A DNA stretch of 64,000 nt from positions 1,980-65,979 of the forward strand of contig JBAXVQ010000003.1 in NCBI GenBank assembly GCA_037128935.1, given 5' to 3'. Positions within the stretch are counted from its first letter, which is position 1; every line of letters starts with the position of its first letter. Origin of the DNA: a bacterium. Lineage in GTDB: Bacteria > Patescibacteriota > CG2-30-54-11 > JBAXVQ01. Both the position numbers and the translations under genes were made by a program. This document shows, piece by piece, positions 1-64,000 of the stretch. Below the pieces are notes generated by a model. The model saw only the letters and a program-made list of their open reading frames with translations, was not told the origin of the DNA and ran no database searches.

Positions 1-1
1 C

Positions 2-238
2 TGTATTGTCAAAACCCCATCACTCCAAGACTACGCTTTTCGTTTATTAAAATGGCTACGAGGAACATATAAAGAAGGCCCAATAATCCGTTACGAACGT
101 ATCACTAGAAAAGTCACCATAGCATCAGATAAACCGTTATCAATACAGGCAGATGGGGAAATAATCGGAAAAACCCCAATTACTGTGGAGGTTGTTCCGC
201 AGGCAATAACGGTGGTTGTGCCGCTTCCTGTTGAGTAA
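2..238 (+). CDS. C-terminal fragment of a diacylglycerol-kinase-family lipid kinase (YegS/BmrU-like); 5' end lies outside the window
   Basis: Frame 2 is open from the window edge to TAA at 236-238. The translation ...SIQADGEIIGKTPITVEVVPQAITVVVPLPVE resembles the conserved C-terminus of DAGK-type lipid kinases. It is absent from the ORF track because there is no start in the window. Confidence 0.5.
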   Translation, partial: CIVKTPSLQDYAFRLLKWLRGTYKEGPIIRYERITRKVTIASDKPLSIQADGEIIGKTPITVEVVPQAITVVVPLPVE

Positions 239-1112
239 TAGCTCGGTCAAGTTTAAAAAAACGAATAAGAATGAGTGCCCCACCCAAGACCACAAACCCT
301 GCCGCCCCCGTCAATCCTATCGTCAGGTCGTTGCCTCCACTGAGCAGCATAATGGCCAGAGCGTAGGAGCCATTAAGTGTTCCGTGAAAAATTGCAGCTG
401 CAATTACCGACCCAGATCGTTCTCTGATAAGCGTGAACAACGGAGCCAACAACAGACACCAAATCGTCATCATGATGAGCCCGAAATAAGGATGCTGTGG
501 GTAATTGTGCCCCAGCAGAATCAACGGAGAATGCCAAAGTCCCCAGATAAAACCCGTAATAAAAGAAAGCTTCCAAAAGCCCAAATCTTTTAATTCGTCA
601 TACACAAAGCCCCGCCAACCAAGCTCTTCACCAAATCCCGCAACAGCATTAATCGTTAATCCCGCAACAATACTTTGAATCAAAACGAGCCAAAAGGGAT
701 GAATAGGTAGCGAGGCTGCCTGAGTTTTCATAAGCTGTACCTGCTCAGAAGTTAACTGTAAGGCAAAGCGATCATACATTCCTTCCATTCCAAGAGAAAA
801 ATGCACTCCTGGAAAAAGTAGTCCAACAGCAAACGTCAACAAAGCCAACACCACCGGCAACAGCAAAGCTACGACAAACCATCGGTTTAGACGGAAACTG
901 ATACCAAAGGGCTTTTTTAAAGGTTGTTTATAAACAACGGTTTGTAGAAAAATAGCGACACACATCGGCACAAACATATAGAAAACCCCAATAACCAGAG
1001 CAGAAGTACCAGTCCACAAGCCACCCGATGCCACAAAGCCAATAACAAGGGAGAAATTAATCAGGAACGTCAGAACCAAGAAAAGGCTTAACTTTTTATA
1101 CAGCCTACGCAT
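180..1112 (-). CDS. CPBP-family intramembrane glutamic endopeptidase (CAAX protease / Abi family)
   Basis: 310 aa polytopic membrane protein with family motifs EELGWRG (EExxxR), IWGLWH (FxxxH-type) and a distal HGTLN. Confidence 0.85.
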   Translation of the reverse strand: MRRLYKKLSLFLVLTFLINFSLVIGFVASGGLWTGTSALVIGVFYMFVPMCVAIFLQTVVYKQPLKKPFGISFRLNRWFVVALLLPVVLALLTFAVGLLFPGVHFSLGMEGMYDRFALQLTSEQVQLMKTQAASLPIHPFWLVLIQSIVAGLTINAVAGFGEELGWRGFVYDELKDLGFWKLSFITGFIWGLWHSPLILLGHNYPQHPYFGLIMMTIWCLLLAPLFTLIRERSGSVIAAAIFHGTLNGSYALAIMLLSGGNDLTIGLTGAAGFVVLGGALILIRFFKLDRAITQQEAAQPPLLPAEQPPQ

Positions 1113-1129
1113 TGTTCGCCTCCTTTGAT

Positions 1130-1792
1130 TTATGTGCGCGGTAGTGTTTTTGTCTTTTTATAGAGCAGGTATGAGTATACAGATGGAAAGAAAGCCGCTA
1201 AAAGAATTGCACTTATACAGATAGAAAATGCCAAGACAGCAGGTAGAAAAGCAGAAAACATACTAATAATACCCGCCACAACGAAGCATTTTCCACCAAA
1301 TCGATGTGTTTTATTCCAGTTGTCTTCACTCTCCAAAGTCCATGGTAACTTGATTCCCACAAACCAGTTTTGCTTTACCTTTCCAAGGAAGTTACCGATA
1401 ACACAGTAAAAAGCTCCAAGGAGTAGAGGCATCACTTTTCCCATTTCAAGTGAATAGCCCAGTCCAATAGCGGTTGTTATACCAGAGAGCGCAGCAAGGA
1501 AGACTATTAATCCGAGACGAATGTGCCGGTAAGCCTGGTCAAATGAAGCATATTTTTCCTTTTTAGGATCAAAGTAAGGAACATACAGAGTGAGAAGAAA
1601 AATAACTGTTGCCAGTATAAACGGAAAAAAAGCCCAAAAACTTTTCGAGCCCCAAGCGTCGGTCTGTCCATAAATATTCCAGTGTGCCGGTACGGTTTCT
1701 GGTAGCATAGGATAAGCGAAAGCTGCTGTGGCAAGCATAATGCCGAGTACAACAATGCTTGGTAGTTCTTTTTTCCAGTTGATCTTGTACAT
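1130..1792 (-). CDS. SdpI/YhfL-family membrane protein (immunity/signalling type) with DUF1648-like N-terminus
   Basis: 220 aa. N-terminal PETVPAHWNIYGQTDAWGSK segment and SdpI-type core NWFVGIKLPWTLESEDNWNKTHRFGGK, with multiple TM helices. Confidence 0.75.
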   Translation of the reverse strand: MYKINWKKELPSIVVLGIMLATAAFAYPMLPETVPAHWNIYGQTDAWGSKSFWAFFPFILATVIFLLTLYVPYFDPKKEKYASFDQAYRHIRLGLIVFLAALSGITTAIGLGYSLEMGKVMPLLLGAFYCVIGNFLGKVKQNWFVGIKLPWTLESEDNWNKTHRFGGKCFVVAGIISMFSAFLPAVLAFSICISAILLAAFFPSVYSYLLYKKTKTLPRT

Positions 1793-1795
1793 GGG

Positions 1796-2098
1796 TTACT
1801 TTTCCTTTTTCGATGGTATACGTTTCTCGTTAAATTTTGCGAGTAAGTCGAAAACCAGTCCTGTTGTCTCTTCAAGCACACTCACGTTGAGCGAGTAATA
1901 AATCTTCTGGCCTTTTCTTTCTGTTGTAACGAGGTTTGCCTGCTTAAGCACATTGAGATGATGAGTAAGCGATGGTTTTGTTATTAAAAACTGCTCAATA
2001 ATCTCCCCAGGAGTCATATCTCGTTTCTGCAGCAATTTAAGAATATCGCGACGAGTCTGGTCTGAAAGTGTGTAAAAAATATAATTTAAAGGCGACAT
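1796..2098 (-). CDS. ArsR/SdpR-family winged-helix transcriptional repressor
   Basis: HTH region LSDQTRRDILKLLQKRDMTPGEIIEQFLITKPSLTHHLNVLKQANLV. I place the start at ATG 2098 (MSPLNYIF...) instead of the track start 2248, whose extra 50 aa are hydrophobic filler. The stop lies 3 nt from the sdpI-like start. Confidence 0.8.
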   Translation of the reverse strand: MSPLNYIFYTLSDQTRRDILKLLQKRDMTPGEIIEQFLITKPSLTHHLNVLKQANLVTTERKGQKIYYSLNVSVLEETTGLVFDLLAKFNEKRIPSKKEK

Positions 2099-2263
2099 AG
2101 CTTGATAGTTAGAGTGTTGTCTAATAGTGTAATTATAGAGAATTAACAAAATATTCGTCAATACGAAGAGTTGGCAAATAGAAGCAGGCAATACGGACAA
2201 AGACACACTACGAAAAAATGATCGAAGAGCATATAATAGGGAAGTCAAAAGGATCCTTGTGTT

Positions 2264-3316
2264 ATGAAAGTTTTAAAGATTTCAAAAAAGAAAGAGTGGG
2301 AAGCCATCCTTTCAAAGTTAGACACTACAAGTAGTTTTATGCAGTCATGGGAATGGGGAGAGTTCAAAAAGCTGCAAGGTGAAAATCCATTGCGTTTGGT
2401 TGTTGTAAACGAAGATGATGCCAAACCTGAGTTGGCTGCTCAACTACTACAGATCACAGTTCCGTTTATTAAAAAAAAGCGTCTCTATTGTGCTTTGGGT
2501 CCCGTAGGAAAATTTCAAAATGATAAGGCTCTGACCACGCTCCTCCATCATCTCAACAATTATGCAGACAAAGAAAACCTCTTAACTGTGGATATTGAAC
2601 TTTCCACCTTACAAACCGATGCAACAGCAGCGGAAATTATTGAAGAACTAGAACAGAAACAATACAAGAAGCAACCCAAGACAACTCAGCCAATTTGCAC
2701 AACAGTTCTTGATTTAACTAGGACAGAGGAAGAAATTTTAGCAGCATTTAAAGAAAAAACTCGTTATAACATCAGATTGGCACAACGAAAAGGTGTTGTT
2801 GTAAAAACTCTTGAACAGCCAAATTGGGAAGGATTCTGCTCGCTCCTCAACGAAACTGCTGAACGCAACCAAGTAAGTTTCTACTCGAAACAGTATTTTG
2901 AAAACATGGGCGCATCACTAGCACCTTCTGGCATGCTTACCATGATTGAAGCATGGTTTGAAGAAAAGCTCATCGCCAGCCTTTTTGTTGTTGGTTATCA
3001 GGAAACCGGCACCTACCTTTTTGGCGCATCATCAAACGAATACCGAAACACGATGGCAAACTTTCTCCTCCACTGGGAAGCCATCCGTTTCGCAAAAAGA
3101 AAAGGATACACCCGTTACGATTTTTGGGGAATTAGCGATGGCACAAAGAACACCTGCAACTGGGAAGGGATAACAAGATTTAAGCTGGGATTTAATGGCG
3201 ATGTGATCAACTATTCAGGACAATGGAGAAAGGTATTTAAACCAATTACGTTAAGCCTTTATACTTTTCTGCAATCATTTCGCACGATGCTTGCGAAAAA
3301 AAGGAAGTCTCGCTAA
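2264..3316 (+). CDS. FemAB-family peptidoglycan interpeptide-bridge aminoacyltransferase
   Basis: 350 aa with FMQSWEWGEFK, TRYNIRLAQRKG and FGASSNEYRNTMANFLLHWEAIRFAKRKGYTRYDFWGI, typical of FemX/FemAB (lipid II aminoacyl transferases). Confidence 0.8.
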   Translation: MKVLKISKKKEWEAILSKLDTTSSFMQSWEWGEFKKLQGENPLRLVVVNEDDAKPELAAQLLQITVPFIKKKRLYCALGPVGKFQNDKALTTLLHHLNNYADKENLLTVDIELSTLQTDATAAEIIEELEQKQYKKQPKTTQPICTTVLDLTRTEEEILAAFKEKTRYNIRLAQRKGVVVKTLEQPNWEGFCSLLNETAERNQVSFYSKQYFENMGASLAPSGMLTMIEAWFEEKLIASLFVVGYQETGTYLFGASSNEYRNTMANFLLHWEAIRFAKRKGYTRYDFWGISDGTKNTCNWEGITRFKLGFNGDVINYSGQWRKVFKPITLSLYTFLQSFRTMLAKKRKSR

Positions 3317-3802
3317 CCATCCCTCACTTTTCCCATGAACATAAAGAAGCCAAAGGTTCACAGTAACAAGAATAGAATCCCGAAACAGCACCTCACGAGA
3401 GGATTCGCCAAATATTCGTAGCGAACCAAAGCACCCGCACTCCAGCAGGTCAATGCCCCGAAACAGATCAATAGTGATCGCTCCCATAAACATCACCAAG
3501 AGCCCAAGTAACACAGTTAATCCAATACTGGGTTTCACGTTGAGTACCGTCAACACGCCACCAAACAGCTCAAAGAATGGAAGAATCGTGATAAAAGGCA
3601 TAATCAAGGGTTCAGGAACCAGTTTGAACTGGTAAACAACTTCATAAAGCGCAGCTTTATTTTCGGTCAATTTCAGCGTCCCTGAAAGGACAAAAAGACC
3701 ACCAATCATCAACTGCAACACGGTAATAGTGTGACGGTGTTTGAAGAACGCAAAGAGATATTTTTCAAACAATACAACCACTTTATTTGTAGATTCAGAC
3801 AT
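3275..3802 (-). CDS. MauE/DoxX-family redox-associated membrane protein
   Basis: 175 aa, 4 TM helices, ECGCFGS cysteine motif, LVPEPLIMPFITILPFFELFGG segment typical of MauE. The 3' end overlaps the femAB-like gene by 42 nt. Confidence 0.7.
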   Translation of the reverse strand: MSESTNKVVVLFEKYLFAFFKHRHTITVLQLMIGGLFVLSGTLKLTENKAALYEVVYQFKLVPEPLIMPFITILPFFELFGGVLTVLNVKPSIGLTVLLGLLVMFMGAITIDLFRGIDLLECGCFGSLRIFGESSREVLFRDSILVTVNLWLLYVHGKSEGWLARLPFFRKHRAK

Positions 3803-3835
3803 AAAAGACCTCTAGACCTTCAGGGAATAGTATCA

Positions 3836-4570
3836 CTATTGCTTTGCTGGAACTGTAGAAATGACAGGCGCGGTTGTTCCATTAGTAGGCTGCTGAGCTT
3901 CAGGCGTGATGGCTGGAAGTCCAAGCTCTTTACGGATGGTATTTTCCAAGTCTCGGTAACCAACCACAAGTGTAGAGTTTACGTAAAAAGAAGGAGTAGA
4001 ATTGATCTTCATACCATCTCCTTCCTGCATGTCGGCATCAACAAGAGCTTTTGTATCTCGATCAGCAACGCAGGCTTCAAGTTTAGTAGAATCAAGACCA
4101 ATTGCATCTCCATAAACTTTAAATTTATCAACCAGTTCTTTCTCGGTTTTTAAAGGCTCCCAAGTCTTTTGCTGACTAAAAAGGGCAACATTCATCTCCC
4201 AGAATTTATCTTGCTTCTGAGCACAACGGGCAGTAAGTGCAGCTATCCGAGCTGGTTCACCGTGAACCCCAATAAGAGGAAAGTCTTTGAAAATAAATTT
4301 AACCTGGTCTTTGTATTTTGGGTAAAGGAGCTGTTCTACGTAGGCTGCTGCAACACCGCAGGCAGGACAAAGGTAGTCAGCATATTCTCTGACAACGACA
4401 GTTGAGTCCAATTTTCCTCTCGCAGGACTATTGGTATCGTTGAAGCCTGAAGCTCCGCCACTCTTGAGGGTGAAAATCAACACAATAACAACAATAAACA
4501 CGATCACCAGTAATCCAAGCGTGATATTATTCAACGAACCTTCGGACGCTTTTTTTTCCTGCGTTGCCAT
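3836..4570 (-). CDS. DsbA-family thiol:disulfide oxidoreductase, membrane-anchored
   Basis: N-terminal TM anchor followed by a thioredoxin fold with the CPAC active site (YADYLCPACG). Confidence 0.85.
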   Translation of the reverse strand: MATQEKKASEGSLNNITLGLLVIVFIVVIVLIFTLKSGGASGFNDTNSPARGKLDSTVVVREYADYLCPACGVAAAYVEQLLYPKYKDQVKFIFKDFPLIGVHGEPARIAALTARCAQKQDKFWEMNVALFSQQKTWEPLKTEKELVDKFKVYGDAIGLDSTKLEACVADRDTKALVDADMQEGDGMKINSTPSFYVNSTLVVGYRDLENTIRKELGLPAITPEAQQPTNGTTAPVISTVPAKQ

Positions 4571-4653
4571 AAATAATCCTTTTGTAAATTTGCTTTTACT
4601 CTAAGCAAAAGGGAGAGACAATGCAATGGGCTGTTTCCTAAAAGGAAAGTAGC

Positions 4654-5151
4654 CTAATCATTGGCGGATGTGAATACTTTGTGCAGTTGTCTGAAGAGCT
4701 TGAGCCAGAAATCAGAAAAGTACACGATTGCTACTAGAAATGCTGTGATGATAGTTATCGCATCGTACGATTGGCGCACCCAGTAGTCGTCTCTTAGCTG
4801 TAGCCACATGCCAAACTCATCAAACGCCAAAGCCAATCCACAGCCATAAAGAAGTGCTATTCGTGCCTGGAAACGTGGCTCATGGTTAAGCAACGCCAGA
4901 TACCCTGATATCGCCAATATAATTATTCCCCACGTGAAATGGTGAATATGCGTGCCTCGAATCATGACAAAAAGCCAAGGCTGGGTGTAGACCAGTAAAC
5001 GAGTAAATACAAATGTTGGCAAGAAAGAGGCAAGCACCCAAAATGTCGTTTTTTTCTTTCTTTTGCTAATCAAAACGTTATAGGTCGATGGAATGATACG
5101 TCCAAGACGAGAAAGAAATCGAGAAATTTTTCCTTGAGTCTGGTCGGTCAT
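4654..5151 (-). CDS. Hypothetical polytopic membrane protein
   Basis: 165 aa, 4 predicted TM helices, IRGTHIHHFTWGI motif. The start overlaps the trpC stop by 4 nt, so co-transcription is likely. Confidence 0.5.
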   Translation of the reverse strand: MTDQTQGKISRFLSRLGRIIPSTYNVLISKRKKKTTFWVLASFLPTFVFTRLLVYTQPWLFVMIRGTHIHHFTWGIIILAISGYLALLNHEPRFQARIALLYGCGLALAFDEFGMWLQLRDDYWVRQSYDAITIITAFLVAIVYFSDFWLKLFRQLHKVFTSAND

Positions 5152-5966
5152 TGCTTCAGTCCTTTTAAAGCCATGATCAGCTGTGCAGGGTTGTCAGTTT
5201 TCATCAAAGCCGTTCCGACGAGAGCCGCTCTGCAACCAGCCTCTTTTACAAAAAGAATATCTTCACGGGTAGAAATACCTGACTCAGCAACCACCAGTTT
5301 GTCAGACGGGATTACTGAAGCCAATCGCCGAACTATTTCACGATCGATCGAAAAGTCTTTTAGATTACGAGAGTTGATGCCGATGATCGACGCTTTAGTT
5401 TGTAGTACAGTTTCCAACTCTTCTTCGGTGTGCACTTCAACCAGAGCATCGAGATGGAGTTGTTTTCCTAGATCAAGAAAGGTCTCGATTTGCTGCTTGG
5501 TAAGAATCGCAGCGATAAGGAGAAACGCCTGAGCATCGGCGAGTGCTGCCTCAAAAATCTGGTATTCATCGATAATAAAATCTTTCCGAATTGTTGGTGT
5601 GATCACCACCTGTCCCACTTCATGTAGGTCATCAAGAGAGCCATTAAAAAACTTCTCATCAGTGAGGACGGAAATGGCGTCACAATGACCCTGCTCATAA
5701 GCCAACGCCTGTTCTATCGGTGCATCAATTGCTTTGATAGTACCGGCAGAAGGGGAGGCTCGTTTAATTTCCGCGATGATGGCGATGTCACCTTCACGTG
5801 GCGTAGAAAGTGCCTGACTGAAAGAAAGTTTTTCTGCAACGAGGTGCCTTTGACCAACAACTCTTTGAAGCTCGGCGAGAGGCACCTGAGCTTTTCTAGC
5901 CTGAAGTTCCAAGATCTTGTGTGCAACGATGGTGTCGAGGATTGTGTCGGTTTTTTGATTGTTCAC
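5148..5966 (-). CDS. trpC: Indole-3-glycerol-phosphate synthase
   Basis: 272 aa TIM-barrel enzyme with IAEIKRASPSAG, DAISVLTDEKFF, LIAAIL and ESGI motifs characteristic of TrpC. Confidence 0.9.
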   Translation of the reverse strand: MNNQKTDTILDTIVAHKILELQARKAQVPLAELQRVVGQRHLVAEKLSFSQALSTPREGDIAIIAEIKRASPSAGTIKAIDAPIEQALAYEQGHCDAISVLTDEKFFNGSLDDLHEVGQVVITPTIRKDFIIDEYQIFEAALADAQAFLLIAAILTKQQIETFLDLGKQLHLDALVEVHTEEELETVLQTKASIIGINSRNLKDFSIDREIVRRLASVIPSDKLVVAESGISTREDILFVKEAGCRAALVGTALMKTDNPAQLIMALKGLKQ

Positions 5967-6110
5967 GGAGAGAGAGTCCTTGTCTTTAGTACCTATTTCA
6001 GTACACCAGTCATTTGGTTAATTGGTTTCTTTACCGACTACTTTAGTGTCAAAAAATGCCATCGTAATAATCACTCGTAATAAATTGTAAGGTAGAGGTA
6101 ATAGAAAAAG

Positions 6111-6443
6111 TTAGGCATAAAAACCTAAACTTGATGCAAAAAATAAAATTAAAGATGCAAAATAAAAGTCAGCAATAAAAATAGGTAAAAAGGAATAAGA
6201 TTTTTGTGGTTTAAAGGAATATACAAAAAAAATCATAGATGCGCCGATAATGTATCCAATAGCCTGACCTACAGATAAATAATTAAGAAACTCTGCGACA
6301 CAAGACAAATTGAAACTACCACGTGCCTGGCAAGAATCAAACAAAAGTTTTCCAATAAATGCCCCCACCAAAGAAGTTAAAAGAGTGACAATATAGAATT
6401 CAAAAAATGGGGGAAAAGTCGGCTGTTTTTTTTCATAAGGCAT
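6111..6443 (-). CDS. Small membrane protein, paralog A of a tandem pair
   Basis: 110 aa. Aligns by eye with the N-terminal 100 aa of ORF 6633..7091 (FPPFFEFYIVTLLTSLVGAFIGK / FPSLFVLYIATLLASLLGAFIGR; VGQAIGYIIGASMIF / VGQAFGYIVGAYMIF). AT-rich. Confidence 0.5.
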   Translation of the reverse strand: MPYEKKQPTFPPFFEFYIVTLLTSLVGAFIGKLLFDSCQARGSFNLSCVAEFLNYLSVGQAIGYIIGASMIFFVYSFKPQKSYSFLPIFIADFYFASLILFFASSLGFYA

Positions 6444-6632
6444 AGGAAAGCTCCATTTATTAAACTGAAAACAGGTGCAAGGTTTTTTTAGGGTACCAAT
6501 TGTATCATGGACATCTATTGATAGAGGGCTGTTTTTCAGCGCTCATTTTAAGAAGCTTTTTATCATGAGGTAGTTGGAGAAAATGTATAGTAATTTTCTT
6601 TTATTACGGTACCTTCTTTTACAAATCAGCCA

Positions 6633-7091
6633 TTATTGTGAATCTTCTTCTTTGTCCACTGTCTTATCATCAAAAATTACAATCATAATAAACATGCGTA
6701 ATATATTATAAAGTGGAGGTAGAAAAAAAAGTAAAGCCTCAATATTGTATAAAGCCATTGTAATTAACAATAAAACTGCTGAAGTAAAGCAATCAAGAAT
6801 AAAAAATAGCAAAAAGTAATAAAACCCCTTTGCCTTGAAGGAATATAAACTAAAGATCATATATGCTCCAACAATGTATCCAAAAGCTTGTCCCACCGTT
6901 AAAGCTATGACAAATTCACCGAAACAAGAAAAATCCAAACCAGTTATACCTCCTGAATGCGACTGGCAGATAGAAGACAAAGTCCTTCCAATAAAAGCCC
7001 CCAATAAAGAAGCTAAGAGAGTGGCAATATAGAGCACAAAAAGAGAGGGAAAAGTTTGTTGATCTTTTTCATTAGACATAAGACGCCTCAT
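6633..7091 (-). CDS. Small membrane protein, paralog B of a tandem pair
   Basis: 152 aa. Same conserved blocks and cysteines as ORF 6111..6443, plus two further TM helices and an acidic tail. Confidence 0.5.
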   Translation of the reverse strand: MRRLMSNEKDQQTFPSLFVLYIATLLASLLGAFIGRTLSSICQSHSGGITGLDFSCFGEFVIALTVGQAFGYIVGAYMIFSLYSFKAKGFYYFLLFFILDCFTSAVLLLITMALYNIEALLFFLPPLYNILRMFIMIVIFDDKTVDKEEDSQ

Positions 7092-7295
7092 TTTTATTGA
7101 ATTATAAACAGTACTACTCTGAAATTTTTTCAGAATTATTGCTTTTTCAACTTAAACACACAATACGTTGACACAACTAAGAACAAGTACAACCATAATA
7201 GCAGCCCAAGTTGTATGCTTGATGGACTCTAAATACAAGACTATACGATTATTATTGCATTTCTTGTGTAATGATGAGTAGTTTTTTAATGTTTT

Positions 7296-8333
7296 CTAAA
7301 CAGCACTTAAAGTATTTCGCAAAACTACTACGCCCTTCTCAAACTCCCCCAAATCCACATGCTCCTCCGGCGTATGATCGAGCTTGGAATCACCAGGACC
7401 GTAGGCCACAATTGGGCATTTCCACTGTGGGCCAGCGATGCACATATCCGAGCTTCCGGTTTTTTTCACAAACCCAGGTTTTCCCCCTGCATCACGAATC
7501 CCGTTGAGAAACGCTGTTACTAAGTCATTTTGCTTGTCTGTTGCTATGCCCTGAAGTTCTTGGGTGCAAGTCAGGCTGACATTGCCTTTGTTTGTTTCGA
7601 TAAAGTGCTTCAACGCATAGTGGTCAAAATCCGGTGGAACACGGACAGCAATTTTTGCCGTCACTGTTTGTGTGATGCCGTTATCTTCGGTCTGGATGGT
7701 GCGAATTTCCAAAGTCGGGGATTCAAAGGTGCGTTCTTTTTGAAATGGTTCGAGAAAATGTTCTAGTGCGCAAAGAAATTTTATAGCCTGCTTTGTTGCC
7801 GTCTGTTCAGCCAGAGCATGGTGGGTGATCGATTGCGAAATGTGAATATCGTAGTTTACGATTCCCTTGTAGCCTAGGGTTATTTTGTCCCAACTACTTG
7901 GCTCTCCGATGATGCAAAAGTCTGGTGTGTATGTATCAAGGACAAAACGTGCACCTTTCGAAGTCGTAATCTCTTCTTCCACCGCTCCAATCACGACGAT
8001 CTGTTTGCCTTCCAATTCTTCATCCGACAACGCTGCTGTTGCCAACGTGAACGCTGCAAGAGGCCCCTTTGCATCCACGGAGCCACGTCCGTAGAGTTTG
8101 TTCTCTTTAATCTCAACCGGAATCTCGCCAGGCACAGTATCAATATGCCCAAGCAAAACGATTTGCCGTTTCCCTATTCCCCTTACTCCAACAGCATTTC
8201 CAGCCCCATCTACAAAGGCCTGGTCAAAGCCAAACTCCAGCATGGCTTTCACGAGAAACGCGCTTGCTTCCTGTTCCTGTGTGGAGACACTGGGAATTGC
8301 GATGAATTGTGCAAGAAAATCAATGGTTTGCAT
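7296..8333 (-). CDS. M20-family deacylase, ArgE/DapE/LysK type (probably [LysW]-lysine/ornithine hydrolase)
   Basis: LLGHIDTVPG, GRGSVDAKG and GPGDSKLDHTPEEHV metal-site motifs. Size and N-terminus match the short LysK-type enzymes. Start moved to ATG 8333 (MQTIDFL...). Confidence 0.7.
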   Translation of the reverse strand: MQTIDFLAQFIAIPSVSTQEQEASAFLVKAMLEFGFDQAFVDGAGNAVGVRGIGKRQIVLLGHIDTVPGEIPVEIKENKLYGRGSVDAKGPLAAFTLATAALSDEELEGKQIVVIGAVEEEITTSKGARFVLDTYTPDFCIIGEPSSWDKITLGYKGIVNYDIHISQSITHHALAEQTATKQAIKFLCALEHFLEPFQKERTFESPTLEIRTIQTEDNGITQTVTAKIAVRVPPDFDHYALKHFIETNKGNVSLTCTQELQGIATDKQNDLVTAFLNGIRDAGGKPGFVKKTGSSDMCIAGPQWKCPIVAYGPGDSKLDHTPEEHVDLGEFEKGVVVLRNTLSAV

Positions 8334-8404
8334 ACTACTAGTATAACCTGAGTTCGAAATAGGCAACATTCAATGAATGAAAAAAACTCTACCGGTGTCA
8401 TCCT

Positions 8405-8507
8405 GAAGCTTTTGTGAAGGATATCTTCGTGCCATGGTAGGGTTTCTGTTGCCCCACAAATGTTTGAAGAGATCCTTCGACTCCGGGGACTTCGCTCAGG
8501 ATGACAC
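8405..8507 (-). repeat. MITE-like hairpin element, family 1, copy a (inverted relative to copies b and c)
   Basis: Termini GTGTCATCCTGA... / ...CTCAGGATGACAC. The reverse complement aligns with 24284-24395 and 33848-33959. Confidence 0.85.
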
Positions 8508-8528
8508 ACTAAACATGCCACGGTGGTA

Positions 8529-8592
8529 GTTGTCCGCCCACGGACAACGCTCCTGTACCCCACCCGCCAGCCGTTGTCCGTGGGCGGACAAC
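8529..8592. repeat. Pair of REP-like 20-nt hairpins (GTTGTCCG-N4-CGGACAAC) in mutually inverted orientation
   Basis: GTTGTCCGCCCACGGACAAC at 8529-8548 and its exact reverse complement GTTGTCCGTGGGCGGACAAC at 8573-8592. A third copy lies at 12443-12463. Confidence 0.8.
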
Positions 8593-8685
8593 GGGCACAT
8601 TAATGCGTTATAGCCGCTGGAATAGTTGCTACAATTATGCTACCATTATACAAAAGATTGACCCGAGAGAAGAAAGGAGCAGGCA

Positions 8686-8898
8686 ATGACCACGCTAGTC
8701 CGTAAATTTGTTTTCTCACCGCTGATTGAGGGTTTGTGTCGGATGGTTGATTTTTCTGGTGCGTTCGCAAAAAGTTACGATGAGTATTACGCCCAGCCAA
8801 ACGAAACAGAAGCGTTAAAAAACGATTGGAAAGCCGTTGGGAAAGACATTCGCAGCGCGTTGAACTCTGTTGAGGATCAGTTGCATGACGGAAAATGA
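8686..8898 (+). CDS. Small hypothetical protein, translationally coupled to the DUF2335 gene
   Basis: 70 aa ORF with AGGAG 8 nt upstream of the ATG. Its last 14 nt overlap the downstream ATG at 8885. Confidence 0.45.
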   Translation: MTTLVRKFVFSPLIEGLCRMVDFSGAFAKSYDEYYAQPNETEALKNDWKAVGKDIRSALNSVEDQLHDGK

Positions 8899-9334
8899 GT
8901 ACAAAAAAGCCGACTACAATAACACGATAGAAAAAAGCACCCAAACCACCGCATCCGGCAGTCCCGTCGTCCTCCAAGCAAACTACCAATACGAAGGCCC
9001 TATCCCGCCAGCATTTGAACTCGATCGCTACGAAAAGGTTGAGAAAGGGATGGCAGGCCGCATCATCGCTATGGCAGAACACGAACAAAAGAACCGGCAC
9101 GAAAGCCGCCGCCTGCTCCAAAGCCACAACATCGTCAGATCCTACCTCGGACTCATCTTCGGTTTTATAATAATCTGCGCACTTTCAGGAATGGGGTTTT
9201 ATCTCCTCGTTATAGGGAAATCTATTGAAGGGTTTGTTCTCCTCGTCGGCTCAATTGGAACGCTGCTCCTCGGCTACATTTACGGCCCAACGGTTGCGAA
9301 AGAGAAGAAGGTGGGTGAGGAGGGGAAGGGTTAG
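8885..9334 (+). CDS. DUF2335-family membrane protein
   Basis: PIPPAFELDRYEKVEKGMAGRIIAMAEHEQKNRHE followed by two TM helices matches my recollection of the DUF2335 pattern (PPPE..YE...PG.AERI..MAE.EQ.HRH + 2 TM). Start placed at ATG 8885 rather than the TTG at 8870. Confidence 0.65.
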   Translation: MTENEYKKADYNNTIEKSTQTTASGSPVVLQANYQYEGPIPPAFELDRYEKVEKGMAGRIIAMAEHEQKNRHESRRLLQSHNIVRSYLGLIFGFIIICALSGMGFYLLVIGKSIEGFVLLVGSIGTLLLGYIYGPTVAKEKKVGEEGKG

Positions 9335-9370
9335 GACTGGTTTTTGGGTAGATTTTCTTGCTAAATGCAT

Positions 9371-9512
9371 TTGTTGGTTCAGGCTTCGAACCTGAACCTC
9401 TTGTTATGACGGTAAGGCAACCGCGGAAAATGCTAGGTTACGTCTTCCCACCTCTTCCTAAAGCTCTATACTTCGCGTATGTTATGATTCAAATTACAAA
9501 ATTGAATCATAA
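9371..9512. repeat. Left copy of the imperfect direct repeat flanking the HEPN gene
   Basis: Shares blocks TTGTTG-TTCA-G, AAAATGCTAGG, CTAAAGC and TATGATTCAA-TTACAA-TTGAA with 10408-10530. Contains hairpins GGTTCAGG/CCTGAACC and TGATTCAA/TTGAATCA. Confidence 0.7.
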
Positions 9513-9526
9513 CTAGGTGATTATTT

Positions 9527-10402
9527 ATGAAACTAGACGCTAAAACTCTTCAAAAACTCAAATTACTCATAAATGAGGAAACAGAATATCGTTCAGGTCC
9601 AAAGTTAGTAGCTTTTTTTAACCAACTTGGATTCAATGATCATTATGGACCTGGATTTCCATCTAGAGGAGCCTACACAAGTGAAAGACTTAATATAATC
9701 AACGGGACGCCTGAAATTGATAAGTGTCTAAAACTTCTATTTTCTCCAGTAAATTTTTTAGAGAAAATTAATAATCTCGACAATCACATAGGTGATTTTA
9801 ATAGGTACTTAATGTTTTGTGGATGGAAGTTGTCTAGACAAGGTAAAGAAATAATATTTAAAAAGGCAACGGATGCTGACATTCAGGATGAACTATCTCA
9901 AACAGAGGTAAAAATATCTTCTGAAGAAGACTTCTTGAAAAAAGACTTTGCAGAAGTCTCTTTGGATAATTTAAAGCTAGAGGGAGCGATCACTGAGATT
10001 TTAAAGCAACGTCTAATTGAGATAAAAAGTTGTTTGTCTTCAAAATCAGCATTAGCTGTTATTTTTCTTTGTGGTAGTACACTTGAAGGAATTTTACTTG
10101 GTATTGCATCAAACAACCCAGCAATTTTTAACAAATCAAACTCATCACCAAAAGAAAGAATTACAGGAAAAACATTACCATTTGATAAATGGACTTTATC
10201 AAATTTTATTGACGTAGCAAAAGAAACAGGCTTCATTCAAGAAGATGTTAAACAGTTTAGCCATGTTCTAAGAGCTTTTAGGAATTACATTCATCCTTTT
10301 CAGCAGCGCTTAGAGGAATTCAATCCTTCTGAACATACAGCCAAATTATGTTGGCAAACATTAAAGCTTGCCATAATCGAGATAAATCAAAAAGTAATAT
10401 AA
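9527..10402 (+). CDS. HEPN-motif protein, Abi-like candidate RNase with an uncharacterised N-terminal domain
   Basis: 291 aa. The C-terminal helical region ends in LRAFRNYIHP (10271-10294), an R-x6-H / RN-x2-H match to the HEPN Rx4-6H signature. AT-rich relative to neighbours. Confidence 0.6.
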   Translation: MKLDAKTLQKLKLLINEETEYRSGPKLVAFFNQLGFNDHYGPGFPSRGAYTSERLNIINGTPEIDKCLKLLFSPVNFLEKINNLDNHIGDFNRYLMFCGWKLSRQGKEIIFKKATDADIQDELSQTEVKISSEEDFLKKDFAEVSLDNLKLEGAITEILKQRLIEIKSCLSSKSALAVIFLCGSTLEGILLGIASNNPAIFNKSNSSPKERITGKTLPFDKWTLSNFIDVAKETGFIQEDVKQFSHVLRAFRNYIHPFQQRLEEFNPSEHTAKLCWQTLKLAIIEINQKVI

Positions 10403-10407
10403 CATTC

Positions 10408-10530
10408 TTGTTGTTTCAAGTTTCCAACTTAACCACCTCAGTAAGAAAAAATGCTAGGCTACACGCCCACATCCCTTTCTAAAGCACAACAACCCATAAA
10501 GTATGATTCAAGTTACAAGCTTGAACCAAC
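10408..10530. repeat. Right copy of the imperfect direct repeat flanking the HEPN gene (immediately 3' of nth)
   Basis: See 9371-9512. This copy ends 12 nt from the nth stop codon. Confidence 0.7.
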
Positions 10531-10541
10531 AAAGCGAAAAA

Positions 10542-11171
10542 TTAACACCCCTTCCTCGGACAAATCCCCTGCAAAAAGCACTCCCCACACCTCGGCGTTG
10601 GTGCCTTGCACAGCACTCGCCCATGATCAATGATCTGGTGCGAAAACTTTCCCCAATGCTCTTTGGGCAACAGCTCCATCAGGTCTCGTTCTACTTTCAC
10701 CGGATCAGTTTCTTTCGTTAGCCCCAATCGAAAACTCACTCGTTTCACATGCGTATCTACCACCACGCCAGCAGTAATCCCAAAACCACTAAACAACACG
10801 ACATTCGCCGTTTTTCTCGCTACACCAGGCAGCGTAATCAGTTCATCAAGCGTCTGCGGTACGTTTCCATGAAACTTCTCCAACAGTATTCGAGAAGAAT
10901 TTTTAATAAACGTTGCCTTATTGTTGTAAAACGTAATCTTATTGATCGCCTGCCGTAGCTCTTCAAGATCAGCATCCGCAAAAGCCTGCATCGTGGGATA
11001 TGTTTGAAATAAACCAGGGGTAACCTGATTCACCAGCTTGTCCGTGCATTGCGCAGAAAGGATGGTCGCCACGAGTAGCTGGAACGGTGTTCGGTGATCA
11101 AGAGACGTTGTAGCCTGCGGATAGTGCTTGTCGAGTAATGCCAGCAGTGTTCCAACGGGAGCAGAGAGCAT
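10542..11171 (-). CDS. nth: Endonuclease III (DNA glycosylase/AP lyase)
   Basis: HhH-GPD motif LPGVARKTANVVL, catalytic-region VDTHV, and a C-terminal 4Fe-4S cluster loop CKAPTPRCGECFLQGIC. Confidence 0.9.
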   Translation of the reverse strand: MLSAPVGTLLALLDKHYPQATTSLDHRTPFQLLVATILSAQCTDKLVNQVTPGLFQTYPTMQAFADADLEELRQAINKITFYNNKATFIKNSSRILLEKFHGNVPQTLDELITLPGVARKTANVVLFSGFGITAGVVVDTHVKRVSFRLGLTKETDPVKVERDLMELLPKEHWGKFSHQIIDHGRVLCKAPTPRCGECFLQGICPRKGC

Positions 11172-11192
11172 GGGAAGGTGCTCCTTTGGGAA

Positions 11193-12107
11193 TTAGGATT
11201 CGTCTATAACAAAATCATTGCCAGTCAAAATGGAGAAAATTTCTTTGTAGCGACGGCTGGTTTCTTTCACAAGATTCATAGGCAACTGCGGTGCCGGTGG
11301 TTGCTTGTTCCAATCCAGTGTTTCAAGGTAATCGCGAATATACTGTTTATCAAAACTACTACTCTGAATTTTGCCCGGCTCATAATCTTTCACCTGCCAG
11401 AATCGGGAGGAGTCAGGGGTAAGAATTTCATCGATCAAAATAAGGTCGTCATTGACCAAGCCAAATTCAAACTTGGTATCAGCAAGGATCACGCCTCGGG
11501 ATTCCGCATATTTTGCCGCTTCGTTGTAAATCGCAATGCTGGTGTTTTTCAGCTTGGTTGCAAGCTCCAAACCAATTTCATTGGCAACATAATCAAAAGA
11601 AACATTGATGTCATGCTCCCCAACTTCTTCCTTCGTCGCAGGTGTGAAAATTGGCTCTGGCAGTTTGGATGCCAACTGTAGACCAGCCGGAAGTTTCACC
11701 CCGCAGACGGTTTGGCTTTCCTGGTATTCTTTCCAGCCTGAGCCAGCCAGATAGCCACGAACAACGCACTCAACGTCAATTCGCTTTGCTTTCACAGCCA
11801 ACACAAAACGACCACGAAGCTTGTCCTCAAACTGACGAAACAGCGGCGGAAGATCGTTGATATCTGCGGAAACGATATGGTTAGGGATAATGTCGGCAAG
11901 CAGATTAAACCAGAACAGCGAAAGCTGGTTTAACACACGCCCCTTGTCAGGAATGCCATTAGGAAACACAACATCAAACGCCGAAAGACGATCAGTAGCG
12001 ATGATCAGCAGTTCATCAGCTCCGATCGCATAGATTTCGCGAACTTTGCCCTTGTACTTTGCTGGCTGATGCAAAAAATCGGTATCAGTGATGACTGAAG
12101 TGTTCAT
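11193..12107 (-). CDS. purC: Phosphoribosylaminoimidazole-succinocarboxamide (SAICAR) synthase
   Basis: KGKVREIY, DRLSAFD and ILADTKFEFG motifs. Start placed at ATG 12107 (MNTSVITD..., GGAG 8 nt upstream). The track start 12311 would run through the rib promoter and FMN riboswitch. Confidence 0.9.
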   Translation of the reverse strand: MNTSVITDTDFLHQPAKYKGKVREIYAIGADELLIIATDRLSAFDVVFPNGIPDKGRVLNQLSLFWFNLLADIIPNHIVSADINDLPPLFRQFEDKLRGRFVLAVKAKRIDVECVVRGYLAGSGWKEYQESQTVCGVKLPAGLQLASKLPEPIFTPATKEEVGEHDINVSFDYVANEIGLELATKLKNTSIAIYNEAAKYAESRGVILADTKFEFGLVNDDLILIDEILTPDSSRFWQVKDYEPGKIQSSSFDKQYIRDYLETLDWNKQPPAPQLPMNLVKETSRRYKEIFSILTGNDFVIDES

Positions 12108-12164
12108 TGTTGCGTTCTCCTTCTTACCAACCATTGTAGCAGAGAAGGATGATGAGGACATCGA

Positions 12165-12193
12165 TTGACAAACAGCACTACGCTCCCTAGACT
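12165..12193 (+). promoter_or_regulatory. Putative sigma-70 promoter of the riboflavin operon
   Basis: TTGACA (12165-12170), 17-nt spacer, TAGACT (12188-12193), about 15 nt upstream of the riboswitch P1 strand. Confidence 0.5.
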
Positions 12194-12204
12194 TGGATAC
12201 CAAC

Positions 12205-12352
12205 AAACCTACTTTCAGGGCAGGTGCAAATCCTGACCGGTGGTAATCCGCTAGAAATGGCGGGAAGTCCACGAGCCAAGCGCGTAACAACGTTAGGCAG
12301 ATCCGGTGCAAAGCCGGAACCGACGGTTACAGTCCGGATGAAAGAAAGCATG
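12205..12352 (+). promoter_or_regulatory. FMN riboswitch (RFN element) aptamer
   Basis: Conserved blocks TTCAGGGCAGGTGCAAATCCTGACCGGTGGT ... AGTCCACGAGCC ... CCGGTGCAAAGCCGGAACCGACGGTTACAGTCCGGATGAAAGAAAG match the RFN consensus. Located upstream of ribD. Confidence 0.9.
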
Positions 12353-12392
12353 GTTTTAGCTCGCTCTGCGAGTTTTTTCGCTTGATCAAAGC

Positions 12393-12428
12393 AGCCCTGA
12401 AAGAAATTTCGGGGCTTTTTTATTTTTT
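12393..12428 (+). terminator. Riboswitch expression-platform intrinsic terminator
   Basis: 10-bp stem AGCCCTGAAA/TTTCGGGGCT with a GAAA loop, followed by TTTTTATTTTTT. The 5' arm GCCCTGAAAG is exactly complementary to the P1 5' strand CTTTCAGGGC (12212-12221). Confidence 0.8.
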
Positions 12429-12442
12429 ACCACCTCGTGCAA

Positions 12443-12463
12443 GTTGTCCGCCCCCCGGACAAC
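12443..12463. repeat. REP-like hairpin, third copy (GTTGTCCG-N5-CGGACAAC)
   Basis: GTTGTCCGCCCCCCGGACAAC lies between the rib terminator and the ribD start. Same arms as 8529-8548 and 8573-8592. Confidence 0.75.
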
Positions 12464-12502
12464 TGAACCAGACAGGGTAACAAGCACAGGAAAAGGAACA
12501 CG

Positions 12503-13606
12503 ATGCCAACTAACGAACGATTTATGAAAAAGGCCTTGCAGCTTGCCCGAAAGGGTCTGGGGAAGACGAGCCCAAATCCGGTAGTTGGCTGCGTTATCGT
12601 TAAAGATGGCGAAATAGTTGGCGAAGGCTACCACCAGAAAGCCGGAACTCCCCACGCTGAAGTACACGCCCTGCACCATGCCGGTGAAAAAGCTCGCGGA
12701 GCGACAGCCTACGTCACCCTCGAACCCTGCAGCCACTTCGGCAAAACGCCACCATGCGCCGACGCGCTCATTGCGGCTGGAATAAAGCACGTTGTTATCG
12801 CTACTCAAGACCAAAACCCCTTAGTTTCTGGAAAAGGAATTGCAAAGCTCCGAAGTGCCGGAATAAAAGTTGAAGTCGGATGCCTTGAACAAGAAGCCAA
12901 AGCTATAAACGACTGGTTCTTTCACTACATAGAAACGAACACGCCCTTTGTCATCGGCAAACTTGCCCTTTCCCTCGATGGAAAAATCGCAACAAAAACC
13001 GGTGACTCGCAGTGGATTTCCAGCGAAGAGGCAAGAAATCATGTCCATCGCATTCGTGAACAGGTTGACGGGATTGTAGTTGGCAAAAACACCGCCCTCC
13101 ACGACAATCCTCGTCTAACTGCCCGTCGTGGCGACAAAATTACCAAAACTCCTTACAGAATTATTCTCGATGCCAGCGGGGAAATCCCAGTCACGCACCC
13201 ATTGATTGCCAACAACAGCGACCAAAAGACCATTATTGTCTGCAGCGAAAACTTAGATAATCATGCCTTGCTTCAAGCTGGCGTGCACGTTATCCCACTT
13301 TCCCTCGATAAGGCAGGTCGGTTGCCAATTCCTCAGTTATTGAAAGAACTCGGTTCGATAGAAATTGCCAGCATTCTTGTCGAAGGCGGAGGGCAGGTGA
13401 TGACCTCTTTTCTCAATGCGGGAGCGATTCAGCGCCTCCACTGTTTTGTTGCCCCCATCATTGTTGGCAACGACGGCATACCTGGCTTTGGCTCTCTGGG
13501 AACAGAAACCATCGCACAATCATTGCATTTACTGAACACTTCCTATACACAATTCGGCGACACCATGCTTATTACAGGCGTTCCCACAAAGGAGTATTCC
13601 ACGTGA
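12503..13606 (+). CDS. ribD: Bifunctional riboflavin biosynthesis protein RibD (pyrimidine deaminase / uracil reductase)
   Basis: CMP/dCMP-deaminase zinc motifs HAEVHAL and [11 protein letters not shown], plus a C-terminal reductase domain. Confidence 0.95.
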
Positions 13607-14796
13607 AAAAACTGTCCAATCTCACACAAGCCGTGCAAGACCTCAAAGAGGGCAAGATGATCCTCGTTGTCGATGATGAAGATCGGGAAAACGAAGGGGA
13701 CCTAGTCTGTGCCGCAGAAAAAATTACACCGGAAATAGTCACGTTTATGCTGCGCTATTCTTCAGGAATTCTCTGCCTCCCAACCACCGAAGAACACCTT
13801 CGTAACCTGAAAATTCCCATGATGGTTGAACATAGCACTGATCCCTTTACCACACCCTTCACCGTTTCAATTGATGCCAAACAAGGCATCAGCACCGGAG
13901 TCAGTGCGGTAGACCGTTGCGTCACTATCAAGAAATTTTCCGACCTCAACGCAAAACCCGAAGACTTCGCCCGCCCAGGCCACATGTTTCCCTTGCAAGC
14001 AAACAAAGCCGGAGTCCTTCGTCGTGCCGGACACACCGAGTCATCCGTTGATCTCCTGAAAATTGCCGGACTAAACCCTGTCGCAGTTATTGGCGAACTG
14101 ATGAACGACAACGGCACCATGTCGAAATATGATGAAATAAAAACGTTCGCGCTGGAGCATAAGATTACACTGGTTACCATCGCCGACCTGATTGCCTATC
14201 GTAGGAAAAAAGAAACCCTCGTCGAGCAGCTTTCTGAAGCCAGCCTCCCCACAGAATTTGGCGACTTCACCATAAAAGTCTTCGAAGATGTGATTACCAA
14301 AGAAAACCACGTGGCACTCATCAAAGGCAGCGTTTCCGCCGAAACCCCAACACTTGTTCGCGTCCACTCGCAATGCCTAACCGGCGATGTGTTCCATTCC
14401 CTCCGCTGCGACTGCGGACAACAACTCGAGAAAGCGATGGAAGTGATTGGAAAAGAAGGCGGCGTTATTCTTTACCTTCGGCAGGAAGGCCGCGGCATCG
14501 GTTTGGCCAACAAGATCAAGGCGTATCAATTACAAGATGAAGGCTTGGATACGGTTGAAGCAAACGAAAAGCTTGGCTTTGCAATCGACCTTCGTGACTA
14601 CGGTATTGGAGCACAGATACTACTTTCTCTAGGGGTGAAGAAAATAAAACTCCTCACCAACAACCCAAAGAAAATTGCCGGATTAGAAGGTTTCGATCTC
14701 GAAATTGTTGAAAATGTCCCTCTGCAAATTGAAGCAAATCAGCACAGCGCAGGGTATTTAAAGACGAAAAAAGAGAAGATGGGGCATTTGCTGTAG
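13603..14796 (+). CDS. ribBA: Bifunctional DHBP synthase / GTP cyclohydrolase II
   Basis: [11 protein letters not shown] (RibB) and [21 protein letters not shown] (RibA zinc site). 4-nt overlap with ribD. Confidence 0.95.
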
Positions 14797-14817
14797 GGAA
14801 AAGTATTCCTTACTAAA

Positions 14818-14862
14818 TTGACAAAAAGTCAGAAAAAGTACATAATTAGTACGTAATTAGTA
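14818..14862 (+). promoter_or_regulatory. Putative promoter plus direct-repeat operator of the toxin-antitoxin pair
   Basis: TTGACA (14818-14823), 17 nt, CATAAT (14841-14846). TAATTAGTA occurs twice with 11-nt register (14843-14851, 14854-14862), overlapping the -10 box. Confidence 0.5.
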
Positions 14863-14878
14863 TTTAAAAAAGGCTTTT

Positions 14879-15178
14879 ATGAGTACTTCGAGACAAATAA
14901 TCCCCCCTGATGTCCATAGACTAATTGCTGAGCTTAAACCTATAGTATCCCCTGAATCAAAATCAATGGATATTATTAGAATAGCTTTGGTAGAGATGAA
15001 GAAAACGTGGCTAGTAAGAGAAGAAAAAGTCACCATCAATGATCCTAGACACCCATACTATGCCAAAACTACGCCTGCAGAAGAAAAAGCTCTTGAGTTG
15101 TCTTTTCGTGAGATAGCTGATGGCGATTATACTGATCTCAACCCTGATCAAGACATTTCAGAGCTATTGAATGATTAA
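14879..15178 (+). CDS. Putative antitoxin (family not recognised)
   Basis: 99 aa ORF ending 2 nt before the RelE-like toxin gene, with an acidic C-terminal tail. Assignment is by position only. Confidence 0.45.
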   Translation: MSTSRQIIPPDVHRLIAELKPIVSPESKSMDIIRIALVEMKKTWLVREEKVTINDPRHPYYAKTTPAEEKALELSFREIADGDYTDLNPDQDISELLND

Positions 15179-15180
15179 CA

Positions 15181-15474
15181 ATGCCTACTAGACTATACAC
15201 AATCAGGCAATCAGGAAGTTTTAAAAAGAAGCTCAAAAAGATTGTTCGCAAAGATATAAGAATAAAAGAAGTGTTGTTGAGTAAGATTCAACTGCTGCGG
15301 TTAAATCCCAAAGACAAAATATTGAGGTCTCACAAAGTTACTAGCTCAAAATTTGGCGAGGTTTTTAGTAGCTATATTACAGGAAATATTCGGTTGATTT
15401 GGAAATATGATGAAAATGATCGCATTGTTCTCTGTTTGCTTGATATAGGCGGGCATGATGACGTTTATAATTAA
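15181..15474 (+). CDS. RelE/ParE-superfamily type II toxin (mRNA-interferase type)
   Basis: 97 aa. The pattern FKKKLKKI...LRSHKV...GEVFSSYITGNIRLIWKYDENDRIVLCLLDIGGHDDVY matches the RelE/YafQ/StbE layout (HKL.G..., R.iY, iG.H..vY). Confidence 0.7.
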   Translation: MPTRLYTIRQSGSFKKKLKKIVRKDIRIKEVLLSKIQLLRLNPKDKILRSHKVTSSKFGEVFSSYITGNIRLIWKYDENDRIVLCLLDIGGHDDVYN

Positions 15475-15565
15475 AAAAAACGGCATCAATTAATACTGTG
15501 CTAAAACGTTTGTTAGATCTCGTATGTTTTTTTTGAGCAATGTGCATATCGCATAAGGATTTCCC

Positions 15566-16177
15566 ATGTTCACCGGCATCATCGAACAACTCGGCACGAT
15601 AGCAATTATTTCCCCTGGAAATCCCCTGACCAGGCTTTTGGTTGAGATTCCTGAGCGGTGGAATGCCGATTTACAGCTTGGCGAAAGTATTGCAGTCAAC
15701 GGCATCTGCCTAACCGTGGCTGAAATTAGCAGCACCACAATGCTCTTCGAAGCTATGCCAGAAACCGTGCAGAAAACTGCGATGGCCAATTGGAAAGACA
15801 ATCAACAGGTAAATTTGGAAAGAGCATGCTTGGCACAAACACGATTGGGCGGACACATCGTCTCGGGTCACGTTGACGGCGTTGGTATGGTGAAAACTGT
15901 TGCCCCCGATGAACGAGGAAACAGAATTATTACCATCACCGTGGATAGGGCTCTTGTCCCTTTCCTTGCGTCAAAAGGATCAGTAACCGTTGATGGTGTA
16001 AGCCTCACCATTATCGATTGCAAAGAAGATCACTTCACCGTTGGCATCATCCCGCACACATGGGAACACACCATCTTGCAGACGTACACACCTCAAATTA
16101 GAGTGAATATTGAAGTTGATACTATCGCTCGGTATGTTGTGCACGCCATGCGTTATTTGCAGCAGAAAAGTTTTTAA
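15566..16177 (+). CDS. ribE: Riboflavin synthase alpha chain
   Basis: MFTGIIE start, duplicated lumazine-binding barrels (GESIAVNGICLTV / GSVTVDGVSLTI). Confidence 0.9.
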   Translation: MFTGIIEQLGTIAIISPGNPLTRLLVEIPERWNADLQLGESIAVNGICLTVAEISSTTMLFEAMPETVQKTAMANWKDNQQVNLERACLAQTRLGGHIVSGHVDGVGMVKTVAPDERGNRIITITVDRALVPFLASKGSVTVDGVSLTIIDCKEDHFTVGIIPHTWEHTILQTYTPQIRVNIEVDTIARYVVHAMRYLQQKSF

Positions 16178-16354
16178 TAGCTAACTCAATCGTCGGGGGT
16201 GCCAATTCCGACGAGGACTGTCCTCCCTGTTTATAGACTGTGTGAGAAAAAGTGCCGTAGTGACGGCACTTTTTCTCACACAGTCTTACTAGCGGGACAA
16301 TGCAATGTCGGCAAAGAAAACCTTCAGTAGCGGGAAACTTATTTAAGTTAGCTA
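16178..16354 (+). other. Nested-palindrome structured element filling the ribE-ribH spacer
   Basis: Closing 9-bp pair TAGCTAACT (16178-16186) / AGTTAGCTA (16346-16354). Perfect 24-bp hairpin at 16235-16286 (loop AGTG). 7-bp hairpin TCGTCGG/CCGACGA at 16190-16214. Confidence 0.6.
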
Positions 16355-16380
16355 CAGTTTAAAAAAGCATAATCATTTCA

Positions 16381-16863
16381 ATGAATAACCTTTCACAGGA
16401 AACAACCATGAGTCCACTTACAACAAAGACAGCTCCCATCGCCATTACCGTTAGTCGTTTTAACAGCATCTACACTCAGGGTCTCCTTGATGGAGCCCTC
16501 AAAATACTGGCAGAAGCAGGAATTGCTTCAGACACCGTTCCAATCCTCTGGGTTCCAGGTGCCTTTGAACTTCCACTCACAGCGCTTTCACTCGCCGAAA
16601 CCGGCAGATTTGAAGCCGTAATATGCCTCGGTGCCGTGGTGAAAGGTGACACGCCCCATTTCGATTTTGTAGCCGCCGAAGCCGCTAGAGGTATTTCTCA
16701 GGTTGGGCTGCAGACCAGCCTCCCGATCATTTTCGGTGTCATCACAACAAACACCAAGGAGCAAGCGCTCGAGCGTTCTGTCGCCGGACCAGAAAATCGT
16801 GGTGGTGAAGCCGCCAAAGCCGCTTTGGAAATGATAAAGGTATTGAAAGATATCAAACGGTAG
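16381..16863 (+). CDS. ribH: 6,7-dimethyl-8-ribityllumazine synthase
   Basis: 160 aa. VPGAFELP, GAVVKGDTPHFDFV and FGVITT motifs. Confidence 0.9.
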   Translation: MNNLSQETTMSPLTTKTAPIAITVSRFNSIYTQGLLDGALKILAEAGIASDTVPILWVPGAFELPLTALSLAETGRFEAVICLGAVVKGDTPHFDFVAAEAARGISQVGLQTSLPIIFGVITTNTKEQALERSVAGPENRGGEAAKAALEMIKVLKDIKR

Positions 16864-16942
16864 GGTGCAATTCTAAAGATGCAAAACCATCGCAGGTCAG
16901 GTATCGTTAAAAGCGCACGTTTATTACCGTTGAGGAACGACC

Positions 16943-18253
16943 ATGACACCACAGGAACCAACATACAAACTCCGTTGCATCGAATCCGGCGATACCTATC
17001 CCGGAAACGAAATCCGCTACCGTAGTGAAAAAGGCGGACTACTTGAAGCCCAACACGATTTTTCAAAATTATCCATCACCCGCCAACTCCTTGATGAACG
17101 CTTTCATAGCCAAGAATTTCCTTATCGCAGCGGTGTCTGGCGTTACCACGAGTTTGTGCTTCCCGTTGCCAAAGAACACATCATCACACGCTACGAAGGC
17201 AACACCAATCTCTACCCCGTCGGCTCAGAAAACGCGCGGGAAAGAAACTACTCCACCATCGTCGGAGATTTCGCCGGAGCCCGCAACTTGTACCTCAAAC
17301 ACCTCGGTGAAAACCCCACCGGTTCGTTCAAAGATCTCGGCATGACCGCCGGTATCACCCAAGCCAAAGCACTCGGCTGCAAAGCCGTCGCCTGTGCCTC
17401 CACCGGCAACACCTCCGCCGCACTGGCATCCTACGCCTCGCTTGCCGGTATGCAATCCTACGTCTTCATCCCCGAAGGCAACATCGCCTACGGAAAGCTT
17501 TCCCAAGCCCTCGCCTACGGTTCCAAAACCATCCAGATCAAAGGTGATTTTGACGACGCCATGCGATTAGTCCAAGAAATCTGTCGTGAAGAACATATCT
17601 ACCTCCTCAACTCCATCAACCCCTTCCGCCTCGAAGGACAAAAAACCGTCGCCTTCGAAATCATCCAGCAGCTCGGCTGGAACCCACCCGACTGGATCGT
17701 TGTCCCTGCGGGAAATTTAGGCAACACCTCAGCGATTTGGAAAGGGCTTCGTGAGTTTCACCAGCTCGGATTTATCAATAAAATTCCTCGCATTGCCAGT
17801 ATCCAAGCCGCCGGCTCCAACCCCTTTTACCAAAGTTACAAAAACAACTTTTCCACGTTTGAAGCCGTGAAAGCCGACACCATCGCCAGCGCCATCAAGA
17901 TTGGTAACCCAGTCAGCATCCCAAAAGCCATCGATGCAATTCGCAAAAGCAACGGTGTTGTGGAACAGGTCACCGACCAGGAAATCATGGACGCCAAAGC
18001 CAAAATTGATGCTCTCGGTATCGGCTGCGAACCCGCATCCGCCTGCGCTGTCGCCGGCACCAAGAAACTAATCGAGCAGGGAATTATCGGAAAAGATGAA
18101 GTTGTGGTTGGCATCCTCACCGGAAACATTTTAAAAGACCCCGACGCCACCGTGAATTACCACCTCGGAAAATTATCGGAAATAAAAGGCACATTTGCCA
18201 ACCAGCCCGTGCAGACCGATGCCACAGTAGAAAGTATTAAGAAGTACCTGTAA
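16943..18253 (+). CDS. thrC: Threonine synthase
   Basis: 436 aa. PLP-lysine motif NPTGSFKDLG, and STGNTSAALA. Confidence 0.9.
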   Translation: MTPQEPTYKLRCIESGDTYPGNEIRYRSEKGGLLEAQHDFSKLSITRQLLDERFHSQEFPYRSGVWRYHEFVLPVAKEHIITRYEGNTNLYPVGSENARERNYSTIVGDFAGARNLYLKHLGENPTGSFKDLGMTAGITQAKALGCKAVACASTGNTSAALASYASLAGMQSYVFIPEGNIAYGKLSQALAYGSKTIQIKGDFDDAMRLVQEICREEHIYLLNSINPFRLEGQKTVAFEIIQQLGWNPPDWIVVPAGNLGNTSAIWKGLREFHQLGFINKIPRIASIQAAGSNPFYQSYKNNFSTFEAVKADTIASAIKIGNPVSIPKAIDAIRKSNGVVEQVTDQEIMDAKAKIDALGIGCEPASACAVAGTKKLIEQGIIGKDEVVVGILTGNILKDPDATVNYHLGKLSEIKGTFANQPVQTDATVESIKKYL

Positions 18254-18280
18254 ACATTTATATTACCGGAAGGAATACCC

Positions 18281-18721
18281 ATGAAAAAAATACTTCTCGC
18301 CACTGGAATTTTAACGCTCACGATCACAACACTCGCTTGCACTCCAACCGCTTCTCCAATTTCGCAAACCCCAACTCCGACGCTCCAAATCACCCCAAGC
18401 ACAGTTGCTGGCACAGCCACTCCCACCCAAACCGATCAACAACTCCTCACTCCACCCCCTGAATTCACTCCCATCACAGAAAAGCAAAGCACGTTGATCG
18501 CTGAAGATTACCTTAAAAAACTGGATATCTACGCCAAAAATGGCGGAAAAGACCTTCAACTTCTAGACTCCAACGTCAACCGTTGTCTCTATTGCTGGAC
18601 GTTCACTTTTTCCTTTTCCACAACACAAGGAGTGAAAAAGTACGCAGTCGTAGTGAAAGAAGGAAGCGTTTCACCAGCGGAATCACAAGAAGTATTAGGT
18701 GGTACAGGTGAAGCCCAGTAG
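18281..18721 (+). CDS. Putative lipoprotein, function unknown
   Basis: Signal peptide with lipobox-like TLAC, then a Thr/Pro-rich linker. Confidence 0.55.
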   Translation: MKKILLATGILTLTITTLACTPTASPISQTPTPTLQITPSTVAGTATPTQTDQQLLTPPPEFTPITEKQSTLIAEDYLKKLDIYAKNGGKDLQLLDSNVNRCLYCWTFTFSFSTTQGVKKYAVVVKEGSVSPAESQEVLGGTGEAQ

Positions 18722-18743
18722 CCGGAAGTAGTGCTTTAAACAC

Positions 18744-18968
18744 ATGAAAATAACTGTCAAAGTCATTCCCCGCTCATCCAAACTCTCCGTAGAGCAGTTG
18801 GATGACACAAGTTATAAAGTAAAACTCACCGCCCCACCCGCAGACAATGAAGCCAATTTCCAACTTATTCAAGTGCTCGCCGACCACTTTAAAATCCCAA
18901 AATCCCGTATCTCAATTTACAAAGGCAGTACGTCGAAGAATAAGATTGTGGAAATTGAAGAGGCTTAA
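18744..18968 (+). CDS. DUF167 (YggU) family protein
   Basis: 74 aa. KVKLTAPPADNEANFQLIQVLADHFKIPKSRISIYKGSTSKNKIVEI fits the YggU pattern (A.P..G.AN..li..La....v.ks.v.i..G..s..K.v.i). Confidence 0.8.
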   Translation: MKITVKVIPRSSKLSVEQLDDTSYKVKLTAPPADNEANFQLIQVLADHFKIPKSRISIYKGSTSKNKIVEIEEA

Positions 18969-19006
18969 AATAATGACAGCATCAAGTTTTTTAGATCAAG
19001 CTCACG

Positions 19007-19753
19007 CTAAAGTAAAGGCTTATTCACTGTTATTTGCACCCGCTCCATCCACGCCGTCACTTCTTTATCCGCATACCTATTTGCATCCGCTTCTCGTTTG
19101 AAAAATCGATTATAAAAGAAAACCATCCCAATAGCAGCAGTCAAAATTCCCACTGCTACTCCGAAAAGAATTGGTAGCAAACTTTCCAAGCCCTTCTTTT
19201 CAGTAACATCTATAAATACTGCTCTGGCAAGCACAAGTAGCAAGCTGGGGATTACGATGAATTTTGTAATCTTTCTCTTCCCCTCGGCATCTTTCAGCAT
19301 CGCTTCCGGCTGCTCAAGATGTCGAAGCTCATGAGCAATACTGAAGGCAGCATAATAGCGCATGGTTTCAATCAATACAGCTTCTTTTTCTTCAGGAGAT
19401 CGTGGATCGTTGAGCATCTGTCCCATGACATACTCCCAACTCGTTTGAAAAAGTGCGTACGGATAGAGCGTGATCGTTTTCTCGAAATCATTCACCGCAA
19501 GAGCTGGAAGAAATACGTAGTAATAAGGCTTGTTGCTAAGCTTTAGCCACAGTACTTTCAGTGGCCGAAAAATATAAAACAACAATAAATCATAGCTAAC
19601 AAGAGCTGTCTTGGTTAAAGGGTTGAATTGTCGTCGAAGTGTAGCCAGTTTAGAAATCACCAGCGGAGCCGTCAGTTCACTAAACGAACCATCCACGACA
19701 ACTGTGTAGGGAGTAGGATTTGAAATTTGAAAAGTAACAGGGAACATATTCAT
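19007..19753 (-). CDS. Putative membrane zinc metallopeptidase, M48/M56-like (HExxH ... ExxAD)
   Basis: AHELRHLE (HExxH), two TM helices, then READANRYA resembling the third-ligand E..AD motif of M48/M56 peptidases. The rest is unrecognised. Confidence 0.4.
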   Translation of the reverse strand: MNMFPVTFQISNPTPYTVVVDGSFSELTAPLVISKLATLRRQFNPLTKTALVSYDLLLFYIFRPLKVLWLKLSNKPYYYVFLPALAVNDFEKTITLYPYALFQTSWEYVMGQMLNDPRSPEEKEAVLIETMRYYAAFSIAHELRHLEQPEAMLKDAEGKRKITKFIVIPSLLLVLARAVFIDVTEKKGLESLLPILFGVAVGILTAAIGMVFFYNRFFKREADANRYADKEVTAWMERVQITVNKPLL

Positions 19754-19997
19754 ACCCCTACTCTATAGCATTTAAAAAAGAGAAACAAACAAGTAAGTTG
19801 GTAGGGAAAAATGTAGAAAATTTAAAATTATTTATTGATTATAATAACAAAATATTCTAATATATGTTCCATCAAAACATTACAAAATATACAAATTTAA
19901 AATAATAATCATGCTAAAATGTTTATTAGATTTGATCATTTAAAAGCAATTTACAAAGATTTTGAAAAAAAATCATAACAAGATTTGTGGAGTTGTG

Positions 19998-21200
19998 ATG
20001 ACGTATACAACTAAAGAACAACTATCCGAAAGTTCTAGATTTGGAGCTCAAAGAGTCACTCTTCAGACAGCTGAGTACCCTAACAAGCAGCATACCTACA
20101 TTGGGATATTTGATTCAGGTAGTGGAGGCATGGTGGCGGCCTCGTGGGCAGTTCGGGTCTTGCATGAACAGGGATTGGATTTTGGCGTCATTTTCTTCGG
20201 TGATACCAAGAACCTTCCCTATGGTCCCAAAGGGGTTGAGACCGTTGCTGGCCTTGCAGATGATATTATTGCTACGCTTTCACGCTACTGCCCAGTTATC
20301 GGAATTGCCTGCAACACTGCCAGCATTAGCTGGAAAAAAGCCGGAAAGCAAGGAAAAGAAGAAGGAAAAGCCCCTCAGGTTATTGGCATCATAGAAGCCG
20401 GAGCGAAGCAGGCATATGAAAAGGCAATTGCCCAAACCAGCGAACAATACCCTGAAAGACGCTGCAAACGTATCGGGATTATTGGCACAGAACTTACAGT
20501 CAATGTTCAAGCTCACGCTGAAAAAATTCTTCTTCTGCATCGAGATGCACTCAGTGAAGCTATCGGGCATCAACTCCCCATTATCCCCTATGAAAAAATT
20601 GCGAATGCATTAAAACCATCACTCGCTTCAACGGTTATCAACTACAATCGCACACCTCATATTGCCTTGATTCGTGAACATGAAGATGCCCACCACGGTG
20701 GAGCAACCAGGGGGCATCTTTTTCACTATGACCCACCACCCAATCTTCCGCACGATGTTGAAATAATAAGCCGTGACGGTCAAAAATTAGTAACCTTCGT
20801 AGATGAAGACCATATCCTCACAGAGTACGGCAGTATCAAAAAGGAGTGGAAAGTGCCAGTGAAAGAGTATCTTAACCAGATTTCAGAAGACTTGCGGAAG
20901 AACAAGATCACGTCACTTGTGCTAGGGTGCACTCATTTCGAATACTTCTCGAATGAATTTGGAAAAATTTTTCCTACCATGGAAGCCCGACAAGGCATCA
21001 TTGCTCCGTCAGCTGTGTTAGCATTAGACTTAATTACTACCATGCAAAAGGGTGTACATGAATCCCCAAAAGCCGAACAGAACCCCAATAGCAACAAAGC
21101 TCCTGCCAAAGCCTATTTTTACTTTTCCGGCGATCAACCCACTCGTGACACTTTCGAAACATTGGAAATACCTTCAGCAACACTTGTGCAAGATTTGTAA
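19998..21200 (+). CDS. Glutamate racemase-like Asp/Glu racemase with large insertions
   Basis: IGIFDSGSGGM, GDTKNLPYG, IACNTAS and LGCTHFEYF motifs in MurI order, but about 400 aa instead of about 270. Start placed at ATG 19998 (GTGGAG upstream). Confidence 0.6.
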   Translation: MTYTTKEQLSESSRFGAQRVTLQTAEYPNKQHTYIGIFDSGSGGMVAASWAVRVLHEQGLDFGVIFFGDTKNLPYGPKGVETVAGLADDIIATLSRYCPVIGIACNTASISWKKAGKQGKEEGKAPQVIGIIEAGAKQAYEKAIAQTSEQYPERRCKRIGIIGTELTVNVQAHAEKILLLHRDALSEAIGHQLPIIPYEKIANALKPSLASTVINYNRTPHIALIREHEDAHHGGATRGHLFHYDPPPNLPHDVEIISRDGQKLVTFVDEDHILTEYGSIKKEWKVPVKEYLNQISEDLRKNKITSLVLGCTHFEYFSNEFGKIFPTMEARQGIIAPSAVLALDLITTMQKGVHESPKAEQNPNSNKAPAKAYFYFSGDQPTRDTFETLEIPSATLVQDL

Positions 21201-21228
21201 CTGCTGCAAATAAAGGAGATTTCTCATC

Positions 21229-22206
21229 ATGTCTTCACCTACCAAAACTGGAAATAAAAAGCAGGTGAAGATTGAGGTCGGAGCACTTGGCATCATAATA
21301 GCTGTTGTTGCCATGATGCTTCACTCCTTACAGGCCATTTTTGGAAAGCTTCTCGTCCATGACCTTTCTGCAGAAACGCTTACTGTAGCAAGTCAGTTGT
21401 TGGGATCAGTAGTAATTTTACTTTTTTTTGGCATTGCTGGTGAGGTGAAAAATCTACTCAAACTCAGCAAAAAAAATATGCTTTTCCTCCTTATTTTTTC
21501 TCTTCTAGCTGGAGCCCTAGCTCCTATGCTGCTATACACCGGACTCCAAACTTCAAGCAGCCTAAATGGCACGTTACTTGGTAGAACTGAACCAGTCTTC
21601 GCCATTATCATCTCCATACTCTGGCTGAAAGAACAGTTTAAGATTGGTGATGGCATCAGTATGACCATTATGGTTATTGGAATGCTCACGATTGTGACCA
21701 AAGGTTTCCACGAAGGAATTAATCCCGCAGGAGGCGATGTCCTTATTATTGCTTCAGCATTATCTTGGGCAGCTGCCACAACAATCTACAAGAGGTTTCT
21801 TCCAAAGGTTTCCCAAGACATTGCAGTACTTTCAAGAAACCTAATTGGGGCTGTTTGCGTTCTAATTGTTTACCCCTTGGTCTTTCACGTTTCACTTAAT
21901 TTTCAACCGCTACTCGATTCTCGCGTATTTGGAATACTCCTACTATTTGCCATTTTAGTAACCGTTGGCGCCCAGATGCTTTGGTACAAAGCAGTAGAAC
22001 TTACCACAGTGAATAAAGCTTCGCAGGCCAGTCTCTCTAAGCCATTCTTTGGTGTGATCTTTGCCATGCTGATCCTAGGTGAGCAGCTGCTCGTTTTTCA
22101 CTGGATTGGTGGCGTATTGATTATTGGCGGGTTGATTTTGACCACACAGCAAGGATGGGAAAAGAAGATCTTCAAAAAATATATTTCACAAAAGATCGAA
22201 GCTTAA
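21229..22206 (+). CDS. EamA/DMT-superfamily transporter
   Basis: 325 aa, 10 TM helices in two EamA-like halves. Confidence 0.75.
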   Translation: MSSPTKTGNKKQVKIEVGALGIIIAVVAMMLHSLQAIFGKLLVHDLSAETLTVASQLLGSVVILLFFGIAGEVKNLLKLSKKNMLFLLIFSLLAGALAPMLLYTGLQTSSSLNGTLLGRTEPVFAIIISILWLKEQFKIGDGISMTIMVIGMLTIVTKGFHEGINPAGGDVLIIASALSWAAATTIYKRFLPKVSQDIAVLSRNLIGAVCVLIVYPLVFHVSLNFQPLLDSRVFGILLLFAILVTVGAQMLWYKAVELTTVNKASQASLSKPFFGVIFAMLILGEQLLVFHWIGGVLIIGGLILTTQQGWEKKIFKKYISQKIEA

Positions 22207-22268
22207 AAATGGATTTTACACGCTGTATTCTCCTTTACTCAACTCCCATTCTCCAGTAGAATTGCCCC

Positions 22269-24263
22269 ATGGAAAATCAGCATCTTTCACAGAAAAAACC
22301 TGAAAACACCTACGACATAATTATTGTCGGCGCTGGTCATGCTGGATGTGAAGCCGCCCTTGCAGCTGCCCGCATGGGATGTCGCACCCTCCAGCTCACC
22401 CTCAACATGGACAATGTCGCCCTCATGCCCTGCAACCCCTCCATCGGCGGCCCTGCAAAAGGCAATTTGGTTGGAGAAATAGACGCCCTAGGTGGCGAAA
22501 TGGGCATCTGCACCGACAAAACATTTATCCAGATCCGCACCCTCAACGCCAGTAAAGGGCCTGCTGTCCAAGCTCTCCGTGCCCAATCCGATAAAAAACT
22601 CTACGGCATCGAGATGAAAAACACCCTCGAAAGCCAGAAAAACCTCACCCTCAAACAAGGTCTCGTTGCTGATCTCATAACAGAACCAGTGAAAGAAAAC
22701 GCCCACCTCCCTGAAAATCCCCAGTGGAAAGTAACTGGAGTTATTACCAACACCGGCTACCACTATTTTGCCGATGCTGTGGTGATAACCAGCGGCACGT
22801 CTTTGGACAGCCGTATCATCATGGGCGAAGTAGCCTACTCCGGCGGACGTTCAGGGGAAAGCTCTGCCGTTCAGTTGTCCGATGGCTTGCGAAAACTAGG
22901 CATCAAACTCACCCGCTGGAAAACCGGCACTCCCCCCCGCCTTGATTGCAAAACGATCAACTACCCTTCCATGGAACTCCAACCGGGAAGCGACAAACCA
23001 ATATATTTTAGCTGGCTCTTCAAAAACGACGCTGAATTTGCAAAAAAATACGCCGTCATGCCTGAAAATATTTGCACCTACTACGAGAAATGGGTGCAAC
23101 ACGGTTGGCGCCCCCAACTTCCTTGCCACTTGGTGTGGAGCAGCGAAGAAACAAAACGAATCGTCACCCAAAACCTTCACCGCGCCCCCATGTACAACGG
23201 CGTTATTGAAGGCGTTGGACCCCGCTATTGCCCTTCATTTGAAGCCAAGATAGCGAACTTCCCCAACAAAAAACAGCAGATGTTTCTCGAGCCCGAAGGC
23301 TGGAAAACCACTGAGGTGTACCTCCAAGGTGCCAATACCAGCCTTCCAGAAGACGTCCAAATCGCCATGGTACAAAGCATCCCTGGACTTGAAAACGCCG
23401 AGATCGTCCGCATGGGGTACGCAATTGAATACGACGGTGTCGCCTCCGGACAAATCACCAACGCCCTAGAATCCAAACAAGTCAGCCACCTCTATTTCGC
23501 CGGTCAAACCAACGGCACTTCTGGCTATGAAGAAGCCGCCGCACAGGGCTTTTTAGCCGGCGTAAACGCCGTTCTCAAACTCCGAAACCAAGAGCCCTTG
23601 ATTCTCAAACGCAACGAAGCCTACATGGGCGTGCTCATTGATGACGTCATCACTTCAGAAATCCTAGAGCCGTACCGATTGCTCACCTCCCGCGCCGAAT
23701 ACCGTCTCCTCCTCCGCAACGACAACCCCGACCTCAGGTTAACCGAAAAAGGCCGCCAACTTGGTCTCATTTCCGATGAACGCTATCGCCATTTCTCTAA
23801 CAAAAAAGATCAGCTTGAAGAAACCCTAAAAAAACTGAAGAAAGAAAAGATCAAACTTCCCGAAGAATTGCGCAGTGTCGCCCTTTCCGACTACCTCCGC
23901 CGCCCTGAAATTACATTTGCTTCAATCACGACAGCGTTTCCAGAATATGCACCCCTGTCCCCTGACGTGCAACAACAACTCGAAGTCCAGATCAAATACG
24001 AAGGCTACATCGAAAAACAGCAAGCCCTCGTCGAGAAATTCAAACAAACCGAAGAAAAGAAAATCCCCGATTGGATCGACTACACCGAAATCCCCGGCCT
24101 CCGCAACGAAGCCCGCGAACGCTTCAAACTCACCCGCCCCTACTCCCTTGGACAAGCCTCCAGAATTTTTGGAGTCACCCCTGCAGATGTCTCGATTTTG
24201 CTGGTGTGGATTGAGAGTAAGGCGAGGAAGATGCATGCTATTGCAGAAAAAGAAGCAACGTAA
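22269..24263 (+). CDS. mnmG: tRNA uridine-5-carboxymethylaminomethyl modification enzyme MnmG (GidA)
   Basis: 664 aa. N-terminal FAD motif VGAGHAGCEAALAAARMG, GPRYCPSFE, and the full-length GidA layout. Confidence 0.95.
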   Translation: MENQHLSQKKPENTYDIIIVGAGHAGCEAALAAARMGCRTLQLTLNMDNVALMPCNPSIGGPAKGNLVGEIDALGGEMGICTDKTFIQIRTLNASKGPAVQALRAQSDKKLYGIEMKNTLESQKNLTLKQGLVADLITEPVKENAHLPENPQWKVTGVITNTGYHYFADAVVITSGTSLDSRIIMGEVAYSGGRSGESSAVQLSDGLRKLGIKLTRWKTGTPPRLDCKTINYPSMELQPGSDKPIYFSWLFKNDAEFAKKYAVMPENICTYYEKWVQHGWRPQLPCHLVWSSEETKRIVTQNLHRAPMYNGVIEGVGPRYCPSFEAKIANFPNKKQQMFLEPEGWKTTEVYLQGANTSLPEDVQIAMVQSIPGLENAEIVRMGYAIEYDGVASGQITNALESKQVSHLYFAGQTNGTSGYEEAAAQGFLAGVNAVLKLRNQEPLILKRNEAYMGVLIDDVITSEILEPYRLLTSRAEYRLLLRNDNPDLRLTEKGRQLGLISDERYRHFSNKKDQLEETLKKLKKEKIKLPEELRSVALSDYLRRPEITFASITTAFPEYAPLSPDVQQQLEVQIKYEGYIEKQQALVEKFKQTEEKKIPDWIDYTEIPGLRNEARERFKLTRPYSLGQASRIFGVTPADVSILLVWIESKARKMHAIAEKEAT

Positions 24264-24283
24264 CTAACGTAAGTTCTTTTAGA

Positions 24284-24395
24284 GTGTCATCCTGAGCGAA
24301 GTCTTCGAAGTCGAAGGATCTCTTCGAACAATTTTGGGATAATAGAAACCCCACCTGGCACGAAGAGATCCTTCGCAAAAGCCTCAGGATGACAC
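24284..24395 (+). repeat. MITE-like hairpin element, family 1, copy b
   Basis: GTGTCATCCTGAGCGAAGTCTTCGAAGTCGAAGGATCTCTTCGAACA ... CGAAGAGATCCTTCGCAAAAGCCTCAGGATGACAC, 21 nt after the mnmG stop. Confidence 0.85.
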
Positions 24396-24528
24396 AGGTA
24401 GAGATTGTTTTACTTTCACACAATCGAACTCAGGTTAAATAGCACTCGTAAGACAACTATAAAACCAAAATTTTATTTTGACCTTGGTAGTTTTATAATC
24501 AAACCGAGACAAAAAGAAACCCTACTCC

Positions 24529-25293
24529 ATGCCAATAAAAACCATCGGACACGAAATCCCCTTCAATTTTTCCTCTGTGAAAAAAGCACTCGCAGTCAAC
24601 GCCCATCCCGACGATGCCGAATTTTTCGCAGGCGGGACGATTGCCCAGCTCACCAAAGCTGGTGTTGAAGTCACAGCACTGTATCTGACTTCCGGCGACA
24701 AAGGCAACTACGCACTGGTGCAAGATGGATTACGAAAAGGCCATGGTTCGCAACACACAACCAAAGAACTCGTCGAACTCAGGGAACGAGACGCCAAAGC
24801 CTCAAACGACTGCCTTGGCATCAAGGAAAGTATTTTTCTCAACATGCCCGATGGTGGTTTGGTTGATCTCCGCAGCGAAATGGAAGAACAGATTTGCCTA
24901 CTCGTGAGAAAGCTCAAGCCCGACCTCATTTTCAGCTTCGATCCCTGGAAACAATACGAACTCCATCCCGATCATCGTGCCATCGGATACGCCTGTTTAG
25001 ATGCGCTTCTCGCCGCAGAAAACACCCTCTTTCACCCTGAGCAACTCACCGCCAAACTTCACCCACACAAAGTCCCCCACGTCCTTCTCTATCAAACTGA
25101 CAACCCCAACCTGAAAGTCGATATTTCCGCAGAAATTCTAAAAAAAATCAACGCCGTTCTTGCCTACAGCACACAATATTTGGATCCCCAAGCCACTACC
25201 AAAGAAATTACTGACTACAACGCGCAACTTGCCGTAGAAGCAAACGTAAAAGCAAAATTCATCGAAACATTTCATTACATCCCAAGCCTGTGA
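24529..25293 (+). CDS. PIG-L/LmbE-family N-acetylglucosaminyl deacetylase
   Basis: AVNAHPDDAEFFAGGT and HPDHRA motifs. Confidence 0.8.
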   Translation: MPIKTIGHEIPFNFSSVKKALAVNAHPDDAEFFAGGTIAQLTKAGVEVTALYLTSGDKGNYALVQDGLRKGHGSQHTTKELVELRERDAKASNDCLGIKESIFLNMPDGGLVDLRSEMEEQICLLVRKLKPDLIFSFDPWKQYELHPDHRAIGYACLDALLAAENTLFHPEQLTAKLHPHKVPHVLLYQTDNPNLKVDISAEILKKINAVLAYSTQYLDPQATTKEITDYNAQLAVEANVKAKFIETFHYIPSL

Positions 25294-25300
25294 GGAAATC

Positions 25301-26056
25301 ATGCCACCAACAAAACGTGCAGCAGGTAAAACCAAACCCCAACCAGAAGAAAAAAAACAAGCAAAATTACAGGAATCTTCCATCGTTGCCTTCCTAGTGC
25401 GCGAATACTGGGATCAACACACCCGCATGAACGGTCTTCGAACCGAAGGATTCCAACTGGCGCAGATTTATTTCTCCATCGCCGGTCTTTTTGTCGGTGC
25501 AGTGACAGTACTTTCCAAGGTAATGTCCGACAACTATCTTAGCTATTTCAAGTACTCCTTCTTCTTCTTTTTTATCCTCTTTCTTTTTGGTCACAGCATC
25601 TACCAGGCTCTTTGTAACACGATTCGTGATGAACTAACAATGGACACCGCGCTCTTTTTTATCCGTGCATTTTTTGTTGAAAAAGGCCTGCTCCATCCCT
25701 ATGTGTTCTACTACAATGGCCCCTACAAAGATTCCAACTTCGATCTCGGACAATGGCATGGGCACAGGGATAATGTCGTCTACCTTACACAATTCACCGG
25801 CATGCTGAACATCATCATTCTCGCCACCGGACTTGCCAGCCTTTTCTGGGCACTCTCTGACGCTGCCGGGCAGAATGTCACGCTTTTTATTCAGCTCTCT
25901 GTACTGGTTGGTGGGTTCGTTTTACTCCTCGCTTTGGCGTATGCAATTTATCGCAGAATTTTCTACTACAACTACATCGACCGCGCCGAAAAAATGCTAC
26001 ATCCCATCAGAAAAGGCATTTGGGATAGTGTAGAAAAAGATATTCTGGGCGGGTAA
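25301..26056 (+). CDS. Hypothetical membrane protein with a basic N-terminal tail
   Basis: 251 aa, 4 predicted TM helices, starts 8 nt after the PIG-L gene. No family recognised. Confidence 0.4.
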   Translation: MPPTKRAAGKTKPQPEEKKQAKLQESSIVAFLVREYWDQHTRMNGLRTEGFQLAQIYFSIAGLFVGAVTVLSKVMSDNYLSYFKYSFFFFFILFLFGHSIYQALCNTIRDELTMDTALFFIRAFFVEKGLLHPYVFYYNGPYKDSNFDLGQWHGHRDNVVYLTQFTGMLNIIILATGLASLFWALSDAAGQNVTLFIQLSVLVGGFVLLLALAYAIYRRIFYYNYIDRAEKMLHPIRKGIWDSVEKDILGG

Positions 26057-26188
26057 CGGTACAAACCTTTCACACGAAAGGGAAGCTCACGAAGCGAAGA
26101 AATTGGAACACGTAAAAATCCCTAGAAACCCCACAGTCATTGACAAACACCCCCTTCTCCGGTAGTGTAGGAATATGTCTTTTACAGC

Positions 26189-27214
26189 ATGGAGCTGCAC
26201 ATGATAATCGTTATGAAAGTCGGGGCACCATCGAAAGAAATTGATGCCGTATCCCAGTTTATCCGCGATGCTGGTCTTACCCCACACCCTATGATTGGTG
26301 TTGAGCGAACAGTCTTTGGCGTTATAGGTGATATTGATAAATCCTTTGAAGAACGAGTGCAGACTTTTGAAAGCGTAGATATCGTTCAGCGCGTGAGTAA
26401 GCCATACAAGCTTGCAAGCCGACAGGTCGCCACAAACGATTCTGTGGTGTATGTCGACGGTGTACCGGTTGGAGGGGAACATTTCACCGTGATCGCTGGA
26501 CCTTGCTCTGTCGAAACCGAAGAGCAGATCATTTCCACTGCCAAAGCCGTAAAAAAATCCGGCGCAAAATTACTTCGTGGTGGGGCCTACAAACCTCGCA
26601 CAGGCCCTTACGCATTTCACGGACTCGGTGAAGATGGTCTCAAACTTCTCGCCCTCGCCAAGAAAGAAACCGGACTCCCCATCGTTGCCGAAGTAAAAAC
26701 TCCTGCCCTCGTAGAACTCGCTTGCCAATATATTGATGCAATCCAGATCGGTGCTCGCAACATGCAAAACTACGACCTCCTGATCGAAGCCGGAAAGTCA
26801 GGAAAACCAGTCATTTTAAAACGCGGACTCTGGGCAACCTACGAAGAATGGCTTCTCGCCGCTGAGTACATCCTTTCCCAGAACAACCCCAATGTGATCC
26901 TCTGCGAACGAGGCATCCGCACCTTTGAAACCTATACACGCAACACATTCGATATCGCCGCTGTTTCCGTCATTCATGAGCTTTCCCACCTCCCCATCAT
27001 CACCGATCCAAGCCACGCCGTTGGCAAATGGAAATTTGTCGAACCGATGTCGATGGCTTCAGTCGCCGCAGGGGCAAACGGACTTATGATTGAAGTGCAC
27101 CCAAACCCGGATAAAGCCTTCTCCGACGGCAACCAGTCGCTCACGTTTGAAAATTTCGACAAACTCATGAACAACATAAAACCATTACTTCAGGTAATGA
27201 AAAAAAGCCTATGA
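26189..27214 (+). CDS. aroF: 3-deoxy-7-phosphoheptulonate (DAHP) synthase, type I-beta with N-terminal ferredoxin-like regulatory domain
   Basis: LLRGGAYKPRTGPYAFHGLG, GARNMQNYDLL and DPSHAVG motifs, preceded by a ~70 aa MIIVMK... domain as in Thermotoga-type enzymes. Confidence 0.9.
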   Translation: MELHMIIVMKVGAPSKEIDAVSQFIRDAGLTPHPMIGVERTVFGVIGDIDKSFEERVQTFESVDIVQRVSKPYKLASRQVATNDSVVYVDGVPVGGEHFTVIAGPCSVETEEQIISTAKAVKKSGAKLLRGGAYKPRTGPYAFHGLGEDGLKLLALAKKETGLPIVAEVKTPALVELACQYIDAIQIGARNMQNYDLLIEAGKSGKPVILKRGLWATYEEWLLAAEYILSQNNPNVILCERGIRTFETYTRNTFDIAAVSVIHELSHLPIITDPSHAVGKWKFVEPMSMASVAAGANGLMIEVHPNPDKAFSDGNQSLTFENFDKLMNNIKPLLQVMKKSL

Positions 27215-28089
27215 AACGCATACTTCTTTCAACACTAATTCTCGGTCTTATAGTTGCCACAACACCTAGTTTCGCTGCAGACAGCGCAACAAAAACTACC
27301 AAGATCAAGCAAAAGCTATTTACTAATGCACCACACTTCTCTGCCAATTATGTTGGAGTGAAAGGTGAAGTTGTTCCAATTACCATCGCCACCGTAAAAG
27401 GCAAAGTAAAAACATTTACCTCCCAAATCACCATCGCTGATGCGTTGAAGGAAAACAACATTCCTTTCTCAGCAGACGATGAAATTACTCCCCCAGTAAC
27501 CAACGTCGTTGCACCTGACATTGAAATAACCGTTGTTAAAGTTGAGATTCAAACAGTGACCAAAACCGAAGTGATTCCCTTCACAACGGAAACACAATTG
27601 GATACCTCGCTTAATCTAGGCGAGGAAAAACTAGTTCAGTCCGGCATCGATGGTGAAGCCATTATTGACTATCAGATCACTCTCAAGGATGGGGTAGAAG
27701 CTTCAAGAAAAGAATTGAAACGGAATGTAACAAAAGCTACCGTCACCAAAATTATTGCCCAAAAATACCCCTATCTAGGATCAGGAGATGCCACATTTTA
27801 CGGATCCAGTTGGACTGTCGACAAGTTCGTTTGGTATCGCAGGAAATTTGCCACTAGTGGAAACAAATTTGCAGCGCATCGCACACTTCCTCTAGGAACA
27901 AAAGTATTAGTAGTCAATGATTACAAAGGCCGTTACTACGGTAAATCAATAGTAGTCAGCATTCTCGATCGCGGACCTGAGCGACCAGATCGCATTATCG
28001 ATCTTTCCTATTGGGCTTTTGATGCCATTTCCAATCCAGCCGCCGGATCAACCCCAGTAAAAATCTACAAAGTTGCAGATTATCAATAA
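27211..28089 (+). CDS. Secreted G5-domain / RlpA-like double-psi beta-barrel (3D-type) cell-wall protein
   Basis: Signal peptide, a G5-like segment (EEKLVQSGIDGEAIIDYQITLKDG), and a C-terminal GDATFYG...AAHRTLPLGTKVLVVN...DRGPERPDRIIDLSYWAF segment like RlpA. Confidence 0.7.
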   Translation: MKRILLSTLILGLIVATTPSFAADSATKTTKIKQKLFTNAPHFSANYVGVKGEVVPITIATVKGKVKTFTSQITIADALKENNIPFSADDEITPPVTNVVAPDIEITVVKVEIQTVTKTEVIPFTTETQLDTSLNLGEEKLVQSGIDGEAIIDYQITLKDGVEASRKELKRNVTKATVTKIIAQKYPYLGSGDATFYGSSWTVDKFVWYRRKFATSGNKFAAHRTLPLGTKVLVVNDYKGRYYGKSIVVSILDRGPERPDRIIDLSYWAFDAISNPAAGSTPVKIYKVADYQ

Positions 28090-28096
28090 CCCCACT

Positions 28097-28903
28097 ATGG
28101 ATCGTTTCCACGCAAAAAAATCCCTCGGTCAGAATTTTCTGATCGACAACAATATCCTCTCCATCATCGCCCACGAATCCGAACTGAACGACACTGATGT
28201 TGTTGTCGAAGTTGGCCCAGGGCAGGGAGCGTTAACTCAAGTACTGGCAGAGAAAGCCAAACAAGTCATCGCTTTCGAAATCGACGGCCGCCTCATCCCG
28301 ATCCTTGAAGAAAAGTTTGGGCAAAACGAAAAGATAACCATCATTCATCAGGATGCCGTCTCAGTAGACCTTGACGCTTTTTTAAAAAGCTCAGGAATCA
28401 CGACGTACAAGTTTGTTGCCAATCTCCCCTACTCAGTAGGCACTACCGTTTTACAACGGTTTTTACGCACTTCCAACCATCCGCAGTTGAGCCTGCTCAT
28501 GCTGCAGCGAGAAGTAGGAGAAAAGATTGTAGCCCAAGCTCCAGAGATGAGTTATCTCGCCACCTTTGTGCAACTTTTCGGAAAAGCCGAATTAGTGAAA
28601 CGCGTATCCCGCAACTGCTTCAACCCCAAACCCAAAGTCGAGTCCGTTCTCATAAAAATCATCCCCCACAAAAAGCCCCTACTGCCTTTGGAAAAGCTAG
28701 AGCTTTTCCTTACCCTAGTGAAAGCCGGCTTTTCCAGAAAACGAAAAATGCTCCTCCCCGTACTGGCATCAGTGTTCAAAATCTCGCAGGGTGATCTCGC
28801 CCAAGCCTTCGCAGAAGCAGCAATAAATCCGCAAAGTAGACCACAGGAAATAGTGGTTGGGCAATGGCTTACACTTTTCAGTCTTTTAGAAAATCAACTT
28901 TAG
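28097..28903 (+). CDS. rsmA: 16S rRNA (adenine1518/1519-N6)-dimethyltransferase
   Basis: KKSLGQNFL, VVEVGPGQGALT and ANLPYSVGT motifs. Start at ATG 28097 rather than the track start 28073. Confidence 0.9.
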   Translation: MDRFHAKKSLGQNFLIDNNILSIIAHESELNDTDVVVEVGPGQGALTQVLAEKAKQVIAFEIDGRLIPILEEKFGQNEKITIIHQDAVSVDLDAFLKSSGITTYKFVANLPYSVGTTVLQRFLRTSNHPQLSLLMLQREVGEKIVAQAPEMSYLATFVQLFGKAELVKRVSRNCFNPKPKVESVLIKIIPHKKPLLPLEKLELFLTLVKAGFSRKRKMLLPVLASVFKISQGDLAQAFAEAAINPQSRPQEIVVGQWLTLFSLLENQL

Positions 28904-28958
28904 CTTTATACTAGTAAAGTGGTTGAACGCCCATTGGTTCATTCACAGCAGTTTTTAT

Positions 28959-29034
28959 GGTGGTCGTAGCTCAATGGTAGAGCACCGGGTTGTGGTCCCG
29001 GTGGTTGTGGGTTCGAGCCCCATCGACCACCCCA
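28959..29034 (+). tRNA. tRNA-His (GTG) with encoded G-1 and 3' CCA
   Basis: Cloverleaf folded by hand: G-1 (28959) opposite C73, acceptor GTGGTCG/CGACCAC, anticodon arm CCGGG-TTGTGGT-CCCGG, T arm GTGGG-TTCGAGC-CCCAT. Confidence 0.9.
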
Positions 29035-29078
29035 TTCCTCTGTAACAGATTAGCTAGTCTACTCTGAAAGTTACTAGT

Positions 29079-29423
29079 TTGAAAAAAAATCATTTTTTTA
29101 GCATTATTTTTCTGTTTGCTATTGCAGCGTGTTGCAGTAGCGTAACCTACGCCATAGCACCTCCTGATTTTTTATTTACGGTGGCAACCTATTTCTGGCA
29201 GCTATTCTCCTTTCTTTTCGCTATTTCACTAGGTCTTGGAAGTTTTTTCCTCCTAAATGTGAAGTCGCTCTATCAGTATTTTAGAAAAAGACCATTGTTG
29301 TTTATTGCAGCAATTATCCTTCTTGTTTCCTTTTGCGCCATAGTTGCCTACGTCTACGATCAGTCGCTCCAAAAAAATGCCTACGAGACATGGTTGCAAC
29401 AGCAGCAACAACTAACCCCATAA
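29079..29423 (+). CDS. Hypothetical small membrane protein
   Basis: 114 aa, TTG start, 3 TM helices, Gln-rich tail. Confidence 0.4.
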   Translation: MKKNHFFSIIFLFAIAACCSSVTYAIAPPDFLFTVATYFWQLFSFLFAISLGLGSFFLLNVKSLYQYFRKRPLLFIAAIILLVSFCAIVAYVYDQSLQKNAYETWLQQQQQLTP

Positions 29424-29430
29424 ATTTTTT

Positions 29431-30537
29431 ATGTTGAAAAAAAATATCATTGGCATCTTCTTAGTCCTACTCGGTGTAGCAATAACCTTAACAACCCAGC
29501 AAATACTCGCTATTAAAGGGATCACGCTTGAGTTGCCTTTTGCCAAACCCACTCCTACTGCAACCGTAGAAAGTACCGCAACACCTCTCCCTTTCACTCC
29601 GACACCCCTAGCAACTTTGGTTACAACACGAGATAAACCAATTCAAATGGAAAAAATAGATTGGGAAGGAAACCCATCTGCACAGAGGAATTTTCGTGGC
29701 ACAATGTTGATTGTTTCGGGTAAGGATAGCCAAGGCCGAGACATGGTATTTCAGGCCGAACTCAACCGCAAACAAGAAGCAGATAAAGGTGGATACCTGC
29801 ATTATTATTGGTTTCATGGGCTTGTGGCAGGAGAACACATCTCTAAATCACAGAATAGTTACCGAGACAAAGTTGCCATAACAACAGGGGAGCTTGTCTC
29901 GCAATATGATACCTATATTGCAAGTGATTTTTCCTCACGTGAAAAAATAGAAGCGACCTTTCTCCTCAATGAGGGAAAGAAACTTTCCCTGCACGTCCAA
30001 GGATTTCAAGGTGATTTCATTATTAAAAATACACCAGAGTACACTGAATATGTTGACTTGGGCACAGCTACAGTTGATTACGGCGGAGAAACCATTCCGG
30101 CTAGAGCCTGCCTGTTTTCTATCGCCAGCATGGACTATAGTGTTGCTTTATTTCCTTTTCGAGAAGGCAAAGAAATTGCAACAGTTCATGAATTTTGGCT
30201 GTGGGATGACGAAGGAGATTTTTATGTAATCGGCAAAGGCATCGTAAACAACCCTGTGCCTCGCCGAGCTTCGCATGAGTTATCACTGTATCGAGAAGAA
30301 GCCACGGGAAAGCGGGAGAAAGGGTTTCAAGTCGGTCTAGATTTTTCCCAACAGCAGGGTAAAATCAACTGGAATATTGCCCTACCAGATCTCCACGGAG
30401 ACACGTTTACTTTGGAGGCAGCAAATCCAATAACGGCAAATCAGGATAGAGGATTGGTTCGTGGGGTATTGAAGAAAAAGGCAGGGGCAGAAACAAAGAC
30501 CGTACAAGGATTTTACGTGTTTATACAAAGTCAGTAG
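29431..30537 (+). CDS. Hypothetical membrane-anchored extracytoplasmic protein
   Basis: 368 aa. N-terminal TM anchor, Thr/Pro linker, then a ~280 aa beta-rich-looking domain. No family recognised with confidence. Confidence 0.45.
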   Translation: MLKKNIIGIFLVLLGVAITLTTQQILAIKGITLELPFAKPTPTATVESTATPLPFTPTPLATLVTTRDKPIQMEKIDWEGNPSAQRNFRGTMLIVSGKDSQGRDMVFQAELNRKQEADKGGYLHYYWFHGLVAGEHISKSQNSYRDKVAITTGELVSQYDTYIASDFSSREKIEATFLLNEGKKLSLHVQGFQGDFIIKNTPEYTEYVDLGTATVDYGGETIPARACLFSIASMDYSVALFPFREGKEIATVHEFWLWDDEGDFYVIGKGIVNNPVPRRASHELSLYREEATGKREKGFQVGLDFSQQQGKINWNIALPDLHGDTFTLEAANPITANQDRGLVRGVLKKKAGAETKTVQGFYVFIQSQ

Positions 30538-30582
30538 GAGATTATCCCTATCGCAACCCTCTATAAATCCGCTCTCACAGAA

Positions 30583-31815
30583 ATGGTTCCGCACCCTACG
30601 CCGCTCATGTTGAGCTTGCTTCACTCTTTTTATGCTGATAATGGTCCTGTAGAACGGGTGTATGCGCGTCTTGGGATCTCATTCAACTTTCAAGATTTTT
30701 TTGTTGTGCAACAGGGCGAACTCTTTATCGATAGGAAGAAAGAGCTCGCCTCATTTTTCCCCCTCACCTCAGTTTCATTGAGAAAAGCAGGAGCAAAGAC
30801 CTTTCTAAAGCACCTTTGGATAACCCTCAATAACGGAGTGCGATTAACATTTTTCTTCAAAACGAGACCACTCGATGAGCTTACTTATGAACTACTAACC
30901 GCCGTAACAAAATCTGCTGATGGAGAAGATTTTTCAGGTTGCTTACGCCAATTTTTATTACTCTACGAAACGATCATTGAAGTAAACATTCAAACGGATA
31001 GGATTGTAAAAAAATCATTGGCATTGCTCGGGAAAGATGCATTATCGCACATCGGCAAACCGATACTTCCTTCACTACCTAATCTGGAGAGCCTTGGTAT
31101 GCACACCTGGTTGGGAAATGGCATTGATATTGCTGATGAGCATCCATTTGTGCACAGCAACTCCGCAGAGGTACCTGTTGCAAAAGAAAATGAGAAACCA
31201 TGTACAATGCCACATCACAAAGCTGCAATTACTGCTGCGCAGCGAGCCTTGGGAGTTCGAGAGTTTGGGCGTTGGGTTACTGTCCGCTGGGTTACTATTT
31301 TGCGTGGAAAGCTTTTTGCTATTGCAGATAGATTGCAGTTATCTTCACCGCAGCTACTGTATTTTGCCACGCTTGAAGAAATACTAGCTGAACGAGTACA
31401 TGAGGAAGTTTGTAAAGAAAGAAAAGTTACATATGAACAACATTTCCAATCTCGAAAGAGCCAATCACCGTCTGCATCCAGCACCAAAGAAAAAATATCA
31501 TTAAAAAATGTTTCTCCAGGAAATGCTAGAGGAGTACTTTGTTCTCTTGATCAGTTGGAGAAATTTTCAAAACAACGAGACTGTATCCTGTGCACAGATC
31601 AGTTAACACCTGATTTAGTCACCGTATTTCCTCTTATAAAAGGAATTTTATCTCTACATGGTGGTATTTTATCTCATGTAGCCATTGTTGCCCGTGAGGT
31701 TGGTATCCCTGTTATTTGTGGGGTTACACCTTCTCAATTGGGTCTTACTCTGGGAGATGAGGTGGTGTTGGATAGCAGTAAAACAAACAGCATTATTACC
31801 AAAGGAAGGGAATGA
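30583..31815 (+). CDS. PEP-utilizing-enzyme homolog with C-terminal swivel phosphohistidine domain, lacking the ATP-grasp domain
   Basis: C-terminal GGILSHVAIVAREVGIPVICGV is the PEP-utilizer mobile-domain His motif. The N-terminus starts at the PTPLMLSLL segment that follows the ATP-grasp domain in PpsA/rifampin-phosphotransferase-like proteins. Confidence 0.6.
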   Translation: MVPHPTPLMLSLLHSFYADNGPVERVYARLGISFNFQDFFVVQQGELFIDRKKELASFFPLTSVSLRKAGAKTFLKHLWITLNNGVRLTFFFKTRPLDELTYELLTAVTKSADGEDFSGCLRQFLLLYETIIEVNIQTDRIVKKSLALLGKDALSHIGKPILPSLPNLESLGMHTWLGNGIDIADEHPFVHSNSAEVPVAKENEKPCTMPHHKAAITAAQRALGVREFGRWVTVRWVTILRGKLFAIADRLQLSSPQLLYFATLEEILAERVHEEVCKERKVTYEQHFQSRKSQSPSASSTKEKISLKNVSPGNARGVLCSLDQLEKFSKQRDCILCTDQLTPDLVTVFPLIKGILSLHGGILSHVAIVAREVGIPVICGVTPSQLGLTLGDEVVLDSSKTNSIITKGRE

Positions 31816-32470
31816 GACGGTATGGTGTCTTCTCACAATACTCTTTATATGCAGGGAAAGTAGAAAGCAACATCCGTTCTTCTCTGGTAATCCTCATCAC
31901 AATGAGCAGTGGCAAAGGGAGAAGCGCGATCAGTGCCCAATATGATCCAAGAATTACTGGCGATGCTCCATAGGTCATCACAACAGCAAGATACATTGGG
32001 TGCCTCACTGAGGCGTAGGGACCATTGGTGACAATACGTTGATCTTTTTCGACTTCAATAACACTTGCTGCATAGGCATTGGTTAGTACCACCCAAGCGT
32101 AGAGACCATATCCGAGTAAAAATATGATAACAGCAACGATGATTACCCCTACTGAAACAGAAGACCACCCGAATTTACTATCAAATCCAGGTACAAAAAA
32201 GGCAATAAGGAACATAAGAGAAGAGAGCATAGAAATTAGTTTCTGATCGGCATCTTTTTCTTTGGTTTTTAGCCTTCTTTCTAAACTCTCGGGATTGCTA
32301 AAGAAAAGATAGATAAACAAGGTAATAGTAGGGATAAAAAGCACTAAACAATACAGCCATGCTTGCCAGTATAGAAAAGATCCCTTAGGAACGAAAAGTA
32401 AAACCATGAGACCTACTACAGCGAACAGTACTTTTCCAAACACCTCGAGCAGTAGTTTTTGTTTATTCAT
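31796..32470 (-). CDS. Isoprenylcysteine carboxyl methyltransferase (ICMT)-family membrane methyltransferase
   Basis: IVTNGPYASVRHPMYLAVV and EERMLLSTFPAYKEYCEKTPYRLIPFLW are typical of ICMT/PEMT-type enzymes. Start placed at ATG 32470. Confidence 0.75.
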   Translation of the reverse strand: MNKQKLLLEVFGKVLFAVVGLMVLLFVPKGSFLYWQAWLYCLVLFIPTITLFIYLFFSNPESLERRLKTKEKDADQKLISMLSSLMFLIAFFVPGFDSKFGWSSVSVGVIIVAVIIFLLGYGLYAWVVLTNAYAASVIEVEKDQRIVTNGPYASVRHPMYLAVVMTYGASPVILGSYWALIALLPLPLLIVMRITREERMLLSTFPAYKEYCEKTPYRLIPFLW

Positions 32471-32707
32471 AGAATGGGAAATGCAGTATTTGAAATTCAT
32501 TCAATGCCTTGATTTCGACCAGTAGTATTGTAATGTGATTTTGACATATGAAATCGATACTGTCATTACGAGTGAGTCCACGAGCGTAGTAACCCCACCG
32601 GGTTAATATACCCCAAGGGATTGCCTCATCGCAAAAGCCCTCCCAACAACATTTATACGTCGAACTCACGTTAAATAAACAGCACAATCCCCCAAAAGGA
32701 GAAAAAA

Positions 32708-33778
32708 ATGCCCCTCAACCTTTTCAGCTACGCCACCCACTCCCCCACAGACGCCCTAACCCCGCATCAAATCACTCGCCGTGACCCACGTCCCGATGAC
32801 GTGGTTATCGAAATCCTCTACTGCGGAGTTTGCCACTCCGACCTCCACCAAGCCCGCAACGACTGGGGCGGCAGTAAATATCCCTTGGTTCCTGGACATG
32901 AGATTGTCGGTCGTGTCACCAGTGTTGGTGCCGACGTGAAACAGTTCAAAACAGGTGATGCTGTCGGTGTTGGTTGTTTGGTTGACTCCTGTCAGCAGTG
33001 TCCATCCTGTGCACAAGGATTGGAACAATATTGCCATCAGGCAGCAACGCCCACCTACAACGGAACCGACCGCCACGACGGCATGCCAACGTACGGTGGC
33101 TACTCCGAAAAAATCATCGTATCCGACAAGTTTGTAGTAAAAGTCCCTGACAATCTCGAATTAAACGCCGTCGCCCCCTTACTCTGTGCCGGAATCACCA
33201 CATGGTCGCCCCTTCGCCACTGGAAAGTCGGAAAGGGCAGCAACGTTGCCGTTATCGGCCTCGGCGGACTAGGACACATGGCGTTAAAATTGGCAAAAGC
33301 TCTCGGTGCTAGCGTTTCACTCTTCACCCGCTCATCCGGCAAAGAACAGGACGCACTTCGCCTCGGAGCTGACACCGTTATTCTTTCCACGGACACTACA
33401 CAGATGGCAGCACAGCAAAGAAAATTTGACCTCATCATCGATACCGTACCCTACGCCCATGACCTCAATCCCTACCTACCGACACTTTCCGTAAACGGCA
33501 CTCTCGTACTGGTTGGGCTTCTCGGCAATCTCGAACCAGCACTCAGCACTGTCCCTCTCATCATGGGCAGAAAATCAGTCGCCGGTTCAGTCATCGGCGG
33601 TATTGCCGAAACACAAGAAATGCTCGACTTCTGCGGGCAGCACAACATCACAGCAGACATTGAAATGATAAAGATCCAAGAAATAAACGAAGCCTACGAA
33701 CGCATGCTCAAAAGCGATGTGAAGTACCGCTTCGTTATTGATATGGCATCACTCAAAGCTGAAAAACAAAGCGCATAG
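32708..33778 (+). CDS. Zinc-dependent NAD(P) alcohol dehydrogenase (YahK / cinnamyl-ADH type)
   Basis: GVCHSDLH, GHEIVG, the structural-zinc CxxCxxCxxxxxxxC block and GLGGLGH Rossmann motif. Confidence 0.9.
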   Translation: MPLNLFSYATHSPTDALTPHQITRRDPRPDDVVIEILYCGVCHSDLHQARNDWGGSKYPLVPGHEIVGRVTSVGADVKQFKTGDAVGVGCLVDSCQQCPSCAQGLEQYCHQAATPTYNGTDRHDGMPTYGGYSEKIIVSDKFVVKVPDNLELNAVAPLLCAGITTWSPLRHWKVGKGSNVAVIGLGGLGHMALKLAKALGASVSLFTRSSGKEQDALRLGADTVILSTDTTQMAAQQRKFDLIIDTVPYAHDLNPYLPTLSVNGTLVLVGLLGNLEPALSTVPLIMGRKSVAGSVIGGIAETQEMLDFCGQHNITADIEMIKIQEINEAYERMLKSDVKYRFVIDMASLKAEKQSA

Positions 33779-33847
33779 CAGCTCCCTTGTACGGAACAAA
33801 CATCTTTGTTCCCCACGCGGATGGGGTGTTCAGGAGCATCGGTTCTT

Positions 33848-33959
33848 GTGTCATCCTGAGCGAAGTCCTCGAAGTCGAAGGATCTCTTCGAACACTTTCA
33901 GGGTAACAGTACCCCACCCTACTACGAAGAGATCCTTCACAAAAGTCTTAGGATGACAC
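33848..33959 (+). repeat. MITE-like hairpin element, family 1, copy c
   Basis: The first 47 nt are nearly identical to copy b. Termini GTGTCATCCTGAG / CTTAGGATGACAC. Confidence 0.85.
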
Positions 33960-34022
33960 CAGTAGGAGCTTTGATACGTTCACACAATGTTGCTTACACC
34001 CAACTCACGCTACACTATACCC

Positions 34023-35693
34023 ATGAACCACCCAAGCAAAAACTTCAATTCTTTTGTGACCAAATGCAAACAATGGATCACTTCCCCCCTCGCAAACAAC
34101 CACCTCCGTTTGCTCTCTTTGTTCGTTTTTCTTACATCTCTAGTAATCGGCTTTGGTACGAGAATTGTCGCTGTTTTTCAGGATACAGAATCGTTTGGAG
34201 ATGTGGCGAGAGACTTGTACGTCTACCAAGGAATGTGGAAAGGAACTTTTCCACTACTCGGGCCAGAATCTTCTTTTGGGCTCTTTCACTTGCCACCCTT
34301 GTATTACTATCTTGTTTGGCCGTTCACCATCTTTAGCCCAAATCCTATCTGGCCGGCTCTAGTCAGCGCCGCATTATCATTTCTCTCTATTCCTCTGTTC
34401 GCCTTTCTCGTCTACAAACTCTTGCAAGGAACGCAGAAAGAATACAGATTTTTCTTATCAGCCCTAGCAGGGCTCTGGTGGAGTTGCCTATTTCCCGATG
34501 TTCTACTTGCCAACCGAGCATGGAACCCGTCACCCAGCAGTTTCTTTCTCTTTGCCTTTATTCTTACCTGGAACTGGCTCTGGGAAAGCATCCCAAATTA
34601 CACCAACCCTGTTAAAAACACAGCGCAGCCGAGCCCAAAAAAGCAATTACTTTTCACAAGAAGTACCTTGCTTTGGGCACTTTACGGTTTTCTTTTTAGC
34701 TTGCTAACAAGCATGCACTCCAGTCTTTGGTTTCTTCTCCCACTCTTATTTATCGGAACACTGCTGCTATTTTCCTACGCAAAAAGAAACTATATTGGCC
34801 CAGTGATTTCACTTCTTGTCTCCACTCTTTTTGCGCTCCCTTATCTTGTTGGGGAAAGCAACTCATCCTGGGGAAACACAAAGAAGTTAGTTGAGGTGCT
34901 TACTACCCAATCAACAAAAAGCACATTATTCAGCGTTATAGATCGGCTCTTTTTCACCTTGTTTGAGAACAGCAAACTCGCCTATTTTTTTATACCAAAC
35001 CTCTTTGTATTTGCTTGTTTTTTTGTAACGGTAGTAGCCCTTCTCAGCCTTCTTTCTTTCAAGGGAAATAAAACAATCTACTACAGTTTTATTTGGCTCT
35101 ACGGATTGTTTTTGCTCATAGCAGCAAATTTTCAAGGACCACTGTATATTCACTATTTACTCCCGATATGTTCGTTACCTGTAACTGCTTCACTCACAGC
35201 ATTGGCCTATTTTCCTTTTAACAGGAACGTTTTGACAAAGTTACTAGCAGGTTTTATTATCTTTTCTCTTCTGCTTTCTTTCTATGCAAATATGCATAAT
35301 CTCAAAGCGTATCTTTCGGCAAAATATGGGCCAGTGCGGTTGGTAAACACGCAGGATATCATCGATGCAATCAAAGAAATTCCAACTAGATCGATAGTGT
35401 GTGTAGATCCACGATACCTAGAGAGTTATCACTATATTGACGAGTTTATAACAAAAAATAAGATTGTCTGGCATCGTTACGGTGATTGTCAGCAAAGTCA
35501 GATATATTTGTTAAGGAACTATGCTCTTGATATCAAGAGCATTGATATTCCTCACGATCCAAGACAGCAAAGCACTTTTTACTACAACTACATCCATACA
35601 GGCCCCGTAAAACAGACAATGTCAGAAAGCGGCTGGGTGTTCTGGAAAGAGGTGGGGAATCATCAGGTGTTTAAGGCTGTTGGACAGGGTTGA
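34023..35693 (+). CDS. Polytopic membrane glycosyltransferase, GT39/ArnT-like
   Basis: At least 12 TM helices. The N-terminal DLYVYQGMW...LLGPESSFGLFHLPPLYYYL block resembles the first-loop motif of ArnT/PMT-family enzymes. Start at ATG 34023. Confidence 0.5.
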   Translation: MNHPSKNFNSFVTKCKQWITSPLANNHLRLLSLFVFLTSLVIGFGTRIVAVFQDTESFGDVARDLYVYQGMWKGTFPLLGPESSFGLFHLPPLYYYLVWPFTIFSPNPIWPALVSAALSFLSIPLFAFLVYKLLQGTQKEYRFFLSALAGLWWSCLFPDVLLANRAWNPSPSSFFLFAFILTWNWLWESIPNYTNPVKNTAQPSPKKQLLFTRSTLLWALYGFLFSLLTSMHSSLWFLLPLLFIGTLLLFSYAKRNYIGPVISLLVSTLFALPYLVGESNSSWGNTKKLVEVLTTQSTKSTLFSVIDRLFFTLFENSKLAYFFIPNLFVFACFFVTVVALLSLLSFKGNKTIYYSFIWLYGLFLLIAANFQGPLYIHYLLPICSLPVTASLTALAYFPFNRNVLTKLLAGFIIFSLLLSFYANMHNLKAYLSAKYGPVRLVNTQDIIDAIKEIPTRSIVCVDPRYLESYHYIDEFITKNKIVWHRYGDCQQSQIYLLRNYALDIKSIDIPHDPRQQSTFYYNYIHTGPVKQTMSESGWVFWKEVGNHQVFKAVGQG

Positions 35694-36378
35694 TCGCAGT
35701 ATTACGTTCGTTAATAAACGCTAGTAAAGTATGTTCATTAAAGGCAGAATCCGAAGGCATTTTGTTTTCTTTTACACAGTACGACCAAAGAGGAATTATT
35801 ACTTCAGCAAGGAAGCGCTCTTCCACATCATGACCAAATTCTGAAGAGATGTACTGCTGCAAAAGCTGACCATTATTTGTTCGATCTCTCAATGCTGCTG
35901 TCGCAGCAACAGCAAGGAGAAGTAGGGTATTTTTTGTCCCATCTGGTTCAGTGCCAAGGTCTTTTTTGACTCGTGTTCGATAATCAGCTGCTGTCATTTG
36001 ACCAAGTAGATCAGCAACGATAATACGCAAGGCTCTTTTCTCTTCTTTCACTCTGTTTTCACCAGAGAAAGCCGTACTAATCATTCCCAAATCTAGTTTG
36101 AAGGTTCTGTTTTCCTGCCAATGAAGTTGCGCAACCTGTTGTGGTTTATTTCTATCGTAGTCTGCGTAATTAACTATTCTCAAAATTGTAGCAATCTCGC
36201 TTTCATGATAATTCGCCCTAGCAAGAAAATCCTGAACAACAGAGGCTTTTGGAGAAACGCTTGTGGGAGCTCCATATTTTTCTTCAGCAGCACCAAGATC
36301 ATGAACAACTGCTGCGGTGACATCGTATTCATCACCCCTTGTGCATAACGCGGCAGTAAAACCATAAGTATGGTACAT
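35671..36378 (-). CDS. Putative HD-domain protein (weak call)
   Basis: H3 ... VVHDLG at residues 24-29 has the spacing of the HD phosphohydrolase H...HD signature. The rest is unrecognised. TATAAT-like box upstream. Confidence 0.35.
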   Translation of the reverse strand: MYHTYGFTAALCTRGDEYDVTAAVVHDLGAAEEKYGAPTSVSPKASVVQDFLARANYHESEIATILRIVNYADYDRNKPQQVAQLHWQENRTFKLDLGMISTAFSGENRVKEEKRALRIIVADLLGQMTAADYRTRVKKDLGTEPDGTKNTLLLLAVAATAALRDRTNNGQLLQQYISSEFGHDVEERFLAEVIIPLWSYCVKENKMPSDSAFNEHTLLAFINERNTAINPVQQP

Positions 36379-36878
36379 TTCTCGTACTATTTGCGTGCAT
36401 TATAACGTATTTGTTTAGCCGTTTGCTTTCGTCTCTGAGATAGTTTTTAGCAAGTTGGAGAAGTCTTGGGATCTGGCTATATCGTTGTGTAAATGCCTCA
36501 TATCCTGAGCAATTTTCGCCAGGTGGTCTCCAAATCAAATGCATCAAGTAAAGCGCTCTTCTTGTAGCAAATTTTTCTCGCGTAGTAGTACGTAGAAGTT
36601 TATTTCTACATGATAGAGAATGTCTATATTGTCCTGCTAAGACGTGCTCTCTCCTTACGCTCACTCCATCTTTCGAGAAAAAGTAATTGTATAGCAAAGT
36701 AATAAAAATAATATAAAAATGACTAATTGATAGTTGATAGTGGTATTTATAATATATAAATTGATAAGTGTTTGTGGGTGTTTTTGTTGTTTATTTCAAT
36801 CAGTAGAAAGCAACTGATTCATTACATATAAGATTTTATTCAATCCCCATTCCGCTATAATGCCTGTAAGGAGCCACC

Positions 36879-38054
36879 ATGCAGGCACTAAAACAACACT
36901 ACGATTACACCATCGCCGGAGCCGGAGCCTCAGGCCTCAGCCTAGCTTGTGACATTGTGCAACATCCCGCCCTCTGTGACAAAGCACTCCTCCTCCTCGA
37001 CCCCGTATCCAAAAACACCAATGACCGCACTTGGTGTTTCTGGACGAACGAAGCTACCACTGTTGATCATCTCATCACCCACACCTGGAAAAAATTACGC
37101 CTACAAAACCACGAAGAAGTGATTACTCGAGAGCTGGAAAATTACCATTACGCCTACGTTCGAGGTCTGGATTTTTACAACCACACGCAGGAAATGCTAA
37201 GAAAAAATCCAAACGTGCAGATGCTTCAAGCCAGAGTAGAACACTATGCAGAAGATCAAAACGGAAATGGTGCAGTAACAGCTCAAGGAAGAGTTTTTTC
37301 TACGAATTGGTTATTCGACAGTACCCCCACCAAAAGCCAGTCTCATGCAAGTCAAAAAGCAAATAATTTCTCACTCCTCCAACACTTCAAAGGCTGGGAA
37401 ATTACTACCGAAAAAGACTGCTTTAATCCAGAAGTCGCAACGTTTATGGACTTCCGCACCGAGCAGCAAGGACAGGTACGATTCTTCTACATCCTGCCCT
37501 TTTCTCCAACCAAAGCGATGATTGAATTTACCGTCATTTCGCAACAACTCTTACCCACTCACGAGTACGATGTTATTTTACGTGAATACATCGAAAAACA
37601 ACTCAACATTGCTTCGTATACAATCCTCCACCAAGAGCACGGCGTAATCCCTCTCAATACAAAAAGACATCCGAGACAACTTGCAGAAAGAGTGATGAGT
37701 ATCGGTGGGAAAGCCGGTATGATTCGTCCATCCACAGGGTTTTGTTTTTCCAATATCTTAAAAGACAGTGCAGCCATTGCCGAGTCTCTCGCCTTAACCG
37801 GACAACCTTTTCACAAGGAAGAAATGCCAAGTCGCTATCGTCGATACGATGCGTTGTTATTTGACATTCTATTGAACCAACACTACCCACTAAGTTCAGT
37901 ATTTATGCAACTGTTTCGAAATAACAGGATAGAGAATGTGTTTAAATTTCTTGATGGCACAGCAACTGTTTTGGAAGATTTCTCAGTAATCAACTCACTA
38001 CCAAAGAGCATTTTTCTAAAACCACTTGTCAGGCAGATTATTAGGGGAATGTAA
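36879..38054 (+). CDS. Lycopene cyclase family protein (CrtY-type FAD-dependent)
   Basis: YDYTIAGAGASGLSLA dinucleotide motif followed by KNTNDRTWCFW, as in lycopene beta-cyclase family proteins. About 390 aa. TATAAT and AAGGAG upstream. Confidence 0.7.
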   Translation: MQALKQHYDYTIAGAGASGLSLACDIVQHPALCDKALLLLDPVSKNTNDRTWCFWTNEATTVDHLITHTWKKLRLQNHEEVITRELENYHYAYVRGLDFYNHTQEMLRKNPNVQMLQARVEHYAEDQNGNGAVTAQGRVFSTNWLFDSTPTKSQSHASQKANNFSLLQHFKGWEITTEKDCFNPEVATFMDFRTEQQGQVRFFYILPFSPTKAMIEFTVISQQLLPTHEYDVILREYIEKQLNIASYTILHQEHGVIPLNTKRHPRQLAERVMSIGGKAGMIRPSTGFCFSNILKDSAAIAESLALTGQPFHKEEMPSRYRRYDALLFDILLNQHYPLSSVFMQLFRNNRIENVFKFLDGTATVLEDFSVINSLPKSIFLKPLVRQIIRGM

Positions 38055-38121
38055 CAGTCATTCTAAATATAAAGTTATAGAGCTAAGTCACTAGTCACAT
38101 GCTCTTTAATTGTCTTTCGAA

Positions 38122-38364
38122 TTAAGTAAGCAACCTGCCAATCCAGATAACAATCGCAGCCCCAATCACTGCAACTAGCAAGCTATAAAGATTGAAGCCC
38201 GTCACCCCATCCTGCCCAAAAAAATTCATAACAAAACCACCAACCAACGCCCCCACAATCCCAAGGACAATATCCATGAGTATGCCTTGTCCCCCCGTTT
38301 TCATAATCATTGAACCAATCCAGCCAGCCAGTGCACCCAGAACAATCCATGCAATTATATTCAT
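38122..38364 (-). CDS. GlsB/YeaQ/YmgE-family stress-response membrane protein
   Basis: 80 aa. IIAWIVLGALAGWIGSMIM...DIVLGIVGALVGGFV pattern. Confidence 0.9.
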   Translation of the reverse strand: MNIIAWIVLGALAGWIGSMIMKTGGQGILMDIVLGIVGALVGGFVMNFFGQDGVTGFNLYSLLVAVIGAAIVIWIGRLLT

Positions 38365-38708
38365 AGCCGCAAACTCCTTCTTCGTTACTTAGTAGTGGTT
38401 TATGACGGACGAAATCTGAACAGTTTTTACACGCTCAAGCTATTGGTATTAACAACATCAGTTCTGAGCATGCAACAGATACGACACTAAGAAAATGAAA
38501 GTCTTACCGCCACTATTGCTAAAAAGACGTGCTAAGTCCTTAGGTCCTTTTTGGGTAACAAAATGGTTGAAAGAAATACCAAACAATCGTGTCGTAAACA
38601 GCAGAGATTACCTAATAAGGTTAAAGAGCAATTGCAGATCTTTATTAAGAAGCAATAGATGAAGCGAGATATTGCATCGGAAAATAATCACCATAAAAGG
38701 AGAATCAC

Positions 38709-38903
38709 ATGCTTAGCACACAAGCTCAAAATCAAGGGAGCAGAGATCAACGAGGTTTCGCCTCAATGACTTCTGCGCAGCAAAAAAAAATCGCCAGTAT
38801 GGGTGGGAAAGCCGTTAGCCAGGATCGTCAACACATGGCCGAAATCGGACGTAGAGGAGGGAAAGCCTCACATGGTAGTAATCGCCAAGCATCCGTAGCA
38901 TAG
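38709..38903 (+). CDS. KGG-repeat general stress protein (YciG/Con-10 type)
   Basis: 64 aa. RGFASMTSAQQKKIASMGGKA and GRRGGKASHG repeats. Confidence 0.8.
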   Translation: MLSTQAQNQGSRDQRGFASMTSAQQKKIASMGGKAVSQDRQHMAEIGRRGGKASHGSNRQASVA

Positions 38904-39204
38904 TAAATTGTTGTTTTTGATGAGAGGTAAGCAATAAAGTAACGAGGGCATTCAAGAAGTAAGAAAAGAAATGGCACTAGCAAACAGCCTTTTCTTTCGA
39001 AAAGAAGGCTGTTGTTACCTCAGTGAAACAGATGTTAGGCGATGTGTGCAAAACTCATCCATAACAGATTAGGGTAGTACGAGTTATACAAGATGAACCA
39101 CAGCAGTACATCAGTTGTAATAACTACAACTAAAAAACAGAGCCTTCTGCTCAACAGAAAATAGAATTACTAGGAGAAGAGCGAGGCTGTGTAAAGAGGG
39201 GAAA

Positions 39205-39780
39205 ATGAAGGAAGAACTTTTTGTACGACATTATGAAGACTATTCGGACGCAATTTTTCGACACTGCTACTTTCGAGTTTCGGATCGTGAACGGGCAAAA
39301 GAGTTGATGCAGGAATGCTTTATGAAGACATGGGAGTATGTTTGTAAAGGGCAGCAGATCGAAAATATGAAAGCATTTCTCTACAAAGTTGCAAATAATT
39401 TGATCTGCAACGAGGCACGAAAAAAAACAACAAAATCCCTCGAAATACTTAGTGAATTTGGGGGTGAGCCAGGGGTAGTAAGCAAAGAAATCAGTTTTGC
39501 GCACTTGGATGGAAAAGAAGCTGTCGATATACTCAAAAAGATCAATGAGCTTTACCGTGATCCCATAGTGTTAAAATTTATTGATGGATTTACAATAAAA
39601 GAAATAGCACAAATACTGGATCTGACTCAGAATGTTGTATCAGTTCGTATTCACCGCGGGCTCAAGCAACTGCGTAAAATATTTGAGGCAAACACCATCG
39701 AAGACCAAAATCATGGAAAAAAAAGTAATGCAATTTTTTACAAACCCCACAACAAAACAGCGTTTAGAGGAAGAAAATAA
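39205..39780 (+). CDS. ECF-type sigma-70 family RNA polymerase sigma factor
   Basis: Region 2 (YSDAIFRHCYFRVSDRERAKELMQECFMKTWEY) and region 4 HTH (FTIKEIAQILDLTQNVVSVRIHRGLKQLRKI). Confidence 0.8.
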   Translation: MKEELFVRHYEDYSDAIFRHCYFRVSDRERAKELMQECFMKTWEYVCKGQQIENMKAFLYKVANNLICNEARKKTTKSLEILSEFGGEPGVVSKEISFAHLDGKEAVDILKKINELYRDPIVLKFIDGFTIKEIAQILDLTQNVVSVRIHRGLKQLRKIFEANTIEDQNHGKKSNAIFYKPHNKTAFRGRK

Positions 39781-40012
39781 TTATTTGCAAGAGGATGCCT
39801 CCAGTGAGGCAATAGAAAAGCTATTTCAGGAACTAACACAAGTAAAACTTGAAGCAGCAGAAAAAGAGGCATCGAAAGAAAAAATACTCCAAAGTATGAA
39901 AAAAAAAGAGTTTAGATGTCCGATACTTAGGACTATTGTTTTCTTGATTAAAAAAGTAAGAAAACAATATTCTTCAAATAAAGCCACCAGTGACTGTTGC
40001 ATATACTCGTAG
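39713..40012 (+). CDS. Hypothetical protein overlapping the sigma-factor 3' end (possible anti-sigma partner; weak)
   Basis: Internal ATG 39713 of ORF 39632..40012 (MEKKVMQFF...). Charged coiled segment plus one short hydrophobic stretch. Assignment is positional only. Confidence 0.25.
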   Translation: MEKKVMQFFTNPTTKQRLEEENNYLQEDASSEAIEKLFQELTQVKLEAAEKEASKEKILQSMKKKEFRCPILRTIVFLIKKVRKQYSSNKATSDCCIYS

Positions 40013-40152
40013 AGACTTTTTTCTCCTAACTTACTAAACCACATACACGCGAGCACTGTTTCTAATGCCTCTTGTCAGGTATACTTGCTTGTGTCTTCTC
40101 AGTTTTTTAGAAATTGTCCTGATTGCTAGGGTATCTTGGCGCCTGCTGAATC

Positions 40153-40204
40153 AAGCTTAATGAGCAAGTTCTGAACACTATTTCAGCATTTCCTCATTAA
40201 GCTT
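40153..40204 (+). promoter_or_regulatory. Stem-loop in the pnp 5' leader
   Basis: Perfect 12-bp inverted repeat AAGCTTAATGAG (40153-40164) / CTCATTAAGCTT (40193-40204) enclosing the inner hairpin CTGAA/TTCAG, 90 nt upstream of the pnp ATG. Confidence 0.55.
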
Positions 40205-40293
40205 CGGCAGTCGGAACTCCAAGCAATACTCCTCTTCAGCCCTTTTTCTCAATGCTCTAGAAGGCACACATTCCTAATCTTGGGGTATCCAGT

Positions 40294-42405
40294 ATGGACA
40301 CAACCATCCACGAAGTCTCTGCCATGGTGGCAGGACGAAAGCTGACGTTAAAAACCGGCTTTCTCGCGCCACAGGCTTCAGCAGTTTGCTGGGCTCAGTA
40401 CGGCGACACCGTAGTTTTTGCAACCGTTTCTCTCTCGGAAAAAGCGGCTACCGGCATTGATTTCATGCCTCTAACCGTCAATGTGGAAGAAAAGTTTTAC
40501 GCTGCCGGAAAGATCGGTGGAAGCCGTTTTATCCGCCGCGAAGGACGTCCATCAGACAGCTCCATTTTGGCCTGTCGCCTTGTTGACCGTCCATTGCGCC
40601 CTCTTTTCGACAAAAACGTCCGCAACGAAGTACAGATAGTCACCACGATCATGTCCACAGACTATGACAACCAACCCGACATCCTTGCTATCATTGCTTC
40701 ATCCGCAGCGCTACACCTTTCCGAAGCCCCATGGGCTGGCCCAGTTGGTGGTGTTCGCGTTGGACTCGTCAACGGTGAACTCATCCTCAACCCCAACCTC
40801 GAACAGCTCAAAGTCGGTGATCTCGACCTTGTTGTCGCCGGTACATCCGACGCCGTCGTCATGGTAGAAGCGGGCGCCAATCAGGTTGCCGAAGATAAAA
40901 TTATCGACGCCATCGATTTTGGTCACAAAGCCATTGCAGCAATTACCGATCTCCAAGAACAACTTCGCCAGAAAGCTGGAAAGCCAAAAGTTACCTGGGA
41001 TCTTGCAAAGATTCCTGCTGGCCTGATCGACCAGATCAGCGAACAGTATAAGCAGAAAATCACCGAAGCTCTTTTCTCATCACTATCGAAAAAAGATAAG
41101 CAACGCGTTGTTGATACTTTGAAAGACGAAGTCATCGCAACATTCGTTGTCCTCGATGAAACAAACCCAGAACACTCCATCACAAAAATTCACGTCTCTG
41201 ATGCCTACGATTCCATCATCCGCAGCATCACCAGAAAATCGATTATCGAACAAGGTTTGCGCGTAGACGGACGAAAAACCGACCAAATCCGCGACATCAA
41301 CTGTCAGGTCGGTATTCTCCCCCGTCAGCACGGAACAGCGTTATTTACCCGTGGTGAAACACAGGCACTAACCATCACAACACTTGGTGCACCTTCTGAC
41401 TCCCAAATCATCGACGGTATCGGCGAAGAAGAAGAAACCAAGAAACGTTATATGCACCACTACAATGCGCCTCCCTACAGCCTAGGCATCGTTGCCCAAC
41501 TCCGTGGCCCAAGACGCCGCGAAATCGGCCACGGTCACCTTGCAGAAAGAGCTTTAGCACCAGTACTTCCAACCGAAGAACAGTTTCCGTACACACTTCG
41601 TCTCGTCTCTGAAGTCCTTTCCCAGAACGGTTCTTCTTCCATGGCCAGCACATGCGGAAGCACGCTTTCTCTGATGGATGCCGGTGTTCCTATCACTGCT
41701 CCTGTCTCCGGTATTGCGATGGGATTGGTAAAAGAAGGCGATCAGGTCGCTATTCTTTCCGACATTCATGGATGGGAAGATGCTCTCGGTGATATGGATT
41801 TCAAAGGCACAGGGACAACAAAAGGCGTCACAGCACTTCAGCTCGACATGAAGATCAAAGGTATTTCCACCGATATTCTCAGAAAAGCGCTCGAACAGGG
41901 GCGCATTGGCCGCCTCCACATCCTCGAGCAAATGATCGCAGTGATGCCAACTCCTCGTGCTCAGCTTTCTCCTTTTGCACCACGCCTCATTCAGCTCATG
42001 GTGAACCCTGAGAAGGTTGGACTCGTCATCGGCCCACAAGGCAAAACCATCAAGAAAATCATCGAAGAAACCGGCGTTACCATCGACATCGAAGATGGCG
42101 GCAGAATAATCATCACCGGCACCAACGCCGATGCCTGCGCTCTCGCTCAGAAACGCATCGAAGAACTCACCGCCGAAGTCGAAGTTGGAAAAATTTACGA
42201 AGGTAAAGTTGTTAAAGTAGCGGACTACGGCGCTTTTGTAGAAATTCTTCCTGGCCAGACCGGCATGGTACACGTCTCAAAATGGGCAAACCATCGTGTA
42301 GAAAAAATGCAAGACGAAGCCAAAGATGGCGATATAGTTCGTGTAAAAGTGACCGGTATCGATGATCAGGATAGAATTGTTCTTTCCAAGAAAGATATTG
42401 AGTAA
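40294..42405 (+). CDS. pnp: Polyribonucleotide nucleotidyltransferase (PNPase)
   Basis: 703 aa. Two RNase PH domains, then KH (GPQGKTIKKIIEETG) and S1 (GKVVKVADYGAFVEI) domains. Confidence 0.95.
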   Translation: MDTTIHEVSAMVAGRKLTLKTGFLAPQASAVCWAQYGDTVVFATVSLSEKAATGIDFMPLTVNVEEKFYAAGKIGGSRFIRREGRPSDSSILACRLVDRPLRPLFDKNVRNEVQIVTTIMSTDYDNQPDILAIIASSAALHLSEAPWAGPVGGVRVGLVNGELILNPNLEQLKVGDLDLVVAGTSDAVVMVEAGANQVAEDKIIDAIDFGHKAIAAITDLQEQLRQKAGKPKVTWDLAKIPAGLIDQISEQYKQKITEALFSSLSKKDKQRVVDTLKDEVIATFVVLDETNPEHSITKIHVSDAYDSIIRSITRKSIIEQGLRVDGRKTDQIRDINCQVGILPRQHGTALFTRGETQALTITTLGAPSDSQIIDGIGEEEETKKRYMHHYNAPPYSLGIVAQLRGPRRREIGHGHLAERALAPVLPTEEQFPYTLRLVSEVLSQNGSSSMASTCGSTLSLMDAGVPITAPVSGIAMGLVKEGDQVAILSDIHGWEDALGDMDFKGTGTTKGVTALQLDMKIKGISTDILRKALEQGRIGRLHILEQMIAVMPTPRAQLSPFAPRLIQLMVNPEKVGLVIGPQGKTIKKIIEETGVTIDIEDGGRIIITGTNADACALAQKRIEELTAEVEVGKIYEGKVVKVADYGAFVEILPGQTGMVHVSKWANHRVEKMQDEAKDGDIVRVKVTGIDDQDRIVLSKKDIE

Positions 42406-42420
42406 GATTTTTTAGTACAA

Positions 42421-42461
42421 AAGACCAGTGCAGACAAGTTGTCTGCGCTGGTCTTTTTTTT
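42421..42461 (+). terminator. Intrinsic terminator of pnp
   Basis: GACCAGTGCAGACAAGTTGTCTGCGCTGGTC hairpin followed by T8. Confidence 0.85.
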
Positions 42462-42485
42462 CTGCAAGCGAGAAATACTGAAATG

Positions 42486-42570
42486 CAACCCCCTCCAACT
42501 CCCCCTTGCCAAGGGGGAGAGAACAGTTGGTTTACTCCTCCCCTTTCCAAGGGGAGGTTGGGTGGGGTTG
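42486..42570. repeat. G/C-rich nested palindromic element, family 2, copy a
   Basis: Arms CAACCCCCTCCAACTCCCCCTTGCCAAGGGGGAG / CTCCCCTTTCCAAGGGGAGGTTGGGTGGGGTTG. Each arm contains its own CCCCTT..AAGGGG hairpin. Lies between the convergent pnp and recQ genes. Confidence 0.75.
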
Positions 42571-42581
42571 GATTTGATTTC

Positions 42582-44771
42582 TTACTCCTCATTCCCCATC
42601 AAACTCTCTCGGTTTGCATTCTCCATTGCCATAACAGCCCGTACCAACCTGATTTCTTCGAAAGAGTACGCACTGCCCAGAAGTTCTTTGATTGGAGTAA
42701 TCGGACCGCCAGCCGCATCGATAAGCATCTTTCTAATCACCATCTGTTTTTCAGGCATCACAAAGCGGTCAAGAGTAATTTCATCCCCAGCCAGAACTGC
42801 CTTCTCAATATGACTGGCTACAGTCCCAGAAACAATTCCACGTTGCTTAGCAATTTCCTCAATACTCAGACCCTGTCTCACCATTTCCATTGTGTGCGAA
42901 ATAGTTTCAGTTTTTGCAGGTTTAGTTTTTTTTCGGATTGTTCGAACTGTTCGGTTCTGCACAGCTTTTGATTTTGGCGCTATATTCCGAGGCGTGCAGT
43001 AGGCCTCTATTTCGTTGAGGAATAATGAGCCATACCAATCCAGTTTCTGTTTTCCAACACCACTGATGGTGGAAAACTGCTCTTTAGTTTGCGGAAAATA
43101 CTGCGCCATTTCTTCAAGACTGATGTCTGAAAAAATAATGTACGGCGGGACGTTCTTTTCATCAGCAAGCCGTTTTCTTAACACACGCAACGCAGCAAAA
43201 AGCTCTCTATCAAAGTCAGGTCTCGTGCTCTCCTGTCGCAGTTCAGTAGGTTCCTGCGGTTGAGTAAGCACAACCTTTAGCCCATTTTTTAACACATCCC
43301 AACTTTTGCCAGTCAGGCGTACGATTGGGTATTTTTCTTGTGTAATTTCTAAACATCCCTGTTCGGCTAATTGACGTGTAAACGCCTGAATTTGCTGTGG
43401 TGAATAGTCAGTAATAATTCCATAGGTAGTCAGTTTGTTATGCTCATTTTCTAGCACTCGTTTATCTTTCGAGCCCACAAGCACTTTTGCAACGTGCCCT
43501 GTACCAAAACGCTCACCAGTACGCACAACGCAGGAAATAATTTTCTGCGCAAGTGTTGTCCCATCGAAAGTAGGATCAGGACTCAAGCAGTTGTCACAGT
43601 TATCACACGTCTCGCCCTGCATCTCTTCACCAAAGTAGCTAAGTAACGACTTTCGTCGGCATTGTCTTTGTTCCGCGTACCGGACAACCTGGGTTAGCTG
43701 TGCCCGAGCAATTTCCTGCTCTTTTGGATCCTGTTTCATCCGAATGAAATGCTCGATAGCTTCTTTGTCTCCATAACTAAAAAACAGCAAGCATTCGCTC
43801 GGCAAACTATCTCTACCAGCACGGCCAGTTTCCTGATAATACCGTTCCAGATTCGCTGGGAGATCATAGTGAATAACAAACCGCACATTCGGCTTATCAA
43901 TACCCATCCCAAAGGCAATAGTAGCCACAATAATATCTACGTTGTCACGTGAAAAAGCTTCCTGATTTTTCCTACGCACCTCATCAGAAAGTCCGGCGTG
44001 ATAGGGCAACGCCTTTATCCCGTTTGCCTTGAGGCGTTCAGCAATCCCATCCACCTTCTTCCTGCTCTGGCAGTAAATAATTCCCGACTGCTGGGGGTGT
44101 TCAGCGATAAAGTCAAAGATCTGGTCAAAAGCATCTTTCTTCGGACGAACACTGTAATAAAGATTGGGTCTATTAAAACTTGCCTGGTAGGTTTTCGCAT
44201 TCTGTAGGCCCAGTTGGATAAGAATATCAGCCTGCACTCGTTCCGTAGCCGTAGCCGTCAACGCAATAAGTGGAATCGTTGAGAATTCTTTTTTCACCAC
44301 CGAAAGCTGTCGGTATTCTGGACGAAAATCATGTCCCCACTCAGAAATACAGTGTGCCTCATCGATCGCAAACAACGTAAGTGGAAACCCCCGTAACGTT
44401 TGCCAAAAATTTGGTTGAGCCAACCGTTCTGGAGCCAGATACAGCAATGAAAGTTCGCCATTTCTTGCCGCTGCAAGTACCTGCTGTTGCTGGGCTTGTG
44501 TCTGAGAACTATTAAGAAATGCTGCTTTAACGCCATTCTGCTGCAACCCATCCACCTGATCCTTCATCAACGCAATCAACGGAGAAACAACAACCGTTAC
44601 ACCCTCGCTTGCTATCGCCGGTAGTTGATAACAAAGCGATTTACCACTACCCGTTGGCATCAAAACAAACACATCTTTTTTCGCCAACACATCCTGAATA
44701 ATTTCTTCCTGAAGCGGGCGGAACGAAGTGTAGCCAAAGTACTGTTGAAGAATCTCGAAATACTTATTCAT
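42582..44771 (-). CDS. recQ: ATP-dependent DNA helicase RecQ with C-terminal HRDC and extra HTH-like domain
   Basis: 729 aa. Motif I PTGSGKS, DEAH, the zinc-binding CDNCDNC module, HRDC (LRKRLADEKNVPPYIIFSD) and a ~130 aa helical tail. Confidence 0.95.
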   Translation of the reverse strand: MNKYFEILQQYFGYTSFRPLQEEIIQDVLAKKDVFVLMPTGSGKSLCYQLPAIASEGVTVVVSPLIALMKDQVDGLQQNGVKAAFLNSSQTQAQQQQVLAAARNGELSLLYLAPERLAQPNFWQTLRGFPLTLFAIDEAHCISEWGHDFRPEYRQLSVVKKEFSTIPLIALTATATERVQADILIQLGLQNAKTYQASFNRPNLYYSVRPKKDAFDQIFDFIAEHPQQSGIIYCQSRKKVDGIAERLKANGIKALPYHAGLSDEVRRKNQEAFSRDNVDIIVATIAFGMGIDKPNVRFVIHYDLPANLERYYQETGRAGRDSLPSECLLFFSYGDKEAIEHFIRMKQDPKEQEIARAQLTQVVRYAEQRQCRRKSLLSYFGEEMQGETCDNCDNCLSPDPTFDGTTLAQKIISCVVRTGERFGTGHVAKVLVGSKDKRVLENEHNKLTTYGIITDYSPQQIQAFTRQLAEQGCLEITQEKYPIVRLTGKSWDVLKNGLKVVLTQPQEPTELRQESTRPDFDRELFAALRVLRKRLADEKNVPPYIIFSDISLEEMAQYFPQTKEQFSTISGVGKQKLDWYGSLFLNEIEAYCTPRNIAPKSKAVQNRTVRTIRKKTKPAKTETISHTMEMVRQGLSIEEIAKQRGIVSGTVASHIEKAVLAGDEITLDRFVMPEKQMVIRKMLIDAAGGPITPIKELLGSAYSFEEIRLVRAVMAMENANRESLMGNEE

Positions 44772-45033
44772 ACGTGTATATCCTTTTCCCTATTTTCCAA
44801 CATGGAAAAAAAGAATGCAAGAGGTGAAATGAAATCAGAAAGAAGTAGCTTCATGCTAAGGCAATACAGCTATGAGATCAACCGCCAGAAAATAAATCAT
44901 GATAAAAAAAATACTTTGCCAAATTTTTATCATCAACATGGACAACTGAAACAAGATTTTTACCTTCCCATTAGCATTGTCACCCGTAAATCAGTATACT
45001 AATTGCGTTATTGTGAATAATGGAGCCTTTTTC

Positions 45034-46059
45034 ATGGCAAAAATGTACTATGAGCAAGACGCCGACCAGCAAGCGCTAACAGGCAAAACAATCGCCGTTT
45101 TCGGATACGGTAGCCAGGGTCACGCCCAGGCAAATAATTTCCGTGACAGTGGACTCAAGGTGATCATCGGTCTTCGTCCAGGCGGTGCTTCTGCAAAGAA
45201 AGCCACCGAAGATGGCTTCGAAGTACTCGATTTCCCAGAAGCAGCAGCCAAAGCTGATCTCATCCACATCCTCCTTCCTGACGAACTCCACGTTGATGTA
45301 TTTAACCGCATCAAACAGTCCATCACTCCAGGAAAGATACTCAGCTGTAGCCACGGTTTAAACTTTCATTTCGGATTGATTACGCCACCAGAAGGTGTGG
45401 ATGTGATCATGATGGCTCCGAAAGCGCCTGGCCCAACAGTGCGTCGTGAATACATCAACGGATTCGGCGTTCCCGCCCTCGTTGCTGCTCACACGGACTC
45501 TTCAGGAAAAGCACTTTCCTACGCCCTCGCCCTCGCCAAAGCCAACGGCTCAACCAAAGTAGGTTGCTTTGAAACCACCTTCAAAGACGAAACCGAAACC
45601 GACCTTTTTGGTGAACAGACAGTTCTTTGCGGTGGCGCAGCATACATGATCAAAGCAGGATTCGAAACGCTCGTTGAAGCTGGCTACCCAGAAGAAATGG
45701 CCTACTTCGAATGCGTTCACGAGCTCAAGCTTATCGTTGACCTTATTTACCGCGGCGGCATCTATGGCATGTCCAAGAAAATCTCCAACACTGCGAAATG
45801 GGGACAATTCACCATCGGGCCAACCGTGATCACTGCTGAATCCAAAAAAGGCATGAAAGAAGCGCTCAGAAAGATCCAAGACAAAGAGTTTGTCAAAGGC
45901 TGGATCGAAGAGGAATACCGCCAGAAAAACCTCAGCACGCTCAACCATTTCATGGAAGACTGCCACGAATGGCCAGTAGAAAAAGTAGGCCGCCAGATTC
46001 GTAAAGTTGCTGGATTGGAAGAAGTGGAGACTGGGGAAGAGGATAAGAATAAGAAGTAG
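45034..46059 (+). CDS. ilvC: Ketol-acid reductoisomerase
   Basis: GYGSQGHAQANNFRDSG Rossmann motif, and the class I KARI layout. Start at ATG 45034 (MAKMYYEQD). Confidence 0.95.
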   Translation: MAKMYYEQDADQQALTGKTIAVFGYGSQGHAQANNFRDSGLKVIIGLRPGGASAKKATEDGFEVLDFPEAAAKADLIHILLPDELHVDVFNRIKQSITPGKILSCSHGLNFHFGLITPPEGVDVIMMAPKAPGPTVRREYINGFGVPALVAAHTDSSGKALSYALALAKANGSTKVGCFETTFKDETETDLFGEQTVLCGGAAYMIKAGFETLVEAGYPEEMAYFECVHELKLIVDLIYRGGIYGMSKKISNTAKWGQFTIGPTVITAESKKGMKEALRKIQDKEFVKGWIEEEYRQKNLSTLNHFMEDCHEWPVEKVGRQIRKVAGLEEVETGEEDKNKK

Positions 46060-46084
46060 CATTATTTTTTCAATTTGTTTCATA

Positions 46085-46114
46085 AAAAAAGACCGCCTTG
46101 TGCGGTCTTTTTTG
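46085..46114. terminator. Intrinsic terminator downstream of ilvC (A-tract/T-tract, potentially bidirectional)
   Basis: AAAAAA-GACCGC-CTTGT-GCGGTC-TTTTTT. Confidence 0.8.
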
Positions 46115-46214
46115 TTGTGGAAAGCTTGTTGTAACCATATATAATCACAAGCATTTGTAAGGGAAAATGTAAGGATGCGTTGATTTTAAGTTGACAAAAT
46201 TTAATGAGTGATTC

Positions 46215-46664
46215 ATGATGAAGAACATTTGTAATGAAGGAAAATGCAAGATGGATAAGGATATTTATGGTTTGATTAGTCCACAGAAACCAGCTCAGAG
46301 GGATAAATTAACTCAACTTCTTGAAAGTGGATTGTTTTGTACGGATATTTGTGGAGGAAGTTGCTGTAACTATCTTAGACTTTTTGCTTTTACTGATGAA
46401 GAAGTGAAAAGGAATGCTGCATTGAAGGAAGGTATGGATCGAGTTGTGCGAGAAGGCGAGGTCGTCTATCAGACAAGAAGAAATAGAGATAACGGAAGAG
46501 TTTCCGGCTGCCCAGCTTTAAGAGGTGCTCTTTGTAGTATTTATAGTTCTAGGCCAGGGGTGTGCAGTCAATTTCCTGCTGGAAATCCTTTTTGTGTAGA
46601 ACTACTGACGGTTACAAACCAATTGCAAAGAGTTGAAAAAGAGATAAGAAAAAGAATAGGGTAA
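46215..46664 (+). CDS. YkgJ-family cysteine-cluster (zinc/iron-chelating) protein
   Basis: CTDICGGSCCNY and GCPAL...CSIYSSRPGVCSQFP cysteine clusters. Confidence 0.6.
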   Translation: MMKNICNEGKCKMDKDIYGLISPQKPAQRDKLTQLLESGLFCTDICGGSCCNYLRLFAFTDEEVKRNAALKEGMDRVVREGEVVYQTRRNRDNGRVSGCPALRGALCSIYSSRPGVCSQFPAGNPFCVELLTVTNQLQRVEKEIRKRIG

Positions 46665-46698
46665 TAATTCAATTTATATCAGTTAATGGATTGCTAAT

Positions 46699-47178
46699 TC
46701 ACGCTGTTGCAGCTTTCTTCTCTGTCTCCTCTCTCCTCCCCACCTCAAAATACGTAATCACCCTATCCATCTTGCTCCACTTCTCATGATACTTACTTCT
46801 CGGAAACCAGTCAGGAATCGCTTTTTCGGTTACTGCAAAACCATCTTTTCCTAGAAATGTTTTTTGCGCGTTTTCAAGAGCGAAGGCGTAGATTTCTCGA
46901 TTGTCGCTGATGAAGTGGATCTTTCCTTGCTCGGTCAGCTTTTTCCTACACATTTTGAAAAACGTGGGAGTAAACACCCGTCTTTTATGATGCCGTTTTT
47001 TATGCCAAGGATCGGGGAAGTTGATAAAAAGATGATCGAGAGAGGTGTTGGAAATCAAATGCTCAAGAACAGTGATGCCATTTGCTTGGATAAACTTAGC
47101 ATTGGAAATACCCTCAGCAGTTGCCTTCCTGCTGCCCTTGCTACAAAACTCTTTAAACAACTCACAACCGACAACCAC
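46699..47178 (-). CDS. trmB: tRNA (guanine46-N7)-methyltransferase; the ORF as called lacks its N-terminal SAM motif (see finding)
   Basis: FINFPDPWHKKRHHKRR motif. The same frame stays open upstream to 47345 and encodes LPNIPYLFDFRRLGFESAAFDFGCGNGRFTLAFA (motif I), but it has no ATG/GTG/TTG there. Confidence 0.8.
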   Translation of the reverse strand: MVVGCELFKEFCSKGSRKATAEGISNAKFIQANGITVLEHLISNTSLDHLFINFPDPWHKKRHHKRRVFTPTFFKMCRKKLTEQGKIHFISDNREIYAFALENAQKTFLGKDGFAVTEKAIPDWFPRSKYHEKWSKMDRVITYFEVGRREETEKKAATA

Positions 47179-47300
47179 AGTCTTCGAATTCTCTTTTGCA
47201 AAAGCTAAGGTAAATCGCCCGTTCCCACAACCAAAATCAAAAGCAGCAGATTCGAATCCAAGCCTACGAAAATCAAAGAGGTAAGGAATGTTCGGTAGCT

Positions 47301-48287
47301 CTACGTTGGCGTCCAGAAAATTTTTTTTTTGTATGGCGTAGTCTTTTGTTTAAAAACAAAAGCTGAAAGATGCAGTTTTTTCTTAATCGCAAAAAGAAAT
47401 TTTTTCATAAAAGGTTTACCAGTAGATTTACGCTGTTGAAGAGGGCTGTGTTCAAAAAACGCCAGCACATTCCTGATCGCATCAGGTTTCTCCAATAGTG
47501 TAGCATGACCACAATCCGGAAGCAGCATCGACGTAGCCTTTTCGCCATAGTGTCTAGCTATATTGAGAAAATCGCTTTGGTGGGAGAGAGCATCATGATC
47601 ACCTCGAATATTAATCACCCTAAAATTAATTTCATCTGTTGGGATAGAGATTACTTCCTCACTTCTGAAAAGCTCACGACAGGAGCGAATTTGCTCTATA
47701 TTCGCATGATTAAAAGCAGCGTAGGCTTCATCAAAATGCTCATCACTTTTCTCAGGATAAAACCAAAACATTTTAACAAATGATTTATACAGTGCAGTTT
47801 CCTGAAACTTTTTCAAAAGATCTTCAGAAGCAATTCCCGCTGCTGTTGTGGAAACCTGAAAAAGCATTCTTCGGATTCTATCGGGAACTAGGTAAAACCC
47901 GCCAATGATTACCATGTGTTTTACAATATACCCATCTTGTTCCATGAGGTAAGCTAGTTTTTGCCCAACGATAGATCCTAGGCTATGCCCAACAACAATA
48001 ATTTCGGCAGTTTTGTTAATAAGTTTTTCCTGTCGTACAAACAAGAGCGCTGTATTCACCAGATCATCAGTGGTGACTTTCTCAAGAGTTGAAGATTTTC
48101 CATGTCCCAGCATGTCAAGAGCAATAACTGTATTTCCTCGCTTTTCCAAATCCGGAATTAGCATTGAGAAACCGCTTTGATACGTTCCAAACAAGCCATG
48201 AAGAAGAATATATATTTTTCCATTCCTCTTTCCCTGACTTGTATACACATTTAAAAACTGATCACCAAAATGAAAAAGTTGTTCCAT
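47301..48287 (-). CDS. Alpha/beta-fold hydrolase
   Basis: HGLFG oxyanion region, nucleophile elbow GHSLGS, C-terminal CGHATLLEKP. The last ~35 aa (MKKFLFAIKKK...) look non-homologous. Confidence 0.8.
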   Translation of the reverse strand: MEQLFHFGDQFLNVYTSQGKRNGKIYILLHGLFGTYQSGFSMLIPDLEKRGNTVIALDMLGHGKSSTLEKVTTDDLVNTALLFVRQEKLINKTAEIIVVGHSLGSIVGQKLAYLMEQDGYIVKHMVIIGGFYLVPDRIRRMLFQVSTTAAGIASEDLLKKFQETALYKSFVKMFWFYPEKSDEHFDEAYAAFNHANIEQIRSCRELFRSEEVISIPTDEINFRVINIRGDHDALSHQSDFLNIARHYGEKATSMLLPDCGHATLLEKPDAIRNVLAFFEHSPLQQRKSTGKPFMKKFLFAIKKKLHLSAFVFKQKTTPYKKKIFWTPT

Positions 48288-48458
48288 ACTGCCCTACGTT
48301 CTTATTGAGCAATGAAGTGTATCATACTATAAGACGTTTTTCAAGATTATTTATTTCAGAAAATAGAGAATAGAAGTAGATAAGGGAAAGGTGTAAGAAG
48401 TGATTTAACTCGAGAAAGATGACAAATAGTAGAAAGAAAAGACAGGTTGGGTAATTTA

Positions 48459-50216
48459 TTATTCCACAACTAAAACCAGTGTTTCCTGAAGTGATGTCGT
48501 TGGATCACCAGTAAGTAATAAGTACGATTCTTTTGCATTGGTCAGGGCTTCTCTGATAACAGAATCAACCATATCATAGCCAAAATGAATACCTGTATCT
48601 AATTCAAGACCTTTAGATAGGGAAGATTTCTGAAATTCTTTCCCTTTGAGATGCGCAAGCGCAAGCACGGAAGGTGTTTTCGCAATCAGCGAAGTTAACT
48701 GCTCGTTCGAAGCCAAGTTTGTAGCCTTTTTCTTCTGGAGATACGACTCCATCCCACTCTGCGAAGAAAACCAAACAAACGTTGCATCAATAATTCCCCA
48801 CGATGGTGACCAATCCAACTCACCTTCTCCAGTTGCAGCCTTCGCAGTAATCAAAGGGACAGCACTTTCCTCATCGCTAAACTCATTAAGATTCCAAGCG
48901 TAGTGGTCTTTAGTTACCGTGTAAGAATATCCCTCAGTAGTGGCTTGGAAAAGCTGGTAGGCAATGGTATTTATTTTTCCCTTATGTGGAGGTTTCAGAA
49001 AGTGATCAAAATCCACACCTTGTGCCATCACATCCTCAATTTTTTTTACAGCAAGTTGCGCTGTAGTCACACTTGAAATTTTACTCACAAAACCAAATGA
49101 ATTTGCAGCTGTCACCAAAACAGTTTCTTTTCCACCTAAAAGCTGAAAATCTTCTGGTGAAAGGTGTAGAGTTTGCTTGGTATTAAACACAAACTGGTCA
49201 CGTGGTTGGGCAAACGGTAAGGAAATTGGTTGAAGAGAGTTAGAAAGCATGGCGTTGATTGCTGGTAGTAGGTAAGTGCCCGTCAAGGCTTCATCTGGAA
49301 GTGCTGCAAGAAGCGAAGGAGAAAAGGACTCTCCACTTCCAGCAAGTTGCAGATTTTTGCTTTGCAAGTGTTGCTTGTTTCCCTGAATAGCATAGGAAAG
49401 CGTAATGACATTGTTTTTTGCAGTTAAAGAGCCAGAAATATGGTCAACCAGTGTTTCTTCATCGCTCTGGTTTGGCGAACGAAAGTAAAATCGTCCAGCA
49501 CTTGAACTGTCGCCTTTTAACAGATCCGGAGCAATAGACGGGCTTTGACCATCAACCGTTGCAATAATTTTCTGCATTGGATTATTATTTTCTCCAAGTG
49601 TCAGCACGAGGAAATTTTGTACCAAAGCAATATTAATCTGGAGTGGTTTTTGGTCAGCTAGAGCTTCTGCTGCAAGATCCCCTTCTACTCCGGTTGGCAT
49701 ATTATCATTTACTTCGATTTGTGTAACGGTATAGCTGCCAATAGTTTTTTCCGTAAACTTTGCCCCAATATTTGCCAGAAAGCGCTCAAGAAATCTTCTT
49801 GTCCGAGGGATATTAGTTGTTTCCAAAAGTAGTGCAGTTTCGGTCGGATCACCCTGTAGATCAAGAACGGTTACACCCACATCTTTCCCAATCCAAGGCA
49901 GAACATCTTTCTGAATATCAATAATATTATTTCTCTGTTGAAGAAAACCACCAGCCAAGGATGAGATCATTGAATATGTCGGAAGCGTTTCTAACAGCTT
50001 TTGAAAACTACCCAGATCAAGATTTCGCAAATCGGCAGCAACAACGAGAGCACTGTCTTGAGGAATTACTTCAACTATCGATTTATTGCGAATATTCAAG
50101 TGGGTCAGTGGAAACGCCCCCAACACGGGCAAATCTTCAAACAACATCCACAACCCACCCACTGCGAGCAGAACAAACAGAACAGAAACAGAAATTGTGA
50201 TAGAGAGGCGTTTCAT
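48459..50216 (-). CDS. Hypothetical membrane-anchored extracytoplasmic protein (possibly DUF3352-like)
   Basis: 585 aa with an N-terminal TM anchor. The start overlaps the pheA stop by 4 nt. The family call is from memory only. Confidence 0.35.
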   Translation of the reverse strand: MKRLSITISVSVLFVLLAVGGLWMLFEDLPVLGAFPLTHLNIRNKSIVEVIPQDSALVVAADLRNLDLGSFQKLLETLPTYSMISSLAGGFLQQRNNIIDIQKDVLPWIGKDVGVTVLDLQGDPTETALLLETTNIPRTRRFLERFLANIGAKFTEKTIGSYTVTQIEVNDNMPTGVEGDLAAEALADQKPLQINIALVQNFLVLTLGENNNPMQKIIATVDGQSPSIAPDLLKGDSSSAGRFYFRSPNQSDEETLVDHISGSLTAKNNVITLSYAIQGNKQHLQSKNLQLAGSGESFSPSLLAALPDEALTGTYLLPAINAMLSNSLQPISLPFAQPRDQFVFNTKQTLHLSPEDFQLLGGKETVLVTAANSFGFVSKISSVTTAQLAVKKIEDVMAQGVDFDHFLKPPHKGKINTIAYQLFQATTEGYSYTVTKDHYAWNLNEFSDEESAVPLITAKAATGEGELDWSPSWGIIDATFVWFSSQSGMESYLQKKKATNLASNEQLTSLIAKTPSVLALAHLKGKEFQKSSLSKGLELDTGIHFGYDMVDSVIREALTNAKESYLLLTGDPTTSLQETLVLVVE

Positions 50217-51034
50217 TGCAGTGCTTCCGGGTAAGACCCTAATAATTTAACCGAGTTATGTTTTTTAATGCTGTTCAAAGCTTGCTGCACTGATTCATGC
50301 AGTTGATGACCTTCAATATCAATAAAGAAATGATACTGTCCCAGTTTTCCTTTTGTTGGCCTCGACATGATTGAGGTCATATTAATTTTGCGATCAGCAA
50401 AGGCTGAAAGAATATCTCTCAACGATCCCGGCTTGTCTTGAACGCCTATCAATAACGAGGTTTTATAAAAAACTGCAGGTTGCAACTCAGGAACGGCTTT
50501 GTTTGCCACAACAATAAATCGGGTTTTGTTATTTGGGAAGTCCTGAATACTTTCCTTCAACACCTTGAGTCCAAAAGTTTCCGCTGCATGAATAGGAATG
50601 ATTGCCGCAGAGTCTGGATCAGCTGACGCCTTTTCCGCAGAAATAATATTGCTTTCAGTATTGATGATAAGCAAGACAGCAAGGTCTTCCAAGAAATTTT
50701 TACATTGTTGATGCGTAGAGAATTGCACGTACACTTTTTTTATTTTGGAAAGTGCTACGTGTTTACTGGCTAGGCAATGATTTACTGGAATAATCAGTTC
50801 ATCAATCACAACAGCTTTGTGAAGTTCAAGAAAATCCAATGTTGGTCCAATAAACCCATCGATCAGGTTTTCCACCGGAGCTACAGAGATCGTTTCGTTA
50901 TTAACGGCCAACAGCGATTTTGTGATAGAAGAAAAGTAGAGTTTGCTCAGCTGTTTCTGTGTACGCTGCAAATACAAGTCAGCTGCCATGTCAGTAAACG
51001 TTCCAGCTGGACCAAGTACGGAAAGATATCGCAT
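50213..51034 (-). CDS. pheA: Prephenate dehydratase (PDT + ACT domains, no chorismate mutase domain)
   Basis: 273 aa. NKTRFIV (TRF motif) and the ACT-region SRPTKGKLGQYHFFIDIEGH. Confidence 0.85.
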   Translation of the reverse strand: MRYLSVLGPAGTFTDMAADLYLQRTQKQLSKLYFSSITKSLLAVNNETISVAPVENLIDGFIGPTLDFLELHKAVVIDELIIPVNHCLASKHVALSKIKKVYVQFSTHQQCKNFLEDLAVLLIINTESNIISAEKASADPDSAAIIPIHAAETFGLKVLKESIQDFPNNKTRFIVVANKAVPELQPAVFYKTSLLIGVQDKPGSLRDILSAFADRKINMTSIMSRPTKGKLGQYHFFIDIEGHQLHESVQQALNSIKKHNSVKLLGSYPEALQ

Positions 51035-51087
51035 AAGAAGTGATTCTCGTAGAATGGTTCTATTATACCTTGAAAAACAGTCGAAAG

Positions 51088-51981
51088 TTATTCCTCGAGA
51101 AGTGAATACATTGCATTAGTTTTTTCAACGATGTCATCATCAGTTTTAACAGCCTTCTGAATCGATTCAAGGTTCTTTTTCAATTTCTTTTCTTCACCCT
51201 GAACTATAAACTCTTTCAATGTTTCAGCATCTTCAAGAAAGTGGGAAAGCACTTCCGGCACCTGCGGATTATATAGCTGAATCTCGGCATATAAAGCCGG
51301 ATCAAAAGAAACCACTCTATCAAGAAGGCTTTTTACAAGTGTGTAAAACGTTGTTTTTTTATCCTCATACTCTGCAAATTTCCATTTCCGCTCGCTCAAT
51401 GTTTTTCCCAATGCCAGAAAGAGGAAATGCGCCAAACCCTGCATCACAGCCATCATGTGATCATGTTCCTTTGCCGTCATGATGGAAACCTTGGCTTTAT
51501 CGTCTTCAAACATCGCCACCACTTCCTGCAGCTTTTCCCGTGCAATACGTTCGGGAACGAGGATCACATTCTTGTTTTCCAACGTTAGCGTTGGAGAAAA
51601 CAACGGATGCATCCCGAGAATTTCCACCTCTTCCGATACTGAGTTAAGCATCGCTTCTACAGGCCGTTGTTTAACCGAAGTAACGTCGGTTATCAATTGT
51701 CCAGCTCGAAGCAGAGGACCGACCTTCTGAATGCACACCTCCGTTAGCGCTATCGGAACGGAAAACATAATAACATCAGCTGACTGCACAGCTTGGAGAG
51801 CTTCTTTAGAAAGTTTTTTCGTCCCATCGCCCTGGAAATAAGAAAAACGCTTGTTCTGCATCAACTCTTTTGCTGGTTGAGAGCGACTGATACCAATAAC
51901 ATTTTTCCCATGGCGCAGAAAAAACTCCGCCATAAAGCGACCAAATTGACCGGAAACGCCGAAGATGAGCCATGTTTGCAT
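51088..51981 (-). CDS. tyrA: Prephenate/arogenate dehydrogenase (no chorismate mutase domain)
   Basis: 297 aa. N-terminal Rossmann GVSGQFG, catalytic-region GMHPLF, HDHMMAVMQGLAHF. Confidence 0.75.
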   Translation of the reverse strand: MQTWLIFGVSGQFGRFMAEFFLRHGKNVIGISRSQPAKELMQNKRFSYFQGDGTKKLSKEALQAVQSADVIMFSVPIALTEVCIQKVGPLLRAGQLITDVTSVKQRPVEAMLNSVSEEVEILGMHPLFSPTLTLENKNVILVPERIAREKLQEVVAMFEDDKAKVSIMTAKEHDHMMAVMQGLAHFLFLALGKTLSERKWKFAEYEDKKTTFYTLVKSLLDRVVSFDPALYAEIQLYNPQVPEVLSHFLEDAETLKEFIVQGEEKKLKKNLESIQKAVKTDDDIVEKTNAMYSLLEE

Positions 51982-51996
51982 AAGGTATTTTTTCAG

Positions 51997-53298
51997 TTAA
52001 ATAGGTGACTGCCAGACAAAAGTCTTTGCAATTTCAAGTGCTTGGGCACTACAAAGAGCTTTTTTGTCTTCAGGTACATCCTCGAGGTTGAGAATTAGCG
52101 TTGGCGATGAAGCCAAGTGACTGTTAAAGAAAATTGGGTAATATAGCTCACTTGTTAGTTGGTTGTTTGTAAAACGTCTTTCCAGTTGAATTTCCGATCC
52201 GGTAGTAGTTTGAACAGGTTCGAGAAGAGGCTCTGATACACTCACGGTTCTTTGTAGCTGGTAGTTAAGAGAGCATTCAGGAATTTCTTTGAGACGCAAG
52301 TATTGGTAATAAGATTGAGGATCTGTGTTACCACTATCCACCATTTTCCACGTATATGTAGCAAAAGTGAAAGAGTAAGAAAGAGGAGGATCACCGTGAA
52401 TTTGCTGAACAGTTCGCATCTTATCGACTGGCGCATGAATATCAAATCCAACCCAGATGTGGGCTGCACCAATAGGATCAGCTGTTTCAGGAACAGACTC
52501 CATCCAGTACTTTCCCGCTGCTAAGGTAATATCTTCTCGAAATTTACCTACTGGAGCACCGTACGGTATTGTAAAAGGGATAGTAAATGTTGCAAGCTCT
52601 CCTAGAGAACCAGAAAGCACAGAAAGTTGATCAAATGTTCCAACTTTTGTTCCATGCCAAGACTTGTAAGCAAACTCACTGGTACCAAAAGATTGATTTT
52701 GGGGGTCATCTTTTCCTGACCAAGAGCTTTTTACATTTGGATCTTTATATATAGCAATATAAACATCAGAATTTTCGCCAAATCCGGCCATCCATTCTCT
52801 GATTCCTCGGTTTCTAAATTGAATTTTCACTAAAATAGTGTCTCCAGGAAATACATCAAAATATTGATCTTCTGTTGCTGCCTGAGTTTGAGTGATCCAT
52901 TGTGCTTTGAAATCCCTTGCCCAAAAGTTTTTCAGTGATTTATTGTTGTTAGGCATAACTGGAATATGAGTGGGGAGGGGAGTTCCTGAAGAAACAGGGC
53001 TTGGAGTATACGTAGGAGTTTTTATGTAAGGCGTATAGGATCTAACTGCAGTGTTTGAGGGAACAGCGATAGGAGTTTTTGTGAACGGAGTATGAGAAAT
53101 AACTGGAGTATTTGAGGGGGTAGCGGTGGCAGTGTGTTGCGACCATTCTAGAGGCAGCACTCGTGGTCGCTTATCTTGCAAAGTAACGGCTGGAGGATCT
53201 ATGGGGTAAGTCTTTGCTTGTGTCGAAGTAGTAGACTTCACTTTTATAAAAGAAAAACTTAATAACAACACAACCGCAACTAAGGCTAATTCACCCAT
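51997..53298 (-). CDS. Hypothetical membrane-anchored surface protein with Pro/Thr-rich repeats
   Basis: Start placed at ATG 53298 (MGELALVAVVLLLSF...). TM anchor, two 19-aa repeats, then a ~330 aa globular region. Confidence 0.5.
   Translation of the reverse strand: MGELALVAVVLLLSFSFIKVKSTTSTQAKTYPIDPPAVTLQDKRPRVLPLEWSQHTATATPSNTPVISHTPFTKTPIAVPSNTAVRSYTPYIKTPTYTPSPVSSGTPLPTHIPVMPNNNKSLKNFWARDFKAQWITQTQAATEDQYFDVFPGDTILVKIQFRNRGIREWMAGFGENSDVYIAIYKDPNVKSSWSGKDDPQNQSFGTSEFAYKSWHGTKVGTFDQLSVLSGSLGELATFTIPFTIPYGAPVGKFREDITLAAGKYWMESVPETADPIGAAHIWVGFDIHAPVDKMRTVQQIHGDPPLSYSFTFATYTWKMVDSGNTDPQSYYQYLRLKEIPECSLNYQLQRTVSVSEPLLEPVQTTTGSEIQLERRFTNNQLTSELYYPIFFNSHLASSPTLILNLEDVPEDKKALCSAQALEIAKTFVWQSPI
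53014..53127. repeat. Two tandem 57-nt coding repeats
   Basis: AGGAGTTTTTATGTAAGGCGTATAGGATCTAACTGCAGTGTTTGAGGGAACAGCGAT versus AGGAGTTTTTGTGAACGGAGTATGAGAAATAACTGGAGTATTTGAGGGGGTAGCGGT. They encode PSNT.V.S.TP..KTP units. Confidence 0.75.
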
Positions 53299-53989
53299 TG
53301 ATTTCTCCTTTTCCAAACGGATTCGTGAAAAGATGTTGTCGTCTATAATGACGCCACTCAATCCAATCCACATACGTACTGTAGTTTACCGGTTTTTTTA
53401 TAGCTTGTGAACGAAGAGCCTGAGTTTTCTTTTCATCACAGTAAGGCGTTATGAGGGCAAGATCGTCGTTGTGCCGTATAGACTGGTAGAAAGATGCATT
53501 ATGGGAAAGCCACTCAACCGATACAAGTGGAAGTAAGATCTTTCCAATCTCGATACTATTCCCGTGAAACACCTCTTTTGGATGAGGATTGAGGTATCGA
53601 TTAGTATACACATAATCAATGCCATCATCTTCAGCAATTACTTCAAAGATGCCAAATTCAACATCGTAATCTCGGTCATATAGCGCGTAGTGATGATTTT
53701 CTACCGGAGAATGGTTATCGGTTGTTTGTAATCCTAGATAAGCACTATCAATAAAACGATAGTGCTTTTGCGCCAGCAAAGTTGGAATGATACGTTCGAT
53801 TCCATCAGAAGAAATGAGGACATCGATATCGCCGTGGTTACGAAAACAGCTCTCAGGATTTTGCTTAGTTTTCGATGAGATATACAGTCTAAGTGCGACA
53901 CCTCCAGTAAAGAAATATAATTCAGGAATCAATACATTAACCAACGCTGAAAAGCGGGAAATAGCCGGGAAAATTGATTTCTTTTCCAT
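53291..53989 (-). CDS. Nucleotidyltransferase-fold protein (ANT(2'')/Lnu-like family)
   Basis: GGVALRLY ... HGDIDVLI matches the GG.A...(x)n...DIDxxx pol-beta NTase signature. Start placed at ATG 53989 (MEKKSIF). Confidence 0.45.
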   Translation of the reverse strand: MEKKSIFPAISRFSALVNVLIPELYFFTGGVALRLYISSKTKQNPESCFRNHGDIDVLISSDGIERIIPTLLAQKHYRFIDSAYLGLQTTDNHSPVENHHYALYDRDYDVEFGIFEVIAEDDGIDYVYTNRYLNPHPKEVFHGNSIEIGKILLPLVSVEWLSHNASFYQSIRHNDDLALITPYCDEKKTQALRSQAIKKPVNYSTYVDWIEWRHYRRQHLFTNPFGKGEING

Positions 53990-54097
53990 ATAAATACACT
54001 CACCCCGTCTTAGCAATTTTACTGTGCTAGTGTACTATAGAGTAAGTTAATTTGCCCTTAGGCTGCAAACAATTTGTGGAGTAGCAGGATATTCACC

Positions 54098-56083
54098 ATG
54101 ACCTACCTTAACCTCGAACAGAAATCTTACACCTTCACCCAAAAAAAACTCGCCATCAACCTGCCGATTTACGAAGTCTTTAAAAGGATTTACTCCCGAT
54201 TCGACACCGTCTATTTTCTCGAATCACTTGGCGAACTTGAGGATTTTTCTCGCTATTCCATCATTGGCTTTTCTCCCCGCAACCACCTTTCCGCCAAAGG
54301 GCAAACATTGACCGTCGATGGCAACGATCACCAACTTGAAAACCCTTTTTACGCCCTCAGGGAAATTAACCAGGTGAAAATTCCACAGGCTTCCTTTTGC
54401 GGTGGGCTGGTAGGGTATCTGTCCTACGAAGGCACTCGCTATTTTGAACCGTCAGTTGATTTCAAAAACAACTCCGCCTTTCCCGACTTCGAGTTTGGAC
54501 TCTACTTAGACGGCATTATGTACGACAAAAAAACCAAAGACTTTTACTACTTCTACCTCGACACCGACCGCAGCGAAGACGTCCTCAACGCCGTCGCAAA
54601 GCCCGTAGAATTGCAACCGTTCAATTTTCAGGATCTCGGACCGAACACTACACGGGAAGAATACAACCGGATGATTGACCAATGTATCGAGCACATCAAG
54701 GCGGGAGATATTTTTCAGGTGATCATGTCCGTGCAGTTTCGCTACGAGCTATCTGGCAGCCCACTGTTCCTCTACGAAAATCTGAGGAAAGTAAACCCGT
54801 CACCGCACATGTATTTTCTCAAGTTTGGTCGTCGTCAACTCATTGGTGCCAGTCCTGAACTGGTTGTTCGTTATCAAGTAGATCACACCGGCATGATCGG
54901 CAATCGTATTGAAAACTACCCACTAGCAGGCACCACCGAACGGGGAAAAACGCCAATTGAAGATGAACAATTGGCTGCAGAAATGTTGAAAGATAAAAAG
55001 GAACGCGCCGAACACATGATGCTTGTCGACATGGGAAGAAATGATATCGGACGAGTCAGCAAATTTGGCAGCGTCGAAGTCCCCAAATTAATGGTGGTCA
55101 AAAAATACAGCCACGTCCAACACATCGCATCCGAAATCGAAGGCGAAGTCCGTGACGACAAAGATGCATTCGATTGTCTGGCAGCCACTGCCCCCATGGG
55201 AACAGGATCAGGAGCACCAAAAGTCGAAGCCATGAAGATCATCAACAACCTTGAAAAAGACCCCCGAGGACCCTACTCCGGCGAGATCGGGTACTTTTCA
55301 TTCAACGGTGACTGCATGTTCTGCATCGGTTTTCGGTCGATTTTTGTTGATGGAAACCAGGCGTATTCCGCTAGCGGAAGCGGAGTTGTCTTTGACTCTA
55401 CCGCCGATTATGAATATCGGGAAATTCTTCGCAAGGGTGCAGGTATGAAGATAACTATTGAACAAACCCAGCAACTGAGCAAAAAGAAATTGAAGAAAGA
55501 ATACACGCTCGAAGAGCTCCGTGAAAACCTCGATGAAAGCGGCGAAAAAATTCTCTATGTCCTCGCAGACATCCAAAGAGAAAAAGCACTTGCCCATCCC
55601 GAGCGATTGGTAATCCCTCAATCAACCGATGTTGAAAAGAAACAATGGCTCCAACTCGTACTCAAACGCATTGGGAGTGGAATTGATAACACTGAGGCGC
55701 AGGAATTTTTCTCCACCATCTCTTTGGATGGAAAAGAACTGCAGGATATACTTGTTGGAAAGTATTTCGACAACACCGGTATTATTGCCGGCGATCCCAA
55801 ACTCAACGATCGAGGAATAACACTCTTGCAGTCATTTCTCGACACTGACCGCCACGACCTACTAGAACCCCTACAAGAACGCTGCTTCTGGATTCAACAC
55901 GTCTCCCGCTACAAAAAAGAACGGGGCATAGAAATCCGAAAGATAGAACGGGAAAAACAACTCATCGCCAAGATGGAAAAACGTAGCATAGAGCTCGGTA
56001 TAGATCCCGAGATGACAAGGTTACTCTATATCTACGTTGTATTGCCGATGGCGTTTTTGATTGAAGAGGTGATGATTGGGTGA
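54098..56083 (+). CDS. trpE: Anthranilate-synthase-component-I-like chorismate-utilizing enzyme fused to a C-terminal ~210 aa chorismate-mutase-like extension
   Basis: FLES...SRYS allosteric-type block, NYPLAGT, GAPKVEAM, GPYSGEIGY. The tail LLEPLQERCFWIQHVSRYKKERGIEIRKIEREKQLIAKMEKRSIELGIDPEMTRLLYIYVV resembles AroQ helices. It could alternatively be PabB-like. Confidence 0.7.
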   Translation: MTYLNLEQKSYTFTQKKLAINLPIYEVFKRIYSRFDTVYFLESLGELEDFSRYSIIGFSPRNHLSAKGQTLTVDGNDHQLENPFYALREINQVKIPQASFCGGLVGYLSYEGTRYFEPSVDFKNNSAFPDFEFGLYLDGIMYDKKTKDFYYFYLDTDRSEDVLNAVAKPVELQPFNFQDLGPNTTREEYNRMIDQCIEHIKAGDIFQVIMSVQFRYELSGSPLFLYENLRKVNPSPHMYFLKFGRRQLIGASPELVVRYQVDHTGMIGNRIENYPLAGTTERGKTPIEDEQLAAEMLKDKKERAEHMMLVDMGRNDIGRVSKFGSVEVPKLMVVKKYSHVQHIASEIEGEVRDDKDAFDCLAATAPMGTGSGAPKVEAMKIINNLEKDPRGPYSGEIGYFSFNGDCMFCIGFRSIFVDGNQAYSASGSGVVFDSTADYEYREILRKGAGMKITIEQTQQLSKKKLKKEYTLEELRENLDESGEKILYVLADIQREKALAHPERLVIPQSTDVEKKQWLQLVLKRIGSGIDNTEAQEFFSTISLDGKELQDILVGKYFDNTGIIAGDPKLNDRGITLLQSFLDTDRHDLLEPLQERCFWIQHVSRYKKERGIEIRKIEREKQLIAKMEKRSIELGIDPEMTRLLYIYVVLPMAFLIEEVMIG

Positions 56084-56134
56084 GTTCGTTACCTGTGCAT
56101 ACATTGGTTCAAAACTGCAAAGTGTTTTTAGGAA

Positions 56135-56596
56135 TTAGTGAGAAAAGAGCATTGCCATTACTAGTTGAAAAAATACGGCAAGTAAAACTATGTAAGCTAC
56201 TGTTGATATTAAAGAGATGACAGAGAGTCCAATAATTTTCCATAGAGATTGCTTTGTTGCTCCATTCTGTAAGTATTCCTGAATTGCTTCTTTTTGAAAT
56301 TTTTCAGCAATAGTAGTGATTAATGCAGCGTAGAGAACAGGAAAAACAGGAGTTGGAATTTTATTAACAATAGTTGCAGGGGTAAAGGCAAGTGCACCTA
56401 GAATAAGTAAGGTAGCAATAGTACCCCAAATGAGAGTCCTACTAGCATAGTCTTTTTTACCAAGATGAGTAAAATTTTTACTGGTCATATAAAGACCAAC
56501 AAAAGGACCTCCAAGAAAAGAAGCAATAAAAATTGATTTTATTGTATAAAACTGTTTATCCGTGCCATTTTTTTGTACAGTAGTTGTCGTTTCCAT
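56135..56596 (-). CDS. Hypothetical membrane protein
   Basis: 153 aa, 4 TM helices, AT-rich. Confidence 0.4.
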   Translation of the reverse strand: METTTTVQKNGTDKQFYTIKSIFIASFLGGPFVGLYMTSKNFTHLGKKDYASRTLIWGTIATLLILGALAFTPATIVNKIPTPVFPVLYAALITTIAEKFQKEAIQEYLQNGATKQSLWKIIGLSVISLISTVAYIVLLAVFFQLVMAMLFSH

Positions 56597-56696
56597 GATT
56601 GCAATTGATCTCCAAACTAAGTAAATAATTCTAGGAATGATTATTATAAAAAAAAAGATAATTTGTCAAAAGTAATTCATGTTATTACTTTTAGCT

Positions 56697-56905
56697 GGAG
56701 GCATCTTGCAGATGCCTCCTTTTCTTTCGTAGAGCTGAATGGCTGGTGTTGCAGGAACTAGATTGCAGCTGAAGTATTCAGCTCATTGGTGCTGTTCTCA
56801 CAAAAAAGCTTCAAGAATACTGCCCTACGAAAGAGGAGGAGCCATCTGCAAGATGGCTCCAGCGGTAGCGTTTGTTTTTTGTAGAGACATGGCATGCCTT
56901 GTCTC
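56697..56905. repeat. Cluster of three hairpins downstream of the truncated polA, including two mirrored hairpin + T-tract modules
   Basis: GGAGGCATCT-TGC-AGATGCCTCC + TTTTCTTTCGTAG (56697-56732, + sense). Its relative GGAGCCATCT-GCA-AGATGGCTCC is preceded by CTACGAAAGAGGA (56825-56860, - sense). GAGACA..TGTCTC at 56884-56905. Confidence 0.7.
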
Positions 56906-56942
56906 AGGGAGGTGTGGGCGTTTACCTGTTTGCAAAAAAGTC

Positions 56943-58472
56943 TCACACCCCCTCCTCAATCCTCTCCCCCAGCACTCCCACCAACCTCCACGTCATATCC
57001 GCATCTGCACACGAGTAATCACTCGCCTGCTCCAGCGGCACTTCTGCAAAGGTAACCTGCTGTTTCCCTTTCCCAATCAAATCCTCAATCGCTGTCATAG
57101 AAACACCAAACTCGGTCAACGCCATATTTTTCAACCCCACTCGTGACCCAGGGTTGAGCACGTACGCCGCCAACATGGTGTCGAAAGAAATTGGCGAAAC
57201 CTTTATGCCGTAGCGAAGAAGAACGCTGCAATCAAACTTCATATTGTGACCATATTTCTTCACCTGCTGAGATTCAAATGCAGATTTCAACTTCGGAAGC
57301 CATTGTTCGTGAACCGTTTCAATCGCTTTCCCAGGGATAGTAAAGGCAACGTAGTACGCCTCCTTTTCCTTCCATGAAAAGGAAATACCCAGCAGTTCAC
57401 CATCGAGCACGTTCAGACTATCCAATTCGGTATCAAAAGCAAACGCCTTTTGTTTGTTTAGCTCATCAAGAAAGGTTGCAAACGCCTCGTCAGTAGCAAC
57501 AAGGTGGTACTGCACATCCGCAGGCTTTTCCACGGTTCCCATGCTTTGTTGCATCGTTGTTGGTTTTTTACTCGCGGCCTCTTCCTGTTCAGTGCCAAAA
57601 GATGGTATTTTTCTGATCAGACTAGTAAACTCCAGCTCGCGAAACAACTCAATCACCTGCTGACGGTCAAATTGCTCAGAATATTTACACGCTTGCAAAT
57701 CAAAATCAATCGGAACATCGCAGTTAATAGTGACAAGTCTTTTGCTAAGCAATGCATTTTGGTGGTTATCCTCAAGAATCTGTCGGATACGCTTGGAAAC
57801 TTCCAGCACCTGCAAATTTTCATAAATTGATTCCAAACTTCCAAACTCTTTCACCAGCTGCATCGCCGTCTTTTCCCCAATCCCAGGAACCCCTGGGATG
57901 TTGTCCGAAGGATCGCCACGCAACGCTTTGTAATCGATAATATGTTCCGGACCAAAACCAAATCGTGCGTACACACTGGCGACATCATAGATGACTGTTT
58001 CTGTCAGACCACGCTTGGACGTGTAGATCTTTGTATGATCATTTACCAACTGCAACGTATCCAAGTCACCAGTCACAATGAACACTGCCAAATCAGGGTT
58101 TTCCCGATCTAGTTTTTTCGCAATCGTCCCAATAAGATCGTCCGCCTCATAGCCAGGTTTAAACAGAACAGGAATGTTGAACGCTTTTACCAAGCGATGC
58201 GTATCTTCAAACTGTGCCAACAGCAGCGCATCGGTTTTTGGGCGTTGTGCCTTGTATGCCGGAAATTCTTTATGGCGAAAAGTTGGTTCTTTGGTATCGA
58301 AAGTGACTATGACGTATTCAGGATGTAGATCCTGAAGCACTTTCAAAAAAATCGTAGTAAACCCATACACCGCATTCGTTGGTTTACCATAGGATGTGGA
58401 AAGGTTAGGAATCGCATGAAAGCCACGGTGAATCAGCGCATTTCCATCAACTATTACAACATGTTCAGGCAT
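56943..58472 (-). CDS. polA: DNA polymerase I N-terminal portion: 5'-3' flap nuclease + 3'-5' exonuclease domains only, no polymerase domain
   Basis: 5'-nuclease motifs (VDGNALIHRGFH, GDPSDNIPGVPGIGEKTA). Exo I FAFDTE, Exo II HNMKFD, Exo III YSCADAD. Stop follows 15 aa after Exo III. Start at ATG 58472 (AAGGAA upstream). Confidence 0.85.
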   Translation of the reverse strand: MPEHVVIVDGNALIHRGFHAIPNLSTSYGKPTNAVYGFTTIFLKVLQDLHPEYVIVTFDTKEPTFRHKEFPAYKAQRPKTDALLLAQFEDTHRLVKAFNIPVLFKPGYEADDLIGTIAKKLDRENPDLAVFIVTGDLDTLQLVNDHTKIYTSKRGLTETVIYDVASVYARFGFGPEHIIDYKALRGDPSDNIPGVPGIGEKTAMQLVKEFGSLESIYENLQVLEVSKRIRQILEDNHQNALLSKRLVTINCDVPIDFDLQACKYSEQFDRQQVIELFRELEFTSLIRKIPSFGTEQEEAASKKPTTMQQSMGTVEKPADVQYHLVATDEAFATFLDELNKQKAFAFDTELDSLNVLDGELLGISFSWKEKEAYYVAFTIPGKAIETVHEQWLPKLKSAFESQQVKKYGHNMKFDCSVLLRYGIKVSPISFDTMLAAYVLNPGSRVGLKNMALTEFGVSMTAIEDLIGKGKQQVTFAEVPLEQASDYSCADADMTWRLVGVLGERIEEGV

Positions 58473-58497
58473 AATGAAATTCCTTATATTGCTCAAA

Positions 58498-58630
58498 GTC
58501 CCCCTGAGAAGGGGGATTTAGGGGGTTCAACACCCTCGCTGTCCTGTTTTGTTCAGATGCATTCGTCATCTCCCCGCAGGAAAGAGAGGGGATTGAACCC
58601 CTCCTAACCTCCCCTTCTCAGGGGAGGGAC
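58498..58630. repeat. G/C-rich nested palindromic element, family 2, copy b
   Basis: GTCCCCCTGAGAAGGGGGATTTAGGGGGTTCAA ... TTGAACCCCTCCTAACCTCCCCTTCTCAGGGGAGGGAC, 26 nt upstream of the polA start. Confidence 0.75.
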
Positions 58631-58666
58631 AAGAAGAACACGTTCAAAGTTCTCCATCCTCAATAA

Positions 58667-59062
58667 TTATCTCGGCCCACGAAAATCCACCGGAGCCGCA
58701 GTCGGGGCTTCAGTGGGTATGCCAACAATCGACTGAGTATTTGCTATCGTTTTGTTTGCAAGCTCTTTGGGCGCCAGTGCCAACCACAAGGAAAGCGCCA
58801 GAAGCATGTATAGTGCCACGATAAACACGCGCAACAACGGGTCATGCTTTGGCAATCTCAACCGCATCCAAATATCATCCATGTCGAACAGAAAAATCAA
58901 CGAAGTAAGAAATAAAGTAACCGTAACACCCGCAAAAATAAGCGACTGTAAAAGCAGGTAAACAACAAGCAGGAGGATCACTCCGTAAAAGAAAGAAGCA
59001 AAAAACTGATTCCACACTGTTCCGGTGCGAAAGCCGGGTACTTTTTTGATGGTGTTTTTCAT
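58667..59062 (-). CDS. Hypothetical membrane protein
   Basis: 131 aa, 3 TM helices. Confidence 0.4.
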   Translation of the reverse strand: MKNTIKKVPGFRTGTVWNQFFASFFYGVILLLVVYLLLQSLIFAGVTVTLFLTSLIFLFDMDDIWMRLRLPKHDPLLRVFIVALYMLLALSLWLALAPKELANKTIANTQSIVGIPTEAPTAAPVDFRGPR

Positions 59063-59068
59063 AAGTTG

Positions 59069-59944
59069 TTATACCTTTAAATGAGCCCGGGTGGCTATGT
59101 AGCTACTAAGTGCTCCAAGAAACGCCCCCCAAAGCAGTTGAAACGCAATAAATTTTACAAGCATTACCGGTGACAGATCAACAAGTGGTACCTTCAGTAT
59201 AATCGAAAGTTGCGCATTTGCAGCCTGAATCACCGCGAAAAAAATCAGCAAAGAAATCGTTGAAGCAATCACGCCAGCATAAGAAAGCTCAAGAATAAAC
59301 GGCCATCTGATAAACCAGTCAGTAGCACCCACCAACTTCATAATTTCGATTTCCTCTTTGCGAGTGAAGACTGCCAAACGCACTGTACTAAGGATTACCA
59401 TGAAAGAAATCAACACAAGAAAAGCGATCATTCCCAACCCAAGGTTACGAAGCACTGATGCCCAATAGAGAATTTTTTCCACCGCATCTTTATTAAACTT
59501 GATGCCATTTGACTCTATAGCCTGATTATCTCGGATGCTCTCTATAATTGTTGTCAACTTTACCGCTTCAAACGCCTTAATTTCAAAACTAGCTGGAAGT
59601 GGGTTATCCTCAGCGGTAACCTCAATTCCCGTTTTCCTTCCACGAAAAATCTCCAACGCCTTTTCCTTGGAAACGTACTCCGCCTGACGTACATCAGGAT
59701 TATCCTGCAAAATCTTCTGTAACTGGGCAACGCTCGCTGGACTTGCAGTGTCTTTAAGAAAAACGCTCACATCGGCCTTTTGCTCAATCGTGATAATAGC
59801 CTGATTAACATTGATCCACACCAGTGAAAATAGGGAAATACTCAAAGAAACCAACAACATAATACTGATCGCAGTGATATTCACCGAGCTGTTGCGGAGA
59901 AAATTGATGAAAGCAAATTTAAAAACGCGCAAAAAATTTGGCAT
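59069..59944 (-). CDS. ftsX: FtsX-like permease (cell-division ABC transporter permease)
   Basis: 291 aa. N-terminal TM, a ~100 aa extracytoplasmic domain, then 3 C-terminal TM helices with MKLVGATDWFIRWPF, typical of FtsX. No ftsE adjacent. Confidence 0.75.
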   Translation of the reverse strand: MPNFLRVFKFAFINFLRNSSVNITAISIMLLVSLSISLFSLVWINVNQAIITIEQKADVSVFLKDTASPASVAQLQKILQDNPDVRQAEYVSKEKALEIFRGRKTGIEVTAEDNPLPASFEIKAFEAVKLTTIIESIRDNQAIESNGIKFNKDAVEKILYWASVLRNLGLGMIAFLVLISFMVILSTVRLAVFTRKEEIEIMKLVGATDWFIRWPFILELSYAGVIASTISLLIFFAVIQAANAQLSIILKVPLVDLSPVMLVKFIAFQLLWGAFLGALSSYIATRAHLKV

Positions 59945-60013
59945 AGCAAATGCTTATTTTACTTATTGAGCAAAAAAAGAAATTCGGGCAAACGAAATTG
60001 CCCTCTACAGACA

Positions 60014-60742
60014 TTATACAATAAACCGTTTTAGTTTTTGCTGTCTGGTTTTGTATTCAGGACAAGCTTTTGCCACAAGCCTCCAAAACGCCGCTGAATG
60101 GTTCATATGGGTAAGATGTGCGAGCTCATGAATGATCACATATTCAAGCAGCGAATACTCCACAAACAACAGTCGACTCGAAAGACAAATCACCTTGCTA
60201 TTTGAACAACTTCCCCAGCGGGAGAGCAACTCCTTAATCTTTACTTCTTTAATCTTCGAACGAAAGTGCACACGGTTAAGCTCCGAAACAAGATATTCCA
60301 ACGCAGTTTTGAAATACACGGCCAGTTTTTTTCTTAGCATTTTCATCAAAACCTGATCATCTGGAGGGGGATCTTTTGGCAGGAACAACGCAATACTTTC
60401 GTTATCGATAACAATTCGCACCCGACTCCTTTTAGAATAAGTAACCTCAAGATGAAAGGGTTTTAAAGCAGTTTTTAACACACTAGCATCTTTGAAAGAA
60501 AAATGGGAAAGATAAGAATCAGCAGACAATTTCCCCAACTTTTGCTCCATCGTCGCAAGTAGATTCTCCGCTGTTTTTTGCAGATCCCTTTGGGAAAGGT
60601 AGGAAGAAAGGCGCAACGCCAGCTTTTGCCCTTTGATCCTCGCTGTCGAACTTCGCTGCGGATGAAGGGAGGTGATAACAAGAAATTCTTTATTGTGGAT
60701 ACGGATAGCTTTCGGCAACAAAAGCTTTTCAAGTTTGTTCAT
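60014..60742 (-). CDS. YgjP-like (DUF45) M48-family metallohydrolase
   Basis: WGSCSNSKVICLSSRLLF...YVIIHELAHLTHMNHSAAFW matches the DUF45 signature. Start placed at ATG 60742. Confidence 0.85.
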   Translation of the reverse strand: MNKLEKLLLPKAIRIHNKEFLVITSLHPQRSSTARIKGQKLALRLSSYLSQRDLQKTAENLLATMEQKLGKLSADSYLSHFSFKDASVLKTALKPFHLEVTYSKRSRVRIVIDNESIALFLPKDPPPDDQVLMKMLRKKLAVYFKTALEYLVSELNRVHFRSKIKEVKIKELLSRWGSCSNSKVICLSSRLLFVEYSLLEYVIIHELAHLTHMNHSAAFWRLVAKACPEYKTRQQKLKRFIV

Positions 60743-60918
60743 AGTAGTACTGAGAATAGCGAGAAGAATGATGGTGTGCAAGAGATAGTGAGTAAATGTT
60801 TCTGTAGTTGCCACAATCCGACGCAACTGCTGAACGTAGGGAGCAAAGAGCTTAGTTCCCTACGTTTAGCAGGCTAGAAAGTACTTAGTAAATGTCAGTG
60901 AAAATCGAATTCTCAACA

Positions 60919-61194
60919 CTAGATCGGAGCAAAAGGGTTTTTTCTCCCAACTTCATTTGGACTTACTGTCGGTTGAAGCAAGTAGGTATTAACCTTGTTA
61001 AGATCCTGAACAATTTGCTGATCGGATTCTTTAATACCGATAGTAGACGCTTTTGGTGCAGTGTCTTCAAAATTAGGATAAAGCAATGAAGATAGGTAAA
61101 TACCTATATACGCAACAAGGCCAACACCCGCAGCAATAACAAGAAGTGCCATAAGAACGTTCTGGTTTTTTTTAGAAAGGCCTTCAAGAGCCAT
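60919..61194 (-). CDS. Small single-TM protein ending in a GRKNPFAP motif (PilP-like minimal pilus assembly protein?)
   Basis: 91 aa, immediately downstream of pilO. The TM anchor and C-terminal (R/K)(D/N)PF motif recall PilP-type proteins. Confidence 0.35.
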   Translation of the reverse strand: MALEGLSKKNQNVLMALLVIAAGVGLVAYIGIYLSSLLYPNFEDTAPKASTIGIKESDQQIVQDLNKVNTYLLQPTVSPNEVGRKNPFAPI

Positions 61195-61211
61195 GGTAGA
61201 TCCTTTACAAA

Positions 61212-61799
61212 TTAATTACTTGGCGTAGAACTAGCTTTTGCAGATGTTGAAGAGGTCTTTGGCGCCGGAGGAGGAGTGACGTAATAAAACGAAATCATTG
61301 CCGTCAAATCCACAAGATCATTTTTCCCTGCACTGATAGAAAGATTTTGCACAGTGGTGATTCTATTTGATTGTGAAAGGTTACTTAAAAAACTTAACAT
61401 CGACTCAAACTTTCCTGATAAAGTAACTCCTGCAGTGACATAACTTGCTCCAAGTTTCTTGTCTGTGGTGCTTCCACGAATATCAACAGCCGTGACTGCA
61501 ATACCACTTTTTTCAGCAACAGAGTAGACATGGAAAGGAATACTGGTTTTATTTTCTCCAATCGGCAAAGCTTTTTCCGCATCCACAAGATATTGTGTTA
61601 GTTGAGTTTTTTGCTCATTCAGTTTCTGCAACTCTGCTAGTCGCGCTCGTTCGGTTGCCAAGCTCGTTTTTGAGTCTTGGATCGCTTGGTTCGTGTCCTC
61701 AATCGAAGGTGTTACCGTCGCATAGAGGTAATAACTTTGAGCCCCAATGAGCAATATTGTGAGCAGTATTAAGTTGTATACCCATCCTTTTTTTTTCAT
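61212..61799 (-). CDS. pilO: Type IV pilus assembly protein PilO
   Basis: 195 aa. TM helix, coiled coil (ERARLAELQKLNEQKTQL) and a ferredoxin-like C-domain. Lies in pilM-pilN-pilO order. Confidence 0.7.
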   Translation of the reverse strand: MKKKGWVYNLILLTILLIGAQSYYLYATVTPSIEDTNQAIQDSKTSLATERARLAELQKLNEQKTQLTQYLVDAEKALPIGENKTSIPFHVYSVAEKSGIAVTAVDIRGSTTDKKLGASYVTAGVTLSGKFESMLSFLSNLSQSNRITTVQNLSISAGKNDLVDLTAMISFYYVTPPPAPKTSSTSAKASSTPSN

Positions 61800-62506
61800 T
61801 GCAGCATTCCTTTATCCAAAGTAAGCGAAAGAGAAAAAGCCAGTTTGTCAGTCTTTTTCTGCGTTGGCGCTTCCATCGAAGTAATTTTAACGTCAGTAAA
61901 AAGCGGCTTTTTTATTTTGATTACCTTGTCAGCTTGAGGTGGAACTGTCGGATCAATGTTGTGCAACTTCACAAAGGCATCGAGAGTAAACTGATACTTT
62001 TTTGCAATTTTTTCCCAAGTATCATTAGGCAAAATAGTGTAAGGGATAGAAATGGCAGCCGTTAGCAATGAATTTTTATTTTTCTCAAGATCGAGCAATG
62101 AAGACGTATGCCCAGAAATAGCAACTCCTGTGCTCGTTATGGTGATGTCCTTATACTGAATTGTTTTCAACGTATAATCTGCGACTGTTTGTAGCAGAAG
62201 TTCCCATTTAATTTGCTGTTTTTGTATGAGCTGGATAGAGCTAATTGCAGTTTTAAGACTTTTTGCATTGTCTTCCACTGCCTTATATTGAGCCACTTCT
62301 TGATCTGTTGCTGCAATTTTATTTTTTAACTCACTCAGATTATTTTGCAGAGAAATATCATGAAAGGTCAGAAACAGCGTAAGGAATAACGTCAACCCGT
62401 TTGCAATGGCAAGGCCGAAGATTGTTAAAGCCTTCCTGCGTTGCTCACGCAGACGCCGTTCTTTTTCTGCAACCCCAGGTAATAAATTAATATGAAGATC
62501 AACCAT
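61796..62506 (-). CDS. pilN: Type IV pilus assembly protein PilN with an inserted LysM domain
   Basis: INLLP N-terminal motif, TM helix, coiled coil. Residues 156-201 YTILPNDTWEKIAKKYQFTLDAFVKLHNID...IKIKKP fit the LysM consensus. Confidence 0.7.
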   Translation of the reverse strand: MVDLHINLLPGVAEKERRLREQRRKALTIFGLAIANGLTLFLTLFLTFHDISLQNNLSELKNKIAATDQEVAQYKAVEDNAKSLKTAISSIQLIQKQQIKWELLLQTVADYTLKTIQYKDITITSTGVAISGHTSSLLDLEKNKNSLLTAAISIPYTILPNDTWEKIAKKYQFTLDAFVKLHNIDPTVPPQADKVIKIKKPLFTDVKITSMEAPTQKKTDKLAFSLSLTLDKGMLQ

Positions 62507-62515
62507 AGTACGTCC

Positions 62516-63577
62516 TTAGATTTTTTTCAAAGCCAGTCCGAGAGCCACAGAAAAGCTGTACTGCGCCTCTGGAGATTTTTCCACGATAGAATTATTTTTC
62601 GCAATAGTTTTCCATGGATTTCCCACCTGCACAATAATTGGGTTGCTGTCCTTGCTCTGTAAGGCATTGAGTTGCGCTGCAAAGACATCTACCATCGAGG
62701 AAACAACTGCTGTCCGACCCGTCAGAATAATTTTTGTAACCGCCAAGTCGTCAAACTTTTCTTTGAAATAGTGGATTGATCGTTGTGTTTCATGTGCAAG
62801 TGTATCAATGACATTGTTCACTTCACGTGTGATCTTTTCTCCTACAGCTCCCGAAAGATTGTTCAAGTTGAGCTTTGTTTTTTCTGCTAGTTTCCACTCC
62901 AGTGAAAGGTTGCTCACCAGAGACTTTGTAATAGTATTTCCCCCAAGAGGGATCTGCCTTGTAGCCAACAGTAAGCCATTTTTTATAATTCCCAACTCGG
63001 ATTGCTCGTTACCAATGTTTAGCAATAACACCGTTTCCTTTTCATCTTCCTTGCCAATCAAAGCCCTTCCAGATGCCATAAGACTACTTTCAACGTTGAT
63101 GACGTGAAGATTTGCTTGCTGCACTACCTCAATAACTTTATTAAGTTTTATAAGTGGGGAAGCTAGAAGAAACACAAGAACCTTATTTTTTTCACCTGCG
63201 ATTGGAACTATTTCCCAGTCCAGCTCTACCTCATCTAGCGGTATAGGAATAAAGCTTTCTGCTTCCCAACGGATTGTTTCTTCCATTTGCTTGTCAGGAA
63301 GTTTGGGAAGTTCAATCAATTGTGTGTACACATGCGCTTCAGAAATCCCTAAGATGACATTTTTTGAGGTAACACCGCATTCCTTCCTCAGTTGATCAAT
63401 TGTTTGCGTGAGAAACTTCAGCTGCTCTGGGTCTTCACACGTGTACACATCGATATTGTTTGGCAGGCTACCAGCCGCCAGCAACTCGTGGTACTCCCCC
63501 CGCTGGAATAGTTGCACCAGCCGAATACCCGTTGTGCCAATATCCAATCCGAAATAATTGTTGTTATAATTTGCCAT
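62516..63577 (-). CDS. pilM: Type IV pilus assembly ATPase-fold protein PilM
   Basis: 353 aa actin-like fold with FGLDIGTTGIRLVQL, and the PilM layout. Confidence 0.85.
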   Translation of the reverse strand: MANYNNNYFGLDIGTTGIRLVQLFQRGEYHELLAAGSLPNNIDVYTCEDPEQLKFLTQTIDQLRKECGVTSKNVILGISEAHVYTQLIELPKLPDKQMEETIRWEAESFIPIPLDEVELDWEIVPIAGEKNKVLVFLLASPLIKLNKVIEVVQQANLHVINVESSLMASGRALIGKEDEKETVLLLNIGNEQSELGIIKNGLLLATRQIPLGGNTITKSLVSNLSLEWKLAEKTKLNLNNLSGAVGEKITREVNNVIDTLAHETQRSIHYFKEKFDDLAVTKIILTGRTAVVSSMVDVFAAQLNALQSKDSNPIIVQVGNPWKTIAKNNSIVEKSPEAQYSFSVALGLALKKI

Positions 63578-63699
63578 TGTTGGTGTCCAGGTACGTTTTG
63601 TTTTTTCTAGCCGTAGAGTTGGTTTTCTCTATCGGTTTTTACCGGCATATCGTTGACAATCGCTTTTCTATTGATGTACAGTAGGAAGGTCTTTTTTGC

Positions 63700-63775
63700 G
63701 AGTCGTTAGCTCAGTTGGTAGAGCACCTGGCTTTTAACCAGGGTGTCGTGGGTTCGAATCCCACACGACTCACCA
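63700..63775 (+). tRNA. tRNA-Lys (TTT) with encoded CCA
   Basis: Acceptor GAGTCGT/ACGACTC, D arm GCTC-AGTTGGTA-GAGC, anticodon arm CCTGG-CTTTTAA-CCAGG, T arm GTGGG-TTCGAAT-CCCAC. Confidence 0.95.
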
Positions 63776-63847
63776 CGTTTGCTTTTATTTTTTATACATA
63801 TTCATTTCTTCTCTCCCAGAACATTTTGCCCACCTGCAGTCTATGCG

Positions 63848-64000
63848 TTAAAAAGCTGCGGTGTATTGCGATACAATTTTCCCAGCTACCGGAGAATCTT
63901 TATGAGCAGCACGAACATATGCTAGGGAAAACTGTGGTTTATGGTGACGAATGTAGAGGTCACCCTGCAGCAAAAAAGGCGATATACTGTGACGAGTTGT
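63848..64000 (-). CDS. C-terminal fragment of an unidentified protein (5' end outside window)
   Basis: The minus-strand frame is open from the window edge to TAA (63850-63848). Translation: TTRHSISPFLLQGDLYIRHHKPQFSLAYVRAAHKDSPVAGKIVSQYTAAF. Confidence 0.35.
   Translation of the reverse strand, partial: TTRHSISPFLLQGDLYIRHHKPQFSLAYVRAAHKDSPVAGKIVSQYTAAF

Follow-up and report, generated by a model that had tools for sequence, protein, structure and literature searches.

A Pol I relative that retains both nuclease domains and ends where the polymerase would begin

DNA polymerase I is the textbook three-activity enzyme. What, then, is to be made of a gene that encodes the flap endonuclease (FEN) and the proofreading exonuclease of Pol I, in the familiar order, and stops just where the polymerase domain would start? 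The gene lies in a 64-kb stretch of DNA, here called the window, and it could be a damaged or misassembled polA, one half of a divided enzyme, a supernumerary nuclease, a component of a mobile or defence element, or a two-nuclease enzyme in its own right. By sequence comparison it is a real and evolutionarily conserved gene for the two nucleases of Pol I without the polymerase domain. What such a product does, and which polymerase it does it with, can be answered with less assurance.

Domain architecture and the end of the chain

The open reading frame is present as first described, with 509 amino acids counted from the ATG (517 if an alternative TTG start at 58496 is used), and its product is identical to NCBI entry MEI6221415.1, which goes by the name '5'-3' exonuclease H3TH domain-containing protein [bacterium]'. 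Its parts are as follows.

56943..58472, minus strand: coding sequence of the polymerase-less Pol I derivative (FEN plus DEDDy exonuclease), 509 aa; from ORF, Pfam and NCBIfam
57957..58460, minus strand: FEN N-terminal resolvase-like domain (5_3_exonuc_N), residues 5-172; Pfam PF02739, 3.4e-52
57672..57950, minus strand: FEN H3TH / SAM-fold domain (5_3_exonuc), residues 175-267, with D187 and D190; Pfam PF01367, 1.6e-34
57537..57578, minus strand: predicted disordered linker joining the two nuclease domains, residues 299-312; AlphaFold2 pLDDT <50
56958..57509, minus strand: DEDDy 3'-5' proofreading exonuclease (DNA_pol_A_exo1), residues 322-505; Pfam PF01612, 2.9e-30
56943..56945, minus strand: TGA stop at the exonuclease/polymerase domain boundary; from alignment and junction sequence

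The initial annotation had reported an intact 5'-nuclease domain together with three 3'-5' exonuclease motifs, and both Pfam and a check of motifs and residues confirm it. Residue conservation finds the acidic positions D9, D59, E109, D111, D112, D136 and D138 of the FEN N-terminal domain intact, and the FEN acidic set is complete (9 of 9). The exonuclease contains FAFDTE, HNMKFD and YSCADAD, with its D-E-N-D-Y-D catalytic set likewise complete as D347/E349 (ExoI), N410/D414 (ExoII) and Y486/D490 (ExoIII); these residues, and a score of 105.8 bits against the PF01612 gathering threshold of 23.6, place it in the DEDDy superfamily. The AlphaFold2 model has a mean pLDDT of 91.7 and two compact domains, values below 50 being confined to the linker. 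Among the structural matches returned by Foldseek, which include PDB 6vde, 1tau and 1kfs, the predicted FEN domain resembles M. smegmatis FenA and E. coli ExoIX (rmsd 2.4-3.7 Å), and the Klenow exonuclease domain is matched at an rmsd of 2.4 Å over 190 residues with 32% identity.

Set against models for whole proteins, the product covers positions 2-478 of the 889-position NCBIfam model of Pol I and stays below the cutoffs of the Pol I equivalogs (NF004397 / TIGR00593; 451 against 720 bits and 353.7 against 600). It also stays below those of the solo-FEN equivalogs (PRK14976 and, for Xni, PRK09482), the best score being 260.9 bits against 305 for NF011547, with Xni at 142 against 261. A FEN 5' nuclease with its acidic residues and a central DnaQ-like DEDDy domain, as expected of Pol I, are both there; the C-terminal PF00476 domain with motifs A, B and C, expected in the same chain, is not, and Pfam detects no PF00476 anywhere in the 509 residues.

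How abrupt is the ending? The C-terminus reads ...LGERIEEGV and is followed by TGA, with another in-frame stop 7 codons further on, and in the alignment the stop falls just ahead of 'L..LF.EIE.PL', the continuation in complete Pol I. That the chain finishes right after the proofreading domain therefore stands as first annotated, apart from the distance to the last Asp of YSCADAD, which is 17 residues and not 15. Two ways of prolonging the product were considered and rejected: a genetic code with UGA as sense adds just those 7 codons and then meets TAA, and a split intein has no space in a chain that finishes so soon past ExoIII. The earlier statement that no family-A polymerase domain lies in or beside the gene was upheld by Pfam, tblastn and six-frame HMM searches. 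Five polymerase domains used as tblastn queries against the 64-kb window gave nothing better than E=0.9-8, an HMM built from 76 polymerase-domain sequences reached a best E of 1 against all six-frame window ORFs of at least 50 aa, and Pfam, run on approximately 55 of the window's ORFs, found no DNA polymerase of any family. The window takes in all but 2.5 kb of its 66.5-kb contig.

Flanking DNA, relatives and the age of the stop

Might this be nothing more than a normal polA that has decayed, or that was cut short by misassembly, a contig join, a frameshift, a recent pseudogene-forming event or the hairpin and repeat DNA beside it? The surroundings do invite the question. The initial annotation spoke of some 350 nt of hairpin-rich non-coding DNA and then a membrane protein, and this description holds: the 3' non-coding stretch 56597-56942 measures 346 nt, is strongly structured (MFE -114 kcal/mol against -70.9 +/- 4.7 in shuffles, z = -9.2), and is followed by a gene for a hydrophobic product. 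The features flanking the gene are these.

56838..56860, minus strand: terminator-like hairpin with a 10-bp stem (6 GC pairs) and the tail UCCUCUUUCG, 83 nt past the stop
56694..56863, no strand assigned: imperfect palindrome of 170 nt, with 47-nt arms that are 85% complementary, each arm a 10-bp hairpin
56640..56669, minus strand: promoter-like site TTGACA-18-AATAAT ahead of the next gene, 11/12 matches; consensus match only
56135..56596, minus strand: downstream hydrophobic protein, 153 aa, no Pfam domain
58496..58624, no strand assigned: another long imperfect palindrome, located between genes on the 5' side, with nested 25-nt arms and a fold z of -6.45

Rfam returned only chance-level matches on the hairpin DNA, and the 170-nt palindrome, which occurs once in the window, has no counterpart in the relatives described below. 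The predicted promoter suggests that the FEN-Exo gene is transcribed separately from the gene that follows it, and the 153-aa protein reads, from its sequence, as having about four transmembrane segments.

Long palindromic elements thus bracket the gene, a Logan assembly of the same population (the 5-kb contig L085) breaks inside the upstream one, at the gene's start, and frameshifted polA genes are known elsewhere at this very boundary (L087 and L088). Against these grounds for suspecting an artefact stand two relatives, the only close ones found: P0002 (51% identical, on a 115-kb contig) and P0003 (46%, on a 10-kb contig), which come from different assemblies and have both also been assembled independently from JGI samples. 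A comparison of orthologue stop positions had been proposed in the initial annotation, and P0002 and P0003 do stop at the same alignment position: the window protein (P0001) and these two end within 1-2 alignment columns of one another, just before the thumb motif. Each relative has a clean stop, an ATGA overlapping the start of a helicase gene in one and a TAA separated from it by 4 nt in the other. Since the same stop is shared by relatives only 46-51% identical, the truncation must be older than the divergence of the three lineages. The relatives have no hairpin DNA of this kind, so that truncation by the adjacent repeats, one of the explanations first offered, can be set aside; the same applies to an assembly error, the truncation being conserved in four independent assemblies (from NCBI, ENA and JGI). 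The window is moreover free of N, a polymerase remnant appears in no frame, and both nuclease domains are conserved at normal levels. An artefact or a decaying polA is accordingly about as improbable as any reading considered here.

The form is rare as well as old. Natural-tail endings at this boundary are found, among the best 120 database matches, in P0001, P0002 and P0003 only, and these three sequences alone define the lineage, which accounts for three of 5.8 billion sequence clusters. No genuine case beyond this one cluster came out of an exhaustive search through 1.84 billion representative proteins, and a metagenome scan with the clade motif EPTFRH-x5-YKxQRP gave 84 loci, of which one belongs to the clade (L109, the P0003 contig) and the remainder are solo FENs or complete PolA. 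The canonical control set, the 80 nearest GTDB relatives among the matches listed, has a contiguous polymerase domain in 80 of 80. Several candidates for further cases were rejected: P0145, which seemed to be truncated at the same boundary, is cut by a contig end, and P0189/L087 and P0232/L088, which both had the appearance of adjacent FEN-Exo and Pol genes, each have a 1-nt frameshift in an A-run of an otherwise continuous polA. L087 carries further broken genes.

What of selection since the loss? The FEN-Exo protein shares 40-50% identity with the N-terminal half of Pol I from Patescibacteria and Chloroflexota, and in the tree its FEN domain nests within complete Pol I sequences and outside the solo-FEN paralogues. 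The ratio of exonuclease to FEN identity is 0.90-1.04 in the clade, against 0.87 +/- 0.09 in complete Pol I, and of those exonuclease columns that canonical enzymes conserve, the clade matches 88-93%, the canonical value being 93 +/- 8%. By these measures the exonuclease domain evolves as slowly as that of complete Pol I. Alignments show that the polymerase-coding part was lost a single time, in the ancestor shared by a small and rare lineage with affinities to Chloroflexota and Patescibacteria, and that the two-nuclease protein has been kept, as judged from these rates, under normal purifying selection from then on.

Gene neighbours and a polymerase in trans

The reading favoured here, to which we give about an even chance, is that the polymerase domain was lost in an ancestor and that what survives works by itself as a two-nuclease enzyme on flaps and DNA ends, with synthesis in trans. 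The FEN domain would take off RNA primers and 5' flaps, the exonuclease would trim 3' ends or mismatched termini, and a separately encoded polymerase would supply the DNA synthesis. Bacteria are viable without the polymerase of Pol I provided that a 5' nuclease is present, and approximately 4% of complete genomes are without a family-A polymerase (PMC12926913).

Two genes directly upstream are conserved neighbours in all three lineages.

58667..59062, minus strand: 131-aa membrane protein with no Pfam domain, ~40% identity
59069..59944, minus strand: FtsX permease, 53-55% identity

On the downstream side, two of the three lineages have an AddA-like gene, for a UvrD/PD-(D/E)XK helicase-nuclease, whose start lies 4 nt ahead of the FEN-Exo stop codon or 4 nt past it; it is without counterpart in this window, where the 153-aa hydrophobic protein, not a member of the conserved neighbourhood, occupies its place. 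In those two lineages the FEN-Exo gene is probably translationally coupled to the helicase-nuclease gene, and the coupling would point to end-processing in repair or recombination besides Okazaki-fragment maturation.

The same neighbour raises the thought of a mobile-element or phage-derived module, or of an anti-phage defence module pairing FEN-Exo with a GajB-like UvrD helicase, and so of a gene with no housekeeping role. The helicase of the relatives does match GajB/UvrD-type PADLOC models, and inverted-repeat elements bracket the gene in the window; but the GajB matches reflect the generic UvrD fold, the FEN-Exo protein itself matches none of the PADLOC families, and the palindromes on the two sides of the gene have unrelated sequences. 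Chromosomal synteny with ftsX has been stable over deep divergence, and a scan of viral contigs for the FEN-Exo form yielded one distant complete PolA and nothing else. Such an origin has very little probability.

A more serious competitor is a naturally split Pol I, its polymerase domain encoded by a separate gene and the two chains held together in a stable two-subunit enzyme. Freemont and colleagues reportedly found in 1986 that each Klenow domain, once parted from the other, still folds and is active, and a cut lying exactly on the domain boundary, taken with this, counts for such a split. So does the full retention of the proofreading site and of the conserved exonuclease columns: an obligate polymerase-half partner would account for so strictly kept an active proofreading site no less well than the free-standing enzyme favoured above. 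Yet none of the three lineages has a polymerase ORF next to the gene or up to 10-33 kb away, the searched sequence around the two relatives being 33 kb of the P0002 contig (including 12 kb covered further along that contig via its MnmG orthologue) and 10 kb of the P0003 contig, with no family-A polymerase sequence in either. The slot directly downstream is taken in two lineages by the coupled helicase gene, the apparent adjacent splits elsewhere are the A-run frameshifts already described, and surveys of bacterial polymerases do not describe a dispersed polA split. We consider a split enzyme possible but rather doubtful.

About as tentative is the proposal that a normal full-length polA is present too and that FEN-Exo is an extra nuclease, comparable to the additional FEN that many bacteria possess (ExoIX/Xni, FenA/YpcP) save that it kept an exonuclease domain. 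This possibility was not among the options in the initial annotation. PMC10191290 and PMC12926913 present second, Pol I-independent FENs as common, and the ftsX context, seen near polA in 0 of the 80 canonical GTDB relatives among the matches listed, would suit an additional locus. The grouping of the FEN domain with complete Pol I, and not with solo-FEN paralogues, speaks against it, as does an active proofreading site, which would be unexpected in a redundant paralogue. In the 260 top matches full-length proteins share at most 3 of the clade's 10 signature motifs (the best sharer, with 4/10, is the contig-end partial P0145), and no top match has an accession from the same MAG, the '[bacterium]' PolA matches being MDP... 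where the window protein is MEI622....

What family-A polymerase, then, might the genome hold? The host looks, on its gene content, to be free-living and metabolically complete; a host of that kind should require a polymerase to fill gaps, which favours a split enzyme and lowers the likelihood that a family-A polymerase for this task is missing altogether. A second, complete polA in the genome is quite conceivable, if short of an even prospect; a polymerase-only or Klenow-like family-A gene is a little more doubtful; and a genome with no family-A polymerase at all is unlikely.

Known divisions of Pol I functions and what this one may mean

Bacterial Pol I (PolA1, as in E. coli Pol I, Taq and M. 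smegmatis Pol1) shares with the FEN-Exo protein homologous FEN and DEDDy domains, their order, the linker and the catalytic residues; what the latter lacks is the entire thumb/palm/fingers domain (~400 aa, PF00476, motifs A-C). E. coli ExoIX/Xni, B. subtilis FenA/YpcP and M. smegmatis FenA are likewise PolA-related 5' nucleases with no covalently attached polymerase, but these are FEN-only proteins of 250-320 aa, whereas the present one has 509 aa and an intact proofreading exonuclease. RNase D and WRN exonuclease (PF01612) have the same exonuclease fold and catalytic motif and also no polymerase in cis; unlike the FEN-Exo protein they have no FEN fusion and are not recent Pol I derivatives.

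To our knowledge, wherever the functions of Pol I are divided the break lies between FEN and exonuclease, and proofreading stays with the polymerase. Here, in contrast, the break lies between exonuclease and polymerase, proofreading goes with the FEN, and no partner polymerase lies in the 64, 33 and 10 kb searched. The divided systems on record include PolA1-like and Klenow-like polymerases, groups described as without a 5' nuclease, with a solo FEN acting in trans (PMC12926913), and plant organellar POP polymerases with an organellar/plastid 5'-3' exonuclease (PDB 9l56) similarly have the functions spread over separate polypeptides. Surveys of bacterial polymerases cover the complete enzyme, Klenow-like forms that lack the 5' nuclease, and 5' nucleases that stand alone (PMC12926913), and do not describe a conserved FEN-plus-proofreading protein without a polymerase.

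The FEN-Exo protein is nevertheless a modest, though unusual, variation on a well-known enzyme, and the rarity of the lineage limits its practical importance. Its interest lies in what became of proofreading. It is improbable, though well above the artefact and defence readings, that the family-A polymerase was discarded outright and the fusion of proofreading exonuclease and flap endonuclease retained under strong selection. Were that so, the 'proofreading' domain would have a job of its own, which might be to assist Pol III in Okazaki-fragment maturation by trimming mismatched ends or 3' flaps, or else to take part in end resection with the co-transcribed AddA-like helicase-nuclease, and the protein would be a previously undescribed two-nuclease enzyme of replication or repair. 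If a polymerase half exists elsewhere in the genome, nature would have performed the experiment of splitting Pol I between exonuclease and polymerase, with proofreading necessarily in trans; if none exists, a DEDDy domain would be serving primer removal or repair independently of a polymerase. In both cases the gene provides a compact predicted dual nuclease that is readily testable.

The FEN-Exo gene and where it ends

The FEN-Exo gene (window 56943-58472, minus strand) encodes a Pol I homologue of 509 aa from its ATG start, or 517 aa from an upstream TTG, and the ORF matches its initial annotation. Pfam places in it a 5' nuclease (flap endonuclease, FEN) and a DEDDy 3'-5' exonuclease (Exo):

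Residues 5-172: PF02739, part of the Pol I 5' nuclease
Residues 175-267: PF01367, part of the Pol I 5' nuclease
Residues 322-505: PF01612, Pol I-type 3'-5' exonuclease

The family-A polymerase domain, PF00476, is missing from the Pfam scan of this protein, which covers positions 2-478 of the 889-position NCBIfam Pol I model at 451 bits, well under the cutoff of 720. An early stop after the ExoIII motif YSCADAD had been described correctly, though it follows 17 residues on rather than 15; it is a TGA, with a second in-frame stop seven codons beyond. The protein is identical to MEI6221415.1 (NCBI, a 66.5-kb MAG contig).

Is there a polymerase half elsewhere? That none lies in or near the gene was borne out in the window by three approaches: tblastn with five polymerase domains (also against the relatives' loci) gave nothing better than E ~1, an HMM of 76 polymerase domains reached a best E of 1 against all six-frame ORFs of at least 50 aa, and among ~55 window ORFs Pfam detected no member of any DNA polymerase family. 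There are no runs of N in the window. Three of its large ORFs have no Pfam match, nor by HMM any likeness to the family-A polymerase domain:

19962-21200, plus strand: 412 aa
33987-35693, plus strand: 568 aa
51997-53373, minus strand: 458 aa

The search covered 64 + 33 + 10 kb of three genomes, and none of the top homologue matches could be tied to the gene's MAG by accession or signature motifs. A true split Pol I, with a polymerase-only (or Klenow-like) family-A gene in the same genomes, is rather unlikely; that those genomes encode a second complete polA, to which the FEN-Exo gene would be an accessory paralogue, is only slightly less so. A family-A polymerase wholly absent from the carriers is improbable. 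A repair nuclease derived from PolA, another option of the initial annotation, is plausible. Solo 5' nucleases are known to stand in where Pol I is missing (PMC12926913).

Two relatives and the flanking DNA

The two closest relatives, P0002 (503 aa, 51% identical, 532 bits) and P0003 (497 aa, 46%, 519 bits), stand clearly above a background of homologues that is flat at or below 475 bits, and PF00476 is missing from both. Their contigs are long, 115 kb and 10 kb, with the gene in the interior, and JGI metagenomes contain a separate, independent assembly of each. Whether orthologues share the stop position, a comparison the initial annotation had proposed, was checked by alignment with complete Pol I: the three chain ends agree to 1-2 columns, just ahead of 'L..LF.EIE.PL', the opening segment of the polymerase (thumb) domain. 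None of the 117 other proteins among the best 120 matches ends at the exonuclease/polymerase boundary, their ends being scattered as contig-end partials should be. Upstream in all three are ftsX and a small membrane protein gene (identities 53-55% and ~40%), a context found in none of 80 canonical relatives examined, and MnmG on the clade's contigs is just 62% identical between two of the three lineages. The polymerase-coding part was therefore already gone when these lineages split.

Hairpin-rich DNA of about 350 nt had been noted downstream, and the predicted fold of the 346-nt 3' spacer is indeed much more stable than those of shuffled sequences (z = -9.2), owing to an imperfect palindrome. 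The 5' spacer (58473-58666, z = -6.45) holds another, unrelated to it in sequence, and Rfam recognises neither.

56694-56863, 3' spacer: imperfect palindrome of 170 nt, its arms themselves 10-bp GC hairpins
56860-56838, strand of the FEN-Exo gene: intrinsic-terminator-like hairpin
58496-58624, 5' spacer: long imperfect palindrome, nested 25-nt arms
8529-8592, intergenic: perfect inverted repeat, 21-nt arms 22 nt apart
16235-16286, intergenic between two riboflavin genes: perfect inverted repeat, 24-nt arms, 4-nt loop
40153-40204 and 60827-60872: further imperfect inverted repeats

Past the terminator-like hairpin, the next gene is preceded by a sequence that closely resembles a promoter. Both flanking palindromes are local to this genome and outside the conserved feature, and long palindromes seem habitual in its spacers. 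Since L085, a contig assembled by Logan from the same population, terminates within the 5' palindrome, the latter may be an assembly breakpoint. The truncation being an artefact is nonetheless most improbable: assembly error fails as a cause with the same end recurring in P0002 and P0003, at 46-51% identity and from other assemblies, and repeat DNA fails too, since hairpin-rich DNA peculiar to this window cannot have caused a truncation common to three lineages.

How unusual the architecture is

In all 80 of the nearest GTDB species representatives listed (Patescibacteria, Dehalococcoidia and other Chloroflexota; 38-48% identity) the polymerase domain follows the exonuclease without a break. 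When 1.84 billion cluster representatives were searched exhaustively with HMMER, the matches listed included a single genuine boundary-truncated cluster, that of P0002. A clade-specific motif returned 84 metagenomic loci, with the already known P0003 contig the only clade member, and a viral-contig scan gave one complete, distant PolA.

Three other candidates were set aside. P0145 runs off the end of its contig; P0189 and P0232 each have an adjacent PF00476 ORF but reflect a 1-nt frameshift in an A-run of a continuous polA. These unrelated metagenomic genes (L087 5440-5500; L088 3300-3360) lose frame precisely where the exonuclease meets the polymerase domain (…KELKKK* / KKNDLSDLFHKIEMPL…), most likely by homopolymer sequencing errors, and the lysine-rich linker may be a slippage-prone site.

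A 2026 survey of bacterial DNA polymerases has complete Pol I, polymerase groups without a 5' nuclease and solo 5' nucleases, and describes no FEN + Exo protein without polymerase (PMC12926913). The FEN-Exo protein falls outside Pol I (no polymerase domain, score under cutoff) and outside solo FEN (an extra domain, score under cutoff).

Selection, carrier and possible role

All three clade proteins retain the nine acidic residues of FEN and the D-E / N-D / Y-D residues of the exonuclease. Their Exo/FEN domain identity ratio is 0.90-1.04, against 0.87 +/- 0.09 over 1444 pairs of similarly diverged complete Pol I. Of the exonuclease-domain columns, 60 are conserved across 76 complete enzymes, and at 88-93% of these the clade agrees with the consensus class (canonical agreement 93 +/- 8%). 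AlphaFold2 models the chain with confidence (pLDDT 91.7) as two compact domains with a disordered linker at 299-312 and a clean terminal helix; by Foldseek the first domain resembles M. smegmatis FenA, E. coli ExoIX and plastid exonuclease 1, and the second the exonuclease domain of Klenow (rmsd 2.4 A over 190 residues, 32% identity). What remains of the protein is under selection.

Placement of the carrier is approximate. Outside the clade, the window's MnmG finds its nearest matches in Chloroflexota and Dehalococcoidia (55-56% identity), and the FEN-Exo gene shares PTFRH-x5-YKxQRP and CADAD signatures with Chloroflexi Pol I; overall similarity instead puts the protein among Patescibacteria-type complete Pol I, as does a neighbour-joining FEN-domain tree, outside the solo-FEN paralogues. 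Many stand-alone FEN genes of ~290 aa (L090, L125, L133, L140, L143, L149, L151, L165) share EPTFRH-x5-YKxQRP with the clade; the leading Glu is missing in the complete Chloroflexi Pol I sampled. With enzymes of aromatic amino-acid, branched-chain, purine, riboflavin and carotenoid pathways encoded in the window, the host is not a reduced symbiont.

12207-12353, plus strand: FMN riboswitch (101.8 bits), ahead of the riboflavin operon
12503-13606, plus strand: ribD, riboflavin operon
13603-14796, plus strand: ribBA, riboflavin operon
15566-16177, plus strand: riboflavin synthase, riboflavin operon
16381-16863, plus strand: lumazine synthase, riboflavin operon
54074-56083, plus strand: 669 aa, Anth_synt_I_N + Chorismate_bind (anthranilate/isochorismate-synthase type) fused to a chorismate-mutase-type-II-like C-terminus (595-652)
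30583-31815, plus strand: 410 aa, unassigned over its first 330 residues and recognisable solely by a PEP-utilising-enzyme mobile domain at the C-terminal end (332-399)

The 669-aa fusion, which may be salicylate-synthase-like, is head-to-tail with prephenate dehydratase and dehydrogenase genes (50213-51981). With its mechanically listed TTG start (12311), an opposite-strand SAICAR synthase ORF runs into the riboswitch; the true start probably lies further downstream.

In the relatives the FEN-Exo stop overlaps, or precedes by 4 nt, the start of a helicase gene:

L001 11509-14604 and L003 5119-8196, 3' of the FEN-Exo gene (4-nt overlap or 4-nt gap): UvrD helicase with C-terminal PD-(D/E)XK nuclease (AddA-like), 1025-1031 aa

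ACT and DUF711 genes come after it, no AddB-like partner adjoins it at either locus, and the 64-kb window has no such gene. Translational coupling to it in two lineages suggests a role for the FEN-Exo protein in repair or recombination end-processing. Removal of primers and 5' flaps is, per surveys and genetics, the indispensable part of Pol I (PMC12926913). With the polymerase domain removed at a domain boundary, the FEN domain would take away primers and 5' flaps and the Exo domain trim 3' termini, with synthesis presumably supplied by another polypeptide.

The FEN-Exo gene encodes a real, conserved and structurally complete two-nuclease protein, Pol I minus its polymerase domain, and is best described as a Pol I family variant with a new domain architecture. 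That Exo should be conserved with FEN in this way is unexpected to a specialist, and of moderate interest.
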